Part shown: positions 1 to 64,000 of the stretch, one piece after another
Position numbering within the stretch: position 1 is the stretch's first letter
How the letters are laid out: the number at the start of each line of letters is the position of its first letter
Source: Planctomycetota bacterium
GTDB lineage: Bacteria > Planctomycetota > Phycisphaerae > UBA1845
Assembly: GCA_016860685.1 (NCBI GenBank)
Contig: BOJX01000001.1
Span: 29,776-93,775 of the forward strand
Direction: 5' to 3'
DNA: 64,000 bases
Notes under the pieces: generated by a model
What the model was told of the DNA's origin: nothing
What the model saw: only the letters and a program-made list of their open reading frames with translations
The model's database searches: none
Made by a program: the position numbers and the translations under genes

Positions 1-1053
1 GCCGGCGCGCATCGGCGTGCCGTTGCTGGTGTGATGGGCGAGCATCTGAAGGAGGTTCCAGTACATCGTGCGGAAGTTCACCGCGCTGATTCGGACCGGT
101 TCGCGCATCGTCGCGGTTTGCAGGTGCACTTCGAGATGAATGTCCAACCCCCAGTTTCCCGGCGAGCGCAGATGCGGCAGCGGCGCGGGCTCCTGCGCCG
201 GACCGGGAACGCGGAACGGCGCGAGAGCATCCAGCGTCACCACCCACGGACTGATCGACGTGGCGAAGGACTTCCCGAGAAAGGGACCGAGCGGAACGTA
301 CTCCCAGCGCTGAATGTCCCGCGCGCTCCAGTCATTCAGCAGTACCAGCCCGAAGAGGTGATCCGCGGCGTGCTCGATCGGGATCGGCTGACCCGGCGCG
401 TTCCCTGTGCCGAGAAAGACGCCCACCTCAAGTTCGTAATCCAACGCGCGGCTGGGTCCGAACGTCGGCACGGATGCGTCATCCGCCTTCGTCTGCCCCG
501 AGGGGCGATGCACGTCCACGCCAGAGACGAAGATCGAGCTGCTGCGTCCGTGATAGCCGATCGGCATGTGCAGCCAGTTGGGCGTCAGCGGGTTCGCCGG
601 ATCGCGGAACATGCTGCCGACGTTGGAGGCGTGGTCCTTTGAGGCGTAAAAGTCGGTGAAGTCGCCGATCTCGACCGGGAGGCGCATGCGCACATCCGCC
701 CGCGGGATGAACACGCGCGCCCGCGTTCTCGCATCGTCGCGGAGCGTCGGACTGTCCGCCGAGAGCAGCGTCGTCACCCAGTGCCGCACCTCCGTCCAGA
801 CCGCCCGTCCGCGGCGCAGGAAGTCATTGAGCGTCGGTCGGGCGAAGACGTTGTCCGCGGCGAGCGACGTGGCGTCGAAAAGACCGGCCTGGTGCGCGGC
901 GGAAAGGTCGAACACCAGGTCGCCGATCGCCACCCCGACGCGCGGCCCGCCAGCGTCCTCGAACACGCCGTAAGGAAGGTTCTGGATCGGAAAGTCATGA
1001 TCCGCGGGGACATCGATCCACGAGCGCAAGACTGGATTCGCAGGCGTTTTCAT
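1..1053 (-). CDS. fahA: fumarylacetoacetase, first 351 codons (3' end lies beyond the window start)
   Basis: Absent from the ORF track because it is open at the window edge. Hand translation of the minus strand from ATG 1053-1051 gives MKTPANPVLRSWIDVPADHDFPIQNLPYGVFEDAGGPRVGVAIGDLVFDLS...EIGDFTDFYASKDHASNVGSMFRD. This is the typical fumarylacetoacetase N-terminus and catalytic-domain motif. The frame stays open to base 1. Confidence 0.85.
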   Translation of the reverse strand, partial: MKTPANPVLRSWIDVPADHDFPIQNLPYGVFEDAGGPRVGVAIGDLVFDLSAAHQAGLFDATSLAADNVFARPTLNDFLRRGRAVWTEVRHWVTTLLSADSPTLRDDARTRARVFIPRADVRMRLPVEIGDFTDFYASKDHASNVGSMFRDPANPLTPNWLHMPIGYHGRSSSIFVSGVDVHRPSGQTKADDASVPTFGPSRALDYELEVGVFLGTGNAPGQPIPIEHAADHLFGLVLLNDWSARDIQRWEYVPLGPFLGKSFATSISPWVVTLDALAPFRVPGPAQEPAPLPHLRSPGNWGLDIHLEVHLQTATMREPVRISAVNFRTMYWNLLQMLAHHTSNGTPMRAG

Positions 1054-1101
1054 GGCGCGGCGCTTATACGCCGGGGTCACGCCGGATTCAACCTCGTCGC
1101 G

Positions 1102-2079
1102 TCACCACCACCCCAGGGCGCGCAGGTCATCCACCGGTTCGGTCAGGCTGCAACTGCCGAACGACAGCGCCAGCGCCCCGCGACAGACGCGAATCCGCTC
1201 AAGCGTCAGCCGGTGTCCGCGCCACGCGATCGCGTCGTCGCTGATCGAGAAGACGGCTGGGGCTTCCTCCACCAGCACGGACTCGATGTCGCGGACGGGC
1301 AAGCGCTCCGCGTGCGCGAATGCGGCGGCGACGAAAACGTTGAGGAACCCGTGCATCTTCGTCCCGACCTCCCGGGATTCGTGGCGCAGGGGATGATGCA
1401 GTCCGGCGGTGGCCTTGAAGGGAACGTCCGCAGCGGCGCATTCCGCGATGAAGGCGGCGACCTGCGCCACGGGCGGGATCTGGTGCGCTTCAACGCCGCC
1501 GGTGCGGAGTTTCAGACCGAGTGCGCGGTGACGATCGCGCACCGTCCGCACTCCTTCCACGGCGTGCGAGAACGCCCTCGTCCAGTCCTCACCGGGCGCG
1601 ATCTCCAGAAAAAGCGACGGGCTTGAGGCGTCGCCCGGCGACACCGCGTCGCCCCACGCCTCGGCCGCGGCGGCTGCGACGCGAGCGACGTCTCCTGCTC
1701 CGGCTTGGACAACCGAAGCAGGCAGGCGCGTCTCAAGCGCATCCACCAGAACGCTTCCCTCCAGGCGCTGGCGGATGCCGGAGACGTCCGCCAGATCGGC
1801 CCGCAGTCCTGTCAGGAACGACGCCTCATCCTCCCCGCCGCGTCCCAGTCCGGAAAAGCGCCACGGCGCGTCGCCCGGCTGCGCCAGCCGGGTCCGCAGC
1901 GCATCCACCGCGCCGAGCGTCGCACAAGGACAGACGAACCGCGCCAGCATCCACGCCGCCTCGCCTTGAAGATACGCCGCGTAATTCCGCAGCGCGTCCG
2001 GCAGCGCCAGCTTCGCCGGCGGGAAAAGGCCGGCGTAGTCGAGGATTCCGCTCAAAAGCGTGCGAAGACTCTGCTTCAT
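1102..2079 (-). CDS. conserved hypothetical protein (function unknown)
   Basis: ORF 1102..2211. Start preferred at the internal ATG 2079 (MKQSLRTLLSGILDYAGLFPPAKL...). Composition looks protein-like and includes a KATAGLHHPLRHE motif. The gene lies 48 nt upstream of fahA on the same strand. Confidence 0.6.
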   Translation of the reverse strand: MKQSLRTLLSGILDYAGLFPPAKLALPDALRNYAAYLQGEAAWMLARFVCPCATLGAVDALRTRLAQPGDAPWRFSGLGRGGEDEASFLTGLRADLADVSGIRQRLEGSVLVDALETRLPASVVQAGAGDVARVAAAAAEAWGDAVSPGDASSPSLFLEIAPGEDWTRAFSHAVEGVRTVRDRHRALGLKLRTGGVEAHQIPPVAQVAAFIAECAAADVPFKATAGLHHPLRHESREVGTKMHGFLNVFVAAAFAHAERLPVRDIESVLVEEAPAVFSISDDAIAWRGHRLTLERIRVCRGALALSFGSCSLTEPVDDLRALGWW

Positions 2080-2256
2080 GTTGACGGTCCGAAACCCGGT
2101 CGCCGGACCCGTGCTCGGCGCGTGGCCCGACCGAGTGTGCCGCGAGACTTCCGCGGTCCGACGGTCGCTCACCGGGAAGTCACTTCCTGATTCCTGACAT
2201 CGCTGCGCCACGTAAAGGGCAGACGAAGGCAGATCGGAAACCGACGCGCCCCCCTG

Positions 2257-3423
2257 TCAAGGTCCGGTGATGTTCCCTCTGAAGACGCGGTAATCCGGCA
2301 AGTCCACGTCGTTGTCGCCGTTGTTGTCGAAGACGCCGCAGCCGGAGTCCGCATCGCCGCCGGCGCCGGTGAAGCAATTCATAAAGGCGGCGATGTCACG
2401 CAAGTCCACGTCGCCGTCGCGGTCTGCGTCGCCGAATTCCGCTCCCGAGGCGGGCAGCGTCAGGTCCGTGAACACGATGAAGTGGTCTGCCGCCGCCGCG
2501 CTCGTGCCGGACGACAGCGCCGAGCCGCACTTCGCCAGCCCGCCGCCCAGCCCCTCGTCGCGCGAGTCGTACACTTCCGACGGCGGGTCATACCCGGAAA
2601 GCAATGCGCTGACGAGGATGTAATCCAGCCGGCGACCCGAACTGTCTCGCGTCGCGTCGCGCCCGTCCTTCTGACGCGCCTCCAGCGCGGTCACCTCCGG
2701 TCCGGAGGCCGAAGTCAGATAGATGAAAGGGTCGTTGCGGATGCCCTGCGCGTTCAGAATTGTTCGCAGATCATTGCCGAGACGCCAGTTCGTCGGCATT
2801 CCGCCGGGAACCTGCGTAAAAGGGTCCGGCGAGCGCGGCACGCTGTCGATCTCCTCGTTCATGTCCCCGAGGATCACGAAAGCGTCCACGTCCGTGTCCA
2901 GATCGCCGACGGCCTGAGCGGCGCGCAGCGACTCGACCGCGCGCCGAAACTCGTCCGCGTCGGCGGTTCCCGACTTCCAGTGCTCCGTCACAAGCGTCAG
3001 CGGCGCCGCGCCGGGAACGTCCAGCACGACCTCGACGATCAGGCGGGTGATGTCGTTGGCGTTGGAGTCGCCGGAAAGGTTCGCCGACGTGTTGATCGTC
3101 GTGCGCATAAAGGGATGCCGGCTCAGAAAGCCGTTGCGCAACGAGCCGAAAGGATTGCTCGTCGGGACGATCGTGTACGCGAAACCGGCGTCTTCGGCGA
3201 GGTCGGCGAAGTCATCCAGTTCGTCGCCCTCGATCTCCTGGATCGCCACCACGTCGGGACAGATGCGCCCGAGAATCGCCAGCGCCGCATTGTATTCGCT
3301 GCTGCCGCGTACGCCGATCGTCTCGAGGTTCCACGTCGCCACCCGCACGATCGTGTCCGCTGACACCCCCGCGGCGCCGCCTGCCAGGATGAGCACTGCA
3401 ATGATCCCGTCTTGCCTTCGCAC
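2257..3423 (-). CDS. secreted endonuclease/exonuclease/phosphatase (EEP) family protein with C-terminal dockerin-like module
   Basis: N-terminal signal-like segment, then VATWNLE...PDVVAIQEI...LGDMNE, which are EEP-type motifs. The C-terminus is GDADRDGDVDLRDIAAFMNCFTG...NNGDNDVDLPDY, two DxDxDG Ca-loop repeats. Confidence 0.75.
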   Translation of the reverse strand: MRRQDGIIAVLILAGGAAGVSADTIVRVATWNLETIGVRGSSEYNAALAILGRICPDVVAIQEIEGDELDDFADLAEDAGFAYTIVPTSNPFGSLRNGFLSRHPFMRTTINTSANLSGDSNANDITRLIVEVVLDVPGAAPLTLVTEHWKSGTADADEFRRAVESLRAAQAVGDLDTDVDAFVILGDMNEEIDSVPRSPDPFTQVPGGMPTNWRLGNDLRTILNAQGIRNDPFIYLTSASGPEVTALEARQKDGRDATRDSSGRRLDYILVSALLSGYDPPSEVYDSRDEGLGGGLAKCGSALSSGTSAAAADHFIVFTDLTLPASGAEFGDADRDGDVDLRDIAAFMNCFTGAGGDADSGCGVFDNNGDNDVDLPDYRVFRGNITGP

Positions 3424-3525
3424 GATGCTCCCTTCCCCCCGTCGTCCACACTGCTCCCGGTCTCCCGGCGGGCGGGGTCGGCGACGTCGCGCCTTCGGCG
3501 CGGAAGACGCCGAGACCGCGAGGCA

Positions 3526-3555
3526 TTGTAATAAAATCGACGCTGCGGGTAAAAT
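3526..3555 (+). promoter_or_regulatory. candidate sigma70-type promoter (TTGTAA-N18-TAAAAT) for the 3680 gene
   Basis: AT-rich patch in a GC-rich divergent intergenic region. -35-like hexamer at 3526-3531 and -10-like hexamer at 3550-3555. Confidence 0.3.
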
Positions 3556-3679
3556 CCGGCCGACAACACGGCGTCCGTAAAGCCGGGAGGCCGCTCCGAC
3601 TCCGAGTCCTGCGATCTGACGCCCTCATATGCGGCGTTCCGGTTTGACCGGCCGCGCCGACGTTGCATATTCTCCCGAC

Positions 3680-4318
3680 ATGGCGATCCGATTCTTATGC
3701 CCGTCGTGCCGACAGCCGATCGAGACCGACGATGAGTGGGCCGAGAAGCTCGTCGCGTGCCCGTTTTGCCGGGCGACCGTCTGCGCGCCGACGCTGTCCA
3801 CGCTCGGTCCGATCGAAGCGGCGACGGACGTTCCGGGGGCGCGTCCCGCGTGGTCGCCCGACGTCCCGTGGGCGGATGCGGAGGCGACCTTTTCAGGACC
3901 ACCCCGGATCGCGTTCGGTGAGGATCCCGCTCGGAAAGACGCCAACGCGCGTCGGTTGGCGACGATCGCGATCGTTCTGGCCGCACTCAGCATCGCCACG
4001 TTCACGGCGATGTCGCTGATCCTCGCGCCGCATCGCGAGGAGTTGTTCGCATTCACCAAGGAGTTTCAGGACGGCGGCTCGGTCATGCAGGCACAGAAGC
4101 GGATGATGGACGACCTGATGAGCCGCCCCGGCGGTATCCCGAGCTGGTACGTGGCGTCAAGCGTGGCGATGTGGCTGGGGATGTTGTTGTGGTTGCCGGC
4201 GCTGATACTGACGATCCTCGGGATGCGCCGCGCCGCGGCCCGGGGACGCGCCGTCACCGCGATGCTCTTGTCGGTGATCGCTCCGATGATCTGCTGTTGC
4301 ACCTTCATACCGTGGTGA
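3680..4318 (+). CDS. membrane protein with N-terminal zinc-ribbon
   Basis: ORF 3629..4318; ATG at 3680 gives MAIRFLCPSCRQPIETDDEWAEKLVACPFCRATV (CxxC...CxxC). Three hydrophobic helices follow in the C-terminal half. Confidence 0.6.
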   Translation: MAIRFLCPSCRQPIETDDEWAEKLVACPFCRATVCAPTLSTLGPIEAATDVPGARPAWSPDVPWADAEATFSGPPRIAFGEDPARKDANARRLATIAIVLAALSIATFTAMSLILAPHREELFAFTKEFQDGGSVMQAQKRMMDDLMSRPGGIPSWYVASSVAMWLGMLLWLPALILTILGMRRAAARGRAVTAMLLSVIAPMICCCTFIPW

Positions 4319-4371
4319 CGAAGCCGCCCGACCCCCAGGAGGGTCGGGTCGGCGATCTGGCGGGGGCTTTG

Positions 4372-5145
4372 ATGACAGAGGCGATCCTTCGAGATCTTCT
4401 GGACGCTGTGCGCCGCGGCGCGACTCCCGTCGAGGACGCGATGGCGCGCCTGGCGATCCTCCCCTTCGAAGAACTGCCCTTTGCCCGGGTCGATCATCAT
4501 CGCGCGATCCGTTGCGGGTTCCCGGAGGTCATCTTCTGCCCCGGGAAGACGCCGGATGACACCGCCACGATCTTCGAAGCCCGGGCCCGCGCGGGCGGAA
4601 ACGTCCTCGCGACCCGTGCCGCACCCGAGCAGGCCGACGCGATCCGGCGCCGCACGCCCGACGCACAACATCATGTACGCGCCCGCGCCGTCACCCTGCG
4701 TCAGGAGCCTGCCGCCGCTCCGCTCGGAACCGTCGCAATCCTCGCCGCCGGAACCAGCGACGCCCCGGTCGTCGAGGAGGCGAAGGTCTCGTGCGACATG
4801 ATGAACCTCTCGGCGCACACCGTGTACGACGTCGGCGTCGCTGGACTGCACCGTCTCGTCGCGGCGTGGACGGACCTGCGCGACGCGGACGTCCTCATCG
4901 TCGTCGCCGGGATGGAAGGGGCGCTCCCCAGCGTCGTCGGCGGATTGACCGACAAACCGGTGATCGCCGTCCCGACCAGCGCCGGATACGGCGTGAACTT
5001 CGGCGGGCTGACCGCGCTGCTGGCGATGCTCAACACCTGCGCCTCCGGCGTCACGGTCGTCAACATCGACAACGGGTTCGGCGCCGCCTGCGCCGCGGGA
5101 CGGATGCTGCGCGCCCTGCGGCGGCGAGACGACGCCCCCCCCTGA
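4372..5145 (+). CDS. larB: nickel-pincer cofactor biosynthesis protein LarB (PurE-like carboxylase/hydrolase)
   Basis: Internal ATG 4372 (MTEAILRDLLDAV...). Motifs AAGTSDAPVVEEA, DVGVAGLHRL, VVAGMEGALPSVVGGL, AVPTSAGYG and NIDNGFGAA are typical of LarB / NCAIR-mutase-like proteins. Confidence 0.8.
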   Translation: MTEAILRDLLDAVRRGATPVEDAMARLAILPFEELPFARVDHHRAIRCGFPEVIFCPGKTPDDTATIFEARARAGGNVLATRAAPEQADAIRRRTPDAQHHVRARAVTLRQEPAAAPLGTVAILAAGTSDAPVVEEAKVSCDMMNLSAHTVYDVGVAGLHRLVAAWTDLRDADVLIVVAGMEGALPSVVGGLTDKPVIAVPTSAGYGVNFGGLTALLAMLNTCASGVTVVNIDNGFGAACAAGRMLRALRRRDDAPP

Positions 5146-5224
5146 GACCGCCTCGCCCGCGCTGGTCAGACGTTCCGCCGGCGACTATCCTCCGCCCGGA
5201 CGCCCCGAAATCGAAGGAGTCGTC

Positions 5225-6727
5225 ATGTCTGATGTTCCGCTTCGCGTCCGTTTCGCGCCGTCGCCGACGGGATATCTTCACGTCGGCGGCGCGCGGACCG
5301 TCCTTTTCAATTTCCTCCTGGCGCGCCGCCACGGCGGAACCTTCATCCTGCGCATCGAAGACACGGACCAGGACCGCCACGTCGAGGACTCGGTGGCGAA
5401 GATTCTCGACGACCTGCGCTGGCTCGGCATGAACTGGGACGAAGGACCGGAGAAGGGCGGCGACTTCGGGCCGTATTTTCAGAGCGCGTGCCTCGACGAG
5501 TACCGGGCCTGTGCCGCGCGCCTGCTCCAGTCCGGACAGGCGTATTACGCACTGGAGACCCCGGAGGAGCTGGACGCGATGCGCGAGCGCGCCCGCGCCG
5601 AGAAGCGGTCGTTCAAGTACCTGCGCCCGGACCCGCCACCGACCGTGGCGCAGGGCGAGGCCGCGAAGGCGGCGGGGCGCCCCGTCGTCATCCGCCTCAA
5701 GATGACCGGTGAGCCGATCACCGTGCATGACGAGGTGCTCGGCGATGTGACGATGCCCGCTGAGGAACTCGAGGACTTCGTCATCGTCAAGAGCGACGGC
5801 TGGCCGACGTACCACTTCGCCTGCGTCGTGGACGACGAACGCATGCGCGTCTCGCACGTCATCCGCGCGCAGGAGCATCTGATGAACACGCCGAAGCACA
5901 TCGCCCTCCAGCGGGCGCTGGGCTTCCGCACCCCGCGCTACGCCCACCTGCCGATCATCTTCAACCTCGACGGCACGAAGATGAGCAAACGCGACAAGGA
6001 GAGGGCGATCCGTGAAGGCCGCAAACCGCCGGAGATCGAGGTGCATGATTTCCGCGTGTCCGGGTATCTCCCCGAGGCGCTGATCAATTTCCTGGCGCTG
6101 CTCGGCTGGTCCAGCGGCGACGATCAGGAGCGGTTCACGCTCGACGAACTCGTGCAGCGGTTTTCGCTGGAGCGCGTCGGAAGGACTAACGCCCGCTTCG
6201 ACCGGGAGAAACTCGTCGCGTTTAACACGGAGTGGTGCGCGCGGGTCGGCCCGGCGCGCCTGCTGGAGGCGTTTAAGGACTTCCTCGCCGTCAATCAATC
6301 GCCGCTGTTGAAGTTCGACGAGGCGACGCTCACCCGCCTGCTTGCCGCGAAAAAGGGGCTGCGCACGTTCCGCGACGTCGAGGACTCCGCTCGGTTCCTG
6401 ATCATCAAGGACGACGAGGTCATATATGCCCCCGACGCCGTGCGGAAGGTGCTTGAGAAAAACGAGGGGGCGGGGTACGCGACGCTCGCCGCAATCCTGA
6501 CGGACCTGGATGCACAGACGGACTGGCGGCCCGAGGCTTTGCACGCCCTTCTTGAACGCACATGCGCCGCGCGAGGCCTGAAGATGGGCGACGTCGCCCA
6601 GCCGCTGCGCGTCGCAATCACCGGCACGACCGTCAGCCCGCCGATCCAGGACAGCCTCTCGCTGCTGGGGAAAGCCGCGACCTGCGCCCGCGTCCGGCGC
6701 TGCCTGTCCCAGCGAGCGCCGGGGTAA
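5225..6727 (+). CDS. gltX: glutamate--tRNA ligase
   Basis: RFAPSPTGYLHVGGARTVLFN (HIGH region), ILRIEDTD, and KMSKRD (KMSKS region). 500 aa. Confidence 0.93.
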   Translation: MSDVPLRVRFAPSPTGYLHVGGARTVLFNFLLARRHGGTFILRIEDTDQDRHVEDSVAKILDDLRWLGMNWDEGPEKGGDFGPYFQSACLDEYRACAARLLQSGQAYYALETPEELDAMRERARAEKRSFKYLRPDPPPTVAQGEAAKAAGRPVVIRLKMTGEPITVHDEVLGDVTMPAEELEDFVIVKSDGWPTYHFACVVDDERMRVSHVIRAQEHLMNTPKHIALQRALGFRTPRYAHLPIIFNLDGTKMSKRDKERAIREGRKPPEIEVHDFRVSGYLPEALINFLALLGWSSGDDQERFTLDELVQRFSLERVGRTNARFDREKLVAFNTEWCARVGPARLLEAFKDFLAVNQSPLLKFDEATLTRLLAAKKGLRTFRDVEDSARFLIIKDDEVIYAPDAVRKVLEKNEGAGYATLAAILTDLDAQTDWRPEALHALLERTCAARGLKMGDVAQPLRVAITGTTVSPPIQDSLSLLGKAATCARVRRCLSQRAPG

Positions 6728-6772
6728 CCCCCCCGCGTGCCGCCGCGTCCCCGCGAGCCGCCTCGGTCGCCG

Positions 6773-7567
6773 TCATGCGCTCGCCGCGCGGACCGTGTTG
6801 CGCAGCACGCCGATGCCGTCGATCTCGACCTCGATCGTATCTCCCGGTTTCAGAAACACGGGAGGTTTCCTGGCGAACCCGACCCCCTCAGGCGTGCCGC
6901 TCAGGATCAACGTGCCCGGCAGCAGCGTGAACTGGTGAGACACGTAGCTGACCAGCTTTGCACAACCGTGAATCATGTCGCGCGTGTTCGAGTCCTGCAT
7001 GACCGCGCCGTTAAGCCGGCTGCGGATCGGGCACACCGCCGCGTCCAACTCGTCCCGCGTGACGATCCAGGGTCCGAGGGGGCAGAACGTGTCGAAGCCC
7101 TTCGCGCGGGCCCACTGCTTGTCGTTGCGCTGGCAGTCGCGGGCGGACACGTCGTTGGCGCAGGTGTAACCGAAAACGCAGTTCAGCGCCTCCGCTTCAG
7201 AAACGTCCTTCGCTCGTCGCCCGATAACGATCGCCAGCTCCGCCTCGAAATCCACCTCGCTCGGCGCTGGCGCGGGCAGAACAATCTCGCCGCCCGGATC
7301 GAGCACCGACGTCGTCGCCTTCATGAAGATCAGCGGCGCCTCGGGAACCTGCGAGCCCGTCTCCTTCGCATGTGCGGCGTAGTTGCGCCCGATCGCGAAG
7401 ATGTTCGGCGGGACGACCGGCGCGAGCCACCGCGCAACGTTCACACGGCGCGGTACGATCGTAGGCGCGCCGAAGACATCGCCGTCGATCGGTTCGGCGG
7501 CGCCTTCGTCAATGACGCGCCCTGAAAGCACGCGCCCATCCCGCGTCAGAAACCGTGCAATGCGCAT
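6773..7567 (-). CDS. fumarylacetoacetate hydrolase (FAH) family protein
   Basis: ATG 7567 gives MRIARFLTRDGRVLSG... FAH-fold motifs: IFAIGRNYAAHAKE, EAELAIVIG, GYTCANDVSARD, GTPEGVG. Confidence 0.85.
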   Translation of the reverse strand: MRIARFLTRDGRVLSGRVIDEGAAEPIDGDVFGAPTIVPRRVNVARWLAPVVPPNIFAIGRNYAAHAKETGSQVPEAPLIFMKATTSVLDPGGEIVLPAPAPSEVDFEAELAIVIGRRAKDVSEAEALNCVFGYTCANDVSARDCQRNDKQWARAKGFDTFCPLGPWIVTRDELDAAVCPIRSRLNGAVMQDSNTRDMIHGCAKLVSYVSHQFTLLPGTLILSGTPEGVGFARKPPVFLKPGDTIEVEIDGIGVLRNTVRAASA

Positions 7568-7667
7568 CTGCGCATGATAGACCCTGCCCCCGTCGCCGTC
7601 ACGCGGTATCCCGATGCACATACTTAACCGCGTGCCTCGCGGGGGTGCGCGTTCAGTGCGATCGCCG

Positions 7668-8693
7668 CTACATCCGCGCCACGCGGGCTGCGAGATCCAC
7701 CGTGCGTGAGGAGTAGCCCCACTCATTGTCGTACCAGCCGACGACTTTGATGAGCGTGCCTCCTTTGCCGGGCATCGTCATCGTGCTTTCCGCATCGATG
7801 ATGCAGCTCGCCGGGTTGCCGATGATGTCGCTGCTGACGACCGGGTCCGTGCAATACTCGAGGATGCCCTTCATCTTACCCTCGGACGCAGCCTTCAGCG
7901 CCGCGTTGATCGCCTCCTTCGTCGCACTTTTCTGAAGCGTGGCGACAAGATCCACGATCGACCCGTCCGGCACCGGCACGCGCAGGGAGAAGCCGTTGAG
8001 CTTCCCGTCGAGGGCGGGGAGCACCTTCCCGACCGCTTTCGCGGCGCCGGTCGTCGTCGGAATGATGTTCTGCGCGGCGGCGCGGGCGCGGCGCAGATCC
8101 TTATGCACGAGGTCGGAGACGCGCTGGTCGTTCGTGTAAGCGTGGACGGTCGTCATCAGCCCCTCGACCAGACCGAACGTCTCGTGAATCACTTTCGCCA
8201 TCGGCGCGAGGCAGTTCGTCGTGCAACTCGCGTTCGAGATGCACAGGTGGCTGCCCTTGAGCTGGTCATCGTTGACCCCGAGGACGACGGTGATGTCCGG
8301 GTCGTCGCTGGCGGGCGCGGAGAGGATCACCTTTTTCGCCCCGGCCTTGAGGTGATCGCCGTAACCGCCCTTTTCCGACGAACGCTTTGTGAAAACGCCG
8401 GTGGATTCGATGCAGACGTCTATGCCGAGTTCCTTCCAGGGAAGTTTCGACGGATCCTTCTCCGCCAGCACCCGGACCGGTTTGCCCTCCACGACGATCG
8501 CTCCGTCCCTCGCCTCGACGTGCTTTTCGAAGCGGCCGTGGACGGAGTCGTACTTCAGCAGGTGTGCGAGGGAGGGCACGTCGGTCAGATCGTTGACGGC
8601 GACAACCTCGAAATCGGACGCCCGCTGCGACATGATACGAAACACGATCTTGCCGATCCTGCCGAGCCCGTTGATCGCCACCCGAACCGCCAT
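7668..8693 (-). CDS. gap: type I glyceraldehyde-3-phosphate dehydrogenase
   Basis: ATG 8693 preceded by AAGGAG. Motifs [15 protein letters not shown] and [12 protein letters not shown] (active-site Cys), with WYDNEWGYS near the C-terminus. Confidence 0.95.
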
Positions 8694-9274
8694 GACAGTT
8701 GCTCCTTTGCTCTGCTCGCGTCCGCCCAGCCGTCCCCGTGCGGGGCGCGCCTTGCCCTGAAACCAGCGAATCCGCAGAAGACGCAGAGGGACGCAGATGT
8801 GCGAAGGCAACGATGCTCGTCTCTGCGAACCGAAGCGCGTCGGTGCGGGGTGTTCCGGATCTCTCAATGCGGAACGCGGATGAAAGTGTAAGAGGGCGGC
8901 TCGCGCCGTCAAGAAACCCGTCGCGGAGCCGACGACGCCGCTCGCCCGGCGCCTCCCGCTCGCAATCGGGTAGGAGGGGGCCTCGCGGCCCCCGTCCTCT
9001 CACTCCACCGGACGTACTCAGCATATCCGGCGGGTTCCTTCAGTGTTGCAATGCGGCATGTCGCGCGGTGAGGTTGAGAAGGCCTTGCCGCGCGAAACAC
9101 TCCTCGGACAGCGCTTCTTTCGCCGCCGGCCTGGCATCCGGTTTCTGTGCGTCGAGTCCGAGTTTTGGCCGTCAGCTTCCTTCAGATTCCGCCTCACGGC
9201 GGACACCCTTGCTCGGCCTGGCGGCTCCGGTCATCACGGCCCGCAGAGGACTTGCACCCCCCAACAGTCACGAC

Positions 9275-9369
9275 ATGCCTGACAAACAAAGGGGGTGCGC
9301 CTCCCTCCGGGAGGCGAATATCATCAGAAAAACCGGCATCACAAAGACCGATAGTTCTTCAACGAGCTG
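9275..9369 (-). repeat. structured ~95-bp repeat, copy A (31 nt downstream of the metallophosphoesterase stop)
   Basis: Aligns with 37675-37772 and 13236-13321. Contains a GC hairpin at 9298-9316, then GAAAAACCGGCATCACAAAGACCGAT and TTCAACGAGCTG. Confidence 0.7.
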
Positions 9370-9400
9370 TTAGGATCCGCGCAGGCAAATCTCGCCGAGA

Positions 9401-11020
9401 TTACTCCACTCGGATGATCCGCCGCCCGGTGTGCGTCAGGCCGAACATGTCCGTCGCCCGAACCTCGATGACGTGCGTTCCTTTTGAAGGAGCGCTCGGC
9501 AACGTCGCCGTCCACAGATGCGGCGTGCGCGTCGGCTTCGGCAGCTTGTTCTCCGGCGGCGGCTGCACCTTTGCTTCGGCCGCGACCGCTTCAACGAACG
9601 TCGGGTCCATCGCGGTCGTCGGCGTCATGTCCACCCAGGCCCCGTCGCCGACGCGCATCTGCACGCGCGTTTTCTCATTGCCCGCGAAAACGTTGGCCGT
9701 CACGAGCGTCTTGCCCGCGTCCGCGGCGGCCACGACCTCGGGGGCGTGGATGCTCATCTGATGATCGGCTGGACGGCGCGCCGCGCGGAACTCGATCGTG
9801 TATTGCGCGGCGTCAAACGTGATGAGGTTGTGCCCGTTGGGCGCGCCGTCGGACATCGTCGCGTGCGGGATACCGTTCTCATCCTTCAACCCTCCCCACC
9901 AGCTTCCGCAGACCGTCGCGCAGATGACGTGATGATGCGGCTCGGGGCGCGTCCACCCCTCCTTGTCGGTGAAGAACACGTGCTCCTGAAAATGCGCATG
10001 CGCCGAGAGCGACAGGGTGTAAGGAAAGCGCGCCAGCTCCGCGAAGATCGCCGCGGTCTCCTTCGTCTCCCGCAGCGGAATGTGCATCATCAGCACGACC
10101 AGATGCTCCGGCGTCACCAGCTTCAGGTCGTTCACCAACCACTGCATCTGGCGTTCGCCCAGCCCGCTGACGTAGTGCGCGTCCTGGTCCGCCGTCTTCG
10201 CAATCCAGACCACGTTGTCCAGTACGACGAAGTGAACCCTGCCCACGTCGAACGAGTAATACGGCGGTCCGTAAACGCGCTCGAACGTCTCATCCGAGTG
10301 CCGGTCGTCCGCCGCGTCGAAGTTCATGTCGTGATTGCCCAGCACGTTGTACCACGGGATGCCGATCTTCCCGACCGTGGCGTTCAGACTTCCGAAAAGC
10401 GAAAGATCATCGAAGACAACATCCCCCAGCGTGACCCCCAGCAGCGCCGGCGATCCGATCAGCGGTTCGATCACGTCGTGCGCCATGTAATCTATCTCGC
10501 GCTGATTGCGCGGCTGGGTGTCGCCGAAGATCAACACCTGAAACTTCGACGCTTCCGGGCGACGGTAGAGTGGAAAATCCACGGATGCCGGCAGAGGCCC
10601 CGTCGGCGCCACGCCCGCGTATTTCAGCGGCGGAGAACCGGCGGGCTTGTGAATGTAGTGGAACTTCGGCAGCTTGTGCTCGTCCACCGGGGTCATCCAG
10701 TCCGCCGGCTTCACGACAAAAAGGATCGTGTCGTCCCCGACCGGAAGTTCGTACGCTCCGTCCGACCGCGTGTACACGAGGTCCAGCCCGTTGCTGACGC
10801 GCACTGCGGGAATTCCCGGCTCGCCCTCGTCGCGCTTGCCGTTCCGGTTGAGGTCTTCGAACACGAACCCCCGCACCTGCCCGGTAGGCGCCGCTGCGGC
10901 TTGTGCCGGGCGTGGCTCATCGTGCCCCTCATGTCCTGCGGCAGCGCCGACGCCTCCCCAGATCGCCAGCGCCGCCGCCGCTCGCCCGCCCCACGCCCGC
11001 CCGATCCTCCTGCTCAACAT
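9401..11020 (-). CDS. secreted calcineurin-like metallophosphoesterase
   Basis: Signal-like N-terminus. Motifs FGDTQ, LGDVVFDD, GNHD and a later HHH region, with additional N- and C-terminal domains. 539 aa. Confidence 0.8.
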   Translation of the reverse strand: MLSRRIGRAWGGRAAAALAIWGGVGAAAGHEGHDEPRPAQAAAAPTGQVRGFVFEDLNRNGKRDEGEPGIPAVRVSNGLDLVYTRSDGAYELPVGDDTILFVVKPADWMTPVDEHKLPKFHYIHKPAGSPPLKYAGVAPTGPLPASVDFPLYRRPEASKFQVLIFGDTQPRNQREIDYMAHDVIEPLIGSPALLGVTLGDVVFDDLSLFGSLNATVGKIGIPWYNVLGNHDMNFDAADDRHSDETFERVYGPPYYSFDVGRVHFVVLDNVVWIAKTADQDAHYVSGLGERQMQWLVNDLKLVTPEHLVVLMMHIPLRETKETAAIFAELARFPYTLSLSAHAHFQEHVFFTDKEGWTRPEPHHHVICATVCGSWWGGLKDENGIPHATMSDGAPNGHNLITFDAAQYTIEFRAARRPADHQMSIHAPEVVAAADAGKTLVTANVFAGNEKTRVQMRVGDGAWVDMTPTTAMDPTFVEAVAAEAKVQPPPENKLPKPTRTPHLWTATLPSAPSKGTHVIEVRATDMFGLTHTGRRIIRVE

Positions 11021-11299
11021 TGCGATCCTCCGCTGATGATGGCCCGCTCCCCGTCTCCCCAGCGACTGAGATTCCGCCGGCCCGGGGCTTCACCTCCGCG
11101 CAGTCTAATTCACCAGCAGCCGCGTGTCTTGCGATCGTATTAAGAAAGCCTCGTGAATTCGCGCAACCTGAGCGCCGCGGAAGCGCTCCTCGCGCAGACG
11201 CTTCCCGGCAACGTGGCGTCGGCGTAATCTAACGTCGCGGTCCGGGAGCGCATCGGCGTCTTCCGGCGTCGCTTATGCCGGGTTCTGAGGGCAGGTCAC

Positions 11300-12997
11300 A
11301 TGAAGACGATGAGGACAATCCTTGCGGTGGCGATTCTGACGAGTTCTTTTCACGGCGCGGCGGCGCAGACGGAGACGCCCGCAATGCCCCCGGAGCAGGA
11401 GGCCAAGGTTTTGATCAAAGCGTACACAACTCGGTATCAGCCGGTGCTGATCGAGGCCAACCGCGCCTGGTGGGAGGCCAGCACCACCGGCTCCAACGAA
11501 GCCTTCGACCGCAAAAAAAAGGCCGACAAGGCGCTCGTCGCCCTGCACAGCGACACGTACCTCGCGGATCGGGTCAACGCGATCCTCAAGAGCGGCGCCG
11601 TGACCGACCCCGTGGAACGCCGGCAGCTTGAAGTCATGCGCCTTCACCTCCTGGCCGCCCACGCCGATCCGGACCTGCAAAACCGCATCGTCGATCTTCA
11701 GTCGGACATCGAGCAAACCTTCAATACCCACCGCAGCGACGTCGGCGGCAAGCTCCTCACCGAGAACGAAGTCCGCGCGATCCTCGCCGAAACGACGGAC
11801 TCGAAGCAGGCGGAGGCGGCGTGGAAGGGATACATGCAGGTCGGGCGCAAAGCCGACGGAAAGCTGCGCGAACTGGTCGCCCTGCGCAACGAACTGGCCC
11901 GCCAGCTCGGCTATCCGGACTTTCACGCGTACAAACTCGCCTCGCAGGAGATCGAGGCCGAGCCTTTCTTCGCCCTTTTTGACGAACTGGACCGCTTGAC
12001 CGCCGCGCCTTTCGCCGAAATCAAGGCCCGCATCGACGCGGCGCGGGCGAAAAAATTCGGCGTCGCGGAATCGGACCTCAGACCGTGGCACTTCGGCGAC
12101 CTCTTCTTTCAGGAGGCGCCGGAAGTCGAAGGCGTGGATCTCGACGCCGTCTACCGCGACGTGGACCTCGTCGCCCTCACCAAGCATTACTATCAGAGCC
12201 TCGGGTTCGACTGCGAGGACATCTTCGCCCGCAGCGACCTCCTCGAAAAAGAGGGCAAAAGCCCGCACGCTTTCGCCACCGATATCGACCGTGAAGGCGA
12301 CATCCGCGTCCTCTGCAACATCAAGCCCAACCTGTACTGGGCCGACACCACGATGCACGAGATCGGACACGCCGTCTACGACAAGTACATTGACCGCACT
12401 CTGCCCTTCACCCTGCGCGAGGCCTCGCACAGCATCACCACCGAAGGCGTCGCGATGATGTTCGGCGCGATCGTCAAGAACGCGGATTTCCTCGCCCGCG
12501 TCCGCAAGCTCAAAGCGGACGAAGCGGCGGCTGCGGGCAAGGCGGCGGCCGACGCCCTTCGGATGGAGAAACTCATGTTCGCCCGCTGGACCCAGGTGAT
12601 GGTGCGGTTCGAACACGGATTGTACACCCAGCCGGATCAGGATCTCGGCAAACTCTGGTGGGATCTCAAGAGGCGCTACCAGCTTCTGAACCCGCCCGAA
12701 TCCACCGACCGCCCGGACTACGCCGCGAAGGTGCATATCCTCACCGAGCCGGTGTATTACCACAGCTACCTGATGGGCGACCTCTTCGCCGCCCAGGTCC
12801 GCAACACGATCGCTCGTCGCGTCCTCGGGCAGGCGTCGCCGGGCGAAACAAGTTTTTTCGGTGAGACGAAAGCCGGCGACTACCTCCGGCGGGAGGTCTT
12901 CGGCCCCGGCAACCTTTACTCGTGGAACGAACTGACGAAACGCGCCACCGGCGAACCGCTCACCGCGAAGTATTTTGCTGAGCAGTTCGTACGTTGA
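11300..12997 (+). CDS. secreted M2-family (angiotensin-converting-enzyme-like) zinc metallopeptidase
   Basis: Signal peptide MKTMRTILAVAILTSSFHGAAA. TMHEIGHAVY...LPFTLREASHSITTEG is an HEXXH motif plus a downstream Glu, spaced as in ACE (HEMGH...LPVALREGANPGFHEA). The N-terminal ANRAWWEASTTG resembles the ACE ASWxYNTN region. Confidence 0.72.
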   Translation: MKTMRTILAVAILTSSFHGAAAQTETPAMPPEQEAKVLIKAYTTRYQPVLIEANRAWWEASTTGSNEAFDRKKKADKALVALHSDTYLADRVNAILKSGAVTDPVERRQLEVMRLHLLAAHADPDLQNRIVDLQSDIEQTFNTHRSDVGGKLLTENEVRAILAETTDSKQAEAAWKGYMQVGRKADGKLRELVALRNELARQLGYPDFHAYKLASQEIEAEPFFALFDELDRLTAAPFAEIKARIDAARAKKFGVAESDLRPWHFGDLFFQEAPEVEGVDLDAVYRDVDLVALTKHYYQSLGFDCEDIFARSDLLEKEGKSPHAFATDIDREGDIRVLCNIKPNLYWADTTMHEIGHAVYDKYIDRTLPFTLREASHSITTEGVAMMFGAIVKNADFLARVRKLKADEAAAAGKAAADALRMEKLMFARWTQVMVRFEHGLYTQPDQDLGKLWWDLKRRYQLLNPPESTDRPDYAAKVHILTEPVYYHSYLMGDLFAAQVRNTIARRVLGQASPGETSFFGETKAGDYLRREVFGPGNLYSWNELTKRATGEPLTAKYFAEQFVR

Positions 12998-13235
12998 ACG
13001 CTGTGACGCGGTTTCGTAACCAAGCCGCACCCGTGAGAGGGCGTGTTTTTCGTGCGTCCTGATTCTTCATCCGACTCCGGCGTGCAGCGTCCTGAGGGTC
13101 TTGAAGATACGGCGCAGCGCGCCCCGACGCCCCGGAGAGGCCTCCGAGGGTGTCTCGCGGAGAGGCGCCCGAGAGGGGCGGGACATCGGATAACGGAAGC
13201 CCCGAAGAACCTGCTGAGCGGCGGACTTGCGTCTT

Positions 13236-13321
13236 TGCAGGGCTTCCTCCGTCCCTCCGAGACGCAAAATTCACCAGGAAAAACCGGCATCACCAGCGCC
13301 GATCATGAGTTCTCAATCTGG
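13236..13321 (-). repeat. structured ~95-bp repeat, copy B (diverged; 120 nt downstream of the serS stop)
   Basis: Shares CGTCCCTCCGAGACG (hairpin), GGAAAAACCGGCATCAC, CCGAT and GTTCTCAATCTGG with copies A and C. Confidence 0.55.
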
Positions 13322-13441
13322 TAAGATCATTCCACGGATCTTTTTGTGGGGCGAGGCGCGAGCGCCTGTCATTCAAAAGGCTACAATCGACAATTTGTGC
13401 ACCGACCGCCCGATCAGGCTCGGTTATAAAGGGCCGGCGAC

Positions 13442-14776
13442 TCAGCCGGATCGCTCGATCCGCTCCCGGCCGCCGAGGTACGGGCGCAGAGCTTCCGGGA
13501 TCGTCACCGTTCCGTCCGCGTTCTGATAAAGCTCCAGGACGGGGATCAGGATGCGCGGCGAGGCGATGACCGTGTTGTTGAGCGTATGACAGTAGTGGTT
13601 CTTCTTCGCGCCGTCACGATAGCGCAGCTTCAGGCGGCGCGCCTGGAACTCGTAGAAGCGCGAGGCTGAGTGCGTCTCGCCGTAACCGCCGCGCGAGGGC
13701 ATCCACGTTTCGATGTCGAACTTCTGCGCCTGTCCCTGTCCGAGGTCGCCGGCGCAGACGTTCACCACGCGGTAGGGCAGTTTCAGCGCCGCCAGCACGT
13801 CTTCGGCGTTCTTCAGAATCTCGTGGTGCCAGCGCTTGGACTCTTCGACATCGTTGCGGCAGATCACCACCTGCTCGACCTTTTCAAACAAGTGAATGCG
13901 GTACAGGCCGTGCGTGTCCTTGCCCGCGGCGCCGGCTTCGCGCCGGAAGCACGTGGACTGCGCGACGTACTTTTTCGGCAGGTCGCCCTCGGCGAGGATT
14001 TCTTCGGAGTGATAGGCGGTGACCGGGACTTCCGCGGTTCCGACGAGCGACATCGCGTCGCGTTCGCAGAGGTACGCCTGATCGCGCCCGGCGGGGAAGT
14101 ATCCCGTTCCGACCATTACATCCTCGCGCACCAGGACAGGGACCGTCATCGGAACAAACCCGCGGGCGATCATCATGTCCTGAGCGAGGCGCAGCACCGC
14201 CTGATGCAGCAGCGAACCGTCACCCTTGAGGATGTAATTCCGGCTGCCGGCGAGCTTGACGCCGCGCTCGATGTCGAGAATGCCCAGCTCCGTGCCGAGC
14301 GTGACGTGGTCCTTCGGCTCGAAGTCGAAGCGTCGCACCTCGCCGACGCGCCTGATCTCGACGTTCTCGGTGTCGTCCCTGCCCGGCGGAACCTCGGGGT
14401 CCGCCGGTTGCGGCACGGTGAGCATGAGGCGGTCGAACTCCGCCGCGACGGTCTGCTCCTCGTCTTCGAGCGCCTTGATAAGCGGCTTCAGCCCGGCGAG
14501 TTCCGCCTGCGTCTCGTCGGCGAACGCCTTGATGTCGGCCTCGGTCTTCCCCGCGGATAGCGCCTGCTTGTAGGCGGGAGATTTGGGGTTGCGCAGCAGG
14601 CCCATCAATTCGCCGCCCTCGCGGACCTTGCCGCGCAGACCGTCGAGTTCGACCTGGATTTCGCGGCGGCGGGCGTCCACGGCGATCAGGCGATCCACGT
14701 CGCAGGCGACGCGCTTCGCCGCCGCGGCCTGGCGGATCAGCTCCGGGTTCTCTCGTATGAATTTCGGATCCAGCAT
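13442..14776 (-). CDS. serS: serine--tRNA ligase
   Basis: MLDPKFIRENPE..., an N-terminal coiled-coil arm, and class II core motifs (FRREAG, GLYRIHLFEKVE, TLNNTVIASPR). Confidence 0.93.
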   Translation of the reverse strand: MLDPKFIRENPELIRQAAAAKRVACDVDRLIAVDARRREIQVELDGLRGKVREGGELMGLLRNPKSPAYKQALSAGKTEADIKAFADETQAELAGLKPLIKALEDEEQTVAAEFDRLMLTVPQPADPEVPPGRDDTENVEIRRVGEVRRFDFEPKDHVTLGTELGILDIERGVKLAGSRNYILKGDGSLLHQAVLRLAQDMMIARGFVPMTVPVLVREDVMVGTGYFPAGRDQAYLCERDAMSLVGTAEVPVTAYHSEEILAEGDLPKKYVAQSTCFRREAGAAGKDTHGLYRIHLFEKVEQVVICRNDVEESKRWHHEILKNAEDVLAALKLPYRVVNVCAGDLGQGQAQKFDIETWMPSRGGYGETHSASRFYEFQARRLKLRYRDGAKKNHYCHTLNNTVIASPRILIPVLELYQNADGTVTIPEALRPYLGGRERIERSG

Positions 14777-15039
14777 AGCCCTGAAGGGATTACCGGATCA
14801 CCCGGATCGACGCAAACGGGACGGTTTCCGCCTCCTGCGGGGCCGTAACGGGCATCCCCGCCGCATACGCCTTGAATAAAAACCGATGGCTCCGGGGACG
14901 ATCGCCACGTGCGGCGCGGTATCATAAGCGGCGCGTACCCTGCACCCCCGCCGAGCGTAGGGATATCGAGGCCGCCGGTTTCCGGAGTCGAACGGACAAC
15001 CGACCGCAAAACGGCGTCACCGCCAGAAGGCCACGAACG

Positions 15040-15594
15040 ATGAAAGCACCGTACCGAGTTCACTTGCCGGACCAGGATCGCAGGGGGAGGATGCCGGCGC
15101 TCGCCGTCCTGACCGTCGCCGCGCTCGGGACCGTCGTCCGCGCCGACGAATGCCTCGTGTGATCAGCGCGAGCGGTGTTCACGCGCGAGGACCACGCGAT
15201 GGCGTATGACGAAGCCCGCGATACGCTTCAGTATTTTGGCGGAAAAGGGTACAATTTCCACACCGATCGACTCTCATGGTGGGAGCGCCGGGTGGACACC
15301 GATTGCGATGGGTACGTCGACGGCGACGATCCGTGTGAGGGGATCGGCGAGGTGCGCACGACTTGTCGGAACGGGGGCGGCCGCGGCGTGATCAAGGCGT
15401 CGGCCGTCGTCCACCTCGCCGCGGGAACCCCCGTCACTTTCGCGATGGATGAGGACGACCTGCGCATGATCCTGGTGGAGGGGCCCGGTCGGCGCCTTCG
15501 CGCGAAGTGGCGCAACGTGGACGCGGGTCCGCACGAGGTCTGCATCCTCCAATGCCGCGGTTTGCAGCGCTGCTCGGCGACGGATTGCGAGTGA
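15040..15594 (+). pseudogene. secreted Cys-rich protein interrupted by an in-frame TGA (15163-15165)
   Basis: ORFs 14872..15162 and 15175..15594 are in the same frame. Read-through gives a signal peptide MPALAVLTVAALGTVVRADECLV, then the stop, then SARAVFTREDHAMAYDEARDTLQYFGG... TGA is one substitution away from TGG (Trp). Confidence 0.55.
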
Positions 15595-15724
15595 GACGCC
15601 CGGAATCCGACCAGAAGGATTCGGATCCGAACAGGGTTCATGCTCGTTCAACGCGCGTCAGGGGCGAAGCCCCGTTCAACCTCCGCCGGGTTCAGAGGGT
15701 TCGCATTCCTCGAGTTTGAAAAGC

Positions 15725-15764
15725 CGCGCGGGCCTGCGATCCGTCATGATCGCAGGCCCGCGCG
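15725..15764. terminator. bidirectional hairpin terminator between convergent genes
   Basis: Perfect 17-bp stem, CGCGCGGGCCTGCGATC (15725-15741) with GATCGCAGGCCCGCGCG (15748-15764), and a 6-nt loop. Flanked by GAAAAG on the left and TTTCGG on the right. Confidence 0.6.
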
Positions 15765-15823
15765 TTTCGGATTCTCAGCCGATCACCCGGTCAGGGGCGA
15801 ACCGAGTTTGCCCGGTTGTCGCG

Positions 15824-17905
15824 TCAGGGCTGCGGACCGCAGGTGATGCTCGCCTCCACGCCGCACTCGACGAGATCGACGAAGTGCCGCCCGTTCGGAA
15901 TGCGGAAGAACTTCACCTTCGCCCGGCCGTTGTCCTTCACGACGCGCGGGAAGTCCGTCATCGGGTTGTCGTCGAGACGGAACGTGACCGTTGTCCCCGG
16001 ACGCCCGTTGAACAGCTTCGACACCACGGTGATTGAGTTGTCCAGGTGCAGCTTGCAGCCCATCTGGAGGAACTCCAGACCGGTGCAGTCGCCGCCGCTT
16101 TCGCAGGCATCGCCCACGCCGTTCTCGTCTGAGTCCTCCTGACCGGGGTTCGGGACGTCCGGACAATTGTCCACACAATCCGCGACGCCGTCGCCGTCCG
16201 TGTCATCGTCGCTGACGCCGCAGCCGCACGCGCCTTCCTCGGTCTTGTTCGGATCGTCCGGACAGCCGTCGTTGCAGTCGGGCGTCCCGTCGCCGTCCGT
16301 GTCATCATCGCTGACGCCGCAGCCGCACGCGCCTTCCTCGGTCTTGTTCGGATCGTCCGGACAGCCGTCGTTGCAGTCCGGCGTCCCGTCGCCGTCCGTG
16401 TCATCGTCGCTGACGCCGCAGCCGCACGCGCCTTCCTCGGTCTTGTTCGGATCGTCCGGACAGCCGTCGTTGCAGTCGGGCGTGCCGTCGCCGTCCGTGT
16501 CATCATCGCTGACGCCGCAGCCGCACGCGCCTTCCTCGGTCTTGTTCGGATCGTCCGGGCAGCCGTCGTTGCAGTCCGGCGTCCCGTCGCCGTCCGTGTC
16601 CTCATCGCTGACGCCGCAGCCGCACGCGCCTTCCTCGGTCTTGTTCGGATCGTCCGGGCAGCCGTCGTTGCAGTCCGGCGTCCCGTCGCCGTCCGTGTCA
16701 TCATCGCTGACGCCGCAGCCGCACGCGCCTTCCTCGGTCTTGTTCGGATCGTCCGGGCAGCCGTCGTTGCAGTCGGGCGTGCCGTCGCCGTCCGTGTCAT
16801 CATCGCTGACGCCGCAGCCGCACGCGCCTTCCTCGGTCTTGTTCGGATCGTCCGGACAGCCGTCGTTGCAGTCCGGCGTCCCGTCGCCGTCCGTGTCATC
16901 GTCGCTGACGCCGCAGCCGCACGCGCCTTCCTCGGTCTTGTTCGGATCGTCCGGGCAGCCGTCGCAGGCGTCGCCCGCGCCGTCGCCGTCCCGGTCCGAC
17001 TGATCCTTATTGCTCACGTCCGGGCAATTGTCGACGTCGCCGCAGACGCCGTCGCCATCCGCGTCGTTATCCGGATCGTCGGGGCATGCGTCGCAGTCAT
17101 CGATGATCCCGTCGTCATCCCGGTCGCCTTCGATGAAGTCCGACACGCAGTCGCCGTCGCAATCCACGATCGAGTAGTTGAGGTTGCCGGGATTCAGCGT
17201 CGGTGGCGAATTCACGCCGATCGTCTGCCAACCGAACATCTGGAGCGTGTCCCAGTTGTAGGGACCGGGCGACGTGCCCGTAACGACGCCGCCGGCCCAG
17301 AGCAGGGCGTTGGACCCGCAGCGGATGCGGTGCAAGGCGTCCGGCGTGTACGACTCGAAGCGCCCCAGCGCCGTGCCGCCGAGATCGTCGGCGTACTCAT
17401 GTTCGTCGTCCGGAGTCCCGTCGAACTCCTTGTAGCTGACGGCGTCCACCGTGGTGAAATCCGGGAGCGGTCCGTCCAACGTGCCGTCGTTCCCGGCGTC
17501 AAGATCCTGTCCGACGGTGAACGTACCGCCGAAACCGAGCACATACGTGTTCGTGCCGTTTTCGATGTCGGGGTTGAAGTCGAAGATGACGACGTTCGTG
17601 TCCGGGTCCGGCGGCGGCTGGAGCACTGTGCCCGAGTCGCGGATGAGCAGGAGGCCGTTGGCGCCCGTCGAGTACGAGCTGAGATTGAGCGCGACATCGA
17701 TGACGCCGCCGCCGGTCCCGTCGCCCTCAATGACCAGGAACCACCAGCCGCTGAAATTGAAGTTCGGCGCCGCCTGAATCTCGACGAACTCCTGTCCGTT
17801 GTCGGTTGAGGGCGGATCCAGGAGCAACTCGCTTAGGAATCCCTGCCCCAACGCCTGACCCGCCAGCGCGCAAAGCGCCAGTGCTACCCACGCACGTTTC
17901 CGCAT
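15824..17905 (-). CDS. secreted surface protein: lamin-tail-like domain + thrombospondin type-3-like Ca-binding repeats + Cys-framed C-terminal domain
   Basis: ATG 17905 gives the signal peptide MRKRAWVALALCALAGQALG. FLSELLLDPPSTDNGQEFVEI... is LTD-like. Eight copies of the 33-aa unit DGCPDDPNKTEEGACGCGVSDDDTDGDGTPDCN follow, rich in DxDxDG motifs. Confidence 0.8.
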   Translation of the reverse strand: MRKRAWVALALCALAGQALGQGFLSELLLDPPSTDNGQEFVEIQAAPNFNFSGWWFLVIEGDGTGGGVIDVALNLSSYSTGANGLLLIRDSGTVLQPPPDPDTNVVIFDFNPDIENGTNTYVLGFGGTFTVGQDLDAGNDGTLDGPLPDFTTVDAVSYKEFDGTPDDEHEYADDLGGTALGRFESYTPDALHRIRCGSNALLWAGGVVTGTSPGPYNWDTLQMFGWQTIGVNSPPTLNPGNLNYSIVDCDGDCVSDFIEGDRDDDGIIDDCDACPDDPDNDADGDGVCGDVDNCPDVSNKDQSDRDGDGAGDACDGCPDDPNKTEEGACGCGVSDDDTDGDGTPDCNDGCPDDPNKTEEGACGCGVSDDDTDGDGTPDCNDGCPDDPNKTEEGACGCGVSDDDTDGDGTPDCNDGCPDDPNKTEEGACGCGVSDEDTDGDGTPDCNDGCPDDPNKTEEGACGCGVSDDDTDGDGTPDCNDGCPDDPNKTEEGACGCGVSDDDTDGDGTPDCNDGCPDDPNKTEEGACGCGVSDDDTDGDGTPDCNDGCPDDPNKTEEGACGCGVSDDDTDGDGVADCVDNCPDVPNPGQEDSDENGVGDACESGGDCTGLEFLQMGCKLHLDNSITVVSKLFNGRPGTTVTFRLDDNPMTDFPRVVKDNGRAKVKFFRIPNGRHFVDLVECGVEASITCGPQP
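16202..16993. repeat. 8 tandem copies of a 99-bp in-frame repeat
   Basis: Units start at 16202, 16301, 16400, 16499, 16598, 16697, 16796 and 16895. They are near-identical with a few mostly synonymous differences, and the last unit diverges in its final third. Confidence 0.95.
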
Positions 17906-18195
17906 TGATAACCCCCTCGATTGAACTGCCGCGCGCCCCGGAGCGTGACGATCACGCGCCCGCCTGAGTTTGTCCCCTTGCTGTCGTTGGGGCGTAAACC
18001 TCAGGCGCGAAAGCTGACGGAAGATTAACGGTTGACGAAAGCGGCGCAAAGATCGACCGCGTTTCCCCTCCGCCGGCGGCATACGGAATCAAATTAATGT
18101 TTTTTCATGCTCGCAGCGGCTACCCTTCCTTCGAGTTTATCAAGGGGGCGCCGTGGGGTAGCCTCTTTGCAAGCATCGTTGCGAGAGCAGGTTGG

Positions 18196-18609
18196 ATGAA
18201 AGGGATTTCGCAATTCTGGATTCGAACCGCCGCGATCAACGGCCTGCTGGCGGTCGCCGCGGGAGCCTTCGGCGCACACGCCTTGAAGACACGCCTTGCC
18301 GCCGATCGCCTCGAGGTTTTCGAGACCGCCGCGCGATACCAGATGTATCACGCCCTGGCGCTGCTCGGCGTGGCGCGGGTCGCGGCGCGAGCGCCGTCGC
18401 ATTGGGCGACGGCCAGCGGGACGGCGTTCCTCGTCGGCACGGCGATCTTCAGCGGGAGTCTTTACGTATATGCGCTGGGCGGCGGGCGAGTGTTTGCGAT
18501 GGTGACGCCGGTCGGCGGTGCGGCGTTGCTGGCGGGGTGGGCGTTGCTCTGGCCCGCCGCGAGGAAACCGGATCGCGCCGGACTTACCCCAGGCGACTCC
18601 GACGACTGA
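18196..18609 (+). CDS. DUF423-family small membrane protein
   Basis: ATG 18196 gives MKGISQFWIRTAAINGLLAVAAGAFGAHAL...YQMYHALALL...GSLY, four predicted TM helices with the pattern typical of DUF423 (YgdD-like) proteins. Confidence 0.7.
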   Translation: MKGISQFWIRTAAINGLLAVAAGAFGAHALKTRLAADRLEVFETAARYQMYHALALLGVARVAARAPSHWATASGTAFLVGTAIFSGSLYVYALGGGRVFAMVTPVGGAALLAGWALLWPAARKPDRAGLTPGDSDD

Positions 18610-18658
18610 CGCGGCTCGTCGCGGAAGTTCACGCCGTGCAGTACGCTGCGCCGACGAC

Positions 18659-20311
18659 ATGAGTACCACATCAGAGGGATACGACGCCTCATCACCCGCG
18701 ACGTCTTCGATCCACAAGGCCGGGGACGGCGGAACCGACGACGCGCGGATATCGACCGCTTCTTCTGACGCTCCCGTCGCAGAGAGCGCCGCCGCTCCGG
18801 GGACGGCGCGCCGGTCGAGCTTCCTCATCCTCCTCTTAAGCCCGCTGACGCTGCTGGCGGCGCCGCGCTGGACCGCCTCCCGTCTTGCGGGGGAGCGGCT
18901 GGGGCGGATGTATGCGTGGCACGTCGTCATGTCGGGCCTGATCCTTCTGGCGAGCTTTTTTTTTACGAGCACCTTTGACGGAAACTGGAATCGTGGGACG
19001 GGGCCGTGGCAGACGTTCAACCAGGAGCTTGAGGATCTGATCCCGGTCCGGGGTCTGTCCGCCGGGGAGATCGGATTCATCACGCTGGTCCTGGGGGAGT
19101 GGGAACTCGGACTGATCGTCGCCGCCCTGATCATCATGCCGTGGGGGGCGGTTCAAGAACGACTTACGTCGAGCTTCCGTCACGCCCTTCGCACGATCTA
19201 CCTGTTCCTGCCGGCGCCTGTCGTATTGCTCGTCCTGCTGGGGCTGCTCGGGTACTGGATCGATGCGGCCGTCGCCGCGCGCCTGTTCGAGTTCAAGCGT
19301 GTCCCACCGGAAGCGCCGCCGATGCCGGCGAGCATCCTGGGCACGCCCGGCACGGAAGCGGAGTGGGCGGAATTCAAGACGAAGGCCGATGTCTACCAAC
19401 GTGAGATGCAGGCGCACTACGCCGAGCACCAGGCCGCGTGGGAGGCGCACTACGCATCGCTTCCTCTGCCGGTGCGGTATCCCGATGAAGCCCGGGCGAC
19501 GCTGGTGTTTCTGGCGATTGCGTTCGGCGTCCGAGCGTTGCTCGCTTGCGCCGGAGTCGCTCGCCCGCCGTCCGCGCCGCCGCGCGCCCCGACCTGCGAG
19601 TTCTGCGGGTACAACCTGACGCACCTGGTCGAGCCGCGCTGCCCGGAATGCGGCGAATCCGCGGAGCGGGCCTTGGGGCGCTGTTTTCACGCCGGGTCGC
19701 CGTGGGAGCGACGACAAACCCTGGGCCGCATCGCGGCGTACCTCGACACGGCGATTCTGGCGCTGACGGCCCCGCGCGAGCTGGGACGTCAGGTGCGAGG
19801 CGCGTCGCCTTCGCCGCAGTGGCGGTCCTTCGTCGGCGTGAGCTTGCTGCTGACTTTTGCGGTGACCGTGCTGGGATTCATCTTCGCGATCCTCGTGGGC
19901 GCCGACGGCGATCCGTTCCGGGAGGACCGTCCGGAGATGGTCGCGGTCCTGATCTGCTTCGGCATCGGCTGCACCCTTGTCGGTCTTGCGGAATTGCTGA
20001 TCGCGGCGCTGCTGATCGGCTTGCTCGCGGGGTGGCAGACGCGACGCAACCTGCTTCCCGCGGCGATGCAGATGGCTGGGTATCAGTCGGGCTACCTGGT
20101 GTTGTGGGCGGCGGCGGGGGCGTTGTGGTCCACGGCGATCGTCAGGGATCTGGACCGCGGCTCGTTCTTTCAGACCGCAAGTCATTCTCTGGGTCAGGGC
20201 CGCTTCGTTCTCGGCATGTTGACCTGGTGGTTCCTGAATCTCCTCGTCGTCCTCGCTCAATTGACGCTGCTGTGGCGCGGCACGCGCGTCGCGCAGCATG
20301 CGAACCGGTAG
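18659..20311 (+). CDS. polytopic membrane protein with internal zinc-ribbon
   Basis: ATG 18659 (MSTTSEGYD...). Multiple hydrophobic helices and CEFCGYNLTHLVEPRCPECG. The antisense ORF 18836..20587 is Arg-rich junk. Confidence 0.65.
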   Translation: MSTTSEGYDASSPATSSIHKAGDGGTDDARISTASSDAPVAESAAAPGTARRSSFLILLLSPLTLLAAPRWTASRLAGERLGRMYAWHVVMSGLILLASFFFTSTFDGNWNRGTGPWQTFNQELEDLIPVRGLSAGEIGFITLVLGEWELGLIVAALIIMPWGAVQERLTSSFRHALRTIYLFLPAPVVLLVLLGLLGYWIDAAVAARLFEFKRVPPEAPPMPASILGTPGTEAEWAEFKTKADVYQREMQAHYAEHQAAWEAHYASLPLPVRYPDEARATLVFLAIAFGVRALLACAGVARPPSAPPRAPTCEFCGYNLTHLVEPRCPECGESAERALGRCFHAGSPWERRQTLGRIAAYLDTAILALTAPRELGRQVRGASPSPQWRSFVGVSLLLTFAVTVLGFIFAILVGADGDPFREDRPEMVAVLICFGIGCTLVGLAELLIAALLIGLLAGWQTRRNLLPAAMQMAGYQSGYLVLWAAAGALWSTAIVRDLDRGSFFQTASHSLGQGRFVLGMLTWWFLNLLVVLAQLTLLWRGTRVAQHANR

Positions 20312-20345
20312 CGGCGATGTCGCGCCACACAATGATCCACGCGGT

Positions 20346-20377
20346 TTCAGCCCGCGCGACAGATCGCGCGGGCTGAA
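20346..20377. terminator. GC hairpin between convergent genes (REP-like)
   Basis: 14-bp perfect stem, TTCAGCCCGCGCGA (20346-20359) with TCGCGCGGGCTGAA (20364-20377), and a 4-nt loop. CCACGCGG occurs on both flanks. Confidence 0.5.
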
Positions 20378-20437
20378 GCCACGCGGCTCGGGCAACCCCT
20401 TCTGCGGTTCTTCTGAGCGGTCGGGGCGCATGAAAAT

Positions 20438-20462
20438 GCCGGGGGCGGCGCTCCGCCCCCGG
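20438..20462. terminator. second GC hairpin between convergent genes
   Basis: CCGGGGG(G)CGG CGCT CCGCCCCCGG, a stem of about 10 bp, lying between the stops at 20311 and 20497. Confidence 0.45.
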
Positions 20463-20496
20463 CAGGGTCTGATGCAAAAGCTCTGGTTCGCCCGCG

Positions 20497-22443
20497 CTAC
20501 GGTTTGCCCGAGCTGGAGGCGCCGGAATCCGCGGCGGGGGCCGACGCCTTCGGATCCTTGTAGGTGATCACGCTCTTCGTCTTCCACGTCGTCCCGTCGA
20601 ACGTGGTCATCGACGCCTCAGAGCTGAAGAAGTCCAGCTTCGCCATGACGGGTCCGAGTTTCGTCAGGATCGTGAGCATGTCGCGGGCGGGCTTGCCCTC
20701 CGGACCGGGCGGGATCGCCATGCTCATCATGCCCATCATGCCGAAGGCCATCCCCAGCTCCTGACCCATGTTGCTCATGTCGGTGAAGTTCACGCTGGTC
20801 ACCGGACCCGTCGGGGTCAGGCCCTCTTTCTGGAAGCGCTCGTTGGTCTTGATGCTCGGCGCGTCGCCGGTGGCGGTCGCCAGACATTTGTTGATCGCCG
20901 CGGCCGAGGAGGCGACACACAGCCAGTCTCCGGCCACGCCGAAGACGGGAACCAGTCCGGGCATCATCATCGCAAGCTGCATGATCTTGACTTCGTGGAA
21001 GCCCTCGGCGCTGACGCCGGTGGCGGCGTTGATCGCCACCTGCTGCTGCGCCTCGGGAGGCATGTTCGCCTTGGCCTTTTCAACGAACGTGTTGAGCCGC
21101 TCCTTCGCCTTCGCGGTGTCGGAGACCCGCAGCATGAGGGCGAACTCACCGCCGCCCATCCCCATCGGGCTTGCCGGACCCGCCGACGGCAGTTCAATCG
21201 TCACGTATTCCCCGCTGAGCCAACTGAAGATGTCCTTCTCGGGGTCGAACCCGATCTCGGCGAGCTTCGCCCGGTACTGGGCGATCGCCGCCGCGCCTTC
21301 GGGAACGTCCTTCTCAATAAAGTTGACAAGCGTCGTGTAAAGCAGGCCGAAGTTGATGCCCGTCCCCATCGAAAACCCGGTGGCGTCCGCGGGGATATAC
21401 TTGTCAAAGGCGTCGAACGCCTTGCGGTCCGTCAGCGCCTTGCAGATGGGCGAGTCTTTCTTCTCCGCCTGAATGCGGCACACCGACGTGCCGATGTCGC
21501 GGACGCCTTCCGTCTCGTGCGTCACCAGGACGTAGTCGACGAAGTCGATCATTCCGCGCACCTTGCCGATCAGGGCGCGGATCTTCTCGATCTCCTCGCC
21601 CGGACCGCCCTGCGACAGCGCCATCTGCGCGATGCCGTTGATGTTCTCGAACATCATCTTGACGTCGAAGAACTCCATCCCGTTCTCGGGGCTGGGAACC
21701 TGGCTGAGCGCCTCGCGGAAACGGGCGTTGTCCACGATCGACGGGACGGCGCCCTTGCCGGACATCAGCCCGCGGACCTCGCCGCTGACCGACGCGCCGA
21801 GGAAGATGCCGATGACGTCGCCGTCGCGGACCAGGTCGAGCGAATACGGCATCGGGATCGGAAACGCGAGCGTCCACTGATTGTCGTTGCCGTCGATCTG
21901 CTTGAACTCAAGACGGGGTATCGGCGGCGCGCCTTCGCCCTGGGGCATGTTCTGCTTCATCGCCTCGGTGGCGAAGCCCACGATCGAGTGAACGATGTCG
22001 CGCAGTCCTTTGAAATTCTTCTCGCCGCTGCCTTCGGCGCCGCGGAACAGGAAGACGTACTCGGGCATCGGCGCCTGCATGCGGTGCGCGTAGACGAACT
22101 CCTTCTCGGTCATCCGGCCCCACTCGACGCTCTCCAGCAGCTTGACCGCCGTGCTCAGCGCCTCGTTGGCCTTCGCCTTGTCCTCCTCCGACGGAATGTT
22201 GGACATCACCAGGCTCTTGACGTCGTTGATGATGCCGGATTTGTGGAACGCCTCGAAGACCTCGGCGTACTCCTTCTCGATGAAGGCGCGCTCGGGGTTA
22301 TGCACTTCGTGCATGTACAACCAGACGTTGCCGGGCACGTAGCGCCCGAGCGTGAACTGCTCGGGAACTGACCCCGCCGACGCCGGCAGGGTCATGAACA
22401 TCAGACCCAGCACACACAAGCCCCCACACCCGATTCGTTTCAT
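20497..22443 (-). CDS. secreted hypothetical protein (648 aa)
   Basis: Signal peptide MKRIGCGGLCVLGLMFMTLPASAG. Protein-like composition throughout. No motif I can name. Confidence 0.65.
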   Translation of the reverse strand: MKRIGCGGLCVLGLMFMTLPASAGSVPEQFTLGRYVPGNVWLYMHEVHNPERAFIEKEYAEVFEAFHKSGIINDVKSLVMSNIPSEEDKAKANEALSTAVKLLESVEWGRMTEKEFVYAHRMQAPMPEYVFLFRGAEGSGEKNFKGLRDIVHSIVGFATEAMKQNMPQGEGAPPIPRLEFKQIDGNDNQWTLAFPIPMPYSLDLVRDGDVIGIFLGASVSGEVRGLMSGKGAVPSIVDNARFREALSQVPSPENGMEFFDVKMMFENINGIAQMALSQGGPGEEIEKIRALIGKVRGMIDFVDYVLVTHETEGVRDIGTSVCRIQAEKKDSPICKALTDRKAFDAFDKYIPADATGFSMGTGINFGLLYTTLVNFIEKDVPEGAAAIAQYRAKLAEIGFDPEKDIFSWLSGEYVTIELPSAGPASPMGMGGGEFALMLRVSDTAKAKERLNTFVEKAKANMPPEAQQQVAINAATGVSAEGFHEVKIMQLAMMMPGLVPVFGVAGDWLCVASSAAAINKCLATATGDAPSIKTNERFQKEGLTPTGPVTSVNFTDMSNMGQELGMAFGMMGMMSMAIPPGPEGKPARDMLTILTKLGPVMAKLDFFSSEASMTTFDGTTWKTKSVITYKDPKASAPAADSGASSSGKP

Positions 22444-22774
22444 GTGTCAATCCTCCGTCCTGCCGAGCCGCCGCACGTGCGGGGTCCGGCGACCTTCGCC
22501 GATATTGTTGACGTCATCGCGCCGGAAGGGACTCCCTCCTGGCACGACGACGTTTCTCCGGTCGCGCACACCCCACGCGCCGGCCGCTCGCCGCCCAGGC
22601 GCCCACGCGGCGCCTGCATCTTCTTCGGCAATTTAAGCTTACAACGCCCGCCTGGAGCAGGCCAGTACAGCCTCGTGACAAGTTGTGACTTCTTGTCGCA
22701 CGCTGCAACCGCTCGGCGACGGACGGCGACATCCGCGCGTCGGCGTGACGCGGCGCGGGACGCACCCCCTTGCG

Positions 22775-25700
22775 TTACGGCGTCCGGGTGAGATTCTTCG
22801 GACCGCGCAACGTCGGCGCAGGCGGCAGCGACGGCGCAGGACGACGCGAAAACCGCTCGACGTTTTCGCTGTGCATGTTCGCCAGATCCACCGGAGCACC
22901 GCGGATGAACATGTGCGTGATCCGCGTCGCCGCCTGAATCGGCGAACCCGTCGTCACGATCAGGTCCGCCTGCTTCCCCGGTTCGATCGAACCCAGCCGG
23001 TCGGCGATCCCGAGGATTTCCGCCGCGCCCAGCGTCAACGCGCGCTCCGCCCGCTCCGCCGTCCAGCCGTGCGCGACGGAAAGCGCGACGTCCATCGGCA
23101 TCGTGAACGCGACATCCGCCGCGCCGGACCCGAAGGCGACCGGAACCCCGGCGCGATCCAGCTCCCCGGCGCACCGGTATACCGAGTCCCACGGGTCAAA
23201 TTCGCCAGGCATGCCCGTCGGTCCGCTGTGAATCACGGCGACGCCGTGCTTCGCCAGGTCTGCGGCGCTCTTCCACGCCTCCTGTCCGCCGAAGATGACG
23301 CACTTCAGTTCGTGCTTCCGCGCGAACTCAACGCTCTCAACGATAGGTGCGTGTGCGTTGGCGTGGAAAACGACGGGGCGTTCACCGCGCACAAAGGGCC
23401 GCATCGCCTCGAGCCGCGCGTCATACGCGCGCTTCGCTCCGGCGGCGGCGCCCGCGTCCTTCACCGCGGCGTAATGCTTCGCCCGGGCGAGGAAGTCCTC
23501 CAGCGCCTTGATCTGCTTCTTGTGTTCCTCCTCCCGCTTCGAGCGATCCTCCCGCGGCAGATGCAGCGGCAACGTCGGCAGCGTCACGTGCAGCGCGAAG
23601 GACTCGGAAAGGAACATTTCCTTCGCGGTCCAGCCGTCGAGCTGCGCGATCGCGCTTTGACCGGCGATCTGCGGCCCGCGCGGCACGGCGAGCACCGTCG
23701 TAAACCCCGACGCCCGCGTCGTGAACACATGCACATTGAAGGGGTACACGGCCGCCGCCGCCCGGACATCCGGCTGAAACGTCCCGATCTCGCCGCTCAT
23801 GTTCGTCGCCCGCAGCGACTCGACCTCGTCGAGCGTTACCGTCGTTCCCGCATCGATGAGTCCGGGATAGACGTGCAGCCCCTCGGCGTCCAGCACCCCC
23901 GCGCCCGGCGGCGCTTCGACGCCCGGTCCCACCGCATGAATCCGGTCGTCCAGAATGATGACGTTCGCGCGCTCGATCGGCGGACCGCTGATCGGATGCA
24001 CGGTCGCGTTGAGGATCGCGTACGCGCGATGCTCGGCCGGGGAAATCGCCCGCTGAACGTCCCGGACGGACGGCGCCTCCGCCGCACCCGGAGACGCTTC
24101 CGGACGGTCATCCTCGAAGTAGACCTCACCCTCGATCAGCGTCATGACGCATTTGCTGAAGGAGTTAAGCGGGTGTCCGTTGAAAATCGCCAGGTCCGCG
24201 TCCTTGCCGACCTCAAGGCTCCCGAGACGGTGATCCACATGAAGCTGACGAGCCGCGTCCAGCGTCACCAGGCGCAGCGTCTCGATCTCGCCAAGCCCGC
24301 CCCAGCGCATCGACTTCGCCGCTTCCGACGCCAAGTAGCGGATGTAATCCGCCGAGTCCGAATTGATCGACGCGCACACGCCGTGACGGGCGAGCATCGC
24401 CGCGTTGTGCGGAACGGCCTGCTCCGCCTCGATCTTGTACGCCCACGACGACGCGAAGCTCGACGCGCCGCACCCGTGACGGGCGATCTCAGGCGCGATC
24501 CGGTAACCGTCCCAGACATGCTGAAGCACCGCCACGCGCACGCCGTATTCCTCCATCAGATCCAGATACCGGAGGATTTCGTCCGAGCGGTAACAGTGAC
24601 AGTGTACGAAAAGGTTCCCGGACAGAACCTCGCTCAGCGCTTCAAGGCGCAAGTCACGCCGCGGCGGCGGCACGTCCTCCCCGGCCTCCCGGCGGCGGGC
24701 GAACTCGGCGCGCTCCTGTGCGTAGTCCAGAGCTTCCTCGAACGCCCGGCGGTAAGTCGTCTCCACGCCCGTCCGAGACGCCGGAAACCGCCGCGCGGGG
24801 CCCGCCGTGGGCCGGTTGGACTGGATCACGTTCTCGCCCAGCGCGAACTTGATCGTCCGCGGTGCATCAGGCACGACCGCCTCCGCAGCCGGGCGCAGAT
24901 ACTTATGCTTGATGACGTCGCACTGCCCGCCGATCGGGTTGGCGGAACCGTGCATCACATGTGCCGTCGTCACGCCGCCCGCCAGCGCCCGGTACACGCC
25001 GGTCATCGACGGATTGATTACATCCTCGATCCGCACCTCAGCGCTGATCGAAAGCGCGGACTCGTTGACGCCGTCGATTCCGAGGTGCGAGTGCGCGTCG
25101 ACGATCCCGGGCATGACGAAGCGCCCTGAGGCGTCTATCACCGTCACTCCGTCGGGGACGGTGACGTCCTCGCCGATCTGCACGATCTTTCCGTTCTGCA
25201 CAAGAATCGAGGCCCGGGGGAGCGTCGGTCCCGAGACCGGGATCACCGTCGCGTCGCGGATCAGCACGTTGCCGCCCGTACGCGTCTTCGGAATCCGGTC
25301 AGCCTTGATTTCCGACTCGAACGTCGGACCGCGCTCTTCCTGCGGCTCGGAAGCCGCCGTGGGTGCGGCCCCTTCCGTCGCCGCGCCGTCCGGAACGGAG
25401 GGTTTTTCGTCTTGCGCAGCGGCGCTGCGAGTCGGCTCCGTCTTGTCATCGCCGGGTTTCTTGTCCGACCCTTTTTCCTTCTCCGAGGGATCGAACTCGA
25501 ACTTCCGGCCGTCAATAAAGACGTAGCGGACTTTCGCCTTTTCCTCCGTCAGCGGCGCCGACATCAGCGTCACATTCGCAAGGCGCTCGGGCGCGAGCGA
25601 CCCCACTTGGTGGCGCAGGTCCGCCCCCGCCGACGCCGCCCTCCCGGCGAGAATCTGTGCAGGCGAACTGGTCAGCACGCGCACCGCAGCCTCCTCCGTC

Positions 25701-27076
25701 AGGCCGCGCTCAATGACCTTGCGAAGGTTCTTCCAAAACTCTTCCGCATTCTTCAGGTCGCTCGTTCGGATCGCCACCGGCACCTGCGCCTCGATGAGTT
25801 TCGTGAGGTTGCCGACCTGCTCCTCCCAGAGCCGGCGGCGCTCCTGTCGGACCTTCACCGGTTCGAACCGCGCTTCACGATCCTCAGGTTTTTCCTCGGA
25901 TTTCGCCTCCGCCGGCTGGGACGGGGACTTATCCGGATTGGACGCCTTGCTCGTCTGATCCGCGGCGCCAGGGGGCCCCACCGACTCGGGCGGATTGCCC
26001 GCCGCAGGCGCCAGGTCCGGCTTGCGGGGCGCCTCCAGTTTCTTCTTTCCGAATTCGGGCTCCTCGTCGAAACGCAGACTGACGATCACCGGAATGCCGC
26101 GATCCCGAAGCAGGTCAGCCATCTTGTGCGCCTCGCGAGCGCCGCTGAGGATCGGATCAAGCCCGAACTCGTCCGCCAGGGTCAGCGCCCGCCGAATCTC
26201 GACCTCGGAGTTTGCTTCGAAGACGACGGGCTGCCGCCGCGCGAGCACGGCCTGAAGCGCATCGAGATCCGCATCATGCGCCACGCGAGGCGCCGTCCGG
26301 GGGTGACGGGCGGCGTATTCTCTCATCTGCGCCCACCACCGGGCATCCAGCAGCGTCTGCCTCAGCAGCGCAATCTCGCCGAGGAGCGTCCCCGGGTAGT
26401 CGCCCGGCTCGCCCGTCTCGAAGGCGGCGTGCATTGCGATGTCGCCGCGAACGAGGGACCGCCGGATCGGCGCATCTGACAGATTCATCAGGTCGCTGCG
26501 GCCCGCAAAAATGCCCGCCCGCGGCACGATCAGCGCCGACGTGAACCCTGCTTTGCGGTGCGCAGTCAGCGCTTCCTCCTTCGGCGCGTAAACATCGTAG
26601 GCGCGAAGATGTGCCCGGATGCCCCGGCGGGCGGCCTCGTTCGACTCCGGCGCCGGCCCTTCACGGGCGTCGAAAAGCTCATCCTCGAGACGCTGCCGGG
26701 CCTCCTCGGTGCGCGGAGTGTCCGGAACGCCCAGCAGAGACATAGCGTCAATAAACCCCGGATAAGCCGTCAGACCTGTCGCGTCGATCCGCTCCGCGTC
26801 CGGCGGAATGACGATCGTTCCGCTTTTGCCCAGCGCAAGAATCCGCCCTTCCGCGAGGATGAGAGTTCCCGGTTCGATGATCTCGCCGGTCCCGGTGACG
26901 ATGCGGGCGTCGATGATCGCCGTCGGCGCGACAAACTCCGCCCGGACCGCCGTCGCGCTCAGCGCCAGCGCCGCGCAAAGAAGCTCCGCGGCCGAACGTA
27001 AACGTGAGAAGCTCACCGCCCTGGCGCTACGATGACAACGACTGCGGACAAACGCCGATTGATTCGTCTTGCACAT
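22775..27076 (-). CDS. giant secreted amidohydrolase-family protein with three amidohydrolase-like modules
   Basis: Three N-terminal-lobe signatures: AYPGFIDAMS, MPGIVDAHSHLG and VYPGLIDAGT. Only the middle one keeps HxH. The start is uncertain (ATG 27076 or GTG 27016, the latter giving VSFSRLRSAAELLCAALALSATAVRA). Confidence 0.75.
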   Translation of the reverse strand: MCKTNQSAFVRSRCHRSARAVSFSRLRSAAELLCAALALSATAVRAEFVAPTAIIDARIVTGTGEIIEPGTLILAEGRILALGKSGTIVIPPDAERIDATGLTAYPGFIDAMSLLGVPDTPRTEEARQRLEDELFDAREGPAPESNEAARRGIRAHLRAYDVYAPKEEALTAHRKAGFTSALIVPRAGIFAGRSDLMNLSDAPIRRSLVRGDIAMHAAFETGEPGDYPGTLLGEIALLRQTLLDARWWAQMREYAARHPRTAPRVAHDADLDALQAVLARRQPVVFEANSEVEIRRALTLADEFGLDPILSGAREAHKMADLLRDRGIPVIVSLRFDEEPEFGKKKLEAPRKPDLAPAAGNPPESVGPPGAADQTSKASNPDKSPSQPAEAKSEEKPEDREARFEPVKVRQERRRLWEEQVGNLTKLIEAQVPVAIRTSDLKNAEEFWKNLRKVIERGLTEEAAVRVLTSSPAQILAGRAASAGADLRHQVGSLAPERLANVTLMSAPLTEEKAKVRYVFIDGRKFEFDPSEKEKGSDKKPGDDKTEPTRSAAAQDEKPSVPDGAATEGAAPTAASEPQEERGPTFESEIKADRIPKTRTGGNVLIRDATVIPVSGPTLPRASILVQNGKIVQIGEDVTVPDGVTVIDASGRFVMPGIVDAHSHLGIDGVNESALSISAEVRIEDVINPSMTGVYRALAGGVTTAHVMHGSANPIGGQCDVIKHKYLRPAAEAVVPDAPRTIKFALGENVIQSNRPTAGPARRFPASRTGVETTYRRAFEEALDYAQERAEFARRREAGEDVPPPRRDLRLEALSEVLSGNLFVHCHCYRSDEILRYLDLMEEYGVRVAVLQHVWDGYRIAPEIARHGCGASSFASSWAYKIEAEQAVPHNAAMLARHGVCASINSDSADYIRYLASEAAKSMRWGGLGEIETLRLVTLDAARQLHVDHRLGSLEVGKDADLAIFNGHPLNSFSKCVMTLIEGEVYFEDDRPEASPGAAEAPSVRDVQRAISPAEHRAYAILNATVHPISGPPIERANVIILDDRIHAVGPGVEAPPGAGVLDAEGLHVYPGLIDAGTTVTLDEVESLRATNMSGEIGTFQPDVRAAAAVYPFNVHVFTTRASGFTTVLAVPRGPQIAGQSAIAQLDGWTAKEMFLSESFALHVTLPTLPLHLPREDRSKREEEHKKQIKALEDFLARAKHYAAVKDAGAAAGAKRAYDARLEAMRPFVRGERPVVFHANAHAPIVESVEFARKHELKCVIFGGQEAWKSAADLAKHGVAVIHSGPTGMPGEFDPWDSVYRCAGELDRAGVPVAFGSGAADVAFTMPMDVALSVAHGWTAERAERALTLGAAEILGIADRLGSIEPGKQADLIVTTGSPIQAATRITHMFIRGAPVDLANMHSENVERFSRRPAPSLPPAPTLRGPKNLTRTP

Positions 27077-27137
27077 GTCTGTCCTTGGAAAAATCTGACC
27101 CTTTCCCTGCTTGCCGCGCTGCGTTACCCTGTCGCGG

Positions 27138-27488
27138 ATGTCCTGGACCCGCATCATCGAGTGCGACCGCTGCCCGACCGGCAGAGGCGTCTTCGTCATC
27201 CGTCAAGGCCGCGAACTGGCCGTCTACCGCTTCGATGATCCGCCGCGCTGCTACGTCCTCGACAACCACTGTCCGCACGCAGGCGGAAACCTGGCCGGCG
27301 GCGAGGTCGCGGACGGCACGGTAGCGTGCCCCTGGCATCACTGGAAGTTCGACCTCGAAACCGGGGTCTGCACGCATTCCGCGCTCGCTCGTGTTCCCGT
27401 CTACGCCACGCGCGTCGAGGACGGCGTGATCTTCGCTGATCTGTCCAGCCCTTCCCCCGCAGAGTCCTCGCGCGGCGGGGCGCCTTGA
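27138..27488 (+). CDS. Rieske [2Fe-2S] domain protein (NirD-like)
   Basis: MSWTRIIECDR...; the Rieske ligands are CPHAGGNL...CPWHHWKFD. Confidence 0.8.
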   Translation: MSWTRIIECDRCPTGRGVFVIRQGRELAVYRFDDPPRCYVLDNHCPHAGGNLAGGEVADGTVACPWHHWKFDLETGVCTHSALARVPVYATRVEDGVIFADLSSPSPAESSRGGAP

Positions 27489-27509
27489 TCGCACTGCGGA
27501 GACGGATTC

Positions 27510-27983
27510 CTACCGACCGGCGACGGCTTGCAGGATAAGGTCCGTCTTGGCGTCGTTTGCGCGAAACTCGAACCGCCGCCCCCCCTCCGAGACCTGAGGC
27601 GTGATCGTGATCCACAACGTCTCGACCGGCATCGCATCCGAAAACCGATCCGCCCACTCCACAACAACCGCGCTTCCCGATTCCCGCATTTCCTCGAAGC
27701 CCAGTGCGAAAAGCTCGCGGCTCGACCGCACCCGGTAAAGATCAAGATGCCGCAACCGCAGCCGTCCTTCGTATTCGTTGACCAGCACGAAAGTCGGACT
27801 CGTCACCGCGGCGGGGTCGGGAAGGCCGTTGCCGGTCGCAATCCCCTTGACCAGGTGCGTCTTTCCCGCGCCGAGCGGACCGACCAGGGCGATGACGACA
27901 TTTCCGACGAGGGACTCCCCGATCCGTCGCCCGAGCGCCGCCGTCTCCTCAACGCTTGATGTCTCGCAGCGCCACATCGTCAT
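27510..27983 (-). CDS. tsaE: tRNA t6A37 biosynthesis ATPase TsaE
   Basis: P-loop GPLGAGKTHLVKGI, SPTFVLVNEY and HLDLYR. The start at 27983 lies just after the thiL stop (27989). Confidence 0.85.
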   Translation of the reverse strand: MTMWRCETSSVEETAALGRRIGESLVGNVVIALVGPLGAGKTHLVKGIATGNGLPDPAAVTSPTFVLVNEYEGRLRLRHLDLYRVRSSRELFALGFEEMRESGSAVVVEWADRFSDAMPVETLWITITPQVSEGGRRFEFRANDAKTDLILQAVAGR

Positions 27984-27988
27984 CAGCT

Positions 27989-28912
27989 TCACCGGTGTAC
28001 GTACCCCGCCGGCCTCAGTTGCCGCATCTGCCCGGACGCCAGCCGCATCACGAATCCGCTCTTGCGGATCCACCCGATCGGAATCAGCGGGACGCCGAGT
28101 CGGCGTATCTCGGAATCATCGACCGCAGCCGCAATCAATAACTCGAAATCCTCGCCGTCCGAAAGCGCATGATCGAGGGCGCTCCGTCCATCCCGGACCG
28201 CGGCACGCCGTGCCGCAGCGCTGACCGCCTCCTGCACCTCCTCCTCGACGAGACACGCCCCGACCCTCGACGCCGCGCACATCCGATCCAGGTCCAGCAG
28301 CAACCCGTCGCTGATGTCCATCATCGCGTGAAGCCTCGCGCCAAGCCTCAGCGCCAGGCGCCGCGCTTCGCCGACGCGCGGCGTGAACGTCATGTGCTTG
28401 CCCAGCAGGCTCCCCCCCAGCGGGCCCGTCACAAGAATCCGGTCGCCCGCACGCGCTCCGTCGCGCTGCACGGGTTGAACCCTTGCATAAGGCTCGGCGA
28501 CGATCGCCACGTCGATCGCCAGCGGGTGATCCCAGACCGTCGTGTCTCCGCCCGCGATCTCCGCGTCAAACTCCTTCGCAGCCGCCGCGGCGCCGCGCAT
28601 AAGGTCGTTCGCCTGCCGCATCGTCATGCCGCGTCGAAGCGCGAGCGAAATTGTCACCGCCGCGGGGCGCACCGCCATCGCCGCGCAGTCGCTGAGGTTG
28701 CAGGCGACCGCTTTCCGCCCGATCGCCCTCATGGTGTGCCGGCGGGAGTCGAAGTGAACGCCGTCCAGCAGCATGTCGGCCCCGAGGAGGAACCCCCGGT
28801 CGCCGCTCCCCCGAACCCACGCCAGATCGTCTCCCACCCCGATCCGGAGGCGTCCGCGTCGCGAGGCGCGGCCCAGCGCGGTGACGAAGCGAACTTCATC
28901 AAAACGCATCAT
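27989..28912 (-). CDS. thiL: thiamine-monophosphate kinase
   Basis: GDDLAWV...DMLLDGVHF, NLSDCAAMAVRP, GGDTT and DISDGLLLDL, the pattern of the ThiL/PurM-like superfamily. Confidence 0.88.
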   Translation of the reverse strand: MMRFDEVRFVTALGRASRRGRLRIGVGDDLAWVRGSGDRGFLLGADMLLDGVHFDSRRHTMRAIGRKAVACNLSDCAAMAVRPAAVTISLALRRGMTMRQANDLMRGAAAAAKEFDAEIAGGDTTVWDHPLAIDVAIVAEPYARVQPVQRDGARAGDRILVTGPLGGSLLGKHMTFTPRVGEARRLALRLGARLHAMMDISDGLLLDLDRMCAASRVGACLVEEEVQEAVSAAARRAAVRDGRSALDHALSDGEDFELLIAAAVDDSEIRRLGVPLIPIGWIRKSGFVMRLASGQMRQLRPAGYVHR

Positions 28913-29149
28913 GTTGTCGCCTCGGCCCGGACTTCGGCAGCACTCGGTCTTCGGATCCGGATTCTTGCAAACCTAAGTGACCGACAGGGCGCTGAGCGCT
29001 TGTCGTTTGACGCCTTTCTCGTCTATCTTGGTGCATATCCGACGTCTCCGGGCGTCACCGTGACGATGCGGACGGGGACGCGGAACGGAAAGGATAAGAA
29101 GTCCGGGTTTCGAACGCCACGGGGTGTAACCCCAACTTAACGGGAGTCC

Positions 29150-30511
29150 GTGATCATGCTTGCCTTGCTGCTAGTCTTGGTTTCCGGGTTGCCTCAGACG
29201 CCGACGACGACGACGCCCGCGGAGCAGACCGCCGATCTCGTGCCCGACATCAAAGCGTTGCTGGCCCGGATGTCCAAGGCCGTCGAGGGCATCCGGTTCG
29301 GCGAGTACGATGTCCAACGCTACGGAGTCGGCAAACCGCTGGACGAGCGCGTCCCGCGCCTGAAGGGCCACGTCGTCTTTCAGCCGCTGACCCCGGACGA
29401 CCCGGTCGGGGCGAAGCTCAACATCCGCGGCGGGTACGAAGACGGATCGTCCAACCCGTTTCACCTGGTCTACGACGGCGAAACCTTCGCGATCCGCTTC
29501 GAGAAAGATGACGTCGTCTTCAAGGGCAAGCCCGCCGAGGACCGCTCCATCATCCGCCGCGAGGAGATCAAACTCGCTCTCGATGAGCTTTTTAACGTCG
29601 CGCGCATGCCTTATCTGCTCCAGCCGACGACGTTTGAATTTGAAGGCCGTCAGACCGTCGGCGGCGTCCCCTGCATCGTCGTCATGCTTTTCTCCGAATC
29701 CGAGGAAAGCCGGCTGCTGCCTCCGGACAGCCTTCAACGCAAGGTCTTCCGCTACCGCTGCTTCATCGCCGAGTCCGATGCGATCCCCCGCCGCATCGAA
29801 TACAAACTCGTTAAGATTCCCGACATCACCGGTGAGCAGGCGGAAACCGGAGTCGTGATGGAGATCACGAACCTCCGCCTGAATCACGATCCCCCGGCCG
29901 ACGCCTTTGCAATGCCGCCGGAACCAAAGAAGGACGTCGCGACGACGCCCGCGCCCGCCGTCCCGGCGCAACCCGCCGCTCCCGAATCCGCGGGGCAGAT
30001 TAAGGACCAGTCCGGACGGAAAAAGCGAGACCGTCTCAGCGTCGGCGACCCGGCCCCGGCGTGGGAACTCGAGGATCTTTCGGGAGCAAAACGCTCGCTC
30101 GCGGAATTCAAGGGTAAGGTCGTGCTGCTGGATTTCTGGGCGACGTGGTGCAAACCCTGCCTGATGGCGGCGCCGGACCTGGAGAAGATTCACGCGAAGT
30201 ACAAGGATAAGGCCTTCGTTCTGCTCGGCGTCAACGTTGAAAATGATCCCGCGCCGGCGAAACGCATGCTTGCGGAGAAAGCAACCGGGTATGCTCATGT
30301 CCTCAAAGCCGCGGAACTGATGCGCGAGTACCGCGTATCCAGCCTGCCGGGGTTCGTCATCATCTCTCCCGACGGCAGGATCGCTCACCGTCAGACCGGG
30401 TTCGGTCCGGGACTGGCCGACCAGTTGGGCAGGATCATCGACGCCGAGTTGGCGAAAACCGCCGCACCGAAGCCTGCGTCGGACGCCGCCGGAAAAACGC
30501 CGACACCCTGA
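29150..30511 (+). CDS. secreted TlpA-like thiol:disulfide oxidoreductase with an uncharacterised N-terminal domain
   Basis: Signal-like N-terminus. The C-terminal thioredoxin fold is GKVVLLDFWATWCKPCLMAAPDL...LPGFVIISPDG. Confidence 0.78.
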   Translation: MIMLALLLVLVSGLPQTPTTTTPAEQTADLVPDIKALLARMSKAVEGIRFGEYDVQRYGVGKPLDERVPRLKGHVVFQPLTPDDPVGAKLNIRGGYEDGSSNPFHLVYDGETFAIRFEKDDVVFKGKPAEDRSIIRREEIKLALDELFNVARMPYLLQPTTFEFEGRQTVGGVPCIVVMLFSESEESRLLPPDSLQRKVFRYRCFIAESDAIPRRIEYKLVKIPDITGEQAETGVVMEITNLRLNHDPPADAFAMPPEPKKDVATTPAPAVPAQPAAPESAGQIKDQSGRKKRDRLSVGDPAPAWELEDLSGAKRSLAEFKGKVVLLDFWATWCKPCLMAAPDLEKIHAKYKDKAFVLLGVNVENDPAPAKRMLAEKATGYAHVLKAAELMREYRVSSLPGFVIISPDGRIAHRQTGFGPGLADQLGRIIDAELAKTAAPKPASDAAGKTPTP

Positions 30512-30614
30512 AGCATCCTCGGCGCCGAGAGGCCGGAGGAAGCGGCCGATCAACTGGAACATGGCGCGGACAATGACGGCAACGTTAAACCACGATCCTC
30601 AAGGAGCACACAGA

Positions 30615-31112
30615 ATGAACACGATCAGAAACGTCACCGGAATCTTTGCTCTTCTGCTGCTTGGCGCCGGGTGCGCTTCGTCGCAGACGTTCGCGGAGTT
30701 CGGAGACCCGCTTCAGGACGCCGACGAGAAGCCCGTCGCGGCGACCGAGATCCTCGCCCACCCCGACGCTTACGCCGACCGCACCGTTCTCGTCAGCGGC
30801 CGCGTCGAAAACGTCTGCCGCATGAAAGGCTGCTGGATGACCCTCGCCGGACGCAACGCCGACGAGAAGCTGATGATCCGCTTCACCTGTCCGATCGAAG
30901 GCCGGCTGATCCCCGTCGAAGCCGTCGGCCGGAAAGCGGTCGTTCGCGGGCAGATCCTCGTCGAGGAGATTTCACAGCCGCAGGCGAGGCACATCGCCGA
31001 GGACGCGGGAAAGTCGGCGGAGGAAGTCGAGAAAATCGTCGGTCCGCAGAAGCAGATCCGCGTCGCGTCCCCCAGCGCCCGCATCTTCGGACTCGATCCG
31101 ACAAAAAACTGA
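30615..31112 (+). CDS. DUF4920-like lipoprotein
   Basis: ATG 30615: MNTIRNVTGIFALLLLGAGC is a lipobox. The VCRMKGCWMTL motif is the one I associate with DUF4920. Confidence 0.6.
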   Translation: MNTIRNVTGIFALLLLGAGCASSQTFAEFGDPLQDADEKPVAATEILAHPDAYADRTVLVSGRVENVCRMKGCWMTLAGRNADEKLMIRFTCPIEGRLIPVEAVGRKAVVRGQILVEEISQPQARHIAEDAGKSAEEVEKIVGPQKQIRVASPSARIFGLDPTKN

Positions 31113-31196
31113 CGGCGGACGTCGGCGCGCCTGCGAACGCCCACGCTGGAGGGAGAAAGGTCCGCCGCCGCGTCTACCCGCGGGAGCATCAGCGCG

Positions 31197-32042
31197 ATGG
31201 GCTTCCTGCTGAACCGCCTGACCGTCCTGCGGGCTTATGCCGAGGAACTCGTCCGCCACGGTTGTCCGCGCGACGAGGACACGGACGCGCCTGTGACGTT
31301 GTTCCTGCTCGACGGAGTCGGGGGTTGGCAGTTCGCGCCGCTGATGATCCGTCGCGTGTTGCGCCAGGCGGGCGCCCGCGCTCACACCGTGCTCTTTGAC
31401 TGGCACGCAGGGTTGCGCGGCGACCTGCTCACCGACCTGATGTGGCGGCGCAAGAACGAAGTTGCGGCCTGCCGTCTTGCACGTGACATCCGCGCCCTGC
31501 AGCGCCGGACCCCCGACCGATCGATCCACCTCGCCGCTTACAGCGGCGGGTGCGGCGTCGCCGTCTTCGCCGCCGAGCGCCTCCGGGAAGATCGTCCGAT
31601 CGCGTCGATGCTCCTGCTTGCGCCCGCGATTTCACCAACGTACGATCTGACCGCGGCCCTCAGCCGCGTGCAACGCTGCGTCGTCGGCGTCAGCCGTCGG
31701 GATCGCTTTCTCCTCGGCCTCGGAACACGCCTCTTCGGGACGATCGACCGCGTTCGCACCGTCTCAGCCGGACAATCCGGTTTTGTCATTCCCAGGCCGT
31801 CCGATCCTGATTGCGCGGACGCCTACCGCCGGCTTCAACAAGTACACTGGGAGCCCGGCTGGTCGGCGCGCCATCATCACGGCGGCCACACCGGCTGGAT
31901 CAATCCGCGATTCCTCGCCGCGCAGCTTCCGCACCTGATGCCCCTCAACGCCTCACAGACCCTGCACCCCACCGAGCCGCGCCCGCCTGTCCTTCACGCC
32001 GACCCGCGATGTCAAGAAAGCGACTTCTTCCGAGCGCCCTGA
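31197..32042 (+). CDS. hypothetical protein, possibly alpha/beta-hydrolase-like
   Basis: 281-aa ORF with reasonable composition. HLAAYSGGCGVAVF resembles a nucleophile elbow (xSxG). Confidence 0.45.
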   Translation: MGFLLNRLTVLRAYAEELVRHGCPRDEDTDAPVTLFLLDGVGGWQFAPLMIRRVLRQAGARAHTVLFDWHAGLRGDLLTDLMWRRKNEVAACRLARDIRALQRRTPDRSIHLAAYSGGCGVAVFAAERLREDRPIASMLLLAPAISPTYDLTAALSRVQRCVVGVSRRDRFLLGLGTRLFGTIDRVRTVSAGQSGFVIPRPSDPDCADAYRRLQQVHWEPGWSARHHHGGHTGWINPRFLAAQLPHLMPLNASQTLHPTEPRPPVLHADPRCQESDFFRAP

Positions 32043-32081
32043 ACCCGGACGACCGAAACACGTCGCCTCCCCGGCACACTC

Positions 32082-33707
32082 TCACGAGTTGTGAACAAGA
32101 CGCCCGCTTTCCTCGATCCGCTCGCGCAACCGCCGCGCCGACGACTCCGACAACTGCCGCGCCGACAGTCGCCACCGCCAGTTGCCCCGCGCCACGCCCG
32201 GACGGTTCATCCGCGCCTCGCCGCCCAGCCGCAGCACGTCCTGCATCGGCAGCATCACAAGGTCCGCCTCCGACTCCAGCAGTCGGCGAATCAGCGCCTC
32301 ATGAACGCCCGAGCGACCGACTCCCGCATAATGCCTCACGCGCTCGAACGTCGCCTCCGGAAGCGACTCCAGCCAGCCCTTCAACGTGTCGTTGTCGTGC
32401 GTTCCGGTGAACCCCACGCACTTCCGCGGATACCCCTCGGGCCGGTGATACCGCGACCCCGCGCTTTCGTCCCCGAACCCGAATTGAAGCACGCGCATCC
32501 CCGGAAACCCGAAAGCATCCCGCAATTCCGCCGCCCGGCGCGTCAGCACACCCAGATCCTCCGCGACAACCGGAAGCTCTCCGAGCCGGTTGCGCAACGC
32601 GGAAAGCAGTCCCTCTCCCGGCGTCCGGATCCAGCGCCCGCGCCGCGCGTCCCGATCCGCCGCCGGAATCGACCACAGCCGGTGCAGCCCGATGAAATGA
32701 TCGAGGCGCACCGCGTCGAACATCTCCAGCGCTCGCCTGAATCGCGCGACCCACCACGCGAAACCTGTCTCAACGTGCGCCCGCCACCGGTATTGCGGAT
32801 GCCCCCAGCGCTGTCCGCGGCGGTTGAACAAGTCCGCCGGAACCCCCGAGACCGTCCGTGGCAGCCCCTTCCGATCCAGCTCGAACAACTCCGGCGACGC
32901 CCAGGCGTCCGCGCTGTCATGCGCCACGAAAAACGGAATATCCCCGAGCAGCGCCACCCCGCGCCGTGACGCCTCGTCGCGCAACCGCCCCCACTGCTCA
33001 TCCAGAATGAACTGACAGAACCGGGAAAACTCGAACGCCTCCTCCGACTCCGTCAGGCGATCCCGGTCCGCCGGCGTCATTCTTCGCGCAGCCCTCGGCC
33101 ACGACGTCCACACCCGCCCGCCGTGGGCGCGCTTCAGGGCGGCGAACGCCGCGAAGTCGTCCACCCACGGCTGCGACGTGACAAAGTGAACGTAATCCAG
33201 CCGGTCGCACAGCCCGGACGCCCGGAACTCTCGGAACGCTTCCCGCAGGAGCGGCATGCGCATCGCCGCCGCCGCCGCGTAGTCCGACCGATCGGACGAG
33301 TCGCCCCTCGCCGCACTTGCCCCCCAACCCTTCACCGCACCCGCCCGCCGAGCCCGCGCCGCCGCCCGACGCACCGTCGCCGCCCGACGCACCGTCGCCG
33401 CCCGACGCACCGTCGCACGATCCAGCAGACCCTGCTCGACCAGATCGTCCAGGTCGATCATCAGCGGACTGGCGGCGAACACAGAGGATGTCTTGTACGG
33501 ACAACCGCTGCGATCCACCGGATGCACCGGCAGCATCATCCACCAGCGAACCCCCGCGGTATGCAGGTAATCAAGAAACCGCCGCGCGCCGCCCAGATCA
33601 CCGCACCCGAACCCGCCCGGAAGCGACGTCACGTGCAGCAGAACCCCGCAGGCACGCTCAGCCGGCGACGGCGACGGCTTCAGGTATTGGCGCAACATCG
33701 GATTCAT
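32082..33707 (-). CDS. malQ: 4-alpha-glucanotransferase (amylomaltase, GH77)
   Basis: ATG 33707 gives MNPMLRQYL...GVLLHVTSLPGGFGCGDLG... Also DHFIGLHRLW, VVAEDLG and GTHDNDT. Confidence 0.9.
   Translation of the reverse strand: MNPMLRQYLKPSPSPAERACGVLLHVTSLPGGFGCGDLGGARRFLDYLHTAGVRWWMMLPVHPVDRSGCPYKTSSVFAASPLMIDLDDLVEQGLLDRATVRRAATVRRAATVRRAAARARRAGAVKGWGASAARGDSSDRSDYAAAAAMRMPLLREAFREFRASGLCDRLDYVHFVTSQPWVDDFAAFAALKRAHGGRVWTSWPRAARRMTPADRDRLTESEEAFEFSRFCQFILDEQWGRLRDEASRRGVALLGDIPFFVAHDSADAWASPELFELDRKGLPRTVSGVPADLFNRRGQRWGHPQYRWRAHVETGFAWWVARFRRALEMFDAVRLDHFIGLHRLWSIPAADRDARRGRWIRTPGEGLLSALRNRLGELPVVAEDLGVLTRRAAELRDAFGFPGMRVLQFGFGDESAGSRYHRPEGYPRKCVGFTGTHDNDTLKGWLESLPEATFERVRHYAGVGRSGVHEALIRRLLESEADLVMLPMQDVLRLGGEARMNRPGVARGNWRWRLSARQLSESSARRLRERIEESGRLVHNS
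33373..33426. repeat. 3 exact tandem copies of an 18-bp unit inside malQ
   Basis: CGCCCGACGCACCGTCGC x3 on the plus strand, encoding (ATVRRA)3 in malQ. Confidence 0.95.
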
Positions 33708-34103
33708 GCCCGCTACCTTACCGCAAACGACCCGCAAGGGAGCGGGCGCCCCCTACCGAGCCGCGACCGTGAGGGAGCTCGCCGCGCGAGCGCGAATGCG
33801 GGATCGACTCCGCCAGGGAGGATCGGAAGGTTCGCTTGCTGACGCGCGCGGCGCCGATCCGCGACCGTGAGGGAGTGCGAGATTCCGGGCTTTCATGCGG
33901 ATTTGAGACCACGTGTGAGGGTTCGGGACTCGGGTGCTCGGGGATCGTGCGGCGGGCGGCGTGAAAAATCAGGCGCGCCTCAAAAAAATCTCTTGACATC
34001 GGGGGGAGGGGGGCTTGGTAAGCTGGTTCGTTGACGCGTACCGGGCAGGTCTGAGGGGGTCGGCTCGACACGGGTGCGGGGCCGCGGGCTTCTGAACGGA
34101 AGG

Positions 34104-34131
34104 GGCTTCAGGCTTCAGGCTTCAGGCTTCG
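34104..34131. repeat. heptamer microsatellite GGCTTCA x3 + GGCTTCG
   Basis: Read directly, within the 800-bp non-coding region upstream of 34540. Confidence 0.95.
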
Positions 34132-34539
34132 GCGCTGAGGGAACTTTCGGCTTCAGTGCTGAGAGGTTTTGCGTCTCCGCATCAGGGAGGCTTCAAGCCT
34201 CCGAAGGGAGGGTCCGCATGAAGCGGGCCTGGCGGTCGATCCCCGTCGCGGACGCGTCCGTCCGGATCTTGATCCGGAACGGCTTGCGGCCGCGTTCTTC
34301 TGGCGGCGCGATTGTTTCTCGCCCCAACGGGGGCATCGTCCGCGCGCCCCGCCGTCCCCCCGATCCTCCCGAACCCGCGGCGCCAACCGTCCAGGATCGT
34401 CATTCCCGATGCCTTGGCGCGCCGCGGGACGGGGGTTCGCGCGGGCTTCAAGCCCGCTCAGAGGGCGATCCAGGGACGTGCATCGTGATGCCGGAACGTT
34501 TCCGGAACTTTTTCCGCATTTTTTCGTGGAGTTGCGAAC

Positions 34540-35070
34540 ATGTTTCATCATAAGATCGTAACGAAGAATGGCGCTTGGACGGCGATCGCGGGGATCGTCG
34601 TCGTGAGCGCGGGGATGGGGGTTTCCCGCGCGACCGGACCGGAGCCGACGCCGACGATGGTGATGGCGACGGAGGTGACGAGGATGATGACGCCGATGAC
34701 GGGGGCGACGGGGGCCGAGCCGATGCCGATGACGATGCCGATGGCGATGCTCGCGCCGTTCACGTGGACGGGCGGCGGCAGCGACCCGGATTACTGGAAC
34801 GAGACGGCGAACTGGTCCGGGGCGGGCGTGGGCTATCCGGATGACAGCTCGGACGACGCGACGTTTTCCGGCAGTTTTGGCTTCGCCGACTTGGACGCCA
34901 GCCGCACGATTGACGACCTCACCGTGGATGACGGCAGCGGGTCGTACTTCCAATCCGACGGTGAGAACAGCCGGACGCTGACCTGCGACACCGTGGTCAT
35001 CAGCGAAGACACAAGCGGCGATTTCGGCGGCGTTCACGTTACCGGACTGGCCGGCATTGAAACCAACTGA
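34540..35070 (+). CDS. secreted hypothetical protein with Met-rich segment
   Basis: N-terminal hydrophobic segment AWTAIAGIVVVSAGMG. 11 Met in residues 40-70 (TMVMATEVTRMMTPMTGATGAEPMPMTMPMAM). Then FTWTGGGSDPDYWNETANWSG. Confidence 0.65.
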   Translation: MFHHKIVTKNGAWTAIAGIVVVSAGMGVSRATGPEPTPTMVMATEVTRMMTPMTGATGAEPMPMTMPMAMLAPFTWTGGGSDPDYWNETANWSGAGVGYPDDSSDDATFSGSFGFADLDASRTIDDLTVDDGSGSYFQSDGENSRTLTCDTVVISEDTSGDFGGVHVTGLAGIETN

Positions 35071-35158
35071 CGCACAGATTTCCGCTCCGGACGGGTCCGG
35101 TCATCGCTTGAACCGGACGCTTTGACGGTCGGGCAGGTCTGGAATTAAGGAACGAGTC

Positions 35159-36358
35159 ATGAGATGCAGGTCGCGGCACGTGGTGTGCTGGGTCGTGTGC
35201 GTGGCGGGGCTGGCTTGCCACGCTCAGGCGCAGGTCAACCTGCCGCCAGGATTCGAGATCGTCGAGTTCGCGGAGAACGACTACGGCATAGCCAACGTGG
35301 ATCTCAACGACTGTGGGCAGGTTGCTTATTCGCAATGGCAGGCATCCAACGGTCACAGCGAGATCTTCGTCTATGACAATGGACGCCTCTTCAGAATCAC
35401 CCAGGGAGACGATCGTAATGTCCATCCTGAAATGAACAACGCAGGGCAGATTATCTGGGGAAGAGGCATTGATCGTAGTTCGGTTACGCAACTTGTGTTA
35501 TACAGTCACGGCCAGGAAACCGTCATTGACGAGAACGTCGACAGCTTCAATGGCTGGTCTATCAACAATGTTGGAAACATTGTGTGGTCGAGAAGCATAA
35601 GTTTGCGCTGCCCTCGGCAGGAGAATCTATTCCAATGGGACGGATCAACGGTGACCCAACTCACGTTCGACGCCGACCGCAGCAATGTGCAACCCAGCCT
35701 CAACGACCATGGTGAATTTGCATGGCCTTATTCGAATTTCTGCGACAATCCGTGGAGTGCGGAGGTTCTCGTTAGATATGCAGATCGGCAGATCACGCTG
35801 CCCTCTCCATACACCCAGAATCAAGCAACGGAGATTACCAACTCCGGTTTCGTGACCTGGCTCTCCACATCCCGGTTAATGCTTTGGACAGGGTCTGAAA
35901 GCAGGCTATTGCTGGAAAGAAGCGGGCGGGCGGCCTTAAACGAGTGGCTTCGGCTGTACGTGACCATTTTCGACTTCGAGAAGACCAGTTGGAACCCGTG
36001 GGTGCTCGATGTAACGGACGAGGGCATGAACATGTTCATGCTCAGGGACAGTGATTACTGGTTTTCCGATGGCTCCGTCAATGAGTGGGGAGAAATCGCG
36101 ACCTCCTGGTCCGAGGATCCTCCAAACAGTCGAAACCGCGGCGCCGTGATGTATCTGCGACGCATCCGCACCGGCGACAGCGAGTTTGACGGCGACATTG
36201 ATCTGCGCGACCACAAGCGGTTGGTTCGAGCGATGACCGGACCCGTCCGGACGGAAGGTCTGTGCGAAGATCGTTTTCTGGACATCAATCACGACGGCGA
36301 TCTGGACCTGGACGACTACGCCAGGCTCCAGAACGCCTTTACCGGGGCGACGCCGTAA
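35159..36358 (+). CDS. secreted repeat protein (six or more N-x-x-G-x-hydrophobic-x-W repeats, propeller-like) with C-terminal dockerin-like module
   Basis: Signal peptide ...VVCVAGLACHAQA. Repeats NDCGQVAYSQW, NNAGQIIWGRG, NNVGNIVWSRS, NDHGEFAWPYS, TNSGFVTWLST, NEWGEIATSWS. C-terminus GDSEFDGDIDLRDHKRLVRAMTGP...DINHDGDLDLDDYARLQNAFTG. GC is visibly lower; a 60-nt sample at 35401-35460 is 52%. Confidence 0.7.
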   Translation: MRCRSRHVVCWVVCVAGLACHAQAQVNLPPGFEIVEFAENDYGIANVDLNDCGQVAYSQWQASNGHSEIFVYDNGRLFRITQGDDRNVHPEMNNAGQIIWGRGIDRSSVTQLVLYSHGQETVIDENVDSFNGWSINNVGNIVWSRSISLRCPRQENLFQWDGSTVTQLTFDADRSNVQPSLNDHGEFAWPYSNFCDNPWSAEVLVRYADRQITLPSPYTQNQATEITNSGFVTWLSTSRLMLWTGSESRLLLERSGRAALNEWLRLYVTIFDFEKTSWNPWVLDVTDEGMNMFMLRDSDYWFSDGSVNEWGEIATSWSEDPPNSRNRGAVMYLRRIRTGDSEFDGDIDLRDHKRLVRAMTGPVRTEGLCEDRFLDINHDGDLDLDDYARLQNAFTGATP

Positions 36359-36382
36359 GTCGCTCCGAAGGAGCATTCAACC

Positions 36383-37393
36383 ATGAGGAACATTCTTGTG
36401 ATTCTGATCGCGGTGCTGACCTGCGCCGCGTGCGCCGGTGAACCGGCGTTCGCCCAACTGACGCAAACCACGTGGCAGGGTGATGTGAATACGAATTGGT
36501 TTGAAGACGACAACTGGTCGGGCAGCGTCGTGCCCGACGACACATTCGAGGTGGTCATTCCCCACAACCCCACAGGCGGGAGTGTTTGGCCTGTCATCGA
36601 CAACAGCGAGGTGGATGCCGAGGCCGGCAAGCTCACGATGACGGTGAGCGGCGGCACGCGGGCGAAGCTGACGATCCAGTCGGGGTCGGTGCTCATTCTC
36701 GGCAACGGCGGAACCTTGACCTCCACCGTGGACGGCGACCTCGTCCTCGGCGACGGCTCGCTGCCTTACGGTAGTCTGAAGATCAACGGCACGCACACCA
36801 TCACCGGGAAGGGCGGGACGATCGAGCTGAAGGAGAAATCCTCGATCATTCCGCTCAACGACACCGACGACCTACTGATCCTCACGGGCGACAGCGGATG
36901 CACCGGGTATCCCGACGACCGCGCGTGCAGCCTGACGGTCTTCGGCATCGGCTACATCGCGGTGCGCCTGGACAACCGGGCGTTCGTCGTCGGGAAGGAC
37001 GCCGGAGGAACGCCGCTGAAGCTCGACGGTTACGACATGACCGGAACCAGCGTGGGCTGGTGGATCGCGGAGAACGGCGGGTCGATCGCCATCGGGACGG
37101 ACATCACCGGCGCCTGCACCTGGCTGACCAAGGCGAACGCCCCCGGCTCCTTTCTGCTGGGTCATACGGACGTGGGCGACGGGTGCGTGGCCGCGACCGG
37201 CGAGGTGATCCTCAAGTCCGGGTTGCTGAGCGTGCTCGACGGTTCGCGGTTCTGCACGTCGGGCAAGCTGACGTGGAAGTCGGTGGACGTGAACGGCACG
37301 CCGTCACAGGCGCAGATCGTCACCACCGGCGCCGCCACGGCGACCTTCGGCCTGGGCAGCGCGAGCTCCTGCACGGCGTGCAACGTCGAGTGA
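36383..37393 (+). CDS. secreted hypothetical protein, beta-helix-like
   Basis: Signal peptide MRNILVILIAVLTCAACAGEPAFA. TTWQGDVNTNWFEDDNWSG parallels the motif in the 34540 protein. The rest of the sequence is rich in Gly, Thr and Ser. Confidence 0.7.
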   Translation: MRNILVILIAVLTCAACAGEPAFAQLTQTTWQGDVNTNWFEDDNWSGSVVPDDTFEVVIPHNPTGGSVWPVIDNSEVDAEAGKLTMTVSGGTRAKLTIQSGSVLILGNGGTLTSTVDGDLVLGDGSLPYGSLKINGTHTITGKGGTIELKEKSSIIPLNDTDDLLILTGDSGCTGYPDDRACSLTVFGIGYIAVRLDNRAFVVGKDAGGTPLKLDGYDMTGTSVGWWIAENGGSIAIGTDITGACTWLTKANAPGSFLLGHTDVGDGCVAATGEVILKSGLLSVLDGSRFCTSGKLTWKSVDVNGTPSQAQIVTTGAATATFGLGSASSCTACNVE

Positions 37394-37537
37394 GGGCGGG
37401 GGTCGAGGGGGGTCAGGACAAGGACAAGGCGCAGACGGAGCGAGGCTCCTGCGCGCTGGCCTCGGCGGGGCAAGCACCTGCTCCTGCTCGACGGACTGCC
37501 CGTAAGGCGGAGCGATGGACCTCCCGAGACTGAACTT

Positions 37538-37573
37538 CCGGGACCACGGAAGGACCGCCTTTCGTGGTCCCGG
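37538..37573 (+). terminator. hairpin downstream of the 36383 gene
   Basis: Perfect 11-bp stem CCGGGACCACG / CGTGGTCCCGG with a 14-nt loop. It is followed by a moderately T-rich stretch, not a clean U-tract. Confidence 0.35.
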
Positions 37574-37674
37574 GATGGTCTTCTGGTTTCCGCCGACCGA
37601 CCGCACGCAACCGCGCCCCTCCCCCGGACGCCGATGACGGCGGGCAATGCCCGCCCCACGCGCTCCAGGCATAG

Positions 37675-37772
37675 CAGCCCGTTGAAAAAGGGGTGCGCGT
37701 CCCTTCGGGACGCGAATTTCATCGGGAAAAACCGGCGTCACAAAGACCGATCCCGGGTTCTTCAACGGGCTG
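37675..37772 (-). mobile_element. structured repeat copy C, MITE-like (12-bp terminal inverted repeats, ATAG on both flanks); 63 nt downstream of the tyrA stop
   Basis: CAGCCCGTTGAA (37675-37686) is the exact reverse complement of TTCAACGGGCTG (37761-37772). ATAG occurs at 37671-37674 and 37773-37776. Internal hairpin at 37696-37714. Confidence 0.55.
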
Positions 37773-37835
37773 ATAGGCAAAGGACTCGAAGATGAGCGAT
37801 CCGGGGCAAGCTGCCGCGGAGCAACGAAGCAGGCG

Positions 37836-38987
37836 TTACGACCGCTCCACGACCCGGTCGATGAGGAAGCTCGACTGCACCAGCGCCTCGTCCGTGAAGT
37901 CCCCGAAGAAGCGCCGCACCTCGGCGAACATCGCCTCAAAGGCCGGCTGGTCGCCGCGACGGAGAATCCCGGACAGTTCCTGCGCCGCGGCGATGAAGGC
38001 GCCGGTGACGTTGTCGCGGATCGGGTTGAGCATCTCGATCGGTCCGTAAAGTTGCGGCGACTGGGCGAAGTGCCGCGCGGCCACGTACAACTCCATCAGA
38101 TAGGCCGGCGAGGTAAAGCGCAGCGTCTCGCGCAGATCCACGCCCAGCCGCGACAGGGCGAGACCGAGCACCTGCGTCTGAAAGTGCGTCAGAACCTGCA
38201 CCAGGCCCATCGCGCGGTCATGCTCCTGCGGGTCGGCCTCCGTCAGCACCAGTCCGCGCGCAGAGAGCATCTTCGTCAGCCAGTCATGCCACGCCTCCCC
38301 GCGTCCGCGGCAGAGCACGACGCGCTGCCCCTGAAGCGAGTGAACACCGGGGCCGAACATCGGGTGTGTGCCGACCACCGAGGCGCCGGTGGACGCCGTC
38401 GCATCCATCATCGCCCGCAGCGGCGCCTCCTTGATCGACGTGACGTCCATGAGGAGCGCCTCGGCGCGGACGTGCGGACCGAGCCGGCGGATCACCTCCT
38501 CCGTCACCCCGATCGGCACGCTGATGACGACCACGTCCGCGCTGCGCACCGCCTCCTCGGGCGTCAGCGGCGTGTCCACGTCGGCGATGAGCACCGCGTG
38601 CCCCAAGTCGCCGAAAAGACGCCCCAGCAGCGACCCCATCCCTCCTTTTCCGCCGACCACGGCCACGCTCTTCGGTTCAATCTGCATCGGTAGCTCCGCG
38701 CGGAGGGCGGCCTGATGATCGCGGCTGGTCAGCAGCACGAGTCGGTAGATCGCCTCGATCTCCTCGCGCGGCAGCCCCAGCTTCTCCGCCCGTCCGCAAC
38801 GATCAGCGATGACCTCACGCTCGCGGGAGCGGTCGCGGATCGGAACCTGGTTCTCCCGCTTGTACGCGGCGATCTCCCCCACGATCGCCATCCGCCGCGC
38901 CATGAGTTGCAGCATGTCGCGGTCGATCGCGTCGATCATCGCCCGCAGCACGGGCAAAGGCCGGTTTGTTACCCGAGGTTCTTCCAT
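37836..38987 (-). CDS. tyrA: bifunctional chorismate mutase / prephenate dehydrogenase
   Basis: ATG 38987. The N-terminal CM type II region is LRAMIDAIDRDMLQLMARRMAIVGEIAAYK. It is followed by the Rossmann motif VAVVGGKGGMGSLLG and a prephenate dehydrogenase core. Confidence 0.85.
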   Translation of the reverse strand: MEEPRVTNRPLPVLRAMIDAIDRDMLQLMARRMAIVGEIAAYKRENQVPIRDRSREREVIADRCGRAEKLGLPREEIEAIYRLVLLTSRDHQAALRAELPMQIEPKSVAVVGGKGGMGSLLGRLFGDLGHAVLIADVDTPLTPEEAVRSADVVVISVPIGVTEEVIRRLGPHVRAEALLMDVTSIKEAPLRAMMDATASTGASVVGTHPMFGPGVHSLQGQRVVLCRGRGEAWHDWLTKMLSARGLVLTEADPQEHDRAMGLVQVLTHFQTQVLGLALSRLGVDLRETLRFTSPAYLMELYVAARHFAQSPQLYGPIEMLNPIRDNVTGAFIAAAQELSGILRRGDQPAFEAMFAEVRRFFGDFTDEALVQSSFLIDRVVERS

Positions 38988-39527
38988 CTTAAAACTCGAA
39001 GGCCGCAATCGTGGCGCCCACGACGGAGATCGGATCATCCCTTATTCCGGCCTCGTCGTCACGCGCGATCCCGCACTCCGGAGCTGTGTCAGCGGCGTGT
39101 TACGTGCGGCGGGGAGATTGAAGCGTGCCGCTTGCGGCGTGAATCGGGCGAGGCGGAGATACCGTCCCGGGTTTGTCGGCAGGCTGAGTTACAGGGCGAT
39201 CTCGGCGGCGACCGTGCCCACCCTGCCGAAGCCGGATGGACACAGTCGTCCGCTTGGAGAAGAGGAGGCTCAAGGGATTCCCGCCGCGCGGGATCGCGCC
39301 GGTGCGATTCCCCCCTTCCACATCGGCGCGTCCGTCCGCCTCGACGCAGGCGGGGATCCCATCAAGATCGTCATCTTGCCGGATCCGGTCGCGGCGGTCC
39401 CTCGCCGCCGTGCCTCGGTCCGGTTTGTTGTTTTTCTAGTCGCTCCGGTCAGTCGCCCCGACGCTCGCCCCCCCCGGTCGTTATCACGCCTGAGCAGGGC
39501 GAAGGGTTCTAGGAACCGCAGTCCGCG

Positions 39528-39536
39528 TGGTATAAT
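39528..39536 (+). promoter_or_regulatory. extended -10 promoter element TGgTATAAT upstream of the ECF sigma gene
   Basis: Exact TGnTATAAT at 39528-39536, 21 nt upstream of ATG 39558, in an otherwise GC-rich region. Confidence 0.5.
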
Positions 39537-39557
39537 TGGACGAATACCTGATTTATC

Positions 39558-40142
39558 ATGTTGACGACCCGATCCACCCTGATTGAGCGCGTGCGCCGCC
39601 TCGACGACGTCGGCGGCTGGGCGGAATTCGACCGTCTTTACCGCCCCCTGCTGACACAGTACGCCCGGCAGCGCGGTCTGAGCGTTCCCGATGCCGAGGA
39701 CGTGGCACAGGAATCGCTCGAGGTCGTTCTGCGGCGCATCCAGGATTTCAAGAAGCGGAAGAGCTTTCGCGGCTGGCTGCGGCGGATTGTCGAGAACAAG
39801 GTCATGCACCAGATGGCCCGGCAGCGACGAGCCGCCCACGGCGGGAGCGACGCCGCGATCGACCTGGCGTGTTCGAACGACGGCACGCCGGCCGAGATCT
39901 GGGAGCGCCACTGGAACCAGACCCACCTGCTTTATTGCCTGTCCACGCTGCGCGAGGAGTTCGCCGAGCACACGCTGCGGTCGTTTGAGATGTATGTGCT
40001 TCAGCAGCGACCGGTGGACGAAATCTGCCGGACCCTGGGCATGACCCGCAACCACGTTTACGTCGCCAAGAACCGCATCATGCGCCGCCTGCGCGAGCGC
40101 TTCGAGGCGCTGATGTCCTCCCTTTACGGAGGCGAGGCGTGA
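39558..40142 (+). CDS. ECF-type RNA polymerase sigma factor
   Basis: Region 2 (DAEDVAQESLEVVLRRIQDF...FRGWLRRIV) and region 4 (ICRTLGMTRNHVYVAKNRIMRRLRE). 194 aa. Confidence 0.85.
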   Translation: MLTTRSTLIERVRRLDDVGGWAEFDRLYRPLLTQYARQRGLSVPDAEDVAQESLEVVLRRIQDFKKRKSFRGWLRRIVENKVMHQMARQRRAAHGGSDAAIDLACSNDGTPAEIWERHWNQTHLLYCLSTLREEFAEHTLRSFEMYVLQQRPVDEICRTLGMTRNHVYVAKNRIMRRLRERFEALMSSLYGGEA

Positions 40143-41470
40143 CCGTCTGCCCATCGCGCTCCCGGTTGCTGTCCTTCGAGCGTGGCGACCTCAGTGATCA
40201 CGAGGCCGCTCCGATCGAGGCTCACCTCCAGCATTGCGATCCCTGTCGCACGTGCGTGGACCAGCTCCGCGGGACGGACGCGGACGCGGCGTTCCTTCGT
40301 GAGGCGCTGCGCGATGCGCCCACCGGGTGGTCCGCGAGGACGGGCGCCCCGGCGGCGGAGCCTGGCGACCTTGTCGTGTCACCCGGAACGAAGGACCGAT
40401 CCGCCACAGCATCCGGGTCGATCGAGGCGGAGTGGCCGATCCCGGATTACGCCCGCGTGCAACTGTGCGGCGAAGGCGCTTACGGTAGCGTCTGGGCGGT
40501 GCGCGACCGCGTCGGCGTCTTCCGGGCGCTGAAGATTCTCGACATGGCGCGGATGAGTCGGGCGAAACTCAGTTGCCGCGAGAGCACGGCGCTGGAGACG
40601 TACTGCCGTAGGGTCGGACGCCACCCGTATCTGATCGGCGTCTATCACGTCGGCGTGGTCGGCGACCGACTGTATTACACGATGGATCTTGCGGATAACG
40701 ACGTCGATAAGGCGCCGGTCGGCGCGGCGTTCTCGACGCCTTACCGCCCGCTGACGCTCCACTCCGTCATCCGCCGCCGACGCATCACCCCCGGAACCGC
40801 GATCGAGATCGCTCGGCGCCTCCTCCGCGGTCTGGCGAAGCTGCACGGACTGGACCTGGTCCACCGCGACATCAAGCCGTCGAACATCGTCTTCGTGGAC
40901 CGGCGTCCGAAGCTGGCGGACATCGGCATGGTCACGCCGCGCGAGCACTCGAACGTCGTCGCCGGAACGCCGCGCTACATGCCGCCCGACCGCGTCATCG
41001 ACAAGACCGCCGACACATACGCCCTCGGCAAAGTCCTCCACGAAATGATCGCCGGTCCGGACGCCCGATCCTTCCCCGATCTGCCGCTCGATGAACTCGA
41101 CCCCAGCCTCAAGTGGGATCTGGAACGCGTCGCGGAGGTCATCCGCCGGGCCTGCGCCCCCGCCGCCGCGGATCGCTACGCCTCGGCCGCCGAGATGCTC
41201 GACGATCTCGAAGCCTGCGGCGATTTCCCCTTCGGCGCGCTCTTCGACGAGTCCGCCGATCCCGCCGTCTCCGAAATGTCGCCGAGCAAGGGCCCGGCGT
41301 CGTCCACCAACGGAACGTCGGCAGGTCGATCTCCCTCCGCCGGTGCAAGGTCGCGCCTCGCCGGCCCGCGGACCGCCCGCCTGCTGCATGTCGCGCTCCG
41401 CGCCGTCCCCTGGATCACCGCCGTCGCAGCGCTGAAGCTCATCCTGGACGCGCTTCGCAACGACGGTTGA
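40139..41470 (+). CDS. Ser/Thr protein kinase with N-terminal zinc anti-sigma-like (HxxxCxxC) motif
   Basis: GTG start overlaps the sigma-factor stop (GTGA). HLQHCDPC near the N-terminus. Kinase catalytic loop HRDIKPSNIVF, plus DIGMV and a C-terminal hydrophobic segment. Confidence 0.85.
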   Translation: MTVCPSRSRLLSFERGDLSDHEAAPIEAHLQHCDPCRTCVDQLRGTDADAAFLREALRDAPTGWSARTGAPAAEPGDLVVSPGTKDRSATASGSIEAEWPIPDYARVQLCGEGAYGSVWAVRDRVGVFRALKILDMARMSRAKLSCRESTALETYCRRVGRHPYLIGVYHVGVVGDRLYYTMDLADNDVDKAPVGAAFSTPYRPLTLHSVIRRRRITPGTAIEIARRLLRGLAKLHGLDLVHRDIKPSNIVFVDRRPKLADIGMVTPREHSNVVAGTPRYMPPDRVIDKTADTYALGKVLHEMIAGPDARSFPDLPLDELDPSLKWDLERVAEVIRRACAPAAADRYASAAEMLDDLEACGDFPFGALFDESADPAVSEMSPSKGPASSTNGTSAGRSPSAGARSRLAGPRTARLLHVALRAVPWITAVAALKLILDALRNDG

Positions 41471-41751
41471 GGCTGTGCTCGATGGCATCGACCGTCCCGC
41501 CGCAGTGTCTCCACACCCGGACGGATGGACGATCGGATGCGGCGAGATCAGGCGTTGAACACGCTCCAGTCCCTCGACGAGTCCGCGCGGACTGAAGTCC
41601 GCGGTTCGCCGGACGGACGGCCAGGGGGCCTTTGTGCAGCAATGACCTTGGGATCGGATCGCGAAGCTCTGCACGGCGCGAGCGGACCGGAGGTCCGCGA
41701 TCCGGATTCGAGGGGCGAGGGGCGAACCTGCAACGTGGGAGAGGGACCGTG

Positions 41752-42822
41752 CTAATGTCCGAACCTGAAGGCGATGCAGCGCGGGCCCGTGCCGACCTTC
41801 GCCTTGGCGCCGAGGATGAGCTTCCCGTCGGCGCCGATCTCGACGCGCTGAACCGTGTGATCGCCGGTGGAAATCAGCAACGCCGACCGGCCTGGCGTCG
41901 GCGGACCGACCGGACTGACGACGCGCTCGACCCACGCAGGCCGGATCAGCGACGCCACGCGGTCCCGCGGTTTCCCGGTCGCCACGTCGACGACGTCCAC
42001 GAGCGACCGCTCCTCCGACGCGGCGACGACCAGCCCCCCGTCAAGGACCGTCAGGCTGGAATACGCCGCCTCGACGGGCGACGCTTTCTCCGGCGGCGGC
42101 GGCAGCGGAATCAGCCGGGTGATCCTGGCCCATCCCGCGTCGAGATCGAGGATCCCGTCCACCCAGGGCGAGGTCAGGTAGACCCGCGATTCATCCGGGG
42201 CGCAGGCGACGGCGATCGGACAGACGTTCAGCGGAATCCGCCGCAGGAGCTTCTGCGCCACGGGATCGACCACGGCGATGCCGGGGGAAGGACGGGTGGT
42301 CACGTAGACGCTCGCCTTCGACGGCCCGCAACGCACAAATCCCGCCGCGCCCACCTCCCTGATCCGGAACGCCTCCTTCCGCGTCTCGACGGCGATGCCG
42401 ATCAGATCGCCGCTGGGAGGGTGCGCGATCAGCACGTGCTTCTCATCCGGCGTCAGCACGACGCCGCACTGCGCCATCCCGTCCACGGAAACCGCGCCCA
42501 TCAATTCAAACGAGGTGGAATTGAAGAACTTGAGCTTGTTCTCGCCCTCGACGCCGACCACGATCGTTCCGGTCTCAGCGGACACGACAATCCCGTAAGG
42601 CCGCTTCCCCACCGAAAACCGCCGTGTTTCCTGCATGTCTTGCGGATTCACGACCGACACGGACCCGTCCAGAGTGTTGACGACGTAGGCGTCGAGGACG
42701 TGCCTCGCCTGAACCGCGCGCCCAACGCAAAACAACGCCGCAACGGAAAACCACGCATGCATGAGACGGGTATACCGACGCACAGACCGTCTTCGTAACC
42801 AGGGTTGCACGTACTGATTCAT
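41752..42822 (-). CDS. secreted YVTN/YncE-like beta-propeller repeat protein
   Basis: The start must lie below the trpS stop (42975). ATG 42822 gives MNQYVQPWLRRRSVRRYTRLMHAWFSVAALFCVGRAVQA. Repeated segments resemble VNTLDGSVSVVN...PYGIVVS. Confidence 0.65.
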   Translation of the reverse strand: MNQYVQPWLRRRSVRRYTRLMHAWFSVAALFCVGRAVQARHVLDAYVVNTLDGSVSVVNPQDMQETRRFSVGKRPYGIVVSAETGTIVVGVEGENKLKFFNSTSFELMGAVSVDGMAQCGVVLTPDEKHVLIAHPPSGDLIGIAVETRKEAFRIREVGAAGFVRCGPSKASVYVTTRPSPGIAVVDPVAQKLLRRIPLNVCPIAVACAPDESRVYLTSPWVDGILDLDAGWARITRLIPLPPPPEKASPVEAAYSSLTVLDGGLVVAASEERSLVDVVDVATGKPRDRVASLIRPAWVERVVSPVGPPTPGRSALLISTGDHTVQRVEIGADGKLILGAKAKVGTGPRCIAFRFGH

Positions 42823-42974
42823 GCTCGTCATAAAGGGTCCGTCCGCCTGCTCCCTGGCGTTTACCCCGCGGCAAATGTCTGCCGCACGAGGCCGGGAACA
42901 CCACATGAGGTCTCCACGCACCCTTCGTTCCGTAACTTTTTGTGAAGCGACGGGAATCAGCCCCTGCGCCTGCA

Positions 42975-43952
42975 TCACGAGCGCCTCGCCGTCACGATGC
43001 CGCAGGCGTCGCGCACGTCCGACATCACCGCCGCCGCGACCTCCCGTGCCTTGCGTCCACCGGTCGTCAACACGTCCTCGACGTAATCCGCATCCGCCGC
43101 AAGCGCCGCGCGCCGCTCTCGCGCAGGGGCGAGCAACCGCTCGACCGCCTCCGCCAGATGCCCCTTCGCCTCGCCGTAGCCCATCCCGCCGGCGCGATAC
43201 CGCTCGGCCAGCGCGTCCCGCTCCGCCGGCGCGGCGATCAGGCGGTACAGCGAGAACACGTTGCACGTCTGCGGATCCTTCGGCGCCTCGACCGGCGTGC
43301 TGTCCGTCTTGATGCTCATGATCAGCTTGCGCACCGCCTTGGGCGGGTCGAAGAGCGGGATCGTGTTGTTGTAGCTCTTCGACATCTTCTGCCCGTCCAG
43401 GCCCGGAACCACCGGCGCTTCGTTCAGCTTCGGCTCCGGACGCTTCAGCACGGGCCGGCCGAAGGTGTTGTTGAAGTACTCGGCCATGTCCTGCGTCATC
43501 TCGATGTGCTGGACTTGATCCTTGCCCACCGGCACGAGGTCGCTTCGGTAAATGAGGATGTCCGCCGCCATCAACACCGGGTAGCAGAACAGACCCATCG
43601 ACGGCTGGATTCCCTTGGCGGTCTTATCCTTGTACGAGTGCGCCCGCTCCAGCAGCCCCTTGCCCGTCACCGTCGAAAGAATCCACGCCAGCTCCGTCAC
43701 CTCGGGCACGTCCGACTGGCGGAAGAGACACGCCCGGGCGGGGTCCAGACCAAGCGCCAGGTAATCCAGCGCCACGTCGCGGGTCAGCTCCCGCAGTCGC
43801 GCGGCGTCCTGGATCGTGGTCAGCGAGTGATAGTTCGCGATGAAGAAGAAGCACTCGTGGACCTGCTGGTCCTCCAGGTGCTGTTTGATCGCGCCTAAGT
43901 AGTTGCCCAGGTGCAACTTGCCGCTGGGCTGGGTGCCGGAAAGTACGCGCAT
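42975..43952 (-). CDS. trpS: tryptophan--tRNA ligase
   Basis: SGTQPSGKLHLGNYLGA (HIGH-like) and KMSKS. 325 aa. Confidence 0.93.
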   Translation of the reverse strand: MRVLSGTQPSGKLHLGNYLGAIKQHLEDQQVHECFFFIANYHSLTTIQDAARLRELTRDVALDYLALGLDPARACLFRQSDVPEVTELAWILSTVTGKGLLERAHSYKDKTAKGIQPSMGLFCYPVLMAADILIYRSDLVPVGKDQVQHIEMTQDMAEYFNNTFGRPVLKRPEPKLNEAPVVPGLDGQKMSKSYNNTIPLFDPPKAVRKLIMSIKTDSTPVEAPKDPQTCNVFSLYRLIAAPAERDALAERYRAGGMGYGEAKGHLAEAVERLLAPARERRAALAADADYVEDVLTTGGRKAREVAAAVMSDVRDACGIVTARRS

Positions 43953-44216
43953 GACGGTGATGGACTCCTTACGACGTTGAGCGCGGCAGCGTCCCGAGGC
44001 GAAGCGGATCTGTCAAGCGCGAGCGCAAACGCGCCGCAAAAAAACAACGAGGCAACACGGCGCCAAGGCACCAAAGTACAGAGTCGCCGCGGAGCCGTGA
44101 ACGACCCGATTCACGCGGCACGCTTCACGCCCTACCCGCACGATCCCCGATTCCCGATGCACGATGCACGACGTGCGATGCCCCCTCCCCGAATCTCCGC
44201 TTCCCGGCGAGCACGG

Positions 44217-44246
44217 TTTACCTCGCCTCGCCCCGTGCGGTATATT
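44217..44246 (+). promoter_or_regulatory. candidate promoter TTTACC-N18-TATATT for pheS
   Basis: Hexamers at 44217-44222 and 44241-44246. Its position argues for a pheS start downstream of it. Confidence 0.35.
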
Positions 44247-44289
44247 CCGCGCCAAGGTCAAACATCGTGGTCCCAGCAGGCAGGAACCC

Positions 44290-45357
44290 TTGAATACGAA
44301 TTCGCATCATGAGGAGCTTCAACGCCTCGAACAGGAAGCCTCGTCACGCGCAGGCGCGGTCCAGTCCGCGGAGGAATTGCGGCGCGTCGAGTCGTCGTTG
44401 CTGGGGAAGGACAGTCCCTTCGGCGGACTGCTGAAGCACCTCAAGTCGCTCCCCCCCGAGCAGCGCGGCGCCTTCGGACAGGCCGTCAACGGCGCCAAGG
44501 CCCGGATCAAGGCGCTGCTGGAGGAGCGGCTCGCCGCCCTCGAATCCGCCGCCGCCCGCACCGAGGACGACGCGGCGCGGGCCTTCGACCCCACCCTCCC
44601 GGGGGCGCAGCGCCCGCTGGGCAGCGTTCACCCGGTCACCGCCGTGCAGTGGGAGATCGAGCGCATCTTCGTGCGCCTCGGGTTCACGATCGAGGCCGGT
44701 CCGGAGATGGAGTCGGAACATTACAACTTCGAAGCGCTGAACATCCCCGCGGATCACCCGGCGCGCGACATGCAGGACACCTTCTGGCTGAAAAACGGGA
44801 AGGTGCTGCGCACGCACACGTCGCCGGTGCAGGTGCGGGCGATGCACAAGTTCGGAGCGCCGCTGCGGACGCTCGTGCCGGGACGCTGCTTCCGCTACGA
44901 GACGATCGACGCCTCCCACGAGAATACGTTTCACCAGGTCGAAGGCCTGATGATCGACCGCGACATCAGCATCGCCAACCTCATCGCGCTGGCGAAGCTG
45001 CTCCTGTCGGAAGTCATGCACCGCGAGGTCGAGTTGCGCATCCGCCCGGGGTACTTCCCCTTCGTCGAGCCGGGCATCGAGATCGACATGAACTGCCAGA
45101 TCTGCGGCGGAAAGGGCTGCCCGACCTGCAAGCACTCGGGGTGGGTGGAGATCCTGCCTTGCGGGATGGTGCATCCGAACGTGCTTCGCGCCGGGCGGAT
45201 CGACCCGGAGGCGTGGACGGGTTTCGCGTTCGGACTGGGGCTGACGCGCCTGGCGATGATGAAGTACGGCATCCGCGACATCCGCGTTCTCAACGCCGGT
45301 GACCTGCGCCCCCTGGTCGGCGCAAGACGCCTGACCGGTCCGATCATCAAAGGCTGA
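44290..45357 (+). CDS. pheS: phenylalanine--tRNA ligase alpha subunit
   Basis: Motifs HPVTAVQWEIERIF, NIPADHPARDMQDTFW, FRYETIDASHENTFHQVEG and FGLGLTRLAMM. The start is uncertain; the in-frame TTG at 44290 is preferred over the track start 44164. Confidence 0.88.
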   Translation: MNTNSHHEELQRLEQEASSRAGAVQSAEELRRVESSLLGKDSPFGGLLKHLKSLPPEQRGAFGQAVNGAKARIKALLEERLAALESAAARTEDDAARAFDPTLPGAQRPLGSVHPVTAVQWEIERIFVRLGFTIEAGPEMESEHYNFEALNIPADHPARDMQDTFWLKNGKVLRTHTSPVQVRAMHKFGAPLRTLVPGRCFRYETIDASHENTFHQVEGLMIDRDISIANLIALAKLLLSEVMHREVELRIRPGYFPFVEPGIEIDMNCQICGGKGCPTCKHSGWVEILPCGMVHPNVLRAGRIDPEAWTGFAFGLGLTRLAMMKYGIRDIRVLNAGDLRPLVGARRLTGPIIKG

Positions 45358-45369
45358 CCCTCGCCGAAG

Positions 45370-45403
45370 GCGATTCCCGAGCGGGAGCGATTCCCGAGCG
45401 GGA
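45370..45403. repeat. 2 exact tandem copies of a 17-bp unit directly after the pheS stop
   Basis: GCGATTCCCGAGCGGGA x2. Confidence 0.9.
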
Positions 45404-45477
45404 GCTCATCCTGCCCTGCCGCGCCCGCAGAGCCGCGACGTCGCGCCGCGATCTCAAGAGGCAGGTAGTGCGCTTCC

Positions 45478-45500
45478 CCCGCCCCCGGTCGGGATTTTTT
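45478..45500 (+). terminator. weak hairpin + T6 run downstream of pheS
   Basis: CCCG...CGGG (3-4 bp only) followed by TTTTTT at 45495-45500. Confidence 0.3.
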
Positions 45501-45554
45501 GCAACAGCGCCCGGAAATCCGGAAATCGACCGGGATTCTCGCGCCTGGCGCTGA

Positions 45555-46769
45555 TCATCGCCCGATCGGCATCACCCGCAGCGGCACGCTCCCATCCCCT
45601 CTCGGCAGCGGGTCCGGCGGTTTGATGTCCACGCTCGCGTTCTTCAGAGTGGCCTCGCCACGGGCGACTTTTTCGGCGAAATCGCGGCACTCGCGGATCA
45701 GCGCGTCGAGCATCGCATCGGTCGTCACGATCGCCTTCTGCTCGCCCTGCACGTAGATGATCCCCTTGCCGCGGCCCGCAAAGATCGCCACGTCCGCCCC
45801 TTCACACTCGCCCGGGCCGTTGACCACGCAGCCCATCACCGCCAGCTTCAGCGGCGGCAGCTTTTCCTCCGCAAGCTTGTGCCGCACATCCGTCACCAGC
45901 TTGTACAGGTCCACCTCGATCCGCCCGCACGCGGGGCACGCGATCAGCTCCGGCTCGGTGCGACTCCGCAGGCCGAGGCAGCAGAGCAGCTCCTTGCCGT
46001 CCTCCACTTCGTACACCGGGTCAGCCGCATAGGAGATGCGGATGGTATCGCCGATACCGTTGGCCAGGAGCGTGCCCAGGGCGGTGATGCTGCGGATGCG
46101 GCCGGTCTCCGGCGGACCGGCGTGGGTGACGCCCAGGTGCAGCGGAAAGTCGAAGCGCTGCGACAGCGCGGTGTAGGCGTCGATGACGATGCGCGGGTTG
46201 ATCGACTTGGCGGAGATCACGATGTCGTGGTAATCGGCCTCGTCGAAGATGCGCAGGTATTCCTCGGTTTTTTCGATCATGAGGCGGATGAGGCCGCCGG
46301 CGTAATCCTGCGTGAGGGTGGCCTTCTCCTCGGCGCGGGTGTCCTTGTCGCGGCGCTCGACGATGCCGCCCTCGTTGACGCCGACGCGGATCGGGATGCG
46401 CCGCTCCTTGCACGCGGCGATGACGCGGAGCACCTGCTTGCGGTCCTGAATGTTGCCGGGGTTGAGGCGGATTTTGTGTACGCCCGCTTCGATCGCTTCC
46501 AGCGCCCGCTGAAAATGAAAGTGGACATCCGCGACGATGGGAACGGGCGACGCGGGGAGAATGTGCTTGAGCGCCTCGGTGTCGGCTTTTTCCGGCACAG
46601 CCACGCGCACGATGTCCGCCCCCGCGCGGGCGAGCTTCTGAACCTCGGCGATGCAGGCGTCCACGTCATGCGTGTACCCGGCGGTCATGGTCTGGAGCAC
46701 GACGGGCGCCTCGCCGCCGAGCGGCACGGCGCCGACGAAGACTTGACGGGTTGGGCGACGGGGAGTCAT
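45555..46769 (-). CDS. ispG: 4-hydroxy-3-methylbut-2-en-1-yl diphosphate synthase
   Basis: MTPRRPTRQVFVGAVPLGGEAPVVLQTMT..., RLNPGNI, and the C-terminal CPACGR...GCVVNGPGE cluster ligands. Confidence 0.93.
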   Translation of the reverse strand: MTPRRPTRQVFVGAVPLGGEAPVVLQTMTAGYTHDVDACIAEVQKLARAGADIVRVAVPEKADTEALKHILPASPVPIVADVHFHFQRALEAIEAGVHKIRLNPGNIQDRKQVLRVIAACKERRIPIRVGVNEGGIVERRDKDTRAEEKATLTQDYAGGLIRLMIEKTEEYLRIFDEADYHDIVISAKSINPRIVIDAYTALSQRFDFPLHLGVTHAGPPETGRIRSITALGTLLANGIGDTIRISYAADPVYEVEDGKELLCCLGLRSRTEPELIACPACGRIEVDLYKLVTDVRHKLAEEKLPPLKLAVMGCVVNGPGECEGADVAIFAGRGKGIIYVQGEQKAIVTTDAMLDALIRECRDFAEKVARGEATLKNASVDIKPPDPLPRGDGSVPLRVMPIGR

Positions 46770-46790
46770 GCTTTAGCCTTTACCTTAACT

Positions 46791-47371
46791 ATGCGGATCA
46801 GAATCTTCCAGGCGCTGTTCGCCGGAACGTCGAGCCTCTCGCTCATGGGGTTGGGCGGCTGCTGCTCGTCGATGAACCGCCATGACCCGCCTGTCGCGCT
46901 GGTGCGGTCGGCCGAAACCTGCATCGAGCGGATGTATGCGGTTCTCGAGCCTGCGCCTCCTGAGAGGCGCTGGCGGTCTTGTACGGGCTCCTCGAGCCGG
47001 ACGTGACGCTGTACTACCTGTTCGATCCCCAGACCGATCACCCCGCACACATCCGAGGTGAGTACCGGGTGAATCTGTGCATCCCTCGATGGCATGCGAC
47101 GGTAAGTCCCGTCCGGAGGGCTGTGACCCCCGAGGGCGTTATTGAACTCTGGACATGTCACTACGGTGGATCGAGTCGATGGTACGACAAGCTCGACAGG
47201 CATCACTACCTTTACACCGTAACGTCGCCCGGTATTCATGGCGTCCGAACGATCCTCAGTCGCTCGGAGCGCATGGACGAAACCGATGGTCGCCCGAGCC
47301 TGCCCGATGTGGCCGTGCTCCCAGACGGACGGGAAGTGGAATTGCCGATTGACCTCGAACCCCCTCGATGA
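46791..47371 (+). pseudogene. lipoprotein gene split by a frameshift near 46950-46980
   Basis: The frame starting at ATG 46791 encodes the lipobox signal MRIRIFQALFAGTSSLSLMGLGGC and stops at 47006. Wobble GC (69% by my count) and protein-like sequence continue in the -1 frame, open from 46886, as ...LYGLLEPDVTLYYLFDPQTDHP... to 47371. Confidence 0.5.
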
Positions 47372-47418
47372 ATCGGACAGCGGGCACACGCTATCCAACG
47401 CGGAACCTCAGATCGGTC

Positions 47419-48054
47419 TCACTCATCGCCGCGATCTGGTTGTGTCAGGACCGCGTCCGCCACCTCCACATACCGCGATCGGACGAAAGGATTCAACCGA
47501 TCGGCAAACTCCTTCGGCAGCTTCAGCACGCGTATCAACTCCTGCACATCCGCCAGATCGCGCAACCGGCCGGGGTTGGTCATGCCTGACGCGAGCTTCA
47601 ACTCGACGAGCGTCGGCAAGTTGACATAGTTCACCCCGTCGATCGTTTCGACCACGGACGCGGACGCAGGATCGGGAAATGCGATCGGTTTCGGTTTGCC
47701 GTCCCCCGGAAACTGCCCAGTCACGATGAACTCAATTCGCACTCCGGTCTTCGTGTCACGCAGATTCTTGCTGCCTGCAAACAGAGGCAGGTATTCCGTA
47801 CCCTCGAGCTTCTCGTGAATCGCCTTCAGGCCGTCCGCCGTCACCAGCACGTCAACATCCACCGTGGTTCTCAAGTACCCATGCGCCACCAGCGCCATGC
47901 CCCCGACCACGGCATAAGGAATCCCCAGATCGGCCAGTCGCCGGGTGATTTCTGTAAGCGTCTGATGCACGGGATCGTCGCGCATGAAGAACCTTCCCGC
48001 TGCGTGTAGCGCAGATTCACCTCCTCGCCGGGCCTGCACGTCGAAGTCAATCAC
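47419..48054 (-). CDS. minimal nucleotidyltransferase-fold protein (pol-beta superfamily-like)
   Basis: GGMALVAHGYLRTTVDVDVLV fits the hG[GS]-x(9-13)-DxD signature. The GTG start overlaps the stop of the upstream small ORF (GTGA). GC is lower than in the surroundings. Confidence 0.6.
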   Translation of the reverse strand: MIDFDVQARRGGESALHAAGRFFMRDDPVHQTLTEITRRLADLGIPYAVVGGMALVAHGYLRTTVDVDVLVTADGLKAIHEKLEGTEYLPLFAGSKNLRDTKTGVRIEFIVTGQFPGDGKPKPIAFPDPASASVVETIDGVNYVNLPTLVELKLASGMTNPGRLRDLADVQELIRVLKLPKEFADRLNPFVRSRYVEVADAVLTQPDRGDE

Positions 48055-48251
48055 GAGCTTCTTGCATCCGTTTTGAGTTCAGCAAACTCAAAAACTCTCT
48101 GAAGTCGGCCGGTCATCGCGGCGTCGCCATAATTGATCTGCCGAAGAAGCTCCGCCGCTTCAAGCCGTTCCTCCGGCGTTCGGCTCAGCCAGTATTCGCG
48201 CTCGCCGTCGTCGTCGTCCAGCGTGCCGAACTCAAAGACGGCGCGATCCAT
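48051..48251 (-). CDS. small acidic protein, partner of the nucleotidyltransferase-fold protein
   Basis: ORF 48051..48299; the likely start is MDRAVFEFGTLDDDDGEREYWLSRTPEERLEAAELLRQINYG...RLQRVFEF. The 4-nt overlap with the downstream gene implies translational coupling. Confidence 0.5.
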   Translation of the reverse strand: MDRAVFEFGTLDDDDGEREYWLSRTPEERLEAAELLRQINYGDAAMTGRLQRVFEFAELKTDARSS

Positions 48252-48359
48252 CCGGGCCGCGGCGACCCGGTTCCCCGGTTGATGTTCGCACCCGTTCATC
48301 GATGCTGATTATATCGCGCGGCAAGCGGGCGGGCAGTCATGACTGCGGCGGTGCCGCGC

Positions 48360-49916
48360 TTACATGAGCTTGAAGCTGCCGACCTCGACCGCCGGCTCGG
48401 AGGGCGCCTCGAAGGATTCCGCCGGGCGGGCGCGGTATTGCTCGAGGATGCCGCGGATCCACATCCGCGCCCGGTCGTTTAAGTCGAAGTCGTCGGTCAT
48501 CAGGCGGCCGGGCGTAACGAGGATGCCCAGGTCGCTGCCGTGATAGCGGTAGTCGCCTTCGCGGGCGATGCGCAGGAAAAACGCGAGCGACTCGTCCTCG
48601 ACCGTGCGGCGATGGGTCTGCATGCGCACGTAGTCCAGGCGCCCGTCGGGACGCATGCGCCAGACGCCGCTTTTCGGGGCGGACGTGATCAGCTCCACCG
48701 TGTCGGGCACATGCTTGATGACGAGCTGGCCCCAACTGTCGATGTTCGCGGGGTCGGACCAGCGGTCGTTGATCGCCGCGACGTCAAGGTCGAAATCCAC
48801 GCCGGACCACTCCAGCAGGTGAAAAAGGAACAGCGGCGCATCCGCGTGGGCGAACGTGGCGAGGTTGGTCATGCTGCTGGCGCCGGTGATGCGCGGGTTG
48901 ACTTCGCCGAGATAAAGCTTGCCGCTGTCGAGGTCGGTGAGGTAGTCGATCTCGAAGTATCCCCGATATCCGAGGCGGCGCAGCGCCTGTCCGAACTGGA
49001 AGGTGTACTTGCGCGCCTGGTTGCGGATGCGCCGCGTGAAGGCGTCGGCGTAGACCTCGTTCCCGCACCAGCCGCCGCGGTAGGGCGTCAATTCCTTGAA
49101 TCCGATCAGCTCGGTCATCAGCGGTCCGACGATCGTGCCGTGGCGTGTGACGCAGGCCTCCTGCGCCGACCCGCGGCAGCGGATGCGCTTCATGATCTTG
49201 ACCTTCGGCTCGCGGATGATCTCGTCCGCGTGGCGCTCCCAGTCCGCCTCGGTGCTGATGAAGAACGTCGTGTGTCCTGAGTCGCCGAACGAGGTCTGCA
49301 CGACGAGATCCTCGCCCAACCGGCGCGAGAGCTTGCGGAGCTTCGCGTAACTGTCCACTTTCGCCAGCACGTTCGGCACGCTGGGGACGCCCGCCCGCTT
49401 CGCAATGCGCGTCGCCTCGACCTTGTCATCTACCTTCCGCCGCAGCGCCGCGGAGGGGAAGCAGACTTCCAGCCCCAGGTCGGCGCACAACTGCTCCGTA
49501 TGTTCATCGAAAAAGAGGAAGACCGCCTTTCCGCCCGGACCACGGCGTTCAATGAAGTCGATGACCTCCTTGTGCTCCAGCAGGTAGTTGTTGATGTCCT
49601 CGATGCCGGCGAAGGGACGATGCGGCATCTCCGACGGCACGAACACCGCCGGGTGCTGATGATCGAAGCAGTCGATGTAATTGATGAACCGGAAGTTGCG
49701 GACCCACTCATCAATGCCGAGAAGGTTGAAATTCGTGGCGGAGATGAAGTAGATCGGCGTCTCATTGCGGTGGAAGAAGCGGCGAACGTCACTGAGACCG
49801 TGGAGCACTCGGCGATTCCGCGCAGAGCTTCGCGCCGCGGGGCGGCGGGTCCGTCGCGGCGTCGTCCGTCGGCTCTTCCTCAGGGTTCTGCGTTCGCTCA
49901 TGTCGTCGTTTCCCAT
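48360..49916 (-). CDS. ATP-grasp domain protein (carboxylate-amine ligase-like), Arg-rich N-terminus
   Basis: Start at ATG 49916 or 49901. The central region runs VVQTSFGDSGHTTFFI...CVTRHGTIVGP...GYRGYFEIDYL...LYLGEVNPRITGAS, which is ATP-grasp-like. Confidence 0.65.
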   Translation of the reverse strand: MGNDDMSERRTLRKSRRTTPRRTRRPAARSSARNRRVLHGLSDVRRFFHRNETPIYFISATNFNLLGIDEWVRNFRFINYIDCFDHQHPAVFVPSEMPHRPFAGIEDINNYLLEHKEVIDFIERRGPGGKAVFLFFDEHTEQLCADLGLEVCFPSAALRRKVDDKVEATRIAKRAGVPSVPNVLAKVDSYAKLRKLSRRLGEDLVVQTSFGDSGHTTFFISTEADWERHADEIIREPKVKIMKRIRCRGSAQEACVTRHGTIVGPLMTELIGFKELTPYRGGWCGNEVYADAFTRRIRNQARKYTFQFGQALRRLGYRGYFEIDYLTDLDSGKLYLGEVNPRITGASSMTNLATFAHADAPLFLFHLLEWSGVDFDLDVAAINDRWSDPANIDSWGQLVIKHVPDTVELITSAPKSGVWRMRPDGRLDYVRMQTHRRTVEDESLAFFLRIAREGDYRYHGSDLGILVTPGRLMTDDFDLNDRARMWIRGILEQYRARPAESFEAPSEPAVEVGSFKLM

Positions 49917-50574
49917 CGTGACCGGCCGAAGACGCGGTTCCGCCTTGCGGCGTCGAGACACCGACCGGGTGTGCCTCATCCCAGCCCGGAGAACGTTAAC
50001 CCAAGCCGAACGCCCGCGGAAGCATCCGCGGATGTCGGCCGCCCAGAAGATTGCACGGACTTGCGCCGGGGTACACAACAAGAGGCGTTTCGCCGCCCTG
50101 GCCCGCGGGATACGGGTACTCCGAGGAACTCAGATTCAACACGGGAAGGTAGGTCGCTCGTGATCGACGGGAATGCGCGTCTCCTGACGGCTTTCGGCTC
50201 CGGACCCGACTCTGCCCCTCGTGGATTTCACCACAAACCGCTGACCGGCTTCGGAGGTTCAGACGCGGGTCGATCTCCGGCAGCCTCGGATTCACTTTGC
50301 CGCGGGGCAAGTCCTGGACGGGCATCAAGCGTGGTGGCGGCGGATTCAGGAACCGAAGAAAGAAACAACCGCGCTGAGCGTCTCAACGACGCCCGGCGCG
50401 GCTGATGCTCAGCGGGACGACCCCCTCGCTTTGGCGTCGTGTCGCGGCGCCCGATCGGAACCCCGCAACTCCCGCTTTCAGAATCCCTTGCGACCCCCCG
50501 CTCAAGATTCCTGACGTACCGGCCTTGAGCATACCCCGTCCCGGCGGGCTTCCGGCGAAAGCGACCCAAAAAGG

Positions 50575-50640
50575 TCGAGTCTTCTTTTTCGTGAAAAACG
50601 GGGCGGACCACCCCTCGAAAAAGAACGGGCTGAACCCCGG
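50575..50640 (-). repeat. possible fourth, strongly diverged copy of the structured repeat (74 nt downstream of the sppA stop)
   Basis: Shares GAAAAAC(C)GG and AACGGGCTGA blocks in the same order and orientation as copies A-C. Confidence 0.3.
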
Positions 50641-50651
50641 CGGCCCAGCCC
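50582..50651 (-). terminator. compound hairpin / U-tract region downstream of sppA
   Basis: In the minus sense: GGGCTG...CAGCCC followed by GTTCTTTTT, then GGGGTGGTCCGCCCC followed by GTTTTT. A 10-bp stem TTCTTTTTCG / CGAAAAAGAA (50582-50591 with 50615-50624) is also present. Confidence 0.55.
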
Positions 50652-50714
50652 ATCTTTATTCATAACATCATGTAAAATATTGACTTAATGAACCACCCCT
50701 CCCAAGTTCCTCCA

Positions 50715-52559
50715 TCAGCGGATCACCCACTCCTGGGGCATCATCGTGACCACGCCCTCCGCCTGGATGAGCTGGAGCTTCTTGACCGCCCGGATCAGCG
50801 CCGCCGCCCGGACGGGGTCGAGGGTCTGCGCCAAAGCGTGAACCTCGCGGACCAGCGGGGAATCGGCCGTGAAGAGCGACGCACCGGCGCGGGACTCCGC
50901 GTATTCCTCATCGTCGCCGCCCCCGAACATCATCTTGAACATGTTCGGCGCCTCGGGGTAGGTGCGCAGGTCGAAGTCCTCAAGGTTCGCTTTGTCGGCG
51001 GCATACGTGACGGCGTCGGACATCCCGCCGATCTGATCCACGAGCCCCAGCTTCAGCGCCTGCTCTCCGGTGAAGACGCGCCCGCCGGCAAGCTCGTCGA
51101 TCGGTTTCGTCAGCTTCGAGCCGCGGTACTTCGTGACGTGTCCCTTGAAGATGTCGTAGATGTCGTGCATGTACTTCGTCATGCGGGCGCGTTCCTCGTC
51201 GTTCCAGACCGAGGCGCTGCTCATCATGCCCGCCATCTTCCCGCGCTGGTAGCCGTGCCAGTGAATGCCGAGCTTGCTCCAGCCGCCGGTGGTGGCGAGC
51301 TTGCCGCCGATGACGCCGATCGACGCGGTGATGGTGGTGGCGTCGGCGAAGATGGCGTCCCCGGAACAGGAGACGTAGTACCCCCCGCTGCCGGCGACGT
51401 TGCCCATCGAGACGATGACGGGTTTGCCCTTCGCCTGCACGCGTTTGACCGCGTCGAGGATGATCTCGCTGGCCAGCGCCGACCCGCCGGGCGAATCCAC
51501 GCGGAGCACGACGGCCTTGACCGCCTCGTTATCGGCGACCTTGTCGAGGGCTTTGCGGATCGTGGTGCTGTAAGCGCCGTCGGAGCCGCCGAAGGGGCTG
51601 TACTCGGCCTCGCCGGGCTGGATCGCGCCTTCCACGTACACGATGGCGACGACCGGTTTGTTGGATTCCTCCGGTTCCTCGAGCATCATCTGAAAGATCT
51701 TGCTCAGAAGGGTGAAAGGATCGGTGGGGATGTCGCCCAGCGCGTCCTTTTCCCCGTAATTTCTGCGGATTTCGACGCTCCCCCCGTACTTGCTCTTGAG
51801 GCGGGCGATAAAGTCCTGGCGGTGCTCGACGGCATCGATGACGCCGGCCTTGAGGGCGTCCTCGGCCGTGTAAGGGCCTCCGTCGATGAGCGCCTTGACC
51901 TTGTCCGGCGTACTGCCGCGTCCCTGGGCGATCATACCGACGAGGCTGTCGTAGATGCTGTCGAAGAGCCAGTTCTCCATCTTCTCGGCCGACTCGGACG
52001 GTCCGGTGCGCATGAAGATCTCGCCGGCGCTCTTGAAGTCGCCGCATTGCAGGAAATCCGGGACGACGCCCATCTTGTCCAGCATTCCGCGCAGGTACGG
52101 CGACTCGCCGTAAATGCCGGTAAGCCAGACGTCTCCCGTCGGCGTGATCGAGATGTCGGACGCGCAGCTTGCGAGGGCGTACTCGCCCGTCGCGATGCTG
52201 TCGGCGTGAACGTACACCGGTTTGCCCGCGGCTTTGATTTTCTCGACGGACTTGCGGACCTCCTCCATCTGCGCCAGCCCGAGGGCGGCGTTCTCGACGT
52301 TGAGAATGACGGCGACGACGTTCTTGTCCTCTCGCGCGTCACGCAGGCGCACGAGGAGATCCTTGAACGACGAGGGCATCTCGGACGCGAAAAGCGGAGG
52401 CATCTCCTGCGGGACTTCCGTGACCGGCCTCGAAAGATCGATGTGGGCGATCACCGACTGCCGCGCGTGCGCGTCGGGCGCGGCGCCGCTTATGACCCCG
52501 CAAACAGCGCAAACCCCGAGAAACAACCTTGCTGATCTCGACTTGCTCCACCGATTCAT
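50715..52559 (-). CDS. sppA: signal peptide peptidase SppA, 67K type
   Basis: ATG 52559 (MNRWSKSRSARLFLGVCAVC...). Two ClpP/crotonase-like halves, with VVLRVDSPGGSALASE and MGNVAGSGGYYV. Confidence 0.85.
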   Translation of the reverse strand: MNRWSKSRSARLFLGVCAVCGVISGAAPDAHARQSVIAHIDLSRPVTEVPQEMPPLFASEMPSSFKDLLVRLRDAREDKNVVAVILNVENAALGLAQMEEVRKSVEKIKAAGKPVYVHADSIATGEYALASCASDISITPTGDVWLTGIYGESPYLRGMLDKMGVVPDFLQCGDFKSAGEIFMRTGPSESAEKMENWLFDSIYDSLVGMIAQGRGSTPDKVKALIDGGPYTAEDALKAGVIDAVEHRQDFIARLKSKYGGSVEIRRNYGEKDALGDIPTDPFTLLSKIFQMMLEEPEESNKPVVAIVYVEGAIQPGEAEYSPFGGSDGAYSTTIRKALDKVADNEAVKAVVLRVDSPGGSALASEIILDAVKRVQAKGKPVIVSMGNVAGSGGYYVSCSGDAIFADATTITASIGVIGGKLATTGGWSKLGIHWHGYQRGKMAGMMSSASVWNDEERARMTKYMHDIYDIFKGHVTKYRGSKLTKPIDELAGGRVFTGEQALKLGLVDQIGGMSDAVTYAADKANLEDFDLRTYPEAPNMFKMMFGGGDDEEYAESRAGASLFTADSPLVREVHALAQTLDPVRAAALIRAVKKLQLIQAEGVVTMMPQEWVIR

Positions 52560-52752
52560 ACGTAGACCTCCAGCGTTCAGGACCCTTTCACACACCCGGT
52601 TGACGATGAGTTCTTCACCGCCCGCCCAGGAATATTATCGTGCGGCATCAAGCGCTGGTACGGCGACGGTCAAGTCACACAACTCCCGACAGGCGCGCAC
52701 AATTGAGGCGGAAGAGGCATCGTCGATATCGGTCCACGTCGGGTCAGAAAGG

Positions 52753-53268
52753 CTACTTCTTGCCAAGTGAACGCTGTCGGTTGAAGAACGCGCGTAGAAC
52801 GGCAGCGCAGTCGTCGCGCAGGACGCCGCTGACCGTCTCGACCCGGTGATTCAGCCGCAGGTCGGTCGGGATCGAGTAAAGCGAGCCGCAGGCGCCGCCC
52901 TTCGGGTCCGCCGTGCCGAACACCAGGCGCGCCACGCGGGCGAGGACGATCGCCCCGGCACACATCGGGCAAGGCTCCAGCGTGACGTAAAGGGTGCAGC
53001 GCTCGAGCCTCCAGTCCCCGACGGCTTCGGCGGCGGCGGTCAGCGCGATCATCTCGGCGTGGGCGGTCGGATCCTTGAGAGTCTGACGCTGGTTGAACCC
53101 GCGCCCGATGATGCGGCCGCCGTGGACGACAACCGCGCCCACCGGGACTTCGTCGGCCTCGAACGCCAGGTGCGCCAGGTCCAGCGCGACGCGCATGAAA
53201 CGATTGTCCGCGCCCGGGTCGGGCGCGTCATCGCGCAGACTGACGGAGATGTCCGGTATTTCACTCAT
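52753..53268 (-). CDS. tadA: tRNA adenosine(34) deaminase
   Basis: ATG 53268. HAEMIAL and [11 protein letters not shown] are the CDA zinc motifs. Confidence 0.9.
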
Positions 53269-53435
53269 GTTGCCAGACCGCCGCTTCCGGCGTCTTCCAA
53301 GGCGGGACGGAATCATACAGGAATATGCGAGATGCCGCAGCGAAGCGCACGTCAATCTCGAAAAAAGGACGGGGGGGCGGTTCAACGACGGTCCGGCGCG
53401 GCTTGTGTTTGACGGCGGGGCCGGTGTAATGAGTG

Positions 53436-54134
53436 ATGCGGCGGATGAAACCGGCGGGCCGCGCGCGGAGGGCGGACGGCGTGAGTCACACACTCGGGTT
53501 CGTCAGGCAGTTCATTTCAAATCCTCACTCGGTCGGCGCGATCGTCCCGAGCAGCCGCTTGCTCGCCCGGGCGCTATGCGAGCCGTATCAGGCTTCGCAG
53601 CCGCCGGCCTCGGTGCTCGAAGTCGGCGCGGGAACCGGGGCGGTGACGAAGTACATCGGGAGCGTGCTTCGCACTGGCGACACCCTCGACATCTGCGAGA
53701 TCTCGCCGGCGTTCACGGATCTGCTGCGTCGCAACGTGCTGACGACCCCCCTTTTCTCAGGTCCGGCGGCGGCAGGCCGCGTGCGATTGCTGGAGGGTCC
53801 GGTCCAGGACGTCATCGGCGACCGCAAGTATCACTTCATCATCTCCGGGCTGCCGCTGACAATCTTCACCGTCGAGCAGGTCAGCCGGATTCTTGACGCG
53901 TTGCGCCGCAGCCTGCACCCGGGCGGCGTCTTCAGTTACTTCGAGTACATCGGGCTGCGGAAACTGTCCGGCGCCTTGATGACCGGGCGGGAGCGCCGCC
54001 GCGCCCGGGAAGTCTCGAAGTTCCTGACGACGAACATTGCCGCGTATCAGTTCCAGCGCCGGACGGTGCTCATCAATCTTCCGCCGGCCTACGCGCGGCA
54101 TTGGCGCTTTGACGACGGCGCGACCGCAGCGTAA
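53436..54134 (+). CDS. class I SAM-dependent methyltransferase
   Basis: [15 protein letters not shown] (motif I), followed by a DICEISP acidic loop. About 230 aa. Confidence 0.7.
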
Positions 54135-54183
54135 GCACAGACGCTTGCGCCGGCGACGGTAAAGGCGCACCGCGATCGCCCGC

Positions 54184-54723
54184 TCAGTCTGACTGGGGCG
54201 GAAGCGGGTCCGGGTTCTCCGCACGCGCGCGATGCCCGCGAATCTCGACCACCCAGTCTTCAGACGTACCGAGTTCGCCCCCGGCGTGGTCCGCAAGTTC
54301 GACTTTCGTTAACTGCTCCGTGATCACGAGGGTGTCCTTCGCCTTCAGATACTTGTCGTACCAGAGGAACATCGGGGTGGATTCAAACCCTTTTTTCCAG
54401 AGCTTGATCGAAAACGTCTCGACGTAGTAATCATGCTCCTCAGTGATGCTGAAGCTCATGCGGACCTTGCCGTCCGGGAGCGGTTCGAAGCTGAGGTCAC
54501 AATGCAGGACCGGAGGGACGGCAGGCTCCTCGCCGGGCAGGTCGCGGACGGCGAGGATGCTCTTCGTCTTCTCGATTTCGGGATCGACCGGCTCAATGAC
54601 GTCGTCTTCCTCGACGACGGCGCCGTTGTCGCCGACGTCGCCGGAGGGTTTCTTCTGCGTCAAGGCGTAGATCGCCACGCCGGCGAGAATCACAAGAAGC
54701 ACATAAAGCAGCGGCCGTCCCAT
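54184..54723 (-). CDS. membrane-anchored hypothetical protein
   Basis: ATG 54723 gives MGRPLLYVLLVILAGVAIYAL (a single TM helix), followed by a soluble domain. Confidence 0.55.
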   Translation of the reverse strand: MGRPLLYVLLVILAGVAIYALTQKKPSGDVGDNGAVVEEDDVIEPVDPEIEKTKSILAVRDLPGEEPAVPPVLHCDLSFEPLPDGKVRMSFSITEEHDYYVETFSIKLWKKGFESTPMFLWYDKYLKAKDTLVITEQLTKVELADHAGGELGTSEDWVVEIRGHRARAENPDPLPPQSD

Positions 54724-54814
54724 CGATGCTCTCCTGTCCGCGGCGCCGACCCGGTTCTGCTCCGGGGTCCGCACTTCCGCAGGAGCACATTGTAATGCCC
54801 CCGCATCGAAAGCT

Positions 54815-56215
54815 CTACTTCCCGCGCGGACCTTCGGCGGGTGCCTCAGTGCGGCGCGCCACGCGTCGCCCGACGATCGTGAGCACAGCCCGTCCGGTCA
54901 ACCACCAGCCCAGAAAAGGGGTGTTGAAGCTTCGTGAGTGCAGGGCGGTCGGCTCCACTTTCCACGTCGCCGCGGGGTCAAGCAGCGTGAGATTCGCCGG
55001 TTGCCGAGGCGCCACGGCGTGAAGGCGGCGACCGAGAACACGCATCGGCCCTTCCGTAAACCACCGGATCAGCGCAGTCCAGTCCGCCAGGCCCGTCTCG
55101 ATCATCGCCCGCGCAACCAGCGGCACGGCCGTCTCAAGCCCGATCAGACCCGGCGGCGCCTGCAACATGCCTCGGGCCTTCTCCTCCGCCGTGTGCGGCG
55201 CGTGATCCGTGGCGACGCAGTCGATCGTCCCGTCGAGTAGTCCGCGGCGGCAGGCCTCCACGTCGGCGGCGGTGCGCAGCGGCGGATGCATCTTCGCGTT
55301 CGTGTCACCGGTGTCGCAGGCTTCGTCGGTCAGGAGGAGATGATGCGGCGTCACTTCTGCGGTGACGGGAAGACCGTCCTCCTTCGCGCGCCGCACCAGT
55401 TCCACGCCGGTCGCCGTCGAGAGATGCGCGACGTGATACCGGGCGCGAATCCCGCGGCACAGGCGAAGATCCCGCTCGATCATTGCATCCTCGGACCGCA
55501 GATCAAGCCCCGGCCAGCCGCGACGCGCTGCTACGGCGCCCTTGTGCAGCACGCCGCCGGCGGACAGCGCCCGGTACTCGCAATGCTGGATCAACACCGC
55601 GCCGACGTCGCGCGCCCGGCGGAAGGCGTCCGCCATCACCGCGTCGTCCTCGACGCCGACGCCGTCGTCGGAGAACGCCACCGCGCCCGCGGTCAGCAGC
55701 GAGGCGAAATCAGCGGGAACGCGGCCCTCCCGGCCGACCGTGATGGCGGCGATCGGACCGACTTCGCAAGCGTCTTCCTGTGCGGCGCGGTCGAGCGCGT
55801 AGCGCACGCCTTCGATCGAGTCCACTGCGGGCTTCGTATTCGGCATCGGAGCGACGAAGGTGAACCCGCCGGCGGCCGCCGCGCGGCATCCCGTGCCGAT
55901 CGTCTCTTTATGCTCGAAACCCGGTTCGCGGAGGTGAACGTGGATGTCCGCAAGTCCGGGGCAGAGGATCAGACCGCGAGCGTTGATCTTAAGGCATGAC
56001 GATCGGGCTTCAGCTTCACCACCGGAATCTGAGACTTCAGAATTCAACTCTTCCTGCGCCGACCGGCGGTGTACTTCCGCGGTATGCACGGGAGTGACCG
56101 TCTCGATGACCCCGCGGCGCACGACGACATCGGCGACGGCGTCAAGGCGCATGAGCGGGTCGATCACACGCACCCCGAGGAGTGAGATTTCGTCGAAGCG
56201 CTCGATCCTGATCAT
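54815..56215 (-). CDS. pyrC: dihydroorotase
   Basis: ATG 56215. PGLADIHVHLREPG, then ...VTPHHLLL...ATDHAPH. Carries an extra low-complexity insert near the N-terminus. Confidence 0.85.
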   Translation of the reverse strand: MIRIERFDEISLLGVRVIDPLMRLDAVADVVVRRGVIETVTPVHTAEVHRRSAQEELNSEVSDSGGEAEARSSCLKINARGLILCPGLADIHVHLREPGFEHKETIGTGCRAAAAGGFTFVAPMPNTKPAVDSIEGVRYALDRAAQEDACEVGPIAAITVGREGRVPADFASLLTAGAVAFSDDGVGVEDDAVMADAFRRARDVGAVLIQHCEYRALSAGGVLHKGAVAARRGWPGLDLRSEDAMIERDLRLCRGIRARYHVAHLSTATGVELVRRAKEDGLPVTAEVTPHHLLLTDEACDTGDTNAKMHPPLRTAADVEACRRGLLDGTIDCVATDHAPHTAEEKARGMLQAPPGLIGLETAVPLVARAMIETGLADWTALIRWFTEGPMRVLGRRLHAVAPRQPANLTLLDPAATWKVEPTALHSRSFNTPFLGWWLTGRAVLTIVGRRVARRTEAPAEGPRGK

Positions 56216-56463
56216 GACGACGGTCCGCAGTGCTGCGCGCCAGGGACACGCGCAGGATCGCCGGCGCTTGCGACGCCGCGCCGATCCTGGGGCAGGAAGT
56301 TGTCCTCGCAGCTTTCCACGTAGCCGCACCGATCGCACAAGGACTTGCACTGGCGGCGCGACAGGACGCCTTCGCCGCACAGGGGGCAGGTCACGGGCGG
56401 AAGGACGCCGCATTCGCTCCGGCCTCCTCCGGTCTCCGCCTTTCCTTTGTTCGTCCCGGACAT
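56212..56463 (-). CDS. small Cys-rich (zinc-ribbon-like) protein coupled to pyrC
   Basis: 83 aa containing CPLCGEG...CKSLCDRCGYVESC. Its stop overlaps the pyrC start (ATGA). Confidence 0.5.
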   Translation of the reverse strand: MSGTNKGKAETGGGRSECGVLPPVTCPLCGEGVLSRRQCKSLCDRCGYVESCEDNFLPQDRRGVASAGDPARVPGAQHCGPSS

Positions 56464-56624
56464 GCGTCTAACCTAGGTTCGGGATCGGATCGTCGCAAGA
56501 CCGCATCGCGCCGTCATCATCCCCCGGAGAACCCGAAGCTCGTGAACAAAAAAACCGCGCCGGACAAGCGGCGCGGCCGATGCGTCAGAGAATCCCCCGG
56601 TGTTCACCGTCGGCGGCTGGGCGA

Positions 56625-57773
56625 TCAATCCTTTTTCTTGCGTTTGCCGCCGCCCGACTTGGCTTCGCCCTCCAGTTTCTCCGGAGTGGCGCCGCCGGAT
56701 GAGGCTTCGGGCGGGACCGGCTTGGCCGCAGGCGCCGGCTTTGCGGCGGACGCATCTCCCGGCTTCGCAGTCTGAGGCGTCGGGCGGTTCTTCCCGAGGG
56801 TTGCCTCGTAGGCCGGTCGCTGCTCCGCCCGAAGCTGCGCCTCAAGCCGCAACACCAGTTCCTCGTACAACTGCTCGATCGGCTCAATCAGGGCGCGCTC
56901 CTGCTCCTCGAGAGCCTTCTGCTTCGCGGCGTCGCCTTCGATCAAGGCCTTGCGGATCTCCGCGGCGAGCTTCTGGCGCTCCCCTTTCTGCTGGTTCGTA
57001 TACGCTTCAAACTTGGCCAGAATTTCAGTGAGCACGGATCGCGCCGCGGCCGTTTGACCCTCGTCCAACTGGCAAACCTTGATGAACTCGTCCGTGAACG
57101 CCGTGAAGCGGTCCTTGTTAGCCGCATCCTGCTGAAGCGGCGAGGTGGACGGCGACGGACGCGGCGGCTTCGGCGGTTCGTTCGGATCCTTCGCCTGCGG
57201 CGCCGGCGGGAAGAGGCTGCCGCTTTCGGCCTTGCCCTCCTTCCACTCCTTGAAACGCCCGTCCACGAAGGGAAACTGGCTTTCCACCATCATTTTGTAG
57301 TCGTAGTCATGCTTGACCTTCTGCTCGTCGGTGAGAATCCCGCGCCACGCGTTGTTCCCGTCGATGATCGCCTGCTTCGCCTTCTCGAAGAGAGGCACAG
57401 CCGCCTCGGCGATCCGCTTCGCCGCCGCGGCATCGGGGGTCTCGCCGTTCATCTGGTAATGCATCAGCTCGCGCAGGATCGGCCACGCTTCGCGCTGATG
57501 CTCCTGAAGAAACTTCCGCACGCGCGTCCCGAGCAGATCGCGCGTGAAGACGGCCTGATCCTCCGACAGATTGTACCGGACGGTCAGGTTCTTCGTGATC
57601 GTGTCGAGAATCTTCTCCAGCCCGAGCATGTCGTCGCCGGACGCGGGAGCCGCCTTGTCCTTCGACGCGGCGTCGCTTTGAGCAACCGCCGTCGGCGACA
57701 CGGAGAACCCCGACGCCGCGACCAGAATCATGACCCACAGCTTGCTTGATCGAAACATCATTACGTGCCTCAT
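56625..57773 (-). CDS. secreted hypothetical protein with LTxxQ-like motifs and Lys/Pro-rich tail
   Basis: Signal peptide MFRSSKLWVMILVAASGFSVSPTAVA. Motifs LSEDQAVF, LTDEQKVK and LDEGQTAA resemble the Spy/CpxP-type LTxxQ motif, though only weakly. Confidence 0.6.
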   Translation of the reverse strand: MRHVMMFRSSKLWVMILVAASGFSVSPTAVAQSDAASKDKAAPASGDDMLGLEKILDTITKNLTVRYNLSEDQAVFTRDLLGTRVRKFLQEHQREAWPILRELMHYQMNGETPDAAAAKRIAEAAVPLFEKAKQAIIDGNNAWRGILTDEQKVKHDYDYKMMVESQFPFVDGRFKEWKEGKAESGSLFPPAPQAKDPNEPPKPPRPSPSTSPLQQDAANKDRFTAFTDEFIKVCQLDEGQTAAARSVLTEILAKFEAYTNQQKGERQKLAAEIRKALIEGDAAKQKALEEQERALIEPIEQLYEELVLRLEAQLRAEQRPAYEATLGKNRPTPQTAKPGDASAAKPAPAAKPVPPEASSGGATPEKLEGEAKSGGGKRKKKD

Positions 57774-58096
57774 GCCCATCAGGGGAGTGTCCGACCCCTC
57801 GGTATGCGGGAAGTCGGGGTTGCCATCATTCCGGCGCCAGCTGACGAACAACCGCCCAGCCGGGACGTTCCGGCGGCGTCCTTTCGGCCTGCCGTGCCTT
57901 ACTTCAAGAATTATACATCGCACCGCCTGTCCGGGTTGCAACCCGGGCTTAGCCCGCGAACCGCATGACACGCCGGCGGGAGACATGACTCGAAAAGAAC
58001 CGCTTTGCGAGTCTGAAAAAGAGAAAAGCGAGAAAAGGGCACGAAATGACCGCAGACTGCCAACCCGATCTTTATTGATGAACTAAAGCCAGGCTT

Positions 58097-59431
58097 TCAA
58101 GATTGTTTGCGAAACGGGTGGGTCGCCCGGCGCAAAAACGATCGAAGCGGATACCAGATCAGTTTGCGCCGAAGCCGTCGGATGCCCGGATCCTCGGGCG
58201 CCAACTCCGCAGCCTTCCGCAGCGCCTGCCGCGCGCTGCGCCAATGACCGAGCTGCATGTGCCCAAGAGCGACAAAACGCAGCGCGTCCGCACATTTGTC
58301 GTCAAGCTCGGACGCGCGCAGGCAGTGCTTCAGCCCGGCGTCATGCATGCCCAGACGGTACTGACAGATTCCCAGGTTGATGTGCGCGGCGACGAGCTTT
58401 CCGTCAATCGACAGAAGCTTCTGATACGTGGTCGCGGCGAGGTCGAAGCGGTTCAGGTTGAAGTAACAACTCGCCAGGCACGCCAGCAGAACCTTATCCT
58501 CCGGCGCCTCGCGCTGCGCCACGCGAAGGTGGCGCAGGGCGGGCTTGAGTTTTCCAAGCTGCGCCAAGGTGCGGCCGATGTGGTTGTGAATCCCGGGCAA
58601 GCGGTCGTCAAGCGCGAGTGCCCGCTGAAAGCAGCGCAGCGCCCGCGAGTATTTCTGCGTCTCGAAGCAGATGCCGCCCAGCAGAAGATGCGCCCGGGGT
58701 TCATCCGGCTCAAGCTCGATCGCCTGAGTCAATTTCGTGATCGCCGCGTCGGGGTCGCCCGCCTCGTATGCCGCCTCCGCCATCTCGACGAGGAGCTCGA
58801 CGTTGCCCGCGTCATTGCGGTATTCCGCAAGGTACTCGCGGCGGGCGGCGTCATGTTGACCTTGCGCACGCAACGCCCGCGCAATGCGCGTCCGCACCTC
58901 GGGATACTCCGGATGCAGCGCGAGCGTCTGACGCCAGCAGCGGATCGCCTGCTCGTATTGAGCGCGCATCGCCAGCGAGGCGCCAAGGTGAAAGAAGCAG
59001 TGCGGACATCGCTCGTCCAACTGCTGCGCAAGATAAAACATCTCCTCAGCCTGCTCATGCCGACCGAGTTCGGCGTAGACCGCGATGCGGTGGCAGTACG
59101 CCGGCTCGAAGTCGCGGTCGATCTGCCCGACGCGGTCGAACACCTGCAACGCCGCCGCGAAACGCCCCAGCGCCATCCGCGCCGTGCCCAGCGCCATCAG
59201 CAGATCCTTGTCCGAAGGATCCAGCTCCACCGCGCGCTCGAACGCCGACGCCGCCTGATCCGACCGGTCCATCTGCTGGAGCACGAACCCCCGGTGCGCG
59301 TGCCAAGGTGCATTGTTGGGATTGATGGCGATCGCCGCGTCCAGCTCCGCCAGCGCTTCGTCCCACTGCTGGGATTCCGCAAGCTGCTGGGCCCGCTCAA
59401 CGCGCTGTTCGGCCTCGAGCCAGTCGTTCAT
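58097..59431 (-). CDS. tetratricopeptide repeat protein
   Basis: Successive 34-aa TPR-like units (..A...F.RA..LDP....A....G.....G....A). 444 aa. Confidence 0.8.
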   Translation of the reverse strand: MNDWLEAEQRVERAQQLAESQQWDEALAELDAAIAINPNNAPWHAHRGFVLQQMDRSDQAASAFERAVELDPSDKDLLMALGTARMALGRFAAALQVFDRVGQIDRDFEPAYCHRIAVYAELGRHEQAEEMFYLAQQLDERCPHCFFHLGASLAMRAQYEQAIRCWRQTLALHPEYPEVRTRIARALRAQGQHDAARREYLAEYRNDAGNVELLVEMAEAAYEAGDPDAAITKLTQAIELEPDEPRAHLLLGGICFETQKYSRALRCFQRALALDDRLPGIHNHIGRTLAQLGKLKPALRHLRVAQREAPEDKVLLACLASCYFNLNRFDLAATTYQKLLSIDGKLVAAHINLGICQYRLGMHDAGLKHCLRASELDDKCADALRFVALGHMQLGHWRSARQALRKAAELAPEDPGIRRLRRKLIWYPLRSFLRRATHPFRKQS

Positions 59432-59593
59432 GGACGAACCTTCCCGCCCGACGCCGGGCGACGCGCTTTTCTCAAGCCGCCTGTTATTGTATTCCTTCGG
59501 GGGACGCCGGGCAACTCGCCGGCGCCCGTCAGGTCTCGACCGGCGAACCGGCGGGGGAAAGTTCCCGACCGGCGGATCGCCCGGACCCGACGC

Positions 59594-60079
59594 ATGAGAA
59601 TCGGCATCCTCTCAGACAGCCACGGACGGACGGCGAAGGTGCGGGACGCGGTCGCGCGGCTGGACGCCAGGGGCGTCGATCTCTTCGTTCATTGCGGCGA
59701 CGTGGGTGACGCCGATGTTTTCGAGGTCTTTGCGGGCCGTCCCCTCCGGTTTGTCTGGGGAAACTGCGACCTGCCTTCCGCCCCCCTGCTGGCCTTCCTG
59801 CACGCAACCGGGTTGACGGCGCCCGCTCATCCGCCGCTGCGCTTCGACGCAAACGGCGCATCGATCGTCGTCTTCCACGGACACGAACCCGAGTTCGCCG
59901 GGGCGCTGGCTCGACCTGACGCGGATTACCTCCTGCACGGTCACACCCACGTCCGCCGCGACGAGCGACGCGGGACGTGCCGTGTCATCAACCCGGGCGC
60001 AATCCACCGCGCCTCGCCGCCGTCGGCGGCGTGGCTGGACACCGGAACGGATGAGCTGATTTTCATTGATCTCGCATAA
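59594..60079 (+). CDS. YfcE/MJ0936-family metallophosphoesterase
   Basis: ATG 59594 gives MRIGILSDSHG, then VHCGDV...GNCD...FHGH...LLHGHTH...NPGA. Confidence 0.85.
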   Translation: MRIGILSDSHGRTAKVRDAVARLDARGVDLFVHCGDVGDADVFEVFAGRPLRFVWGNCDLPSAPLLAFLHATGLTAPAHPPLRFDANGASIVVFHGHEPEFAGALARPDADYLLHGHTHVRRDERRGTCRVINPGAIHRASPPSAAWLDTGTDELIFIDLA

Positions 60080-60122
60080 GACCCGAAGACGCCGCACGAC
60101 CCGCCCTCTGAATCCACGCCGT

Positions 60123-61436
60123 TCACCCGGGGGATGTCCCCTTGTCAGGCGGTTGTTCGCCGCACACGACCGCTTCGTAGATCTCCCAGGTTCGTTGAGC
60201 CATCCGGACGTGAGTCCACCCGCGAACGACCGCCGCACGACCCTGATCCGCGAGACGCCGGCGAAGTTCCACATCCCGGATCAGGCGGCGAAACGTGGCC
60301 GCCAGCGCCTCGACGTCACCGGGGGGAAACGTCAGCCCCCCGCCGGACTCCTCGACCAGTTCAAGATAAGAACCGTGCGCCGGCTGGACGACCGGCACGC
60401 CGCACGACATCGCCTCCAGCACCGGCAATCCCTTCGTCTCCACGTAACGCGAAGGCACGCTGAACACGTGCGACGACTGAAGCAGACGCACCTTCTCCTC
60501 GAGACGGATCTCGCCCAGCCAGTCCACCCGCGACGACAGCCCGATCGATCGCACCCGCTCCTGCAAGTTCCGCGCATACACGCGATCGCCCGGACCGCAG
60601 TACCCGGCGATCCTCAACCGGACGTCCGGCTCACTCCCGGCAAGCCGCTCAAAGGCGTCAACCAGAAGATCCAGACCCTTCTCACGACACTGCCGGGACA
60701 GGTAACTGATAACCTTCGGCGACGCCGGCGGCGGAGGTCCCGGCGCGAACACCTCCGTATCCACGCCCAGCGGGGCGACGTGAACCCGGTCCGCGGGAAG
60801 CGCGAAATGCCCGATGAAATGCGTGGCGCAATACCGGGTGACGGCGATGAAAGCGTCCACCTCAGCCGCGGCTTCCCGGATCCGCGCCAGCGCTTCCGTG
60901 CGCCACGGTTGCGGCAACGCGTCCACGAAGACGTCTTCGCCGCTGAGCGTACATACCACCGGAACGCCCAGCGCGCGCTTCAGCGTCCCGGCGACGCCCA
61001 GCAGCATCAGGTCCGGCAGGTTCACGAGGTCCGGCCTCTCGTGCTTCAGCGCCTCGACGAGCGGCTCGACCTCCGCGCGCTGCGGACCGTGCTCGCCCTT
61101 GAGCATCGAGACCGTCAGCGCCCCGAGATCCTCTGCTCGGGTGGACCCCGCGAACCGGCTCAGCCAGCTCAAAAGCCGCGGCGACGCCAGCGGTCGCGTC
61201 ATCCACCCCGGAAGCGACGCCAGCGGACGCACCTTCTCACGAAGATAAGCCCCGATCCCCCCCCAGTAGACGCGGCGACGGCTGACGTCGACTTCATCCG
61301 TGCGGATCGGCGTGTACAAAGGCCACAACGAGATGTCGCGGCCCTGCGCGCGGAGCGTCGCCGCGAGGCGATTGTCGCGAAGACAACTGCCGCAGATCAT
61401 GCCCGCGGCGCCCGCGGCGAGGTAGACGACTTTCAT
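60123..61436 (-). CDS. glycosyltransferase family 4-like (GT-B)
   Basis: C-terminal VFSVPSRYVETKGLPVLEAMSCGVPVV is the GT4 EX7E region. An unusual N-terminal MICGSCLRDN Cys motif is present. Confidence 0.75.
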   Translation of the reverse strand: MKVVYLAAGAAGMICGSCLRDNRLAATLRAQGRDISLWPLYTPIRTDEVDVSRRRVYWGGIGAYLREKVRPLASLPGWMTRPLASPRLLSWLSRFAGSTRAEDLGALTVSMLKGEHGPQRAEVEPLVEALKHERPDLVNLPDLMLLGVAGTLKRALGVPVVCTLSGEDVFVDALPQPWRTEALARIREAAAEVDAFIAVTRYCATHFIGHFALPADRVHVAPLGVDTEVFAPGPPPPASPKVISYLSRQCREKGLDLLVDAFERLAGSEPDVRLRIAGYCGPGDRVYARNLQERVRSIGLSSRVDWLGEIRLEEKVRLLQSSHVFSVPSRYVETKGLPVLEAMSCGVPVVQPAHGSYLELVEESGGGLTFPPGDVEALAATFRRLIRDVELRRRLADQGRAAVVRGWTHVRMAQRTWEIYEAVVCGEQPPDKGTSPG

Positions 61437-62524
61437 GCCGTTGCGAAGCGGACCGAATGAACCGGCGGAAGGCTCGACCCCAGGCTCCGCCAGGAATCCC
61501 CACGATCATGCGAAACGTACGCGTTCCCCGTCGTCGAGCCGAACGCCAGCACGTCCCCCGCAAGATCCAGCCCGTGACGGAACACGATGTCGAAGCATTG
61601 CTCCTGCGGCAGTCCTTTGCGCAACGCCGTCCAGTTCCTGCCCCCGTCCGTCGTCCGGCATACGCACAACGCCTCATTCACCGCCACCCGGCACTCATCC
61701 TTCACGCCCGGGACGACCCACGCCGTCTGCGGGTCGCGCGCGTCGACCGACACCGCAAACCCGAAGTACGCCGGTCCGCCCGGCTGCGACACATCCTGCC
61801 AGTTCCGCCCGCCGTCCGTCGTGCGGAAGATGCCGCAGTGATTCTGCTGCCACATGCAGTCCGGCGCGGCCGGACAGGCGACCAGCAGGTGCGGATCATG
61901 TCCGACCTCGACGTTCGAATCCGGAAGGTAGTCCGCCTTCAGCCCCCGATTCCGCGGCGCCCAGGTCGCGCCGCCGTCGGTGGACTCGAACACGCCCGCG
62001 CAACTGACCCCCACGAAGACGTGCCTCGAATCCCGCGGATCTATCACGACCGAGTGAATGCCCGCCTCGTCGCGCCCTCCGCCGAACCAGCCCGGACGCG
62101 ACGGATGATTCCACAGCGACTCAACCAGCGCGAACGTCTCCCCGCCGTCACAGCTGACGAAAAGTCCCCCCGGCTCCGTGCCGATGTAGATCGTCTTCGG
62201 CTGATCGGCGGGCCCGGGCTGCAACACCCACAGATAACGCATCGTCGCCGGAACGCCCTCGCGGATCGTGCTGCCCTCGGGATACGCCGGGCAGGGAACT
62301 TCCTCCCACGTCGCCCCCAGATCGCGCGAACGCTGGAGCTTCCGCCCCCAGTGTCCGTGATCGAGGCAGGCCCAGAGCACGCCCGTCCGCGGATCGAGCG
62401 CCGCGTACGAAACATTGTTCCCCAGGTGGCTGACCGAGCGGTACTTCCAGTCAGACCCCTTGCGGTCAAAAAGGATCATCCCTTTGCGCGTCCCGAGAAT
62501 CAGCAGGTTCGCCGCATCCGACAT
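61433..62524 (-). CDS. BNR/Asp-box repeat (sialidase-fold-like) protein
   Basis: ATG 62524. Asp-boxes SRDLGATW, SCDGGETF, STDGGATW, TTDGGRNW (twice) and SHDRGDSW. The stop overlaps the GT4 start by 4 nt. Confidence 0.75.
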   Translation of the reverse strand: MSDAANLLILGTRKGMILFDRKGSDWKYRSVSHLGNNVSYAALDPRTGVLWACLDHGHWGRKLQRSRDLGATWEEVPCPAYPEGSTIREGVPATMRYLWVLQPGPADQPKTIYIGTEPGGLFVSCDGGETFALVESLWNHPSRPGWFGGGRDEAGIHSVVIDPRDSRHVFVGVSCAGVFESTDGGATWAPRNRGLKADYLPDSNVEVGHDPHLLVACPAAPDCMWQQNHCGIFRTTDGGRNWQDVSQPGGPAYFGFAVSVDARDPQTAWVVPGVKDECRVAVNEALCVCRTTDGGRNWTALRKGLPQEQCFDIVFRHGLDLAGDVLAFGSTTGNAYVSHDRGDSWRSLGSSLPPVHSVRFATA

Positions 62525-62610
62525 GAAGGTTCTCCCTTGTGGCTGGGTTGGCCGCCCGCGCAGACAGTCTACCCGCGTCCCGCACAGCCCCCAAGCGATC
62601 CCCCTCGGCG

Positions 62611-63414
62611 TCAGGCGCCCCCGCCCACGCGGAGTACGCGGATCCGAAGCGTCTCGAGGTCGCCGAAGCAAGCCGCCGCGCTGCCTCGGTTCACCGCGAT
62701 CTCCAGGAAACCGCTGCTGCCGATCAGGGCAAGCATCTCTCCGGGCGGGACGTCGGCGTACGTCGCGCGGAGCGGACCGATCGAGGCGTCGTTGACCCGC
62801 ACCTTCGCCTGCTGAGGACGGTGAAGCAGCGGACCGAGGTCTTTCGCGTGAATGTTGGTGATCAGGCTCCCGAAACGGTCCACGCGGATCACGCGACCCG
62901 CGACCCCCTCGCGCGTCAGAACGACGTTCCACTCCTCCGGCAGCAACTCAAGCCGGTCGGTCGCGCGCCCGAAGCTCTCCGGCTTCGCCCCGGATGCCAG
63001 CCGCGCCGCCACCGGGGCGAAGATGTCCCGTCCGTGAAACGTACTGGATACCGCGGGAAGAAAGTGCTGGCGGTTCTCCACGACGTGCAACGCTTCGATC
63101 GGAGCGTCGCGATGCACGAACGTGATAACGCCGTTGTCGGGCACAAGAAAGAAACTGCCAGCGCAGCGCGCCAGAAGAATCCGCCGGTCCGTCCCCACAC
63201 CCGGGTCCACCACGCACACGTGGACCGTCCCCGCCGGGTACCACGGGCGAAGGCAGCGCAGCACATGCGCGGCGTCACGGATGCCGTAAGGCGGAACCTC
63301 ATGCGTGACGTCGATGACACGCACCTTCGGAGCGACCCCGGCGATGACGCCCTTCATGATCGCCACGTAGGCGTCGGCCGTCCCGAAGTCGGTCGTCAGC
63401 GTGATCAGGTTCAC
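62611..63414 (-). CDS. SAM hydrolase / SAM-dependent halogenase family protein (DUF62, S-adenosyl-L-methionine hydroxide adenosyltransferase-like)
   Basis: MNLITLTTDFGTADAYVAIMKGVI..., VVDPGVG, FHGRDIFAP. Confidence 0.8.
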   Translation of the reverse strand: MNLITLTTDFGTADAYVAIMKGVIAGVAPKVRVIDVTHEVPPYGIRDAAHVLRCLRPWYPAGTVHVCVVDPGVGTDRRILLARCAGSFFLVPDNGVITFVHRDAPIEALHVVENRQHFLPAVSSTFHGRDIFAPVAARLASGAKPESFGRATDRLELLPEEWNVVLTREGVAGRVIRVDRFGSLITNIHAKDLGPLLHRPQQAKVRVNDASIGPLRATYADVPPGEMLALIGSSGFLEIAVNRGSAAACFGDLETLRIRVLRVGGGA

Positions 63415-63466
63415 AGCGTATGTTCGCGCCCGGACGCGCGACGTCCGCCCGGGCTTGGATCGCGCG

Positions 63467-64000
63467 TTAGAATCCGCTCGGCGCCGTCCAGTCGGCGATG
63501 AACACCTGCGCCTCCGACTGCCCGGCGCGCTTCGACGTCCACATCAGCTTCTTTCCGTCCGGCGAGAACACCGGCAACCCGTCGAACTCCGCGTCGAACG
63601 TGATCCGCGTCCGGTTCTTCCCGCCGACGTCCATCACGAAAAGATCGTAGTTCGGCCGCGATTGCTTCGCGTACGCGGCATGATCCACTTCGACATAGAT
63701 GAAGTACTTCCCCGACGGGTGATAATAAGGGGCCCAGTTGAAAAGCTCGTTGTCCGTCAGCGCCCGGTCGTTCTTCCCGTCCACGTCGATCATCCGGATT
63801 TGAAGGAGCATCTCCGGCGTGTTCCTCCGGTCCCCGCGATACAGGATCGTACGCCCATCCGGCGAGAAAAACGGACCGCCGTCGTAACCCTCGCCGTAAG
63901 TGAGCCGCCGCTGGTTCTTCCCGTCGGCGTCCATGATGTACAGCTCAAGGTCGCCGTCGCGCTGCGAGCAGAACACGATCGACTTCCCGTCCGGCGAGTA
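63467..64000 (-). CDS. TolB-like WD40/PD40 beta-propeller repeat protein, C-terminal part (5' end beyond the window)
   Basis: Repeated SPDGK/SPDGR...Y...D motifs. The frame stays open to base 64000 ([16 protein letters not shown]). Confidence 0.75.

Follow-up and report, generated by a model that had tools for sequence, protein, structure and literature searches.

In the PVC superphylum, the chlamydial Pmps are paralogous β-helix surface proteins, for some of which variation in poly-G length has been reported; they are autotransporters with a C-terminal β-barrel. In Haemophilus influenzae hmw1 and hmw2 a tandem array of 7-bp units lies between the promoter and the coding region, and the number of units varies among strains and loci and changes expression (PMC2424069). 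In front of the surface-protein genes fim2, fim3 and fimX of Bordetella (C-stretch) and porA of Neisseria (poly-G), a homopolymeric tract whose length is polymorphic among strains is located between an upstream promoter or activator element and the −10 box (PMC1891110, PMC3899988). For Planctomycetota a ‘planctosome’ has been proposed, comprising dockerin-bearing, secreted, non-cellulolytic proteins with a C-terminal module in which a Ca2+ loop and helix are duplicated (PMC6461901).

The locus analysed here lies in a 64,000-nucleotide stretch of a Planctomycetota genome (the window) and comprises three genes, termed g1, g2 and g3 (Table 1). These are co-directional, with short gaps (88 nt between g1 and g2, 24 nt between g2 and g3), and each product has an N-terminal signal or anchor, as the initial annotation had it: signal peptides are predicted for g2 and g3, and the first residues of g1 are basic and hydrophobic. 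The synteny check that was named there located g1, g2 and g3 together in ~45 loci, all on one strand and in the order g1-g2-g3 or g1-g3-g2. The genes flanking the cassette vary from locus to locus, and no fourth partner, that is, no other neighbour conserved among the cassette loci, was detected. Phycisphaerae genomes contain from 3 to ~17 copies, with three in the closely related HS102 genome and ~17 cassette loci in one MAG, and the family is confined to this group of Planctomycetota. From these comparisons, the locus belongs to a multi-copy cassette family of Phycisphaerae that recombines and encodes proteins predicted to be secreted. Profile and sequence searches, including Pfam and NCBIfam, found no annotated homologue of g1, g2 or g3. 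The refutation that the initial annotation had set itself, by synteny, codon usage and annotated homologues, thus fails in each of its three parts. The earlier description of the set as accessory and surface-related appears to fit the copy number, varied contexts, mosaicism and repeat tracts. We regard it as probable, if only modestly so, that the cassette is a contingency locus, a locus whose expression and product vary by built-in mutational mechanisms, and that it encodes phase-variable, recombination-shuffled surface proteins. The unstable repeats at its front would mark it genetically as a source of switchable surface proteins, a pattern described mainly in pathogens.

Table 1. Features of the cassette and its surroundings (positions in the window)
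Feature	Position	Strand	Description
malQ-to-promoter spacer	33738-33992	.	malQ on minus strand
Direct repeat	33756-33777 and 33854-33875		98 nt apart; extra copies in sister strain L003
Promoter-like site	33993-34024	+	TTGACA 33993-33998, 20-nt spacer, TAAGCT 34019-34024
G6-A-G6 tract	34001-34013		inside promoter-like spacer
Non-coding leader	34025-34539	+	conserved; last ~60 nt invariant
Heptanucleotide repeat	34104-34131	+	in leader; (GGCTTCA)x3 then GGCTTCG
GGAG	34528-34531		8 nt before g1 ATG
g1	34540-35070	+	176 aa
Hexanucleotide repeat	34714-34750		in g1; (GCCGAT)x6.3, in frame, encodes Met-rich stretch
g1 C-terminal domain	34759-35067		aa 74-176, ~100 aa, conserved; FTWTG..WN..ANWSG start, AGIETN end
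g1-g2 spacer	35071-35139	.	matches 36200-36266 in the g2 coding sequence in inverted orientation (81% over 70 nt)
g2	35159-36358	+	399 aa
g2 signal peptide	35159-35230		aa 1-24; predicted
g2 seven-bladed β-propeller	35246-36163		aa 30-335; AlphaFold2
g2 mosaic block	35342-35737	+	aa 62-193, about blades 2-4; compared with sister-strain allele
g2 dockerin-like double Ca-loop module	36173-36340		aa 339-394
g3	36383-37393	+	336 aa
3′ non-coding element	37458-37772	.	85% identical to L085 3634-3948, 3′ of a paralogous cassette
Hairpin	37538-37573		downstream of g3
~90-nt element	37686-37777		two further window copies, 9288-9374 and 13250-13313

Long simple-sequence repeats are ~50-fold enriched upstream of g1, where 17 were found in 29.3 kb, compared with 9 in the remaining 793 kb of these loci (0.58 versus 0.011 per kb). 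The units are 7 nt (seven repeats), 8 nt (three), 1 nt (five) or 2 nt (two) in length. Long upstream repeats occur in 16 of 35 cassettes, while about half are without one; in the marine metagenome loci, most of which have little upstream sequence, a single T10 run (L090) was the only one. These data show that, in the assembled sequences, non-triplet repeats concentrate at the cassette front, namely in the promoter spacer, the 5′ leader or the first codons of g1. The initial annotation had described the 802-nt upstream spacer of the window locus as repeat-rich; it contains few repeats, but informative ones, namely the G tract, the heptamer array and the direct repeat. In the sister strain L003 several sequences match 33738-33879, and the alignment has 336 gap columns at 33600-33800.

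With the exception of a tract 3′ of g3 in L005/L006, every G or C run of at least 12 nt is located in front of a cassette, immediately 3′ of TTGAC(A/G). The arrangement resembles that of the fim and porA promoters, being TTGACA-TC-G12-14-CTTGG-TA(A/G)GCT in the window lineage and, in a different genome with four such paralogous cassettes, TTGACG-C12-14-...-TAC(G/C)TT, in each case with a putative −10 box. Across strains the promoter-like spacer is 19-21 nt, which is over the sigma-70 optimum, longer than in porA and nearer the activator-dependent fim arrangement. The window site was not called by a sigma-70 scan because its spacer exceeds 18 nt, and is assigned by pattern only; it is conserved in L015, which is from another species, and an A7 run lies just upstream. 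Among strains that are ~93-95% identical at the DNA level the tract reads G14 (L001), G12 (L002), G13 (L003 and L103) or G6AG6 (L097 and the window), lengths that, like those of all the repeats described here, come from consensus assemblies of short reads and may be in error. The interruption by an A distinguishes the window tract from the homopolymers described above, and it would therefore be relatively stable.

The leader carries indels that are not multiples of three. Its segment 34218-34539 is 92% identical to L005, compared with 77% for the DNA of g1; the predicted RNA fold has a z score of −2.36, and no Rfam family matched. TRF reports the leader heptamer with a period of 7, 3.9 copies and 100% matches; the array has four units in the window and two in sister strains (a 14-nt indel in L001 and L002). 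L029 and L031 differ in an ACCACCG array (13 or 15 units). The heptamer arrays in L031 and L062 start 36-37 nt after scan-called promoters (TTGACT-17-TATGTT and TTGACT-17-TATATT) and, together with the array in the window leader, recall hmw1 and hmw2, which are likewise duplicated three-gene clusters; theirs are for a secreted β-helix-type surface protein, and the binding domains are polymorphic. The cassette differs in that it has neither sequence or domain kinship with hmw nor a TpsB transporter or glycosyltransferase; its host is an environmental planctomycete and not a mucosal pathogen, and an effect of its repeat number on expression is a prediction.

A frame effect is seen in a paralogous cassette, in which AGGGAGG precedes the g1 ATG. 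In HS102 its (AGACCCG)x9 array stops the g1 open reading frame after 27 amino acids, while (AGACCCG)x5 in three other assemblies yields a 200-residue g1 protein; over 665 nt upstream the assemblies are 100% identical. These alleles show that, in this cassette, the repeat number sets whether the predicted g1 frame is open. Two features of contingency loci are found here, a long non-triplet repeat situated in the promoter, the leader or the start of the coding sequence, and a repeat number that differs between near-identical genomes. Two others are an effect of repeat number on product or expression, of which the paralogous g1 frame is an example at the sequence level, and frequent, reversible switching in a clonal population. 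What the strain differences show is that the repeats are mutable on an evolutionary timescale; switching in a population would go beyond this.

Comparison of g2 with the sister-strain allele revealed a gap-free block of 394 bp in which DNA identity is ~63%, while both flanks are 99-100% identical. The block, which is in frame, has a pS of 0.83 and a pN of 0.25, with 81, 42 and 23 differences at codon positions 3, 1 and 2, respectively; outside it the dS of g2 is 0.034, under the 0.09-0.15 of flanking housekeeping genes. Both alleles were recovered from independent samples, allele A being identical in 7 contigs from several sequencing runs and allele B occurring in 30. Between the window and L005 identity is 0.82 for g1 and 0.78 for g3, in contrast to 0.29 for the g2 propeller, and similar values are obtained for L004 versus L016 (0.75, 0.68 and 0.31, respectively); the window versus L004 displays the reverse of the L005 pattern. 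These comparisons show that g2 has, to judge from identity levels, been swapped independently of g1 and g3, and that the block at this locus is sharply bounded and anciently diverged. A diversity-generating retroelement target was rejected, as the substitutions are balanced over all 12 types and fall mostly at third codon positions; no direct repeat of the block and no conserved RT-like neighbour were found. The initial annotation had recorded neither the multi-copy cassette nor the simple-sequence repeats at its front nor the recombination mosaic in g2.

The g1-g2 spacer is related to g2 itself. Its 29-nt core (35086-35114) forms an inverted pair with 36223-36251 (96.6%) that brackets 35115-36222. 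The inverted repeat is present in the window lineage and weakly in two to four other cassettes, and most cassettes are without it. In an inverton search the predicted inverted junction was absent from a collection that does not contain this species (the best g2 match there was 41%).

In the proposed mechanism, transcription of the operon would be switched or tuned as the G tract and heptamer array undergo slipped-strand mispairing, for which Bordetella fim, Neisseria porA and Haemophilus hmw provide precedents. The secreted propeller of g2 would be the ligand- or target-facing part and would be tethered at the cell surface by its Ca-dependent dockerin-like tail, with g1 (anchor and linker) and g3 (solenoid) as co-evolving structural partners. 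Recombination would renew the exposed blades under frequency-dependent selection, imposed for example by phage, grazers or changing substrates.

The protein models are compatible with exported products. The basic and hydrophobic start of g1 is kept in its relatives and is predicted to be a signal peptide or membrane anchor; it is followed by a (Pro/Thr/Ala)-Met linker of variable length, encoded by the hexamer repeat, and by the conserved C-terminal domain. With an HMM built from aligned g1 relatives, 33 loci were found in which g1 precedes g2 or g3. The protein is probably a small secreted or anchored one. The N-terminal motif that the initial annotation described as common to g1 and g3 is real but short (BLASTP E=0.013; hhalign over 28 columns, E=6e-4, probability 29%).

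The g2 protein begins with MRCRSRHVVCWVVCVAGLACHAQA followed by QV, and AlphaFold2 predicts an N-terminal helix. The N-x-x-G repeats noted earlier number seven, with the pattern N-x-x-G-x-(V/I/F)-x-(W/Y/T) and ~44 residues apart, and in the AlphaFold2 model (pLDDT 90.1), which has 28 strands in residues 32-335, the fold is a seven-bladed β-propeller. Foldseek returned 356 PDB matches at E<=1e-3, led by the seven-bladed lyase Vgb (2qc5, E=2e-11), six-bladed propellers derived from the PknD sensor, and TolB; these are generic propellers with 10-14% identity. The repeats, the export signal and the sorting or anchoring end module recall the NxxGxxAF ‘choice-of-anchor’ family (TIGR05002; DUF7453), which has ~44-residue N-x-x-G-x-x-(aromatic) repeats. 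Matches to these models are, however, sub-threshold (TIGR05002, 19.5 bits against a curated cutoff of 50; DUF7453, 2 of 57 family members, best E=2e-4), and the final repeat position in g2 is W and not AF.

The two-loop Ca2+ tail proposed for g2 is borne out by canonical 12-residue loops (D340-S-E-F-D-G-D-I-D-L-R-D351 and D375-I-N-H-D-G-D-L-D-L-D-D386), each followed by a helix. This is the layout of type I dockerins, defined by tandem EF-hand-like Ca2+ loops of 12 residues (D1, D/N3, D5, G6, hydrophobic 8, D12), each with a helix; the helices of the AlphaFold2 model span 349-360, 369-374 and 384-394. Unlike the modules of the planctosome proposal, the tail scores below the gathering cutoff of Dockerin_1 (PF00404; 17.0 versus 22.9 bits) and has a characteristic MTGP...LC.CRF linker; across the family 16 of 57 members match at E<0.01 (best 7e-5). 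Searches found 58 homologues of g2. The tail is the most conserved part of g2 (mean pairwise identity of 0.62, compared with 0.32 for the propeller). As in that proposal, the tail is shared by secreted proteins that are unrelated to each other, at least two of them in the window genome, the second being an endonuclease/exonuclease/phosphatase-like protein (2257-3423).

The g3 protein begins with MRNILVILIAVLTCAACAGEPAFA followed by QL, and again an N-terminal helix is predicted by AlphaFold2. Behind the signal peptide are a TTWxG..NW..NWSG motif, an all-β, Cys-containing, solenoid-like body and a C..C end. The protein has 962 representative relatives and matched no Pfam or NCBIfam family; H138, D163, D197 and R199 belong to strongly conserved polar motifs. 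The label ‘beta-helix-like’ given to g3 is no more than suggestive: the AlphaFold2 model (pLDDT 86.7) is all-β and solenoid-like, the best Foldseek hit has an E of 0.06, with TM-scores of ~0.2, and no PDB or viral structure falls below E=5e-3. The model points to a β-solenoid-like protein without a solved relative. In contrast to the chlamydial Pmps, g3 has no C-terminal β-barrel and no match to Pfam Chlam_PMP. The Pfam Autotransporter domain is absent from all three proteins, and the C-terminal outer-membrane β-barrel that defines type V autotransporters was not found.

The features of g2 and g3 also bear on an alternative which we consider unlikely but the most serious, that the cassettes encode secreted enzymes that process polysaccharides or other polymers, displayed in a cellulosome-like, ‘planctosome’-type manner as a dockerin-tagged propeller and a β-helix lyase or hydrolase. 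The many diversified copies would then provide many substrate specificities and not immune-type variation. The dockerin-like tail of g2, its recurrence on the endonuclease/exonuclease/phosphatase-like protein, and the non-cellulosomal cohesin-dockerin complexes proposed for Planctomycetes (PMC6461901) are consistent with such a display, as are the lyase Vgb as best fold match of g2 and a weak list of g3 folds that comprises pectate and alginate lyases and polygalacturonases; the four conserved polar residues of g3 could be catalytic. However, sequence profiles from Pfam, NCBIfam and the PDB gave no match to a catalytic family, g2 resembles propellers of a generic kind in its fold matches and those of g3 are not significant, and the cassette genes and their conserved neighbours include no recognizable cohesin. 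Repeats that shift a reading frame or lie in a promoter are unusual for catabolic enzymes. This alternative is compatible with the repeats and the mosaic, and differs from the contingency locus only in the role of the proteins.

Base composition is atypical at the locus. In 500-nt intervals across 35000-36250 GC is 0.51-0.57, compared with 0.64-0.70 in neighbouring intervals, and the 1-kb bin 35001-36000 (0.55) is the lowest of 64. The GC content of g2 is 0.556 versus ~0.66 for the window. The initial annotation was right that g2 is less GC-rich, and a proper codon-usage check found g2 not host-typical (GC3 of 0.685, against 0.81-0.86 for malQ and tyrA), while its ‘lower-GC three-gene cluster’ was too broad, as GC3 is 0.847 for g1 and 0.881 for g3. 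The dip is a codon-level effect confined to g2. Since many genomes share it, with GC3 lower in g2 than in g3 in 39 of 42 related cassettes, and lower than in g1 in 31 of 33, the dip characterizes the gene family as a whole. The alternative of a foreign island acquired recently, whose low GC would mark transferred genes unadapted to host composition, is improbable and largely refuted by these values. The low GC of g2 agrees with such an origin, as do flanks that are unlike between close strains (upstream in L001/L003, downstream in L097/L099). In contrast, g1 and g3 are host-typical, and the family is restricted to Phycisphaerae, with several copies per genome. There is no tRNA gene within the 64-kb window, no integrase-like or other mobility gene is conserved beside the cassettes, and no viral relatives were found. 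A horizontally acquired genomic island was rejected on these grounds.

It is very doubtful that short-read assembly or MAG binning created the differences in repeat length and the mosaic as artefacts, with the locus itself no more than a static operon for three hypothetical exported proteins. Illumina assemblies are prone to errors in homopolymers and tandem repeats, several arrays contain N runs or lie at contig ends, and many assemblies break in the leader (those of L098 and L104 begin at or within the GGCTTCA array). Against this, the two g2 alleles were recovered repeatedly, the block is gap-free and in frame with its differences weighted to third positions, more than 15 cassettes, sequenced in independent projects, have repeats in the same relative position, and the five-unit state of the paralogous heptamer array is found in three independent assemblies. 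An anti-phage defence or toxin-delivery system, of which the multi-copy, variable and shuffled organization would be typical, is the least credible alternative, as PADLOC and PHROG gave no match, all three products have export signals, and Pfam and NCBIfam identified no nuclease, toxin, ATPase or immunity-like domain in them.

Downstream of g3, the MITE-like element with which the initial annotation bounded the cluster is borne out in part, by a repeated element of ~90 nt and a hairpin.

The three genes g1, g2 and g3, carried on the plus strand of the Planctomycetota MAG BroJett003 between malQ and a chorismate mutase/prephenate dehydrogenase gene (tyrA), belong to a conserved multi-copy unit whose predicted products bear export signals. 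The initial annotation had placed three ORFs here with gaps of 88 and 24 nt, positions that the ORF coordinates confirm. Relatives of the three genes co-occur in loci with differing flanks. A scan using one genome per species returned 78 loci, and HMMs for the three families place g1, g2 and g3 on one strand in ∼45 of them. The genes are arranged as g1-g2-g3 or g1-g3-g2, in some loci with g2 in tandem, and no fourth conserved neighbour gene was found beside the cassettes. Nearly all hosts are Phycisphaerae MAGs, with about 17 cassette loci in SRP193661_co1_22, about 9 in SURF_32, about 8 in SJ659 and 3 in the 3.8-Mb genome of HS102, a close relative of the organism studied here. Cassette genes also occur on short contigs of MAGs labelled Gemmatimonadota (L051 and L061), and one family protein, P0007, is labelled Candidatus Brocadia sinica; mis-binning is a more likely source of these labels than inter-phylum transfer. 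Tandem cassettes were observed in L085, the second, paralogous HS102 cassette, and in L111, in both of which g1 is immediately preceded by the 3' end of a further g3 (nt 1-105 and 1-246, respectively); two successive g2 genes are present in several loci (for example L035, L044, L051, L087, L091 and L092). The gene upstream of the cassette differs between close strains, encoding AP_endonuc_2 in HS102 (L001) and a GH77 protein in both the window and L003, the sister strain GCA_048499695.1.

Features of the cassette region, with third-position GC (GC3) and divergence between the window and sister strain L003
Feature	Position	Strand	Product or content	GC3	dS	dN
Dockerin-tailed protein	2257-3423	-	388 aa, secreted
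malQ (GH77), upstream neighbour	32082-33737	-		0.81-0.86 (range with tyrA)	0.09 (part of gene)	0.018 (part of gene)
Direct-repeat region	33600-33880		∼100-nt direct repeat
Promoter-like region	33993-34024		A7-TCTC-TTGACA-TC-G6AG6-CTTGG-TAAGCT (A7-TCTC just upstream)
g1	34540-35070	+	176 aa	0.847
g1-g2 spacer, inverted copy of g2 segment	35071-35139
g2	35159-36358	+	399 aa; BroJett003_00440	0.685
g2 mosaic block	35342-35737	+	aa 62-193, about blades 2-4		pS 0.83 (saturated)	pN 0.25
g2 outside block		+			0.034	0.006
g2 segment matching the spacer	36200-36266	+	LVRAMTGPVRTEGLC
g3	36383-37393	+	336 aa	0.881	0.096	0.024
3' repeat element	37458-37772		non-coding
tyrA, downstream neighbour		-		0.81-0.86 (range with malQ)	0.148	0.012

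The g2 protein has a signal peptide ending in AQA, before QV, followed by seven ∼44-residue repeats based on the pattern N-x-x-G-x-(V/I/F)-x-(W/Y/T) and by a C-terminus containing two canonical 12-residue Ca loops. Its AlphaFold2 model, built from 57 sequences, is confident (pLDDT 90.1) and displays 28 strands and three terminal helices, and Foldseek matched it to generic propellers only, at 10-14% identity, including Vgb lyase (2qc5, E=2e-11), the PknD sensor and TolB. Scores against Pfam Dockerin_1 (17 bits, threshold 22.9) and NCBIfam TIGR05002, the NxxGxxAF_repeat (19.5 bits, threshold 50), fall below the respective cut-offs; of the 57 members of the g2 family, 16 show some match to Dockerin_1 and 2 to DUF7453. 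The dockerin-like tail of g2 is found again on a secreted protein encoded elsewhere in the window (GDADRDGDVDLRD...CFTG...FDNNGDNDVDLPDY), the body of which is judged, from its translation, to be endonuclease/exonuclease/phosphatase-like. It follows that this genome uses the tail as a C-terminal tag of a general kind, and its presence on an unrelated secreted protein suggests that the receptor is general rather than cassette-encoded. Many other proteins, in loci L066-L084, also carry such a tail. In other Planctomycetes, a ‘planctosome' resembling the cellulosome has been put forward (PMC6461901).

The g3 signal peptide ends in AFA, before QL, and precedes a TTWxG..NW..NWSG motif and an all-β body with conserved Cys residues and with polar motifs, LDNRAFVV and FCTxGKLxWKS among them. 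The AlphaFold2 model of g3 is confident (pLDDT 86.7); searches against the PDB and a viral structure set gave no significant match, the weak lists comprising mostly β-helices. Among 1.84 billion representative proteins searched with a profile, 962 g3 relatives were identified, mostly of ∼300 aa, and the N-terminal module also occurs inside giant proteins, of which two of six scanned have T9SS sorting tails. In g1 a conserved basic/hydrophobic N-terminus is joined by a linker of variable length to a conserved domain of ∼100 aa (FTWTG..WN..ANWSG, then DASRTIDDLT, then AGIETN); in more distant relatives a plain signal peptide is directly joined to a YTWTGGG motif. The Met-rich character attributed to g1 by the initial annotation is present, the stretch arising from a hexanucleotide repeat in the linker, (GCCGAT)x6.3, that is translated in frame, and the N-terminal motif said to be common to g1 and g3 is real, albeit short. 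As this motif of 28 columns is all that the two proteins share, the reading of g1 as a truncated g3 paralogue was rejected. The g1 start used here, the ATG at 34540, corrects the deposited 128-aa annotation and is supported by a conserved ribosome-binding site, an invariant GGAG located 8 nt before it. No matches to g1 or g3 were found in Pfam, NCBIfam, PHROG, PADLOC or PDB sequences, and none of the three proteins has sequence relatives among solved structures. The lack of a PADLOC match led us to reject a defence system, and a phage origin was likewise rejected, as no cassette relatives were found on viral contigs, nor any PHROG match or significant viral fold match.

The cluster had been described as lower in GC than its surroundings, which holds for g2 but not for g1 and g3 (see GC3 values in the table). 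In 500-nt windows GC over 35000-36250 is 0.51-0.57, compared with 0.64-0.70 in adjoining windows, and 35001-36000 is the lowest 1-kb bin of the whole window. Inside g2 the low GC resides in the propeller-coding part, the signal peptide and tail being closer to normal. The dip is a trait of the g2 family across genomes: in 39 of 42 cassettes g2 has a lower GC3 than g3 (mean difference -0.08), and in 31 of 33 it has a lower one than g1 (mean difference -0.10). Recent import into this genome is thus ruled out as the cause, and a foreign island was rejected since low GC is confined to g2 and seen family-wide. Repeated exchange among lineages differing in GC is a possibility, given that the cassette family is also present in genomes with a GC content of 54-60%, or else codon selection may be weaker.

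Repeats of a hypermutable type cluster at the 5' end of the cassette and their numbers vary between close strains. The 530 non-coding nt before g1 are conserved across strains and also in a second species, including cases where g2 identity is no more than 34-38%. ORFs in this leader (34074-34553 on the plus strand, 34153-35037 on the minus strand, and a 338-aa gene annotated in L003) were rejected as coding, because the lengths of indels between relatives are not multiples of three. No known RNA family was found in the leader or spacers. A putative promoter, assigned by its pattern with a spacer of 19-21 nt, stands at the start of this region and contains an interrupted G tract (G6AG6, 34001-34013), which in sister strains reads G14, G12, G13 and G13, lengths that, like all repeat lengths here, are taken from short-read assemblies. 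An array of (GGCTTCA)x3.9 lies ∼80 nt downstream of the tract, at 34104-34131, compared with 2 units in sister strains. In AMR_MDS_1165 each of four paralogous cassettes has TTGACG-C12-14 ∼200 nt before the g1 domain, and in 922 kb of fetched loci all G or C runs of at least 12 nt, with one exception, are positioned right after TTGAC(A/G) upstream of a cassette. The exceptional tract (G15 at L005 3901-3915; G20 at L006 3901-3920, where the contig ends) is preceded by cTTGAGC and lies between convergent genes, 686 nt beyond g3 on its downstream side. A long repeat is present within 900 nt upstream of the g1 domain in 16 of 35 non-redundant cassettes, and about half of the cassettes have none. 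Repeat density is about 50-fold higher upstream of the g1 domain (17 in 29.3 kb) than elsewhere (9 in 793 kb); the upstream units are 7, 8, 1 or 2 nt long and never a multiple of three. Heptamer arrays in L031 (x15) and L062 (x11) start 36-37 nt past promoter-like sites called by a scan tool. Several arrays are broken by assembly gaps or lie at contig ends, and for the window's species a break in the leader is common to many assemblies; the repeat architecture would explain why these genomes break at the cassettes on assembly. The 3.82-Mb HS102 contig terminates within a tandem cassette array.

The second HS102 cassette provides a case in which repeat number is shown, from the predicted reading frames, to open or close g1. 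Here an (AGACCCG) array immediately follows the g1 ATG; with nine units the frame stops after 27 aa, whereas with five units, as in three other assemblies, a 200-aa g1 is encoded. The upstream 665 nt, including a strong ribosome-binding site, are identical in the two alleles.

The window and L003 are about 93-95% identical in DNA; their g2 genes are 99-100% identical outside the mosaic block and ∼63% identical, gap-free, within it. Of the differences in the block, 81/42/23 fall on codon positions 3/1/2. The contrast in substitution rates between block and remainder (see table) thus indicates an anciently diverged segment within a recently shared gene. The recovery of both block alleles in independent samples contradicts an assembly artefact. 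Hypermutation of the DGR type was rejected by the substitution spectrum and codon positions, and gene conversion from a paralogue of the same genome was rejected as no donor was found: the paralogues there are not the source. The databases likewise gave no close donor, the nearest relatives of the two alleles being 68% and 72% identical and from other organisms. At the family scale the comparisons show g2 to have been swapped by recombination independently of g1 and g3, which co-travel. Between the window and L005 identity is 0.82 for g1 and 0.78 for g3 but 0.29 for the g2 propeller, and between L004 and L016 0.75, 0.68 and 0.31, respectively; conversely, the window and L004 share 0.46, 0.48 and 0.61. 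The most conserved part of g2 is the tail (mean pairwise identity 0.62 vs 0.32 for the propeller). The spacer between g1 and g2 contains an inverted copy of a g2 segment (81% over 70 nt, with a 29-nt core of 96.6%), bracketing ∼1.1 kb of g2. The pair may be left over from an inverted g2 fragment, mark a site of inversion or allow long-range RNA pairing; it is missing from most other cassettes. The inverted-junction pattern that an inverton would give, GATTTCCGCTCCGGACGGGTCCGGTCATCGCTCGAACC, was unmatched in metagenome_contigs, which is uninformative as that collection lacks this species.

Host-adapted pathogens are the textbook setting for repeat-driven contingency loci, in which expression or product is varied by built-in mutational mechanisms, and for mosaic families of surface proteins; there, both are read as adaptations to immune pressure. 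The cassette has in common with these loci promoter homopolymers, leader heptamers and a frame-shifting intragenic array, together with multi-copy paralogues and sharply bounded recombination blocks; unlike them, it comprises three uncharacterised protein families in uncultured Phycisphaerae. The contingency-locus architecture is known; the protein families, phylum and ecology are new. That the cassette behaves as a contingency locus is proposed as slightly more likely than not: slippage would switch or tune its expression, as in Bordetella fim and Neisseria porA (PMC1891110, PMC3899988) and at the 7-bp repeats of Haemophilus hmw (PMC2424069), and the propeller would be the exposed, selected part, held via its Ca-dependent tail, with g1 and g3 as structural partners. 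It is conceivable, if somewhat short of probable, that environmental Planctomycetota run programmed surface variation through g1-g2-g3 arrays built of hitherto undescribed protein families. Each cassette would then be under the control of slippage at homopolymer, heptamer or octamer repeats, the exposed propeller blades would be reshuffled through recombination between alleles and paralogues, and the three proteins would make up a new kind of dockerin-tethered surface complex. Such a system would be the equivalent, in free-living Phycisphaerae of reactors, groundwater and sediments, of antigenic and phase variation in pathogens, with phage or grazers as the probable driver. With respect to biochemical role, an enzyme set for polymer degradation is possible and does not conflict with the repeat and mosaic findings. 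Programmed surface variation, if confirmed, would mean that bet-hedging of this type serves against environmental pressures (phage, protists, patchy substrates), and would point to the proteins that these poorly known bacteria expose outward. Repeat lengths and block alleles provide a sequence marker trackable in public time-series metagenomes; runs containing this organism include DRR335824, DRR258780, SRR8466079, SRR8466083, SRR28430723, SRR35023260 and ERR15087790. In the searchable library no paper was found on this cassette, NxxGxxAF repeats or Planctomycetes with phase variation.

Downstream of g3, the non-coding sequence resembles a small repeat element of the dispersed kind, in keeping with the MITE-like element suspected at this position. 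It is 85% identical to L085 3634-3948, 3' of the paralogous HS102 cassette, and its last ∼90 nt have two further copies in the window, at 9288-9374 and 13250-13313. In two independent Logan assemblies, DRR335824 (L097) and DRR258780 (L099), cassettes 99.96-99.98% identical in DNA to that of the window, with an identical g2 protein, are followed from 37770, the end of the repeat, by a short-chain dehydrogenase gene in place of tyrA, so that either the repeat was the site of a rearrangement or the contigs were joined in assembly. Compared with L111, g3 of L085 has lost 1 nt at 3298-3307, where there is no repeat, and is thereby split; it is a pseudogene unless the loss is an assembly error. Between malQ and the promoter the copy number of the direct repeat differs among close strains (336 gap columns). 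Within malQ itself, a tandem peptide repeat, ATVRRA x3, is encoded at 33200-33400, and the 36 gap columns that separate the sister strain from the window there suggest that the number of repeats in this housekeeping gene is polymorphic, with the frame kept.

Follow-up and report, generated by a model that had tools for sequence, protein, structure and literature searches.

What kind of element is the repeat of about 98 nt that occurs three times in this stretch of Planctomycetota DNA? In the window, by which we mean the whole 64,000 nt that were analysed, one copy of the repeat (copy C) ends in short inverted repeats and has the same tetranucleotide on either side. This arrangement is what a non-autonomous MITE with its target-site duplication would look like, while the same termini could also close the stem of an RNA. 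Our results make it very probable that the repeat is a non-autonomous MITE, which carries the ends of an IS5/IS1182-like insertion sequence (IS), is flanked by a 4-bp YTAR duplication, and has empty sites in related genomes.

The structure reported for copy C in the preliminary description is correct. Its 12-bp termini, CAGCCCGTTGAA (37675–37686) and TTCAACGGGCTG (37761–37772), are exact reverse complements with 74 nt between them, and the sequence reads ATAG immediately outside both ends (Table 1). Taken alone, a perfect inverted repeat of 12 bp within a span of 100 nt could have arisen by chance in this window, where four were counted against 1.3 expected from first-order Markov simulations. 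The inverted repeat of copy C is taken as real because it recurs, in 28 copies of the family and, as an 18-nt left terminus, in at least 120 metagenome contigs. Copies A and B lie on the same strand as copy C. They were also found as described before: copy A has kept its right end while its left one is degraded, and copy B has both ends degraded.

Table 1. Coordinates of the MITE copies and their parts in the window, and of IS elements with matching ends in metagenome contigs.
Feature	Position or locus	Strand	Length	Flanks (left/right)	Description or basis
Copy C, complete MITE	37675..37772	+	98 nt		IRL-type to IRR-type end; top window match to the family HMM
ATAG, left copy of target-site duplication	37671..37674	.	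4 bp		Sequence and family-wide direct-repeat test
ATAG, right copy of target-site duplication	37773..37776	.	4 bp		Sequence and family-wide direct-repeat test
Left terminal repeat CAGCCCGTTGAAAAAGGG	37675..37692	+			Identical to IRL of full-length IS in L139, L160 and L165
Right terminal repeat GGGTTCTTCAACGGGCTG	37755..37772	+			Identical to IRR of full-length IS in L139
Internal GC-rich hairpin CGCGTCCC-TTC-GGGACGCG	37696..37714	+			Alignment of copies
Copy A	9274..9369	+			Right end TTCAACGAGCTG intact; left terminal repeat degraded (CATGCCTGACAAACAAAGGGGG); rearrangement on left
TTAG target, right junction of copy A	9370..9373	.			Unoccupied in relative L038
Copy B	13227..13321	+			Old, degraded at both ends; family HMM; compared with relatives L038–L040
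Full-length IS	L139		1518 bp	CTAG/CTAG	
Full-length IS	L165		1447 bp	CTAG/CTAG	
Full-length IS	L160		1487 bp	CTAA/CTAG	
IS	L178		~1.5 kb	CTAG/CTAG	Ends CAGCCCGTTGAAAAAG.. and ..TTCTTCAACGGGCTG

Further copies of the repeat are present in close relatives. The window encodes the proteins of the MAG 'Planctomycetota bacterium BroJett003' (GIK15081.1 and GIK15082.1). It aligns with a contig of the Phycisphaerae MAG_25 at 92.6% identity over 8 kb, and with contigs of GCA_024434075.1 and GCA_045863715.1 at 93–95% identity. A search with the exact 25-mer AAAAACCGGCRTCACNNNNNCCGAT from the element core, in one genome per species, matched 33 loci, 20 of which belong to the Phycisphaerae MAGs MAG_25 (14 loci) and Bin_14R (6 loci). 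The remaining 13 loci matched in the core only; they lie mostly in coding sequence of unrelated phyla and had low scores with the family HMM. Iterated nhmmer searches on the window and these loci yielded 28 copies, 3 in the window and 25 in the two related Phycisphaerae MAGs, and some 8-kb loci carried two or three of them. The mean pairwise identity of the copies was 80%. Extrapolated from 3 copies per 64 kb, the whole genome would hold about 100–200 of them. Six of the 28 lacked the core search pattern, and ascertainment with an exact 25-mer inflates the apparent invariance of the element core. The termini are conserved across the 28 copies, as would be expected for a MITE family: the outer 12 nt were complementary in 82.6% of cells over 27 copies, and perfectly so in copy C. 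The element is non-coding and has the size of a MITE (below ~300 bp), with 98 nt in copy C and 93–100 nt among the copies.

In Bin_14R, three copies (L007 3427–3490, L008 1–76 and L012 5650–5678) have identical sequence past the IRR end. L007 and L008 share at least 60 nt of it, and L012 shares 29 nt before its contig ends. The contigs of L008 and L012 both terminate within it. In Bin_14R, the MITE thus belongs to a longer repeat. The ORFs beside this longer repeat in L007 were considered as a transposase and rejected, as by eye they resemble surface-protein-type repeats.

The flanks of the family are a target-site duplication and not a conserved part of the element. The four bases outside each end were YTAR-like in the 23 copies with two ends, with T and A at positions 2 and 3, respectively. 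The other two positions vary, and there the left and right flanks agreed in 30 of 46 comparisons, against 14.9 in shuffles that permuted the right flanks among copies (P<5e-5), with a few flank registers set by eye where the termini have indels. The duplications vary in sequence between copies (TTAG, CTAA, ATAG, CTAT), which the preliminary description had named as a check, and perfect pairs were found of TTAG, ATAG and CTAA. It had also stated that ATAG is a direct repeat and not a palindromic extension of the termini. This applies to the family as a whole, in which a palindromic relation between the flanks was seen in 11 of 46 comparisons, against 13.7 in shuffles. Independent metagenome elements with the same terminus showed perfect 4-bp direct repeats in 22 of 53 cases, against 5.0 in shuffles.

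Empty sites, another check proposed for relatives, were found at two loci (L033/L179 and L024/L180), together with a half site at copy A of the window. In MAG_25, the filled site L033 reads ..CCTCCC-CTAA-(98 nt)-CTAA-CGTCGCG.. and lies between a sensor-kinase gene and hypE. The corresponding contig L179, which is of the window's lineage and carries the BroJett003 HypE protein, reads ..CCTCCC-CTAA-CGTCGCG... Comparison of the two sequences shows that L179 is without exactly the element and one CTAA. At L024, MAG_25 has two copies 146 nt apart, whereas the BroJett003-type contig L180 has one, the adjacent copy being common to both. Here L180 is without a 103-nt stretch of L024, a length that corresponds to the element (97 nt) and roughly one 4-bp flank. 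The sequence is GGGG-CTAA-(97 nt)-CTGA-GGCTT at the filled site, against GGGG-CGGA-GGCTT at the empty site. L180 also contains a fragment of an IS66-family transposase (DDE_Tnp_IS66; 4584–4997), ~320 nt from a MITE copy; this fragment belongs to an unrelated IS family.

The half empty site at copy A was seen in relative L038, which reads ..gccTTAGgatcc.. where the window reads ..GAGCTG/TTAGgatcc.., with a break in synteny at CTG/TTAG. At this site L038 has ..ccaccgccTTAGgatccgcg.., where a convergent gene ends with the stop codon TAG, while the junction in the window reads ..TTCAACGAGCTG/TTAGgatccgcg.. A copy in Bin_14R (L008) lies beside the orthologue of the window gene that ends near 39190, and both the window and MAG_25 are element-free there. 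We rejected this locus as an exact empty site, as its intergenic DNA is too diverged and the contig too short.

If the repeat is a MITE, a transposase-bearing IS with the same ends might be expected, and the preliminary description had suggested looking for one. Full-length IS with the same termini were indeed found (L139, L160, L165 and L178; Table 1). The left end CAGCCCGTTGAAAAAGGG and right end GGGTTCTTCAACGGGCTG of the IS in L139 are identical to both 18-nt ends of the window MITE. Hence, the MITE shares the asymmetry of the IS: its left end is of the IRL type and its right end of the IRR type. The IS in L160, L165 and L178 share the outer 12–16 nt with the MITE, including the outer 12 nt of the right end in all three. 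The contig of L178 carries a transposase attributed by one source to a Sedimentisphaerales MAG (class Phycisphaerae).

The IS of L139, L160 and L165 each encode one protein of 458–465 aa, in which the Pfam domains DUF772 and DDE_Tnp_1 both scored above their cut-offs. Among the NCBIfam models, IS1182 gave the best score (161–190 bits against a cut-off of 270, with about two thirds of the model matched), followed by IS5_4 (87–109 bits against a cut-off of 140), and other IS5 models scored lower. At least 8000 homologues of these transposases were found at E<1e-60, mostly on contigs of ~1.5 kb. From these protein matches, the partner IS is best described as IS5/IS1182-like, a description that stays short of strict membership as the scores lie below the curated cut-offs.

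The comparison with characterized elements points in the same two directions. Like IS5 (IS5 family, IS5 group), the partner transposase combines an N-terminal DUF772 (InsH-type) domain with DDE_Tnp_1, and both the MITE family and the partner IS make a 4-bp YTAR duplication, as is known of IS5 (PMC5009759). In contrast to IS5, the partner transposase is ~460 aa long and falls under the NCBIfam IS5 cut-offs, with lower scores than for the IS1182 model. The partner IS also differs in its size of 1.45–1.52 kb, compared to ~1.2 kb for IS5. ISPse1, an IS1182-family element of Paracoccus, has a length of 1653 bp, terminal repeats matching at 16/16 positions and a direct repeat of 4 bp (PMC3281130). 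The partner IS is of a similar size class, and likewise has ~16-bp terminal repeats and a 4-bp duplication. Yet, its transposase is set apart from the IS1182 family by the low and partial match to the IS1182 model given above.

The 98-nt element itself resembles the Correia/NEMIS elements of Neisseria, RUP, SPRITE (S. pneumoniae) and ERIC in being short, non-coding, intergenic and multi-copy, with inverted termini and strong hairpins. It differs from all of these in host phylum, termini and parent IS family. Correia elements duplicate TA, whereas the duplication in the 98-nt family is a 4-bp YTAR. Unlike SPRITE, the 98-nt element is without a canonical terminator, since its hairpin is not directly followed by a U tract. 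Tourist-type MITEs/PIF-Harbinger elements are non-autonomous derivatives as well, with transposases related to the IS5 group and a T-A-centred target; they are eukaryotic and have a 3-bp TWA duplication.

According to the preliminary description, the window contains no transposase. This holds for the partner-IS family: tblastn with the partner-IS transposases found no homologue in the window or in the loci of related genomes (L001–L055). With the transposase absent from these sequences, mobilisation would have to occur in trans, which is also how bacterial MITEs are thought to be mobilised by an IS transposase (PMC3733652, PMC10969869). The Phycisphaerae loci were also searched for matches to the terminal repeats only, which might indicate an autonomous IS, and had none. 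A literature search for the terminal 12-mer CAGCCCGTTGAA returned unrelated papers only.

In a metagenome scan, the left terminus CMGCCCGTTGAAAAAGGG occurred at no fewer than 120 loci, nearly all of them preceded by a YTAR-like tetranucleotide. Among the matches listed (L056–L175), most were short elements of 65–152 nt that have the same ends and unrelated interiors. This pattern suggests that one IS group repeatedly gives birth to MITEs. Among the same listed matches, the window's own family was present on one contig only (L125). Some of the other short-element families in this list have a length of 98–99 nt and long inverted arms rich in GC; further ones measure 128 or 131 nt.

Copy C is structurally intact yet old, and without extra constraint compared to the adjacent intergenic DNA. 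It occupies the identical site in 7 related assemblies, with conserved ATAG flanks, and a sister species at ~93% identity also carries it with identical ATAG flanks. Because copy C is shared with this sister species, it has not moved since the split of the two and is an old insertion. Between the two lineages the orthologous copies differ at 10 of 98 positions, and the surrounding intergenic DNA at ~5%. One of the changes affects position 2 of the terminal repeat, where window (37676/37771) and L046 (4302/4397) differ on both arms, from A-T to C-G. Possibly, this two-arm change and the 10 differences in copy C reflect conversion from another copy or between the arms.

In the same intergenic region, four short-read (Logan) contigs (L052–L055, orthologues of the window around ~37497) all stop ~104 nt past a 335-aa gene, well short of copy C, and one of these contigs recurs in at least 20 samples. 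These contig ends hint at a further repeat or a strain-variable point in that intergenic region.

A further reading would be compatible with the MITE. Retained copies might have taken on a secondary role at the 3' ends of genes, one that depends on their orientation: they would serve the upstream gene as a terminator or as a hairpin that stabilises its RNA. According to the codon-bias caller, the IRR-side gene is directed toward the element in 18 of 24 cases. In line with this reading, between tandem genes the reverse complement of the element was co-directional with the genes by 8:0 (7:0 if one intergenic region is counted once; P=0.008–0.016), and between convergent genes the IRR-side gene was the nearer one in 8 of 9 cases (P=0.04). 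The copies usually lie 1–160 nt past the stop codon of that gene, and the pairing of the hairpin has been kept via compensatory change. On the minus strand the element shows a GC hairpin followed by ACCCC and UUUUU. However, neither strand has a canonical terminator, as the U run starts 5–6 nt past the stem, and a scan of 37400–37900 on both strands for sigma-70 promoters and intrinsic terminators found no sites. Moreover, the sample is small, the genes come from a simple codon-bias caller and include some weak flanking ORFs, and the element evolves no slower than the adjacent intergenic DNA. The bias could also result from purging of harmful orientations instead of a gained function. Altogether, we consider a co-opted role of the copies unlikely. 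The modest orientation bias, from a small sample with crude gene calls, may possibly reflect selection, perhaps via transcript 3' ends.

Much less probable is the fallback of the preliminary description, according to which the termini are the closing stem of a ~98-nt RNA. Here the 98-nt unit would be a structured small RNA gene or cis-regulatory RNA, and its copies would have arisen by gene duplication. Stable folds are indeed predicted for single copies on both strands (-44 to -48 kcal/mol, with z about -4.3 to -5), but any element with inverted ends would fold strongly in this way. One pair of the internal hairpin shows a compensatory change from C-G to G-C in 5–7 copies; 20 copies have C-G here and 7 have G-C or G-U, and no other pair covaries clearly. 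The A-T to C-G change at position 2 of the terminal stem, seen when the orthologues of copy C are compared, could be read in the same way. In contrast, a search of Rfam 15 gave no match for the repeat, either with gathering thresholds over the whole window or at E<=10 around the copies, and RNAalifold did not recover the terminal stem. Contrary to what a closing stem would predict, the termini are mismatched in most copies, with two of the twelve pairs, 8/109 and 12/105, unpaired in 15 of 27 and 10 of 27 copies, respectively. The 10 differences in 98 positions of copy C, against ~5% in the flanking intergenic DNA, also speak against extra constraint. Furthermore, an RNA would leave the variable 4-bp duplications, the exact empty sites and the occurrence of the same ends on transposase-bearing IS unexplained. 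The covarying hairpin pair and the change at position 2 are hints of a role for base pairing, or of conversion affecting arms or copies, and fall short of indicating an RNA gene.

To our knowledge, Y1-transposase elements make no target duplication. That the element is a REP/REPIN-type palindrome moved by a RAYT (IS200/IS605-like tyrosine transposase), with xTAG as a tag and not a duplication, is so improbable that it can be dismissed, even though some flanks read GTAG or CTAG and GTAG-tagged REPs have been reported in the Planctomycetes-Verrucomicrobia-Chlamydiae group (PMC3733652), because the tetranucleotide is not fixed (TTAG, CTAA, ATAG, CTAT and others) and is directly repeated on both sides, and empty sites are present at which a single tetranucleotide pre-exists; in addition, the element of 98 nt, compared to 20–40 bp described for REPs (PMC3733652), has an IRL-type and an IRR-type end, which differ from each other and correspond to those of a DDE-transposase IS.

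The interpretation of the repeat as a MITE, in contrast, is backed by the further copies, the varying 4-bp duplications, the empty sites and the transposase-bearing IS with matching ends. Its movement could be pictured step by step. A transposase supplied in trans would bind both ends of the element, and the bound element would then be excised or copied. Insertion would take place at a YTAR tetranucleotide via a 4-bp staggered cut, and repair of this cut would produce the flanking 4-bp direct repeat. We infer this cut-and-repair chemistry, as well as the mobilisation in trans, from the known behaviour of IS5/IS1182-group DDE transposases.

The three copies in the window have had different fates: copy C is intact but old, copy A is half-rearranged, and copy B has decayed. 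At copy A, the window can be aligned with L038 from the metallophosphoesterase gene onwards, and the alignment breaks off exactly at window position 9370. Left of copy A the DNA of the window differs from that of the relative, and contains the gap gene as well as a fragment of a group II intron. Copy A is therefore located at a rearrangement point, with the breakpoint at or inside copy A. In the relative, the DNA opposite the window from ~9274 leftwards (L038 12205–15335) carries a zinc-ribbon (DZR) gene and a Na+/H+ exchanger gene.

Between copy A and gap, the minus strand of the window matches the Rfam family group-II-D1D4-3 (8988–9203; 52.5 bits, E=1e-7); gap starts at 8693, also on the minus strand. 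Near this match, neither a domain V/VI match nor a reverse-transcriptase ORF was found, and it looks like an intron fragment in the 5' region of gap. We considered whether a group II intron has split copy A, with the left terminal repeat at 8664–8675. This was rejected, as the 12-mer is part of the coding sequence of gap (..INGLG..) and matches there by chance.

Copy B is common to the window and its relatives. In the relatives (L038–L040), the right terminal repeat is better kept (TTCAACGGGCGG), and the left part has been lost in a 237-nt deletion. The deleted stretch corresponds to 12998–13234 of the window, from copy B to a peptidase gene, and is absent at L038 8524–8545. It takes out half of the copy B hairpin. 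In Bin_14R and in more distant relatives, orthologues of copy B were uninformative, as the gene neighbours differ.

Two other repeats were noted in the window. A minus-strand ORF (15824–18082) contains 9–11 tandem repeats of 99 nt (33 codons) at 16049–17140, which are 92–94% identical in the middle of the array. A 52-nt inverted repeat (35071–35122 and 36215–36266) is 83% complementary, and 1092 nt separate its arms. One of them is found a short distance upstream of a 399-aa ORF (35159–36358), and the other within the 3' end of this ORF.

A wider reading combines several of these observations. Among the matches listed, the terminus CAGCCCGTTGAAAAAGGG also heads at least three complete IS of ~1.5 kb. 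The combination of CAGCCCGTTGAAAAAGGG and YTAR may define a very large, seemingly undescribed IS/MITE superfamily, of which the Phycisphaerae copies would be orientation-kept as 3'-end elements (terminator or stabiliser). We regard this combined proposal as speculative and rather doubtful.

Our results document a MITE family in an uncultured lineage of Phycisphaerae, with its ends, target duplication, empty sites and parent IS family. This is a well-known kind of element; the finding changes no concept and is mainly relevant to specialists of mobile DNA. In these MAGs the repeats mark assembly breaks and rearrangement points, such as the break in synteny at copy A, and they can serve as markers of insertion polymorphism between close lineages. 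They also flag 98-nt hairpins that annotation pipelines might take for RNA genes. Beyond this lineage, the presence of the terminus on many unrelated short metagenome elements suggests an abundant IS5/IS1182-like group that repeatedly spawns MITEs.
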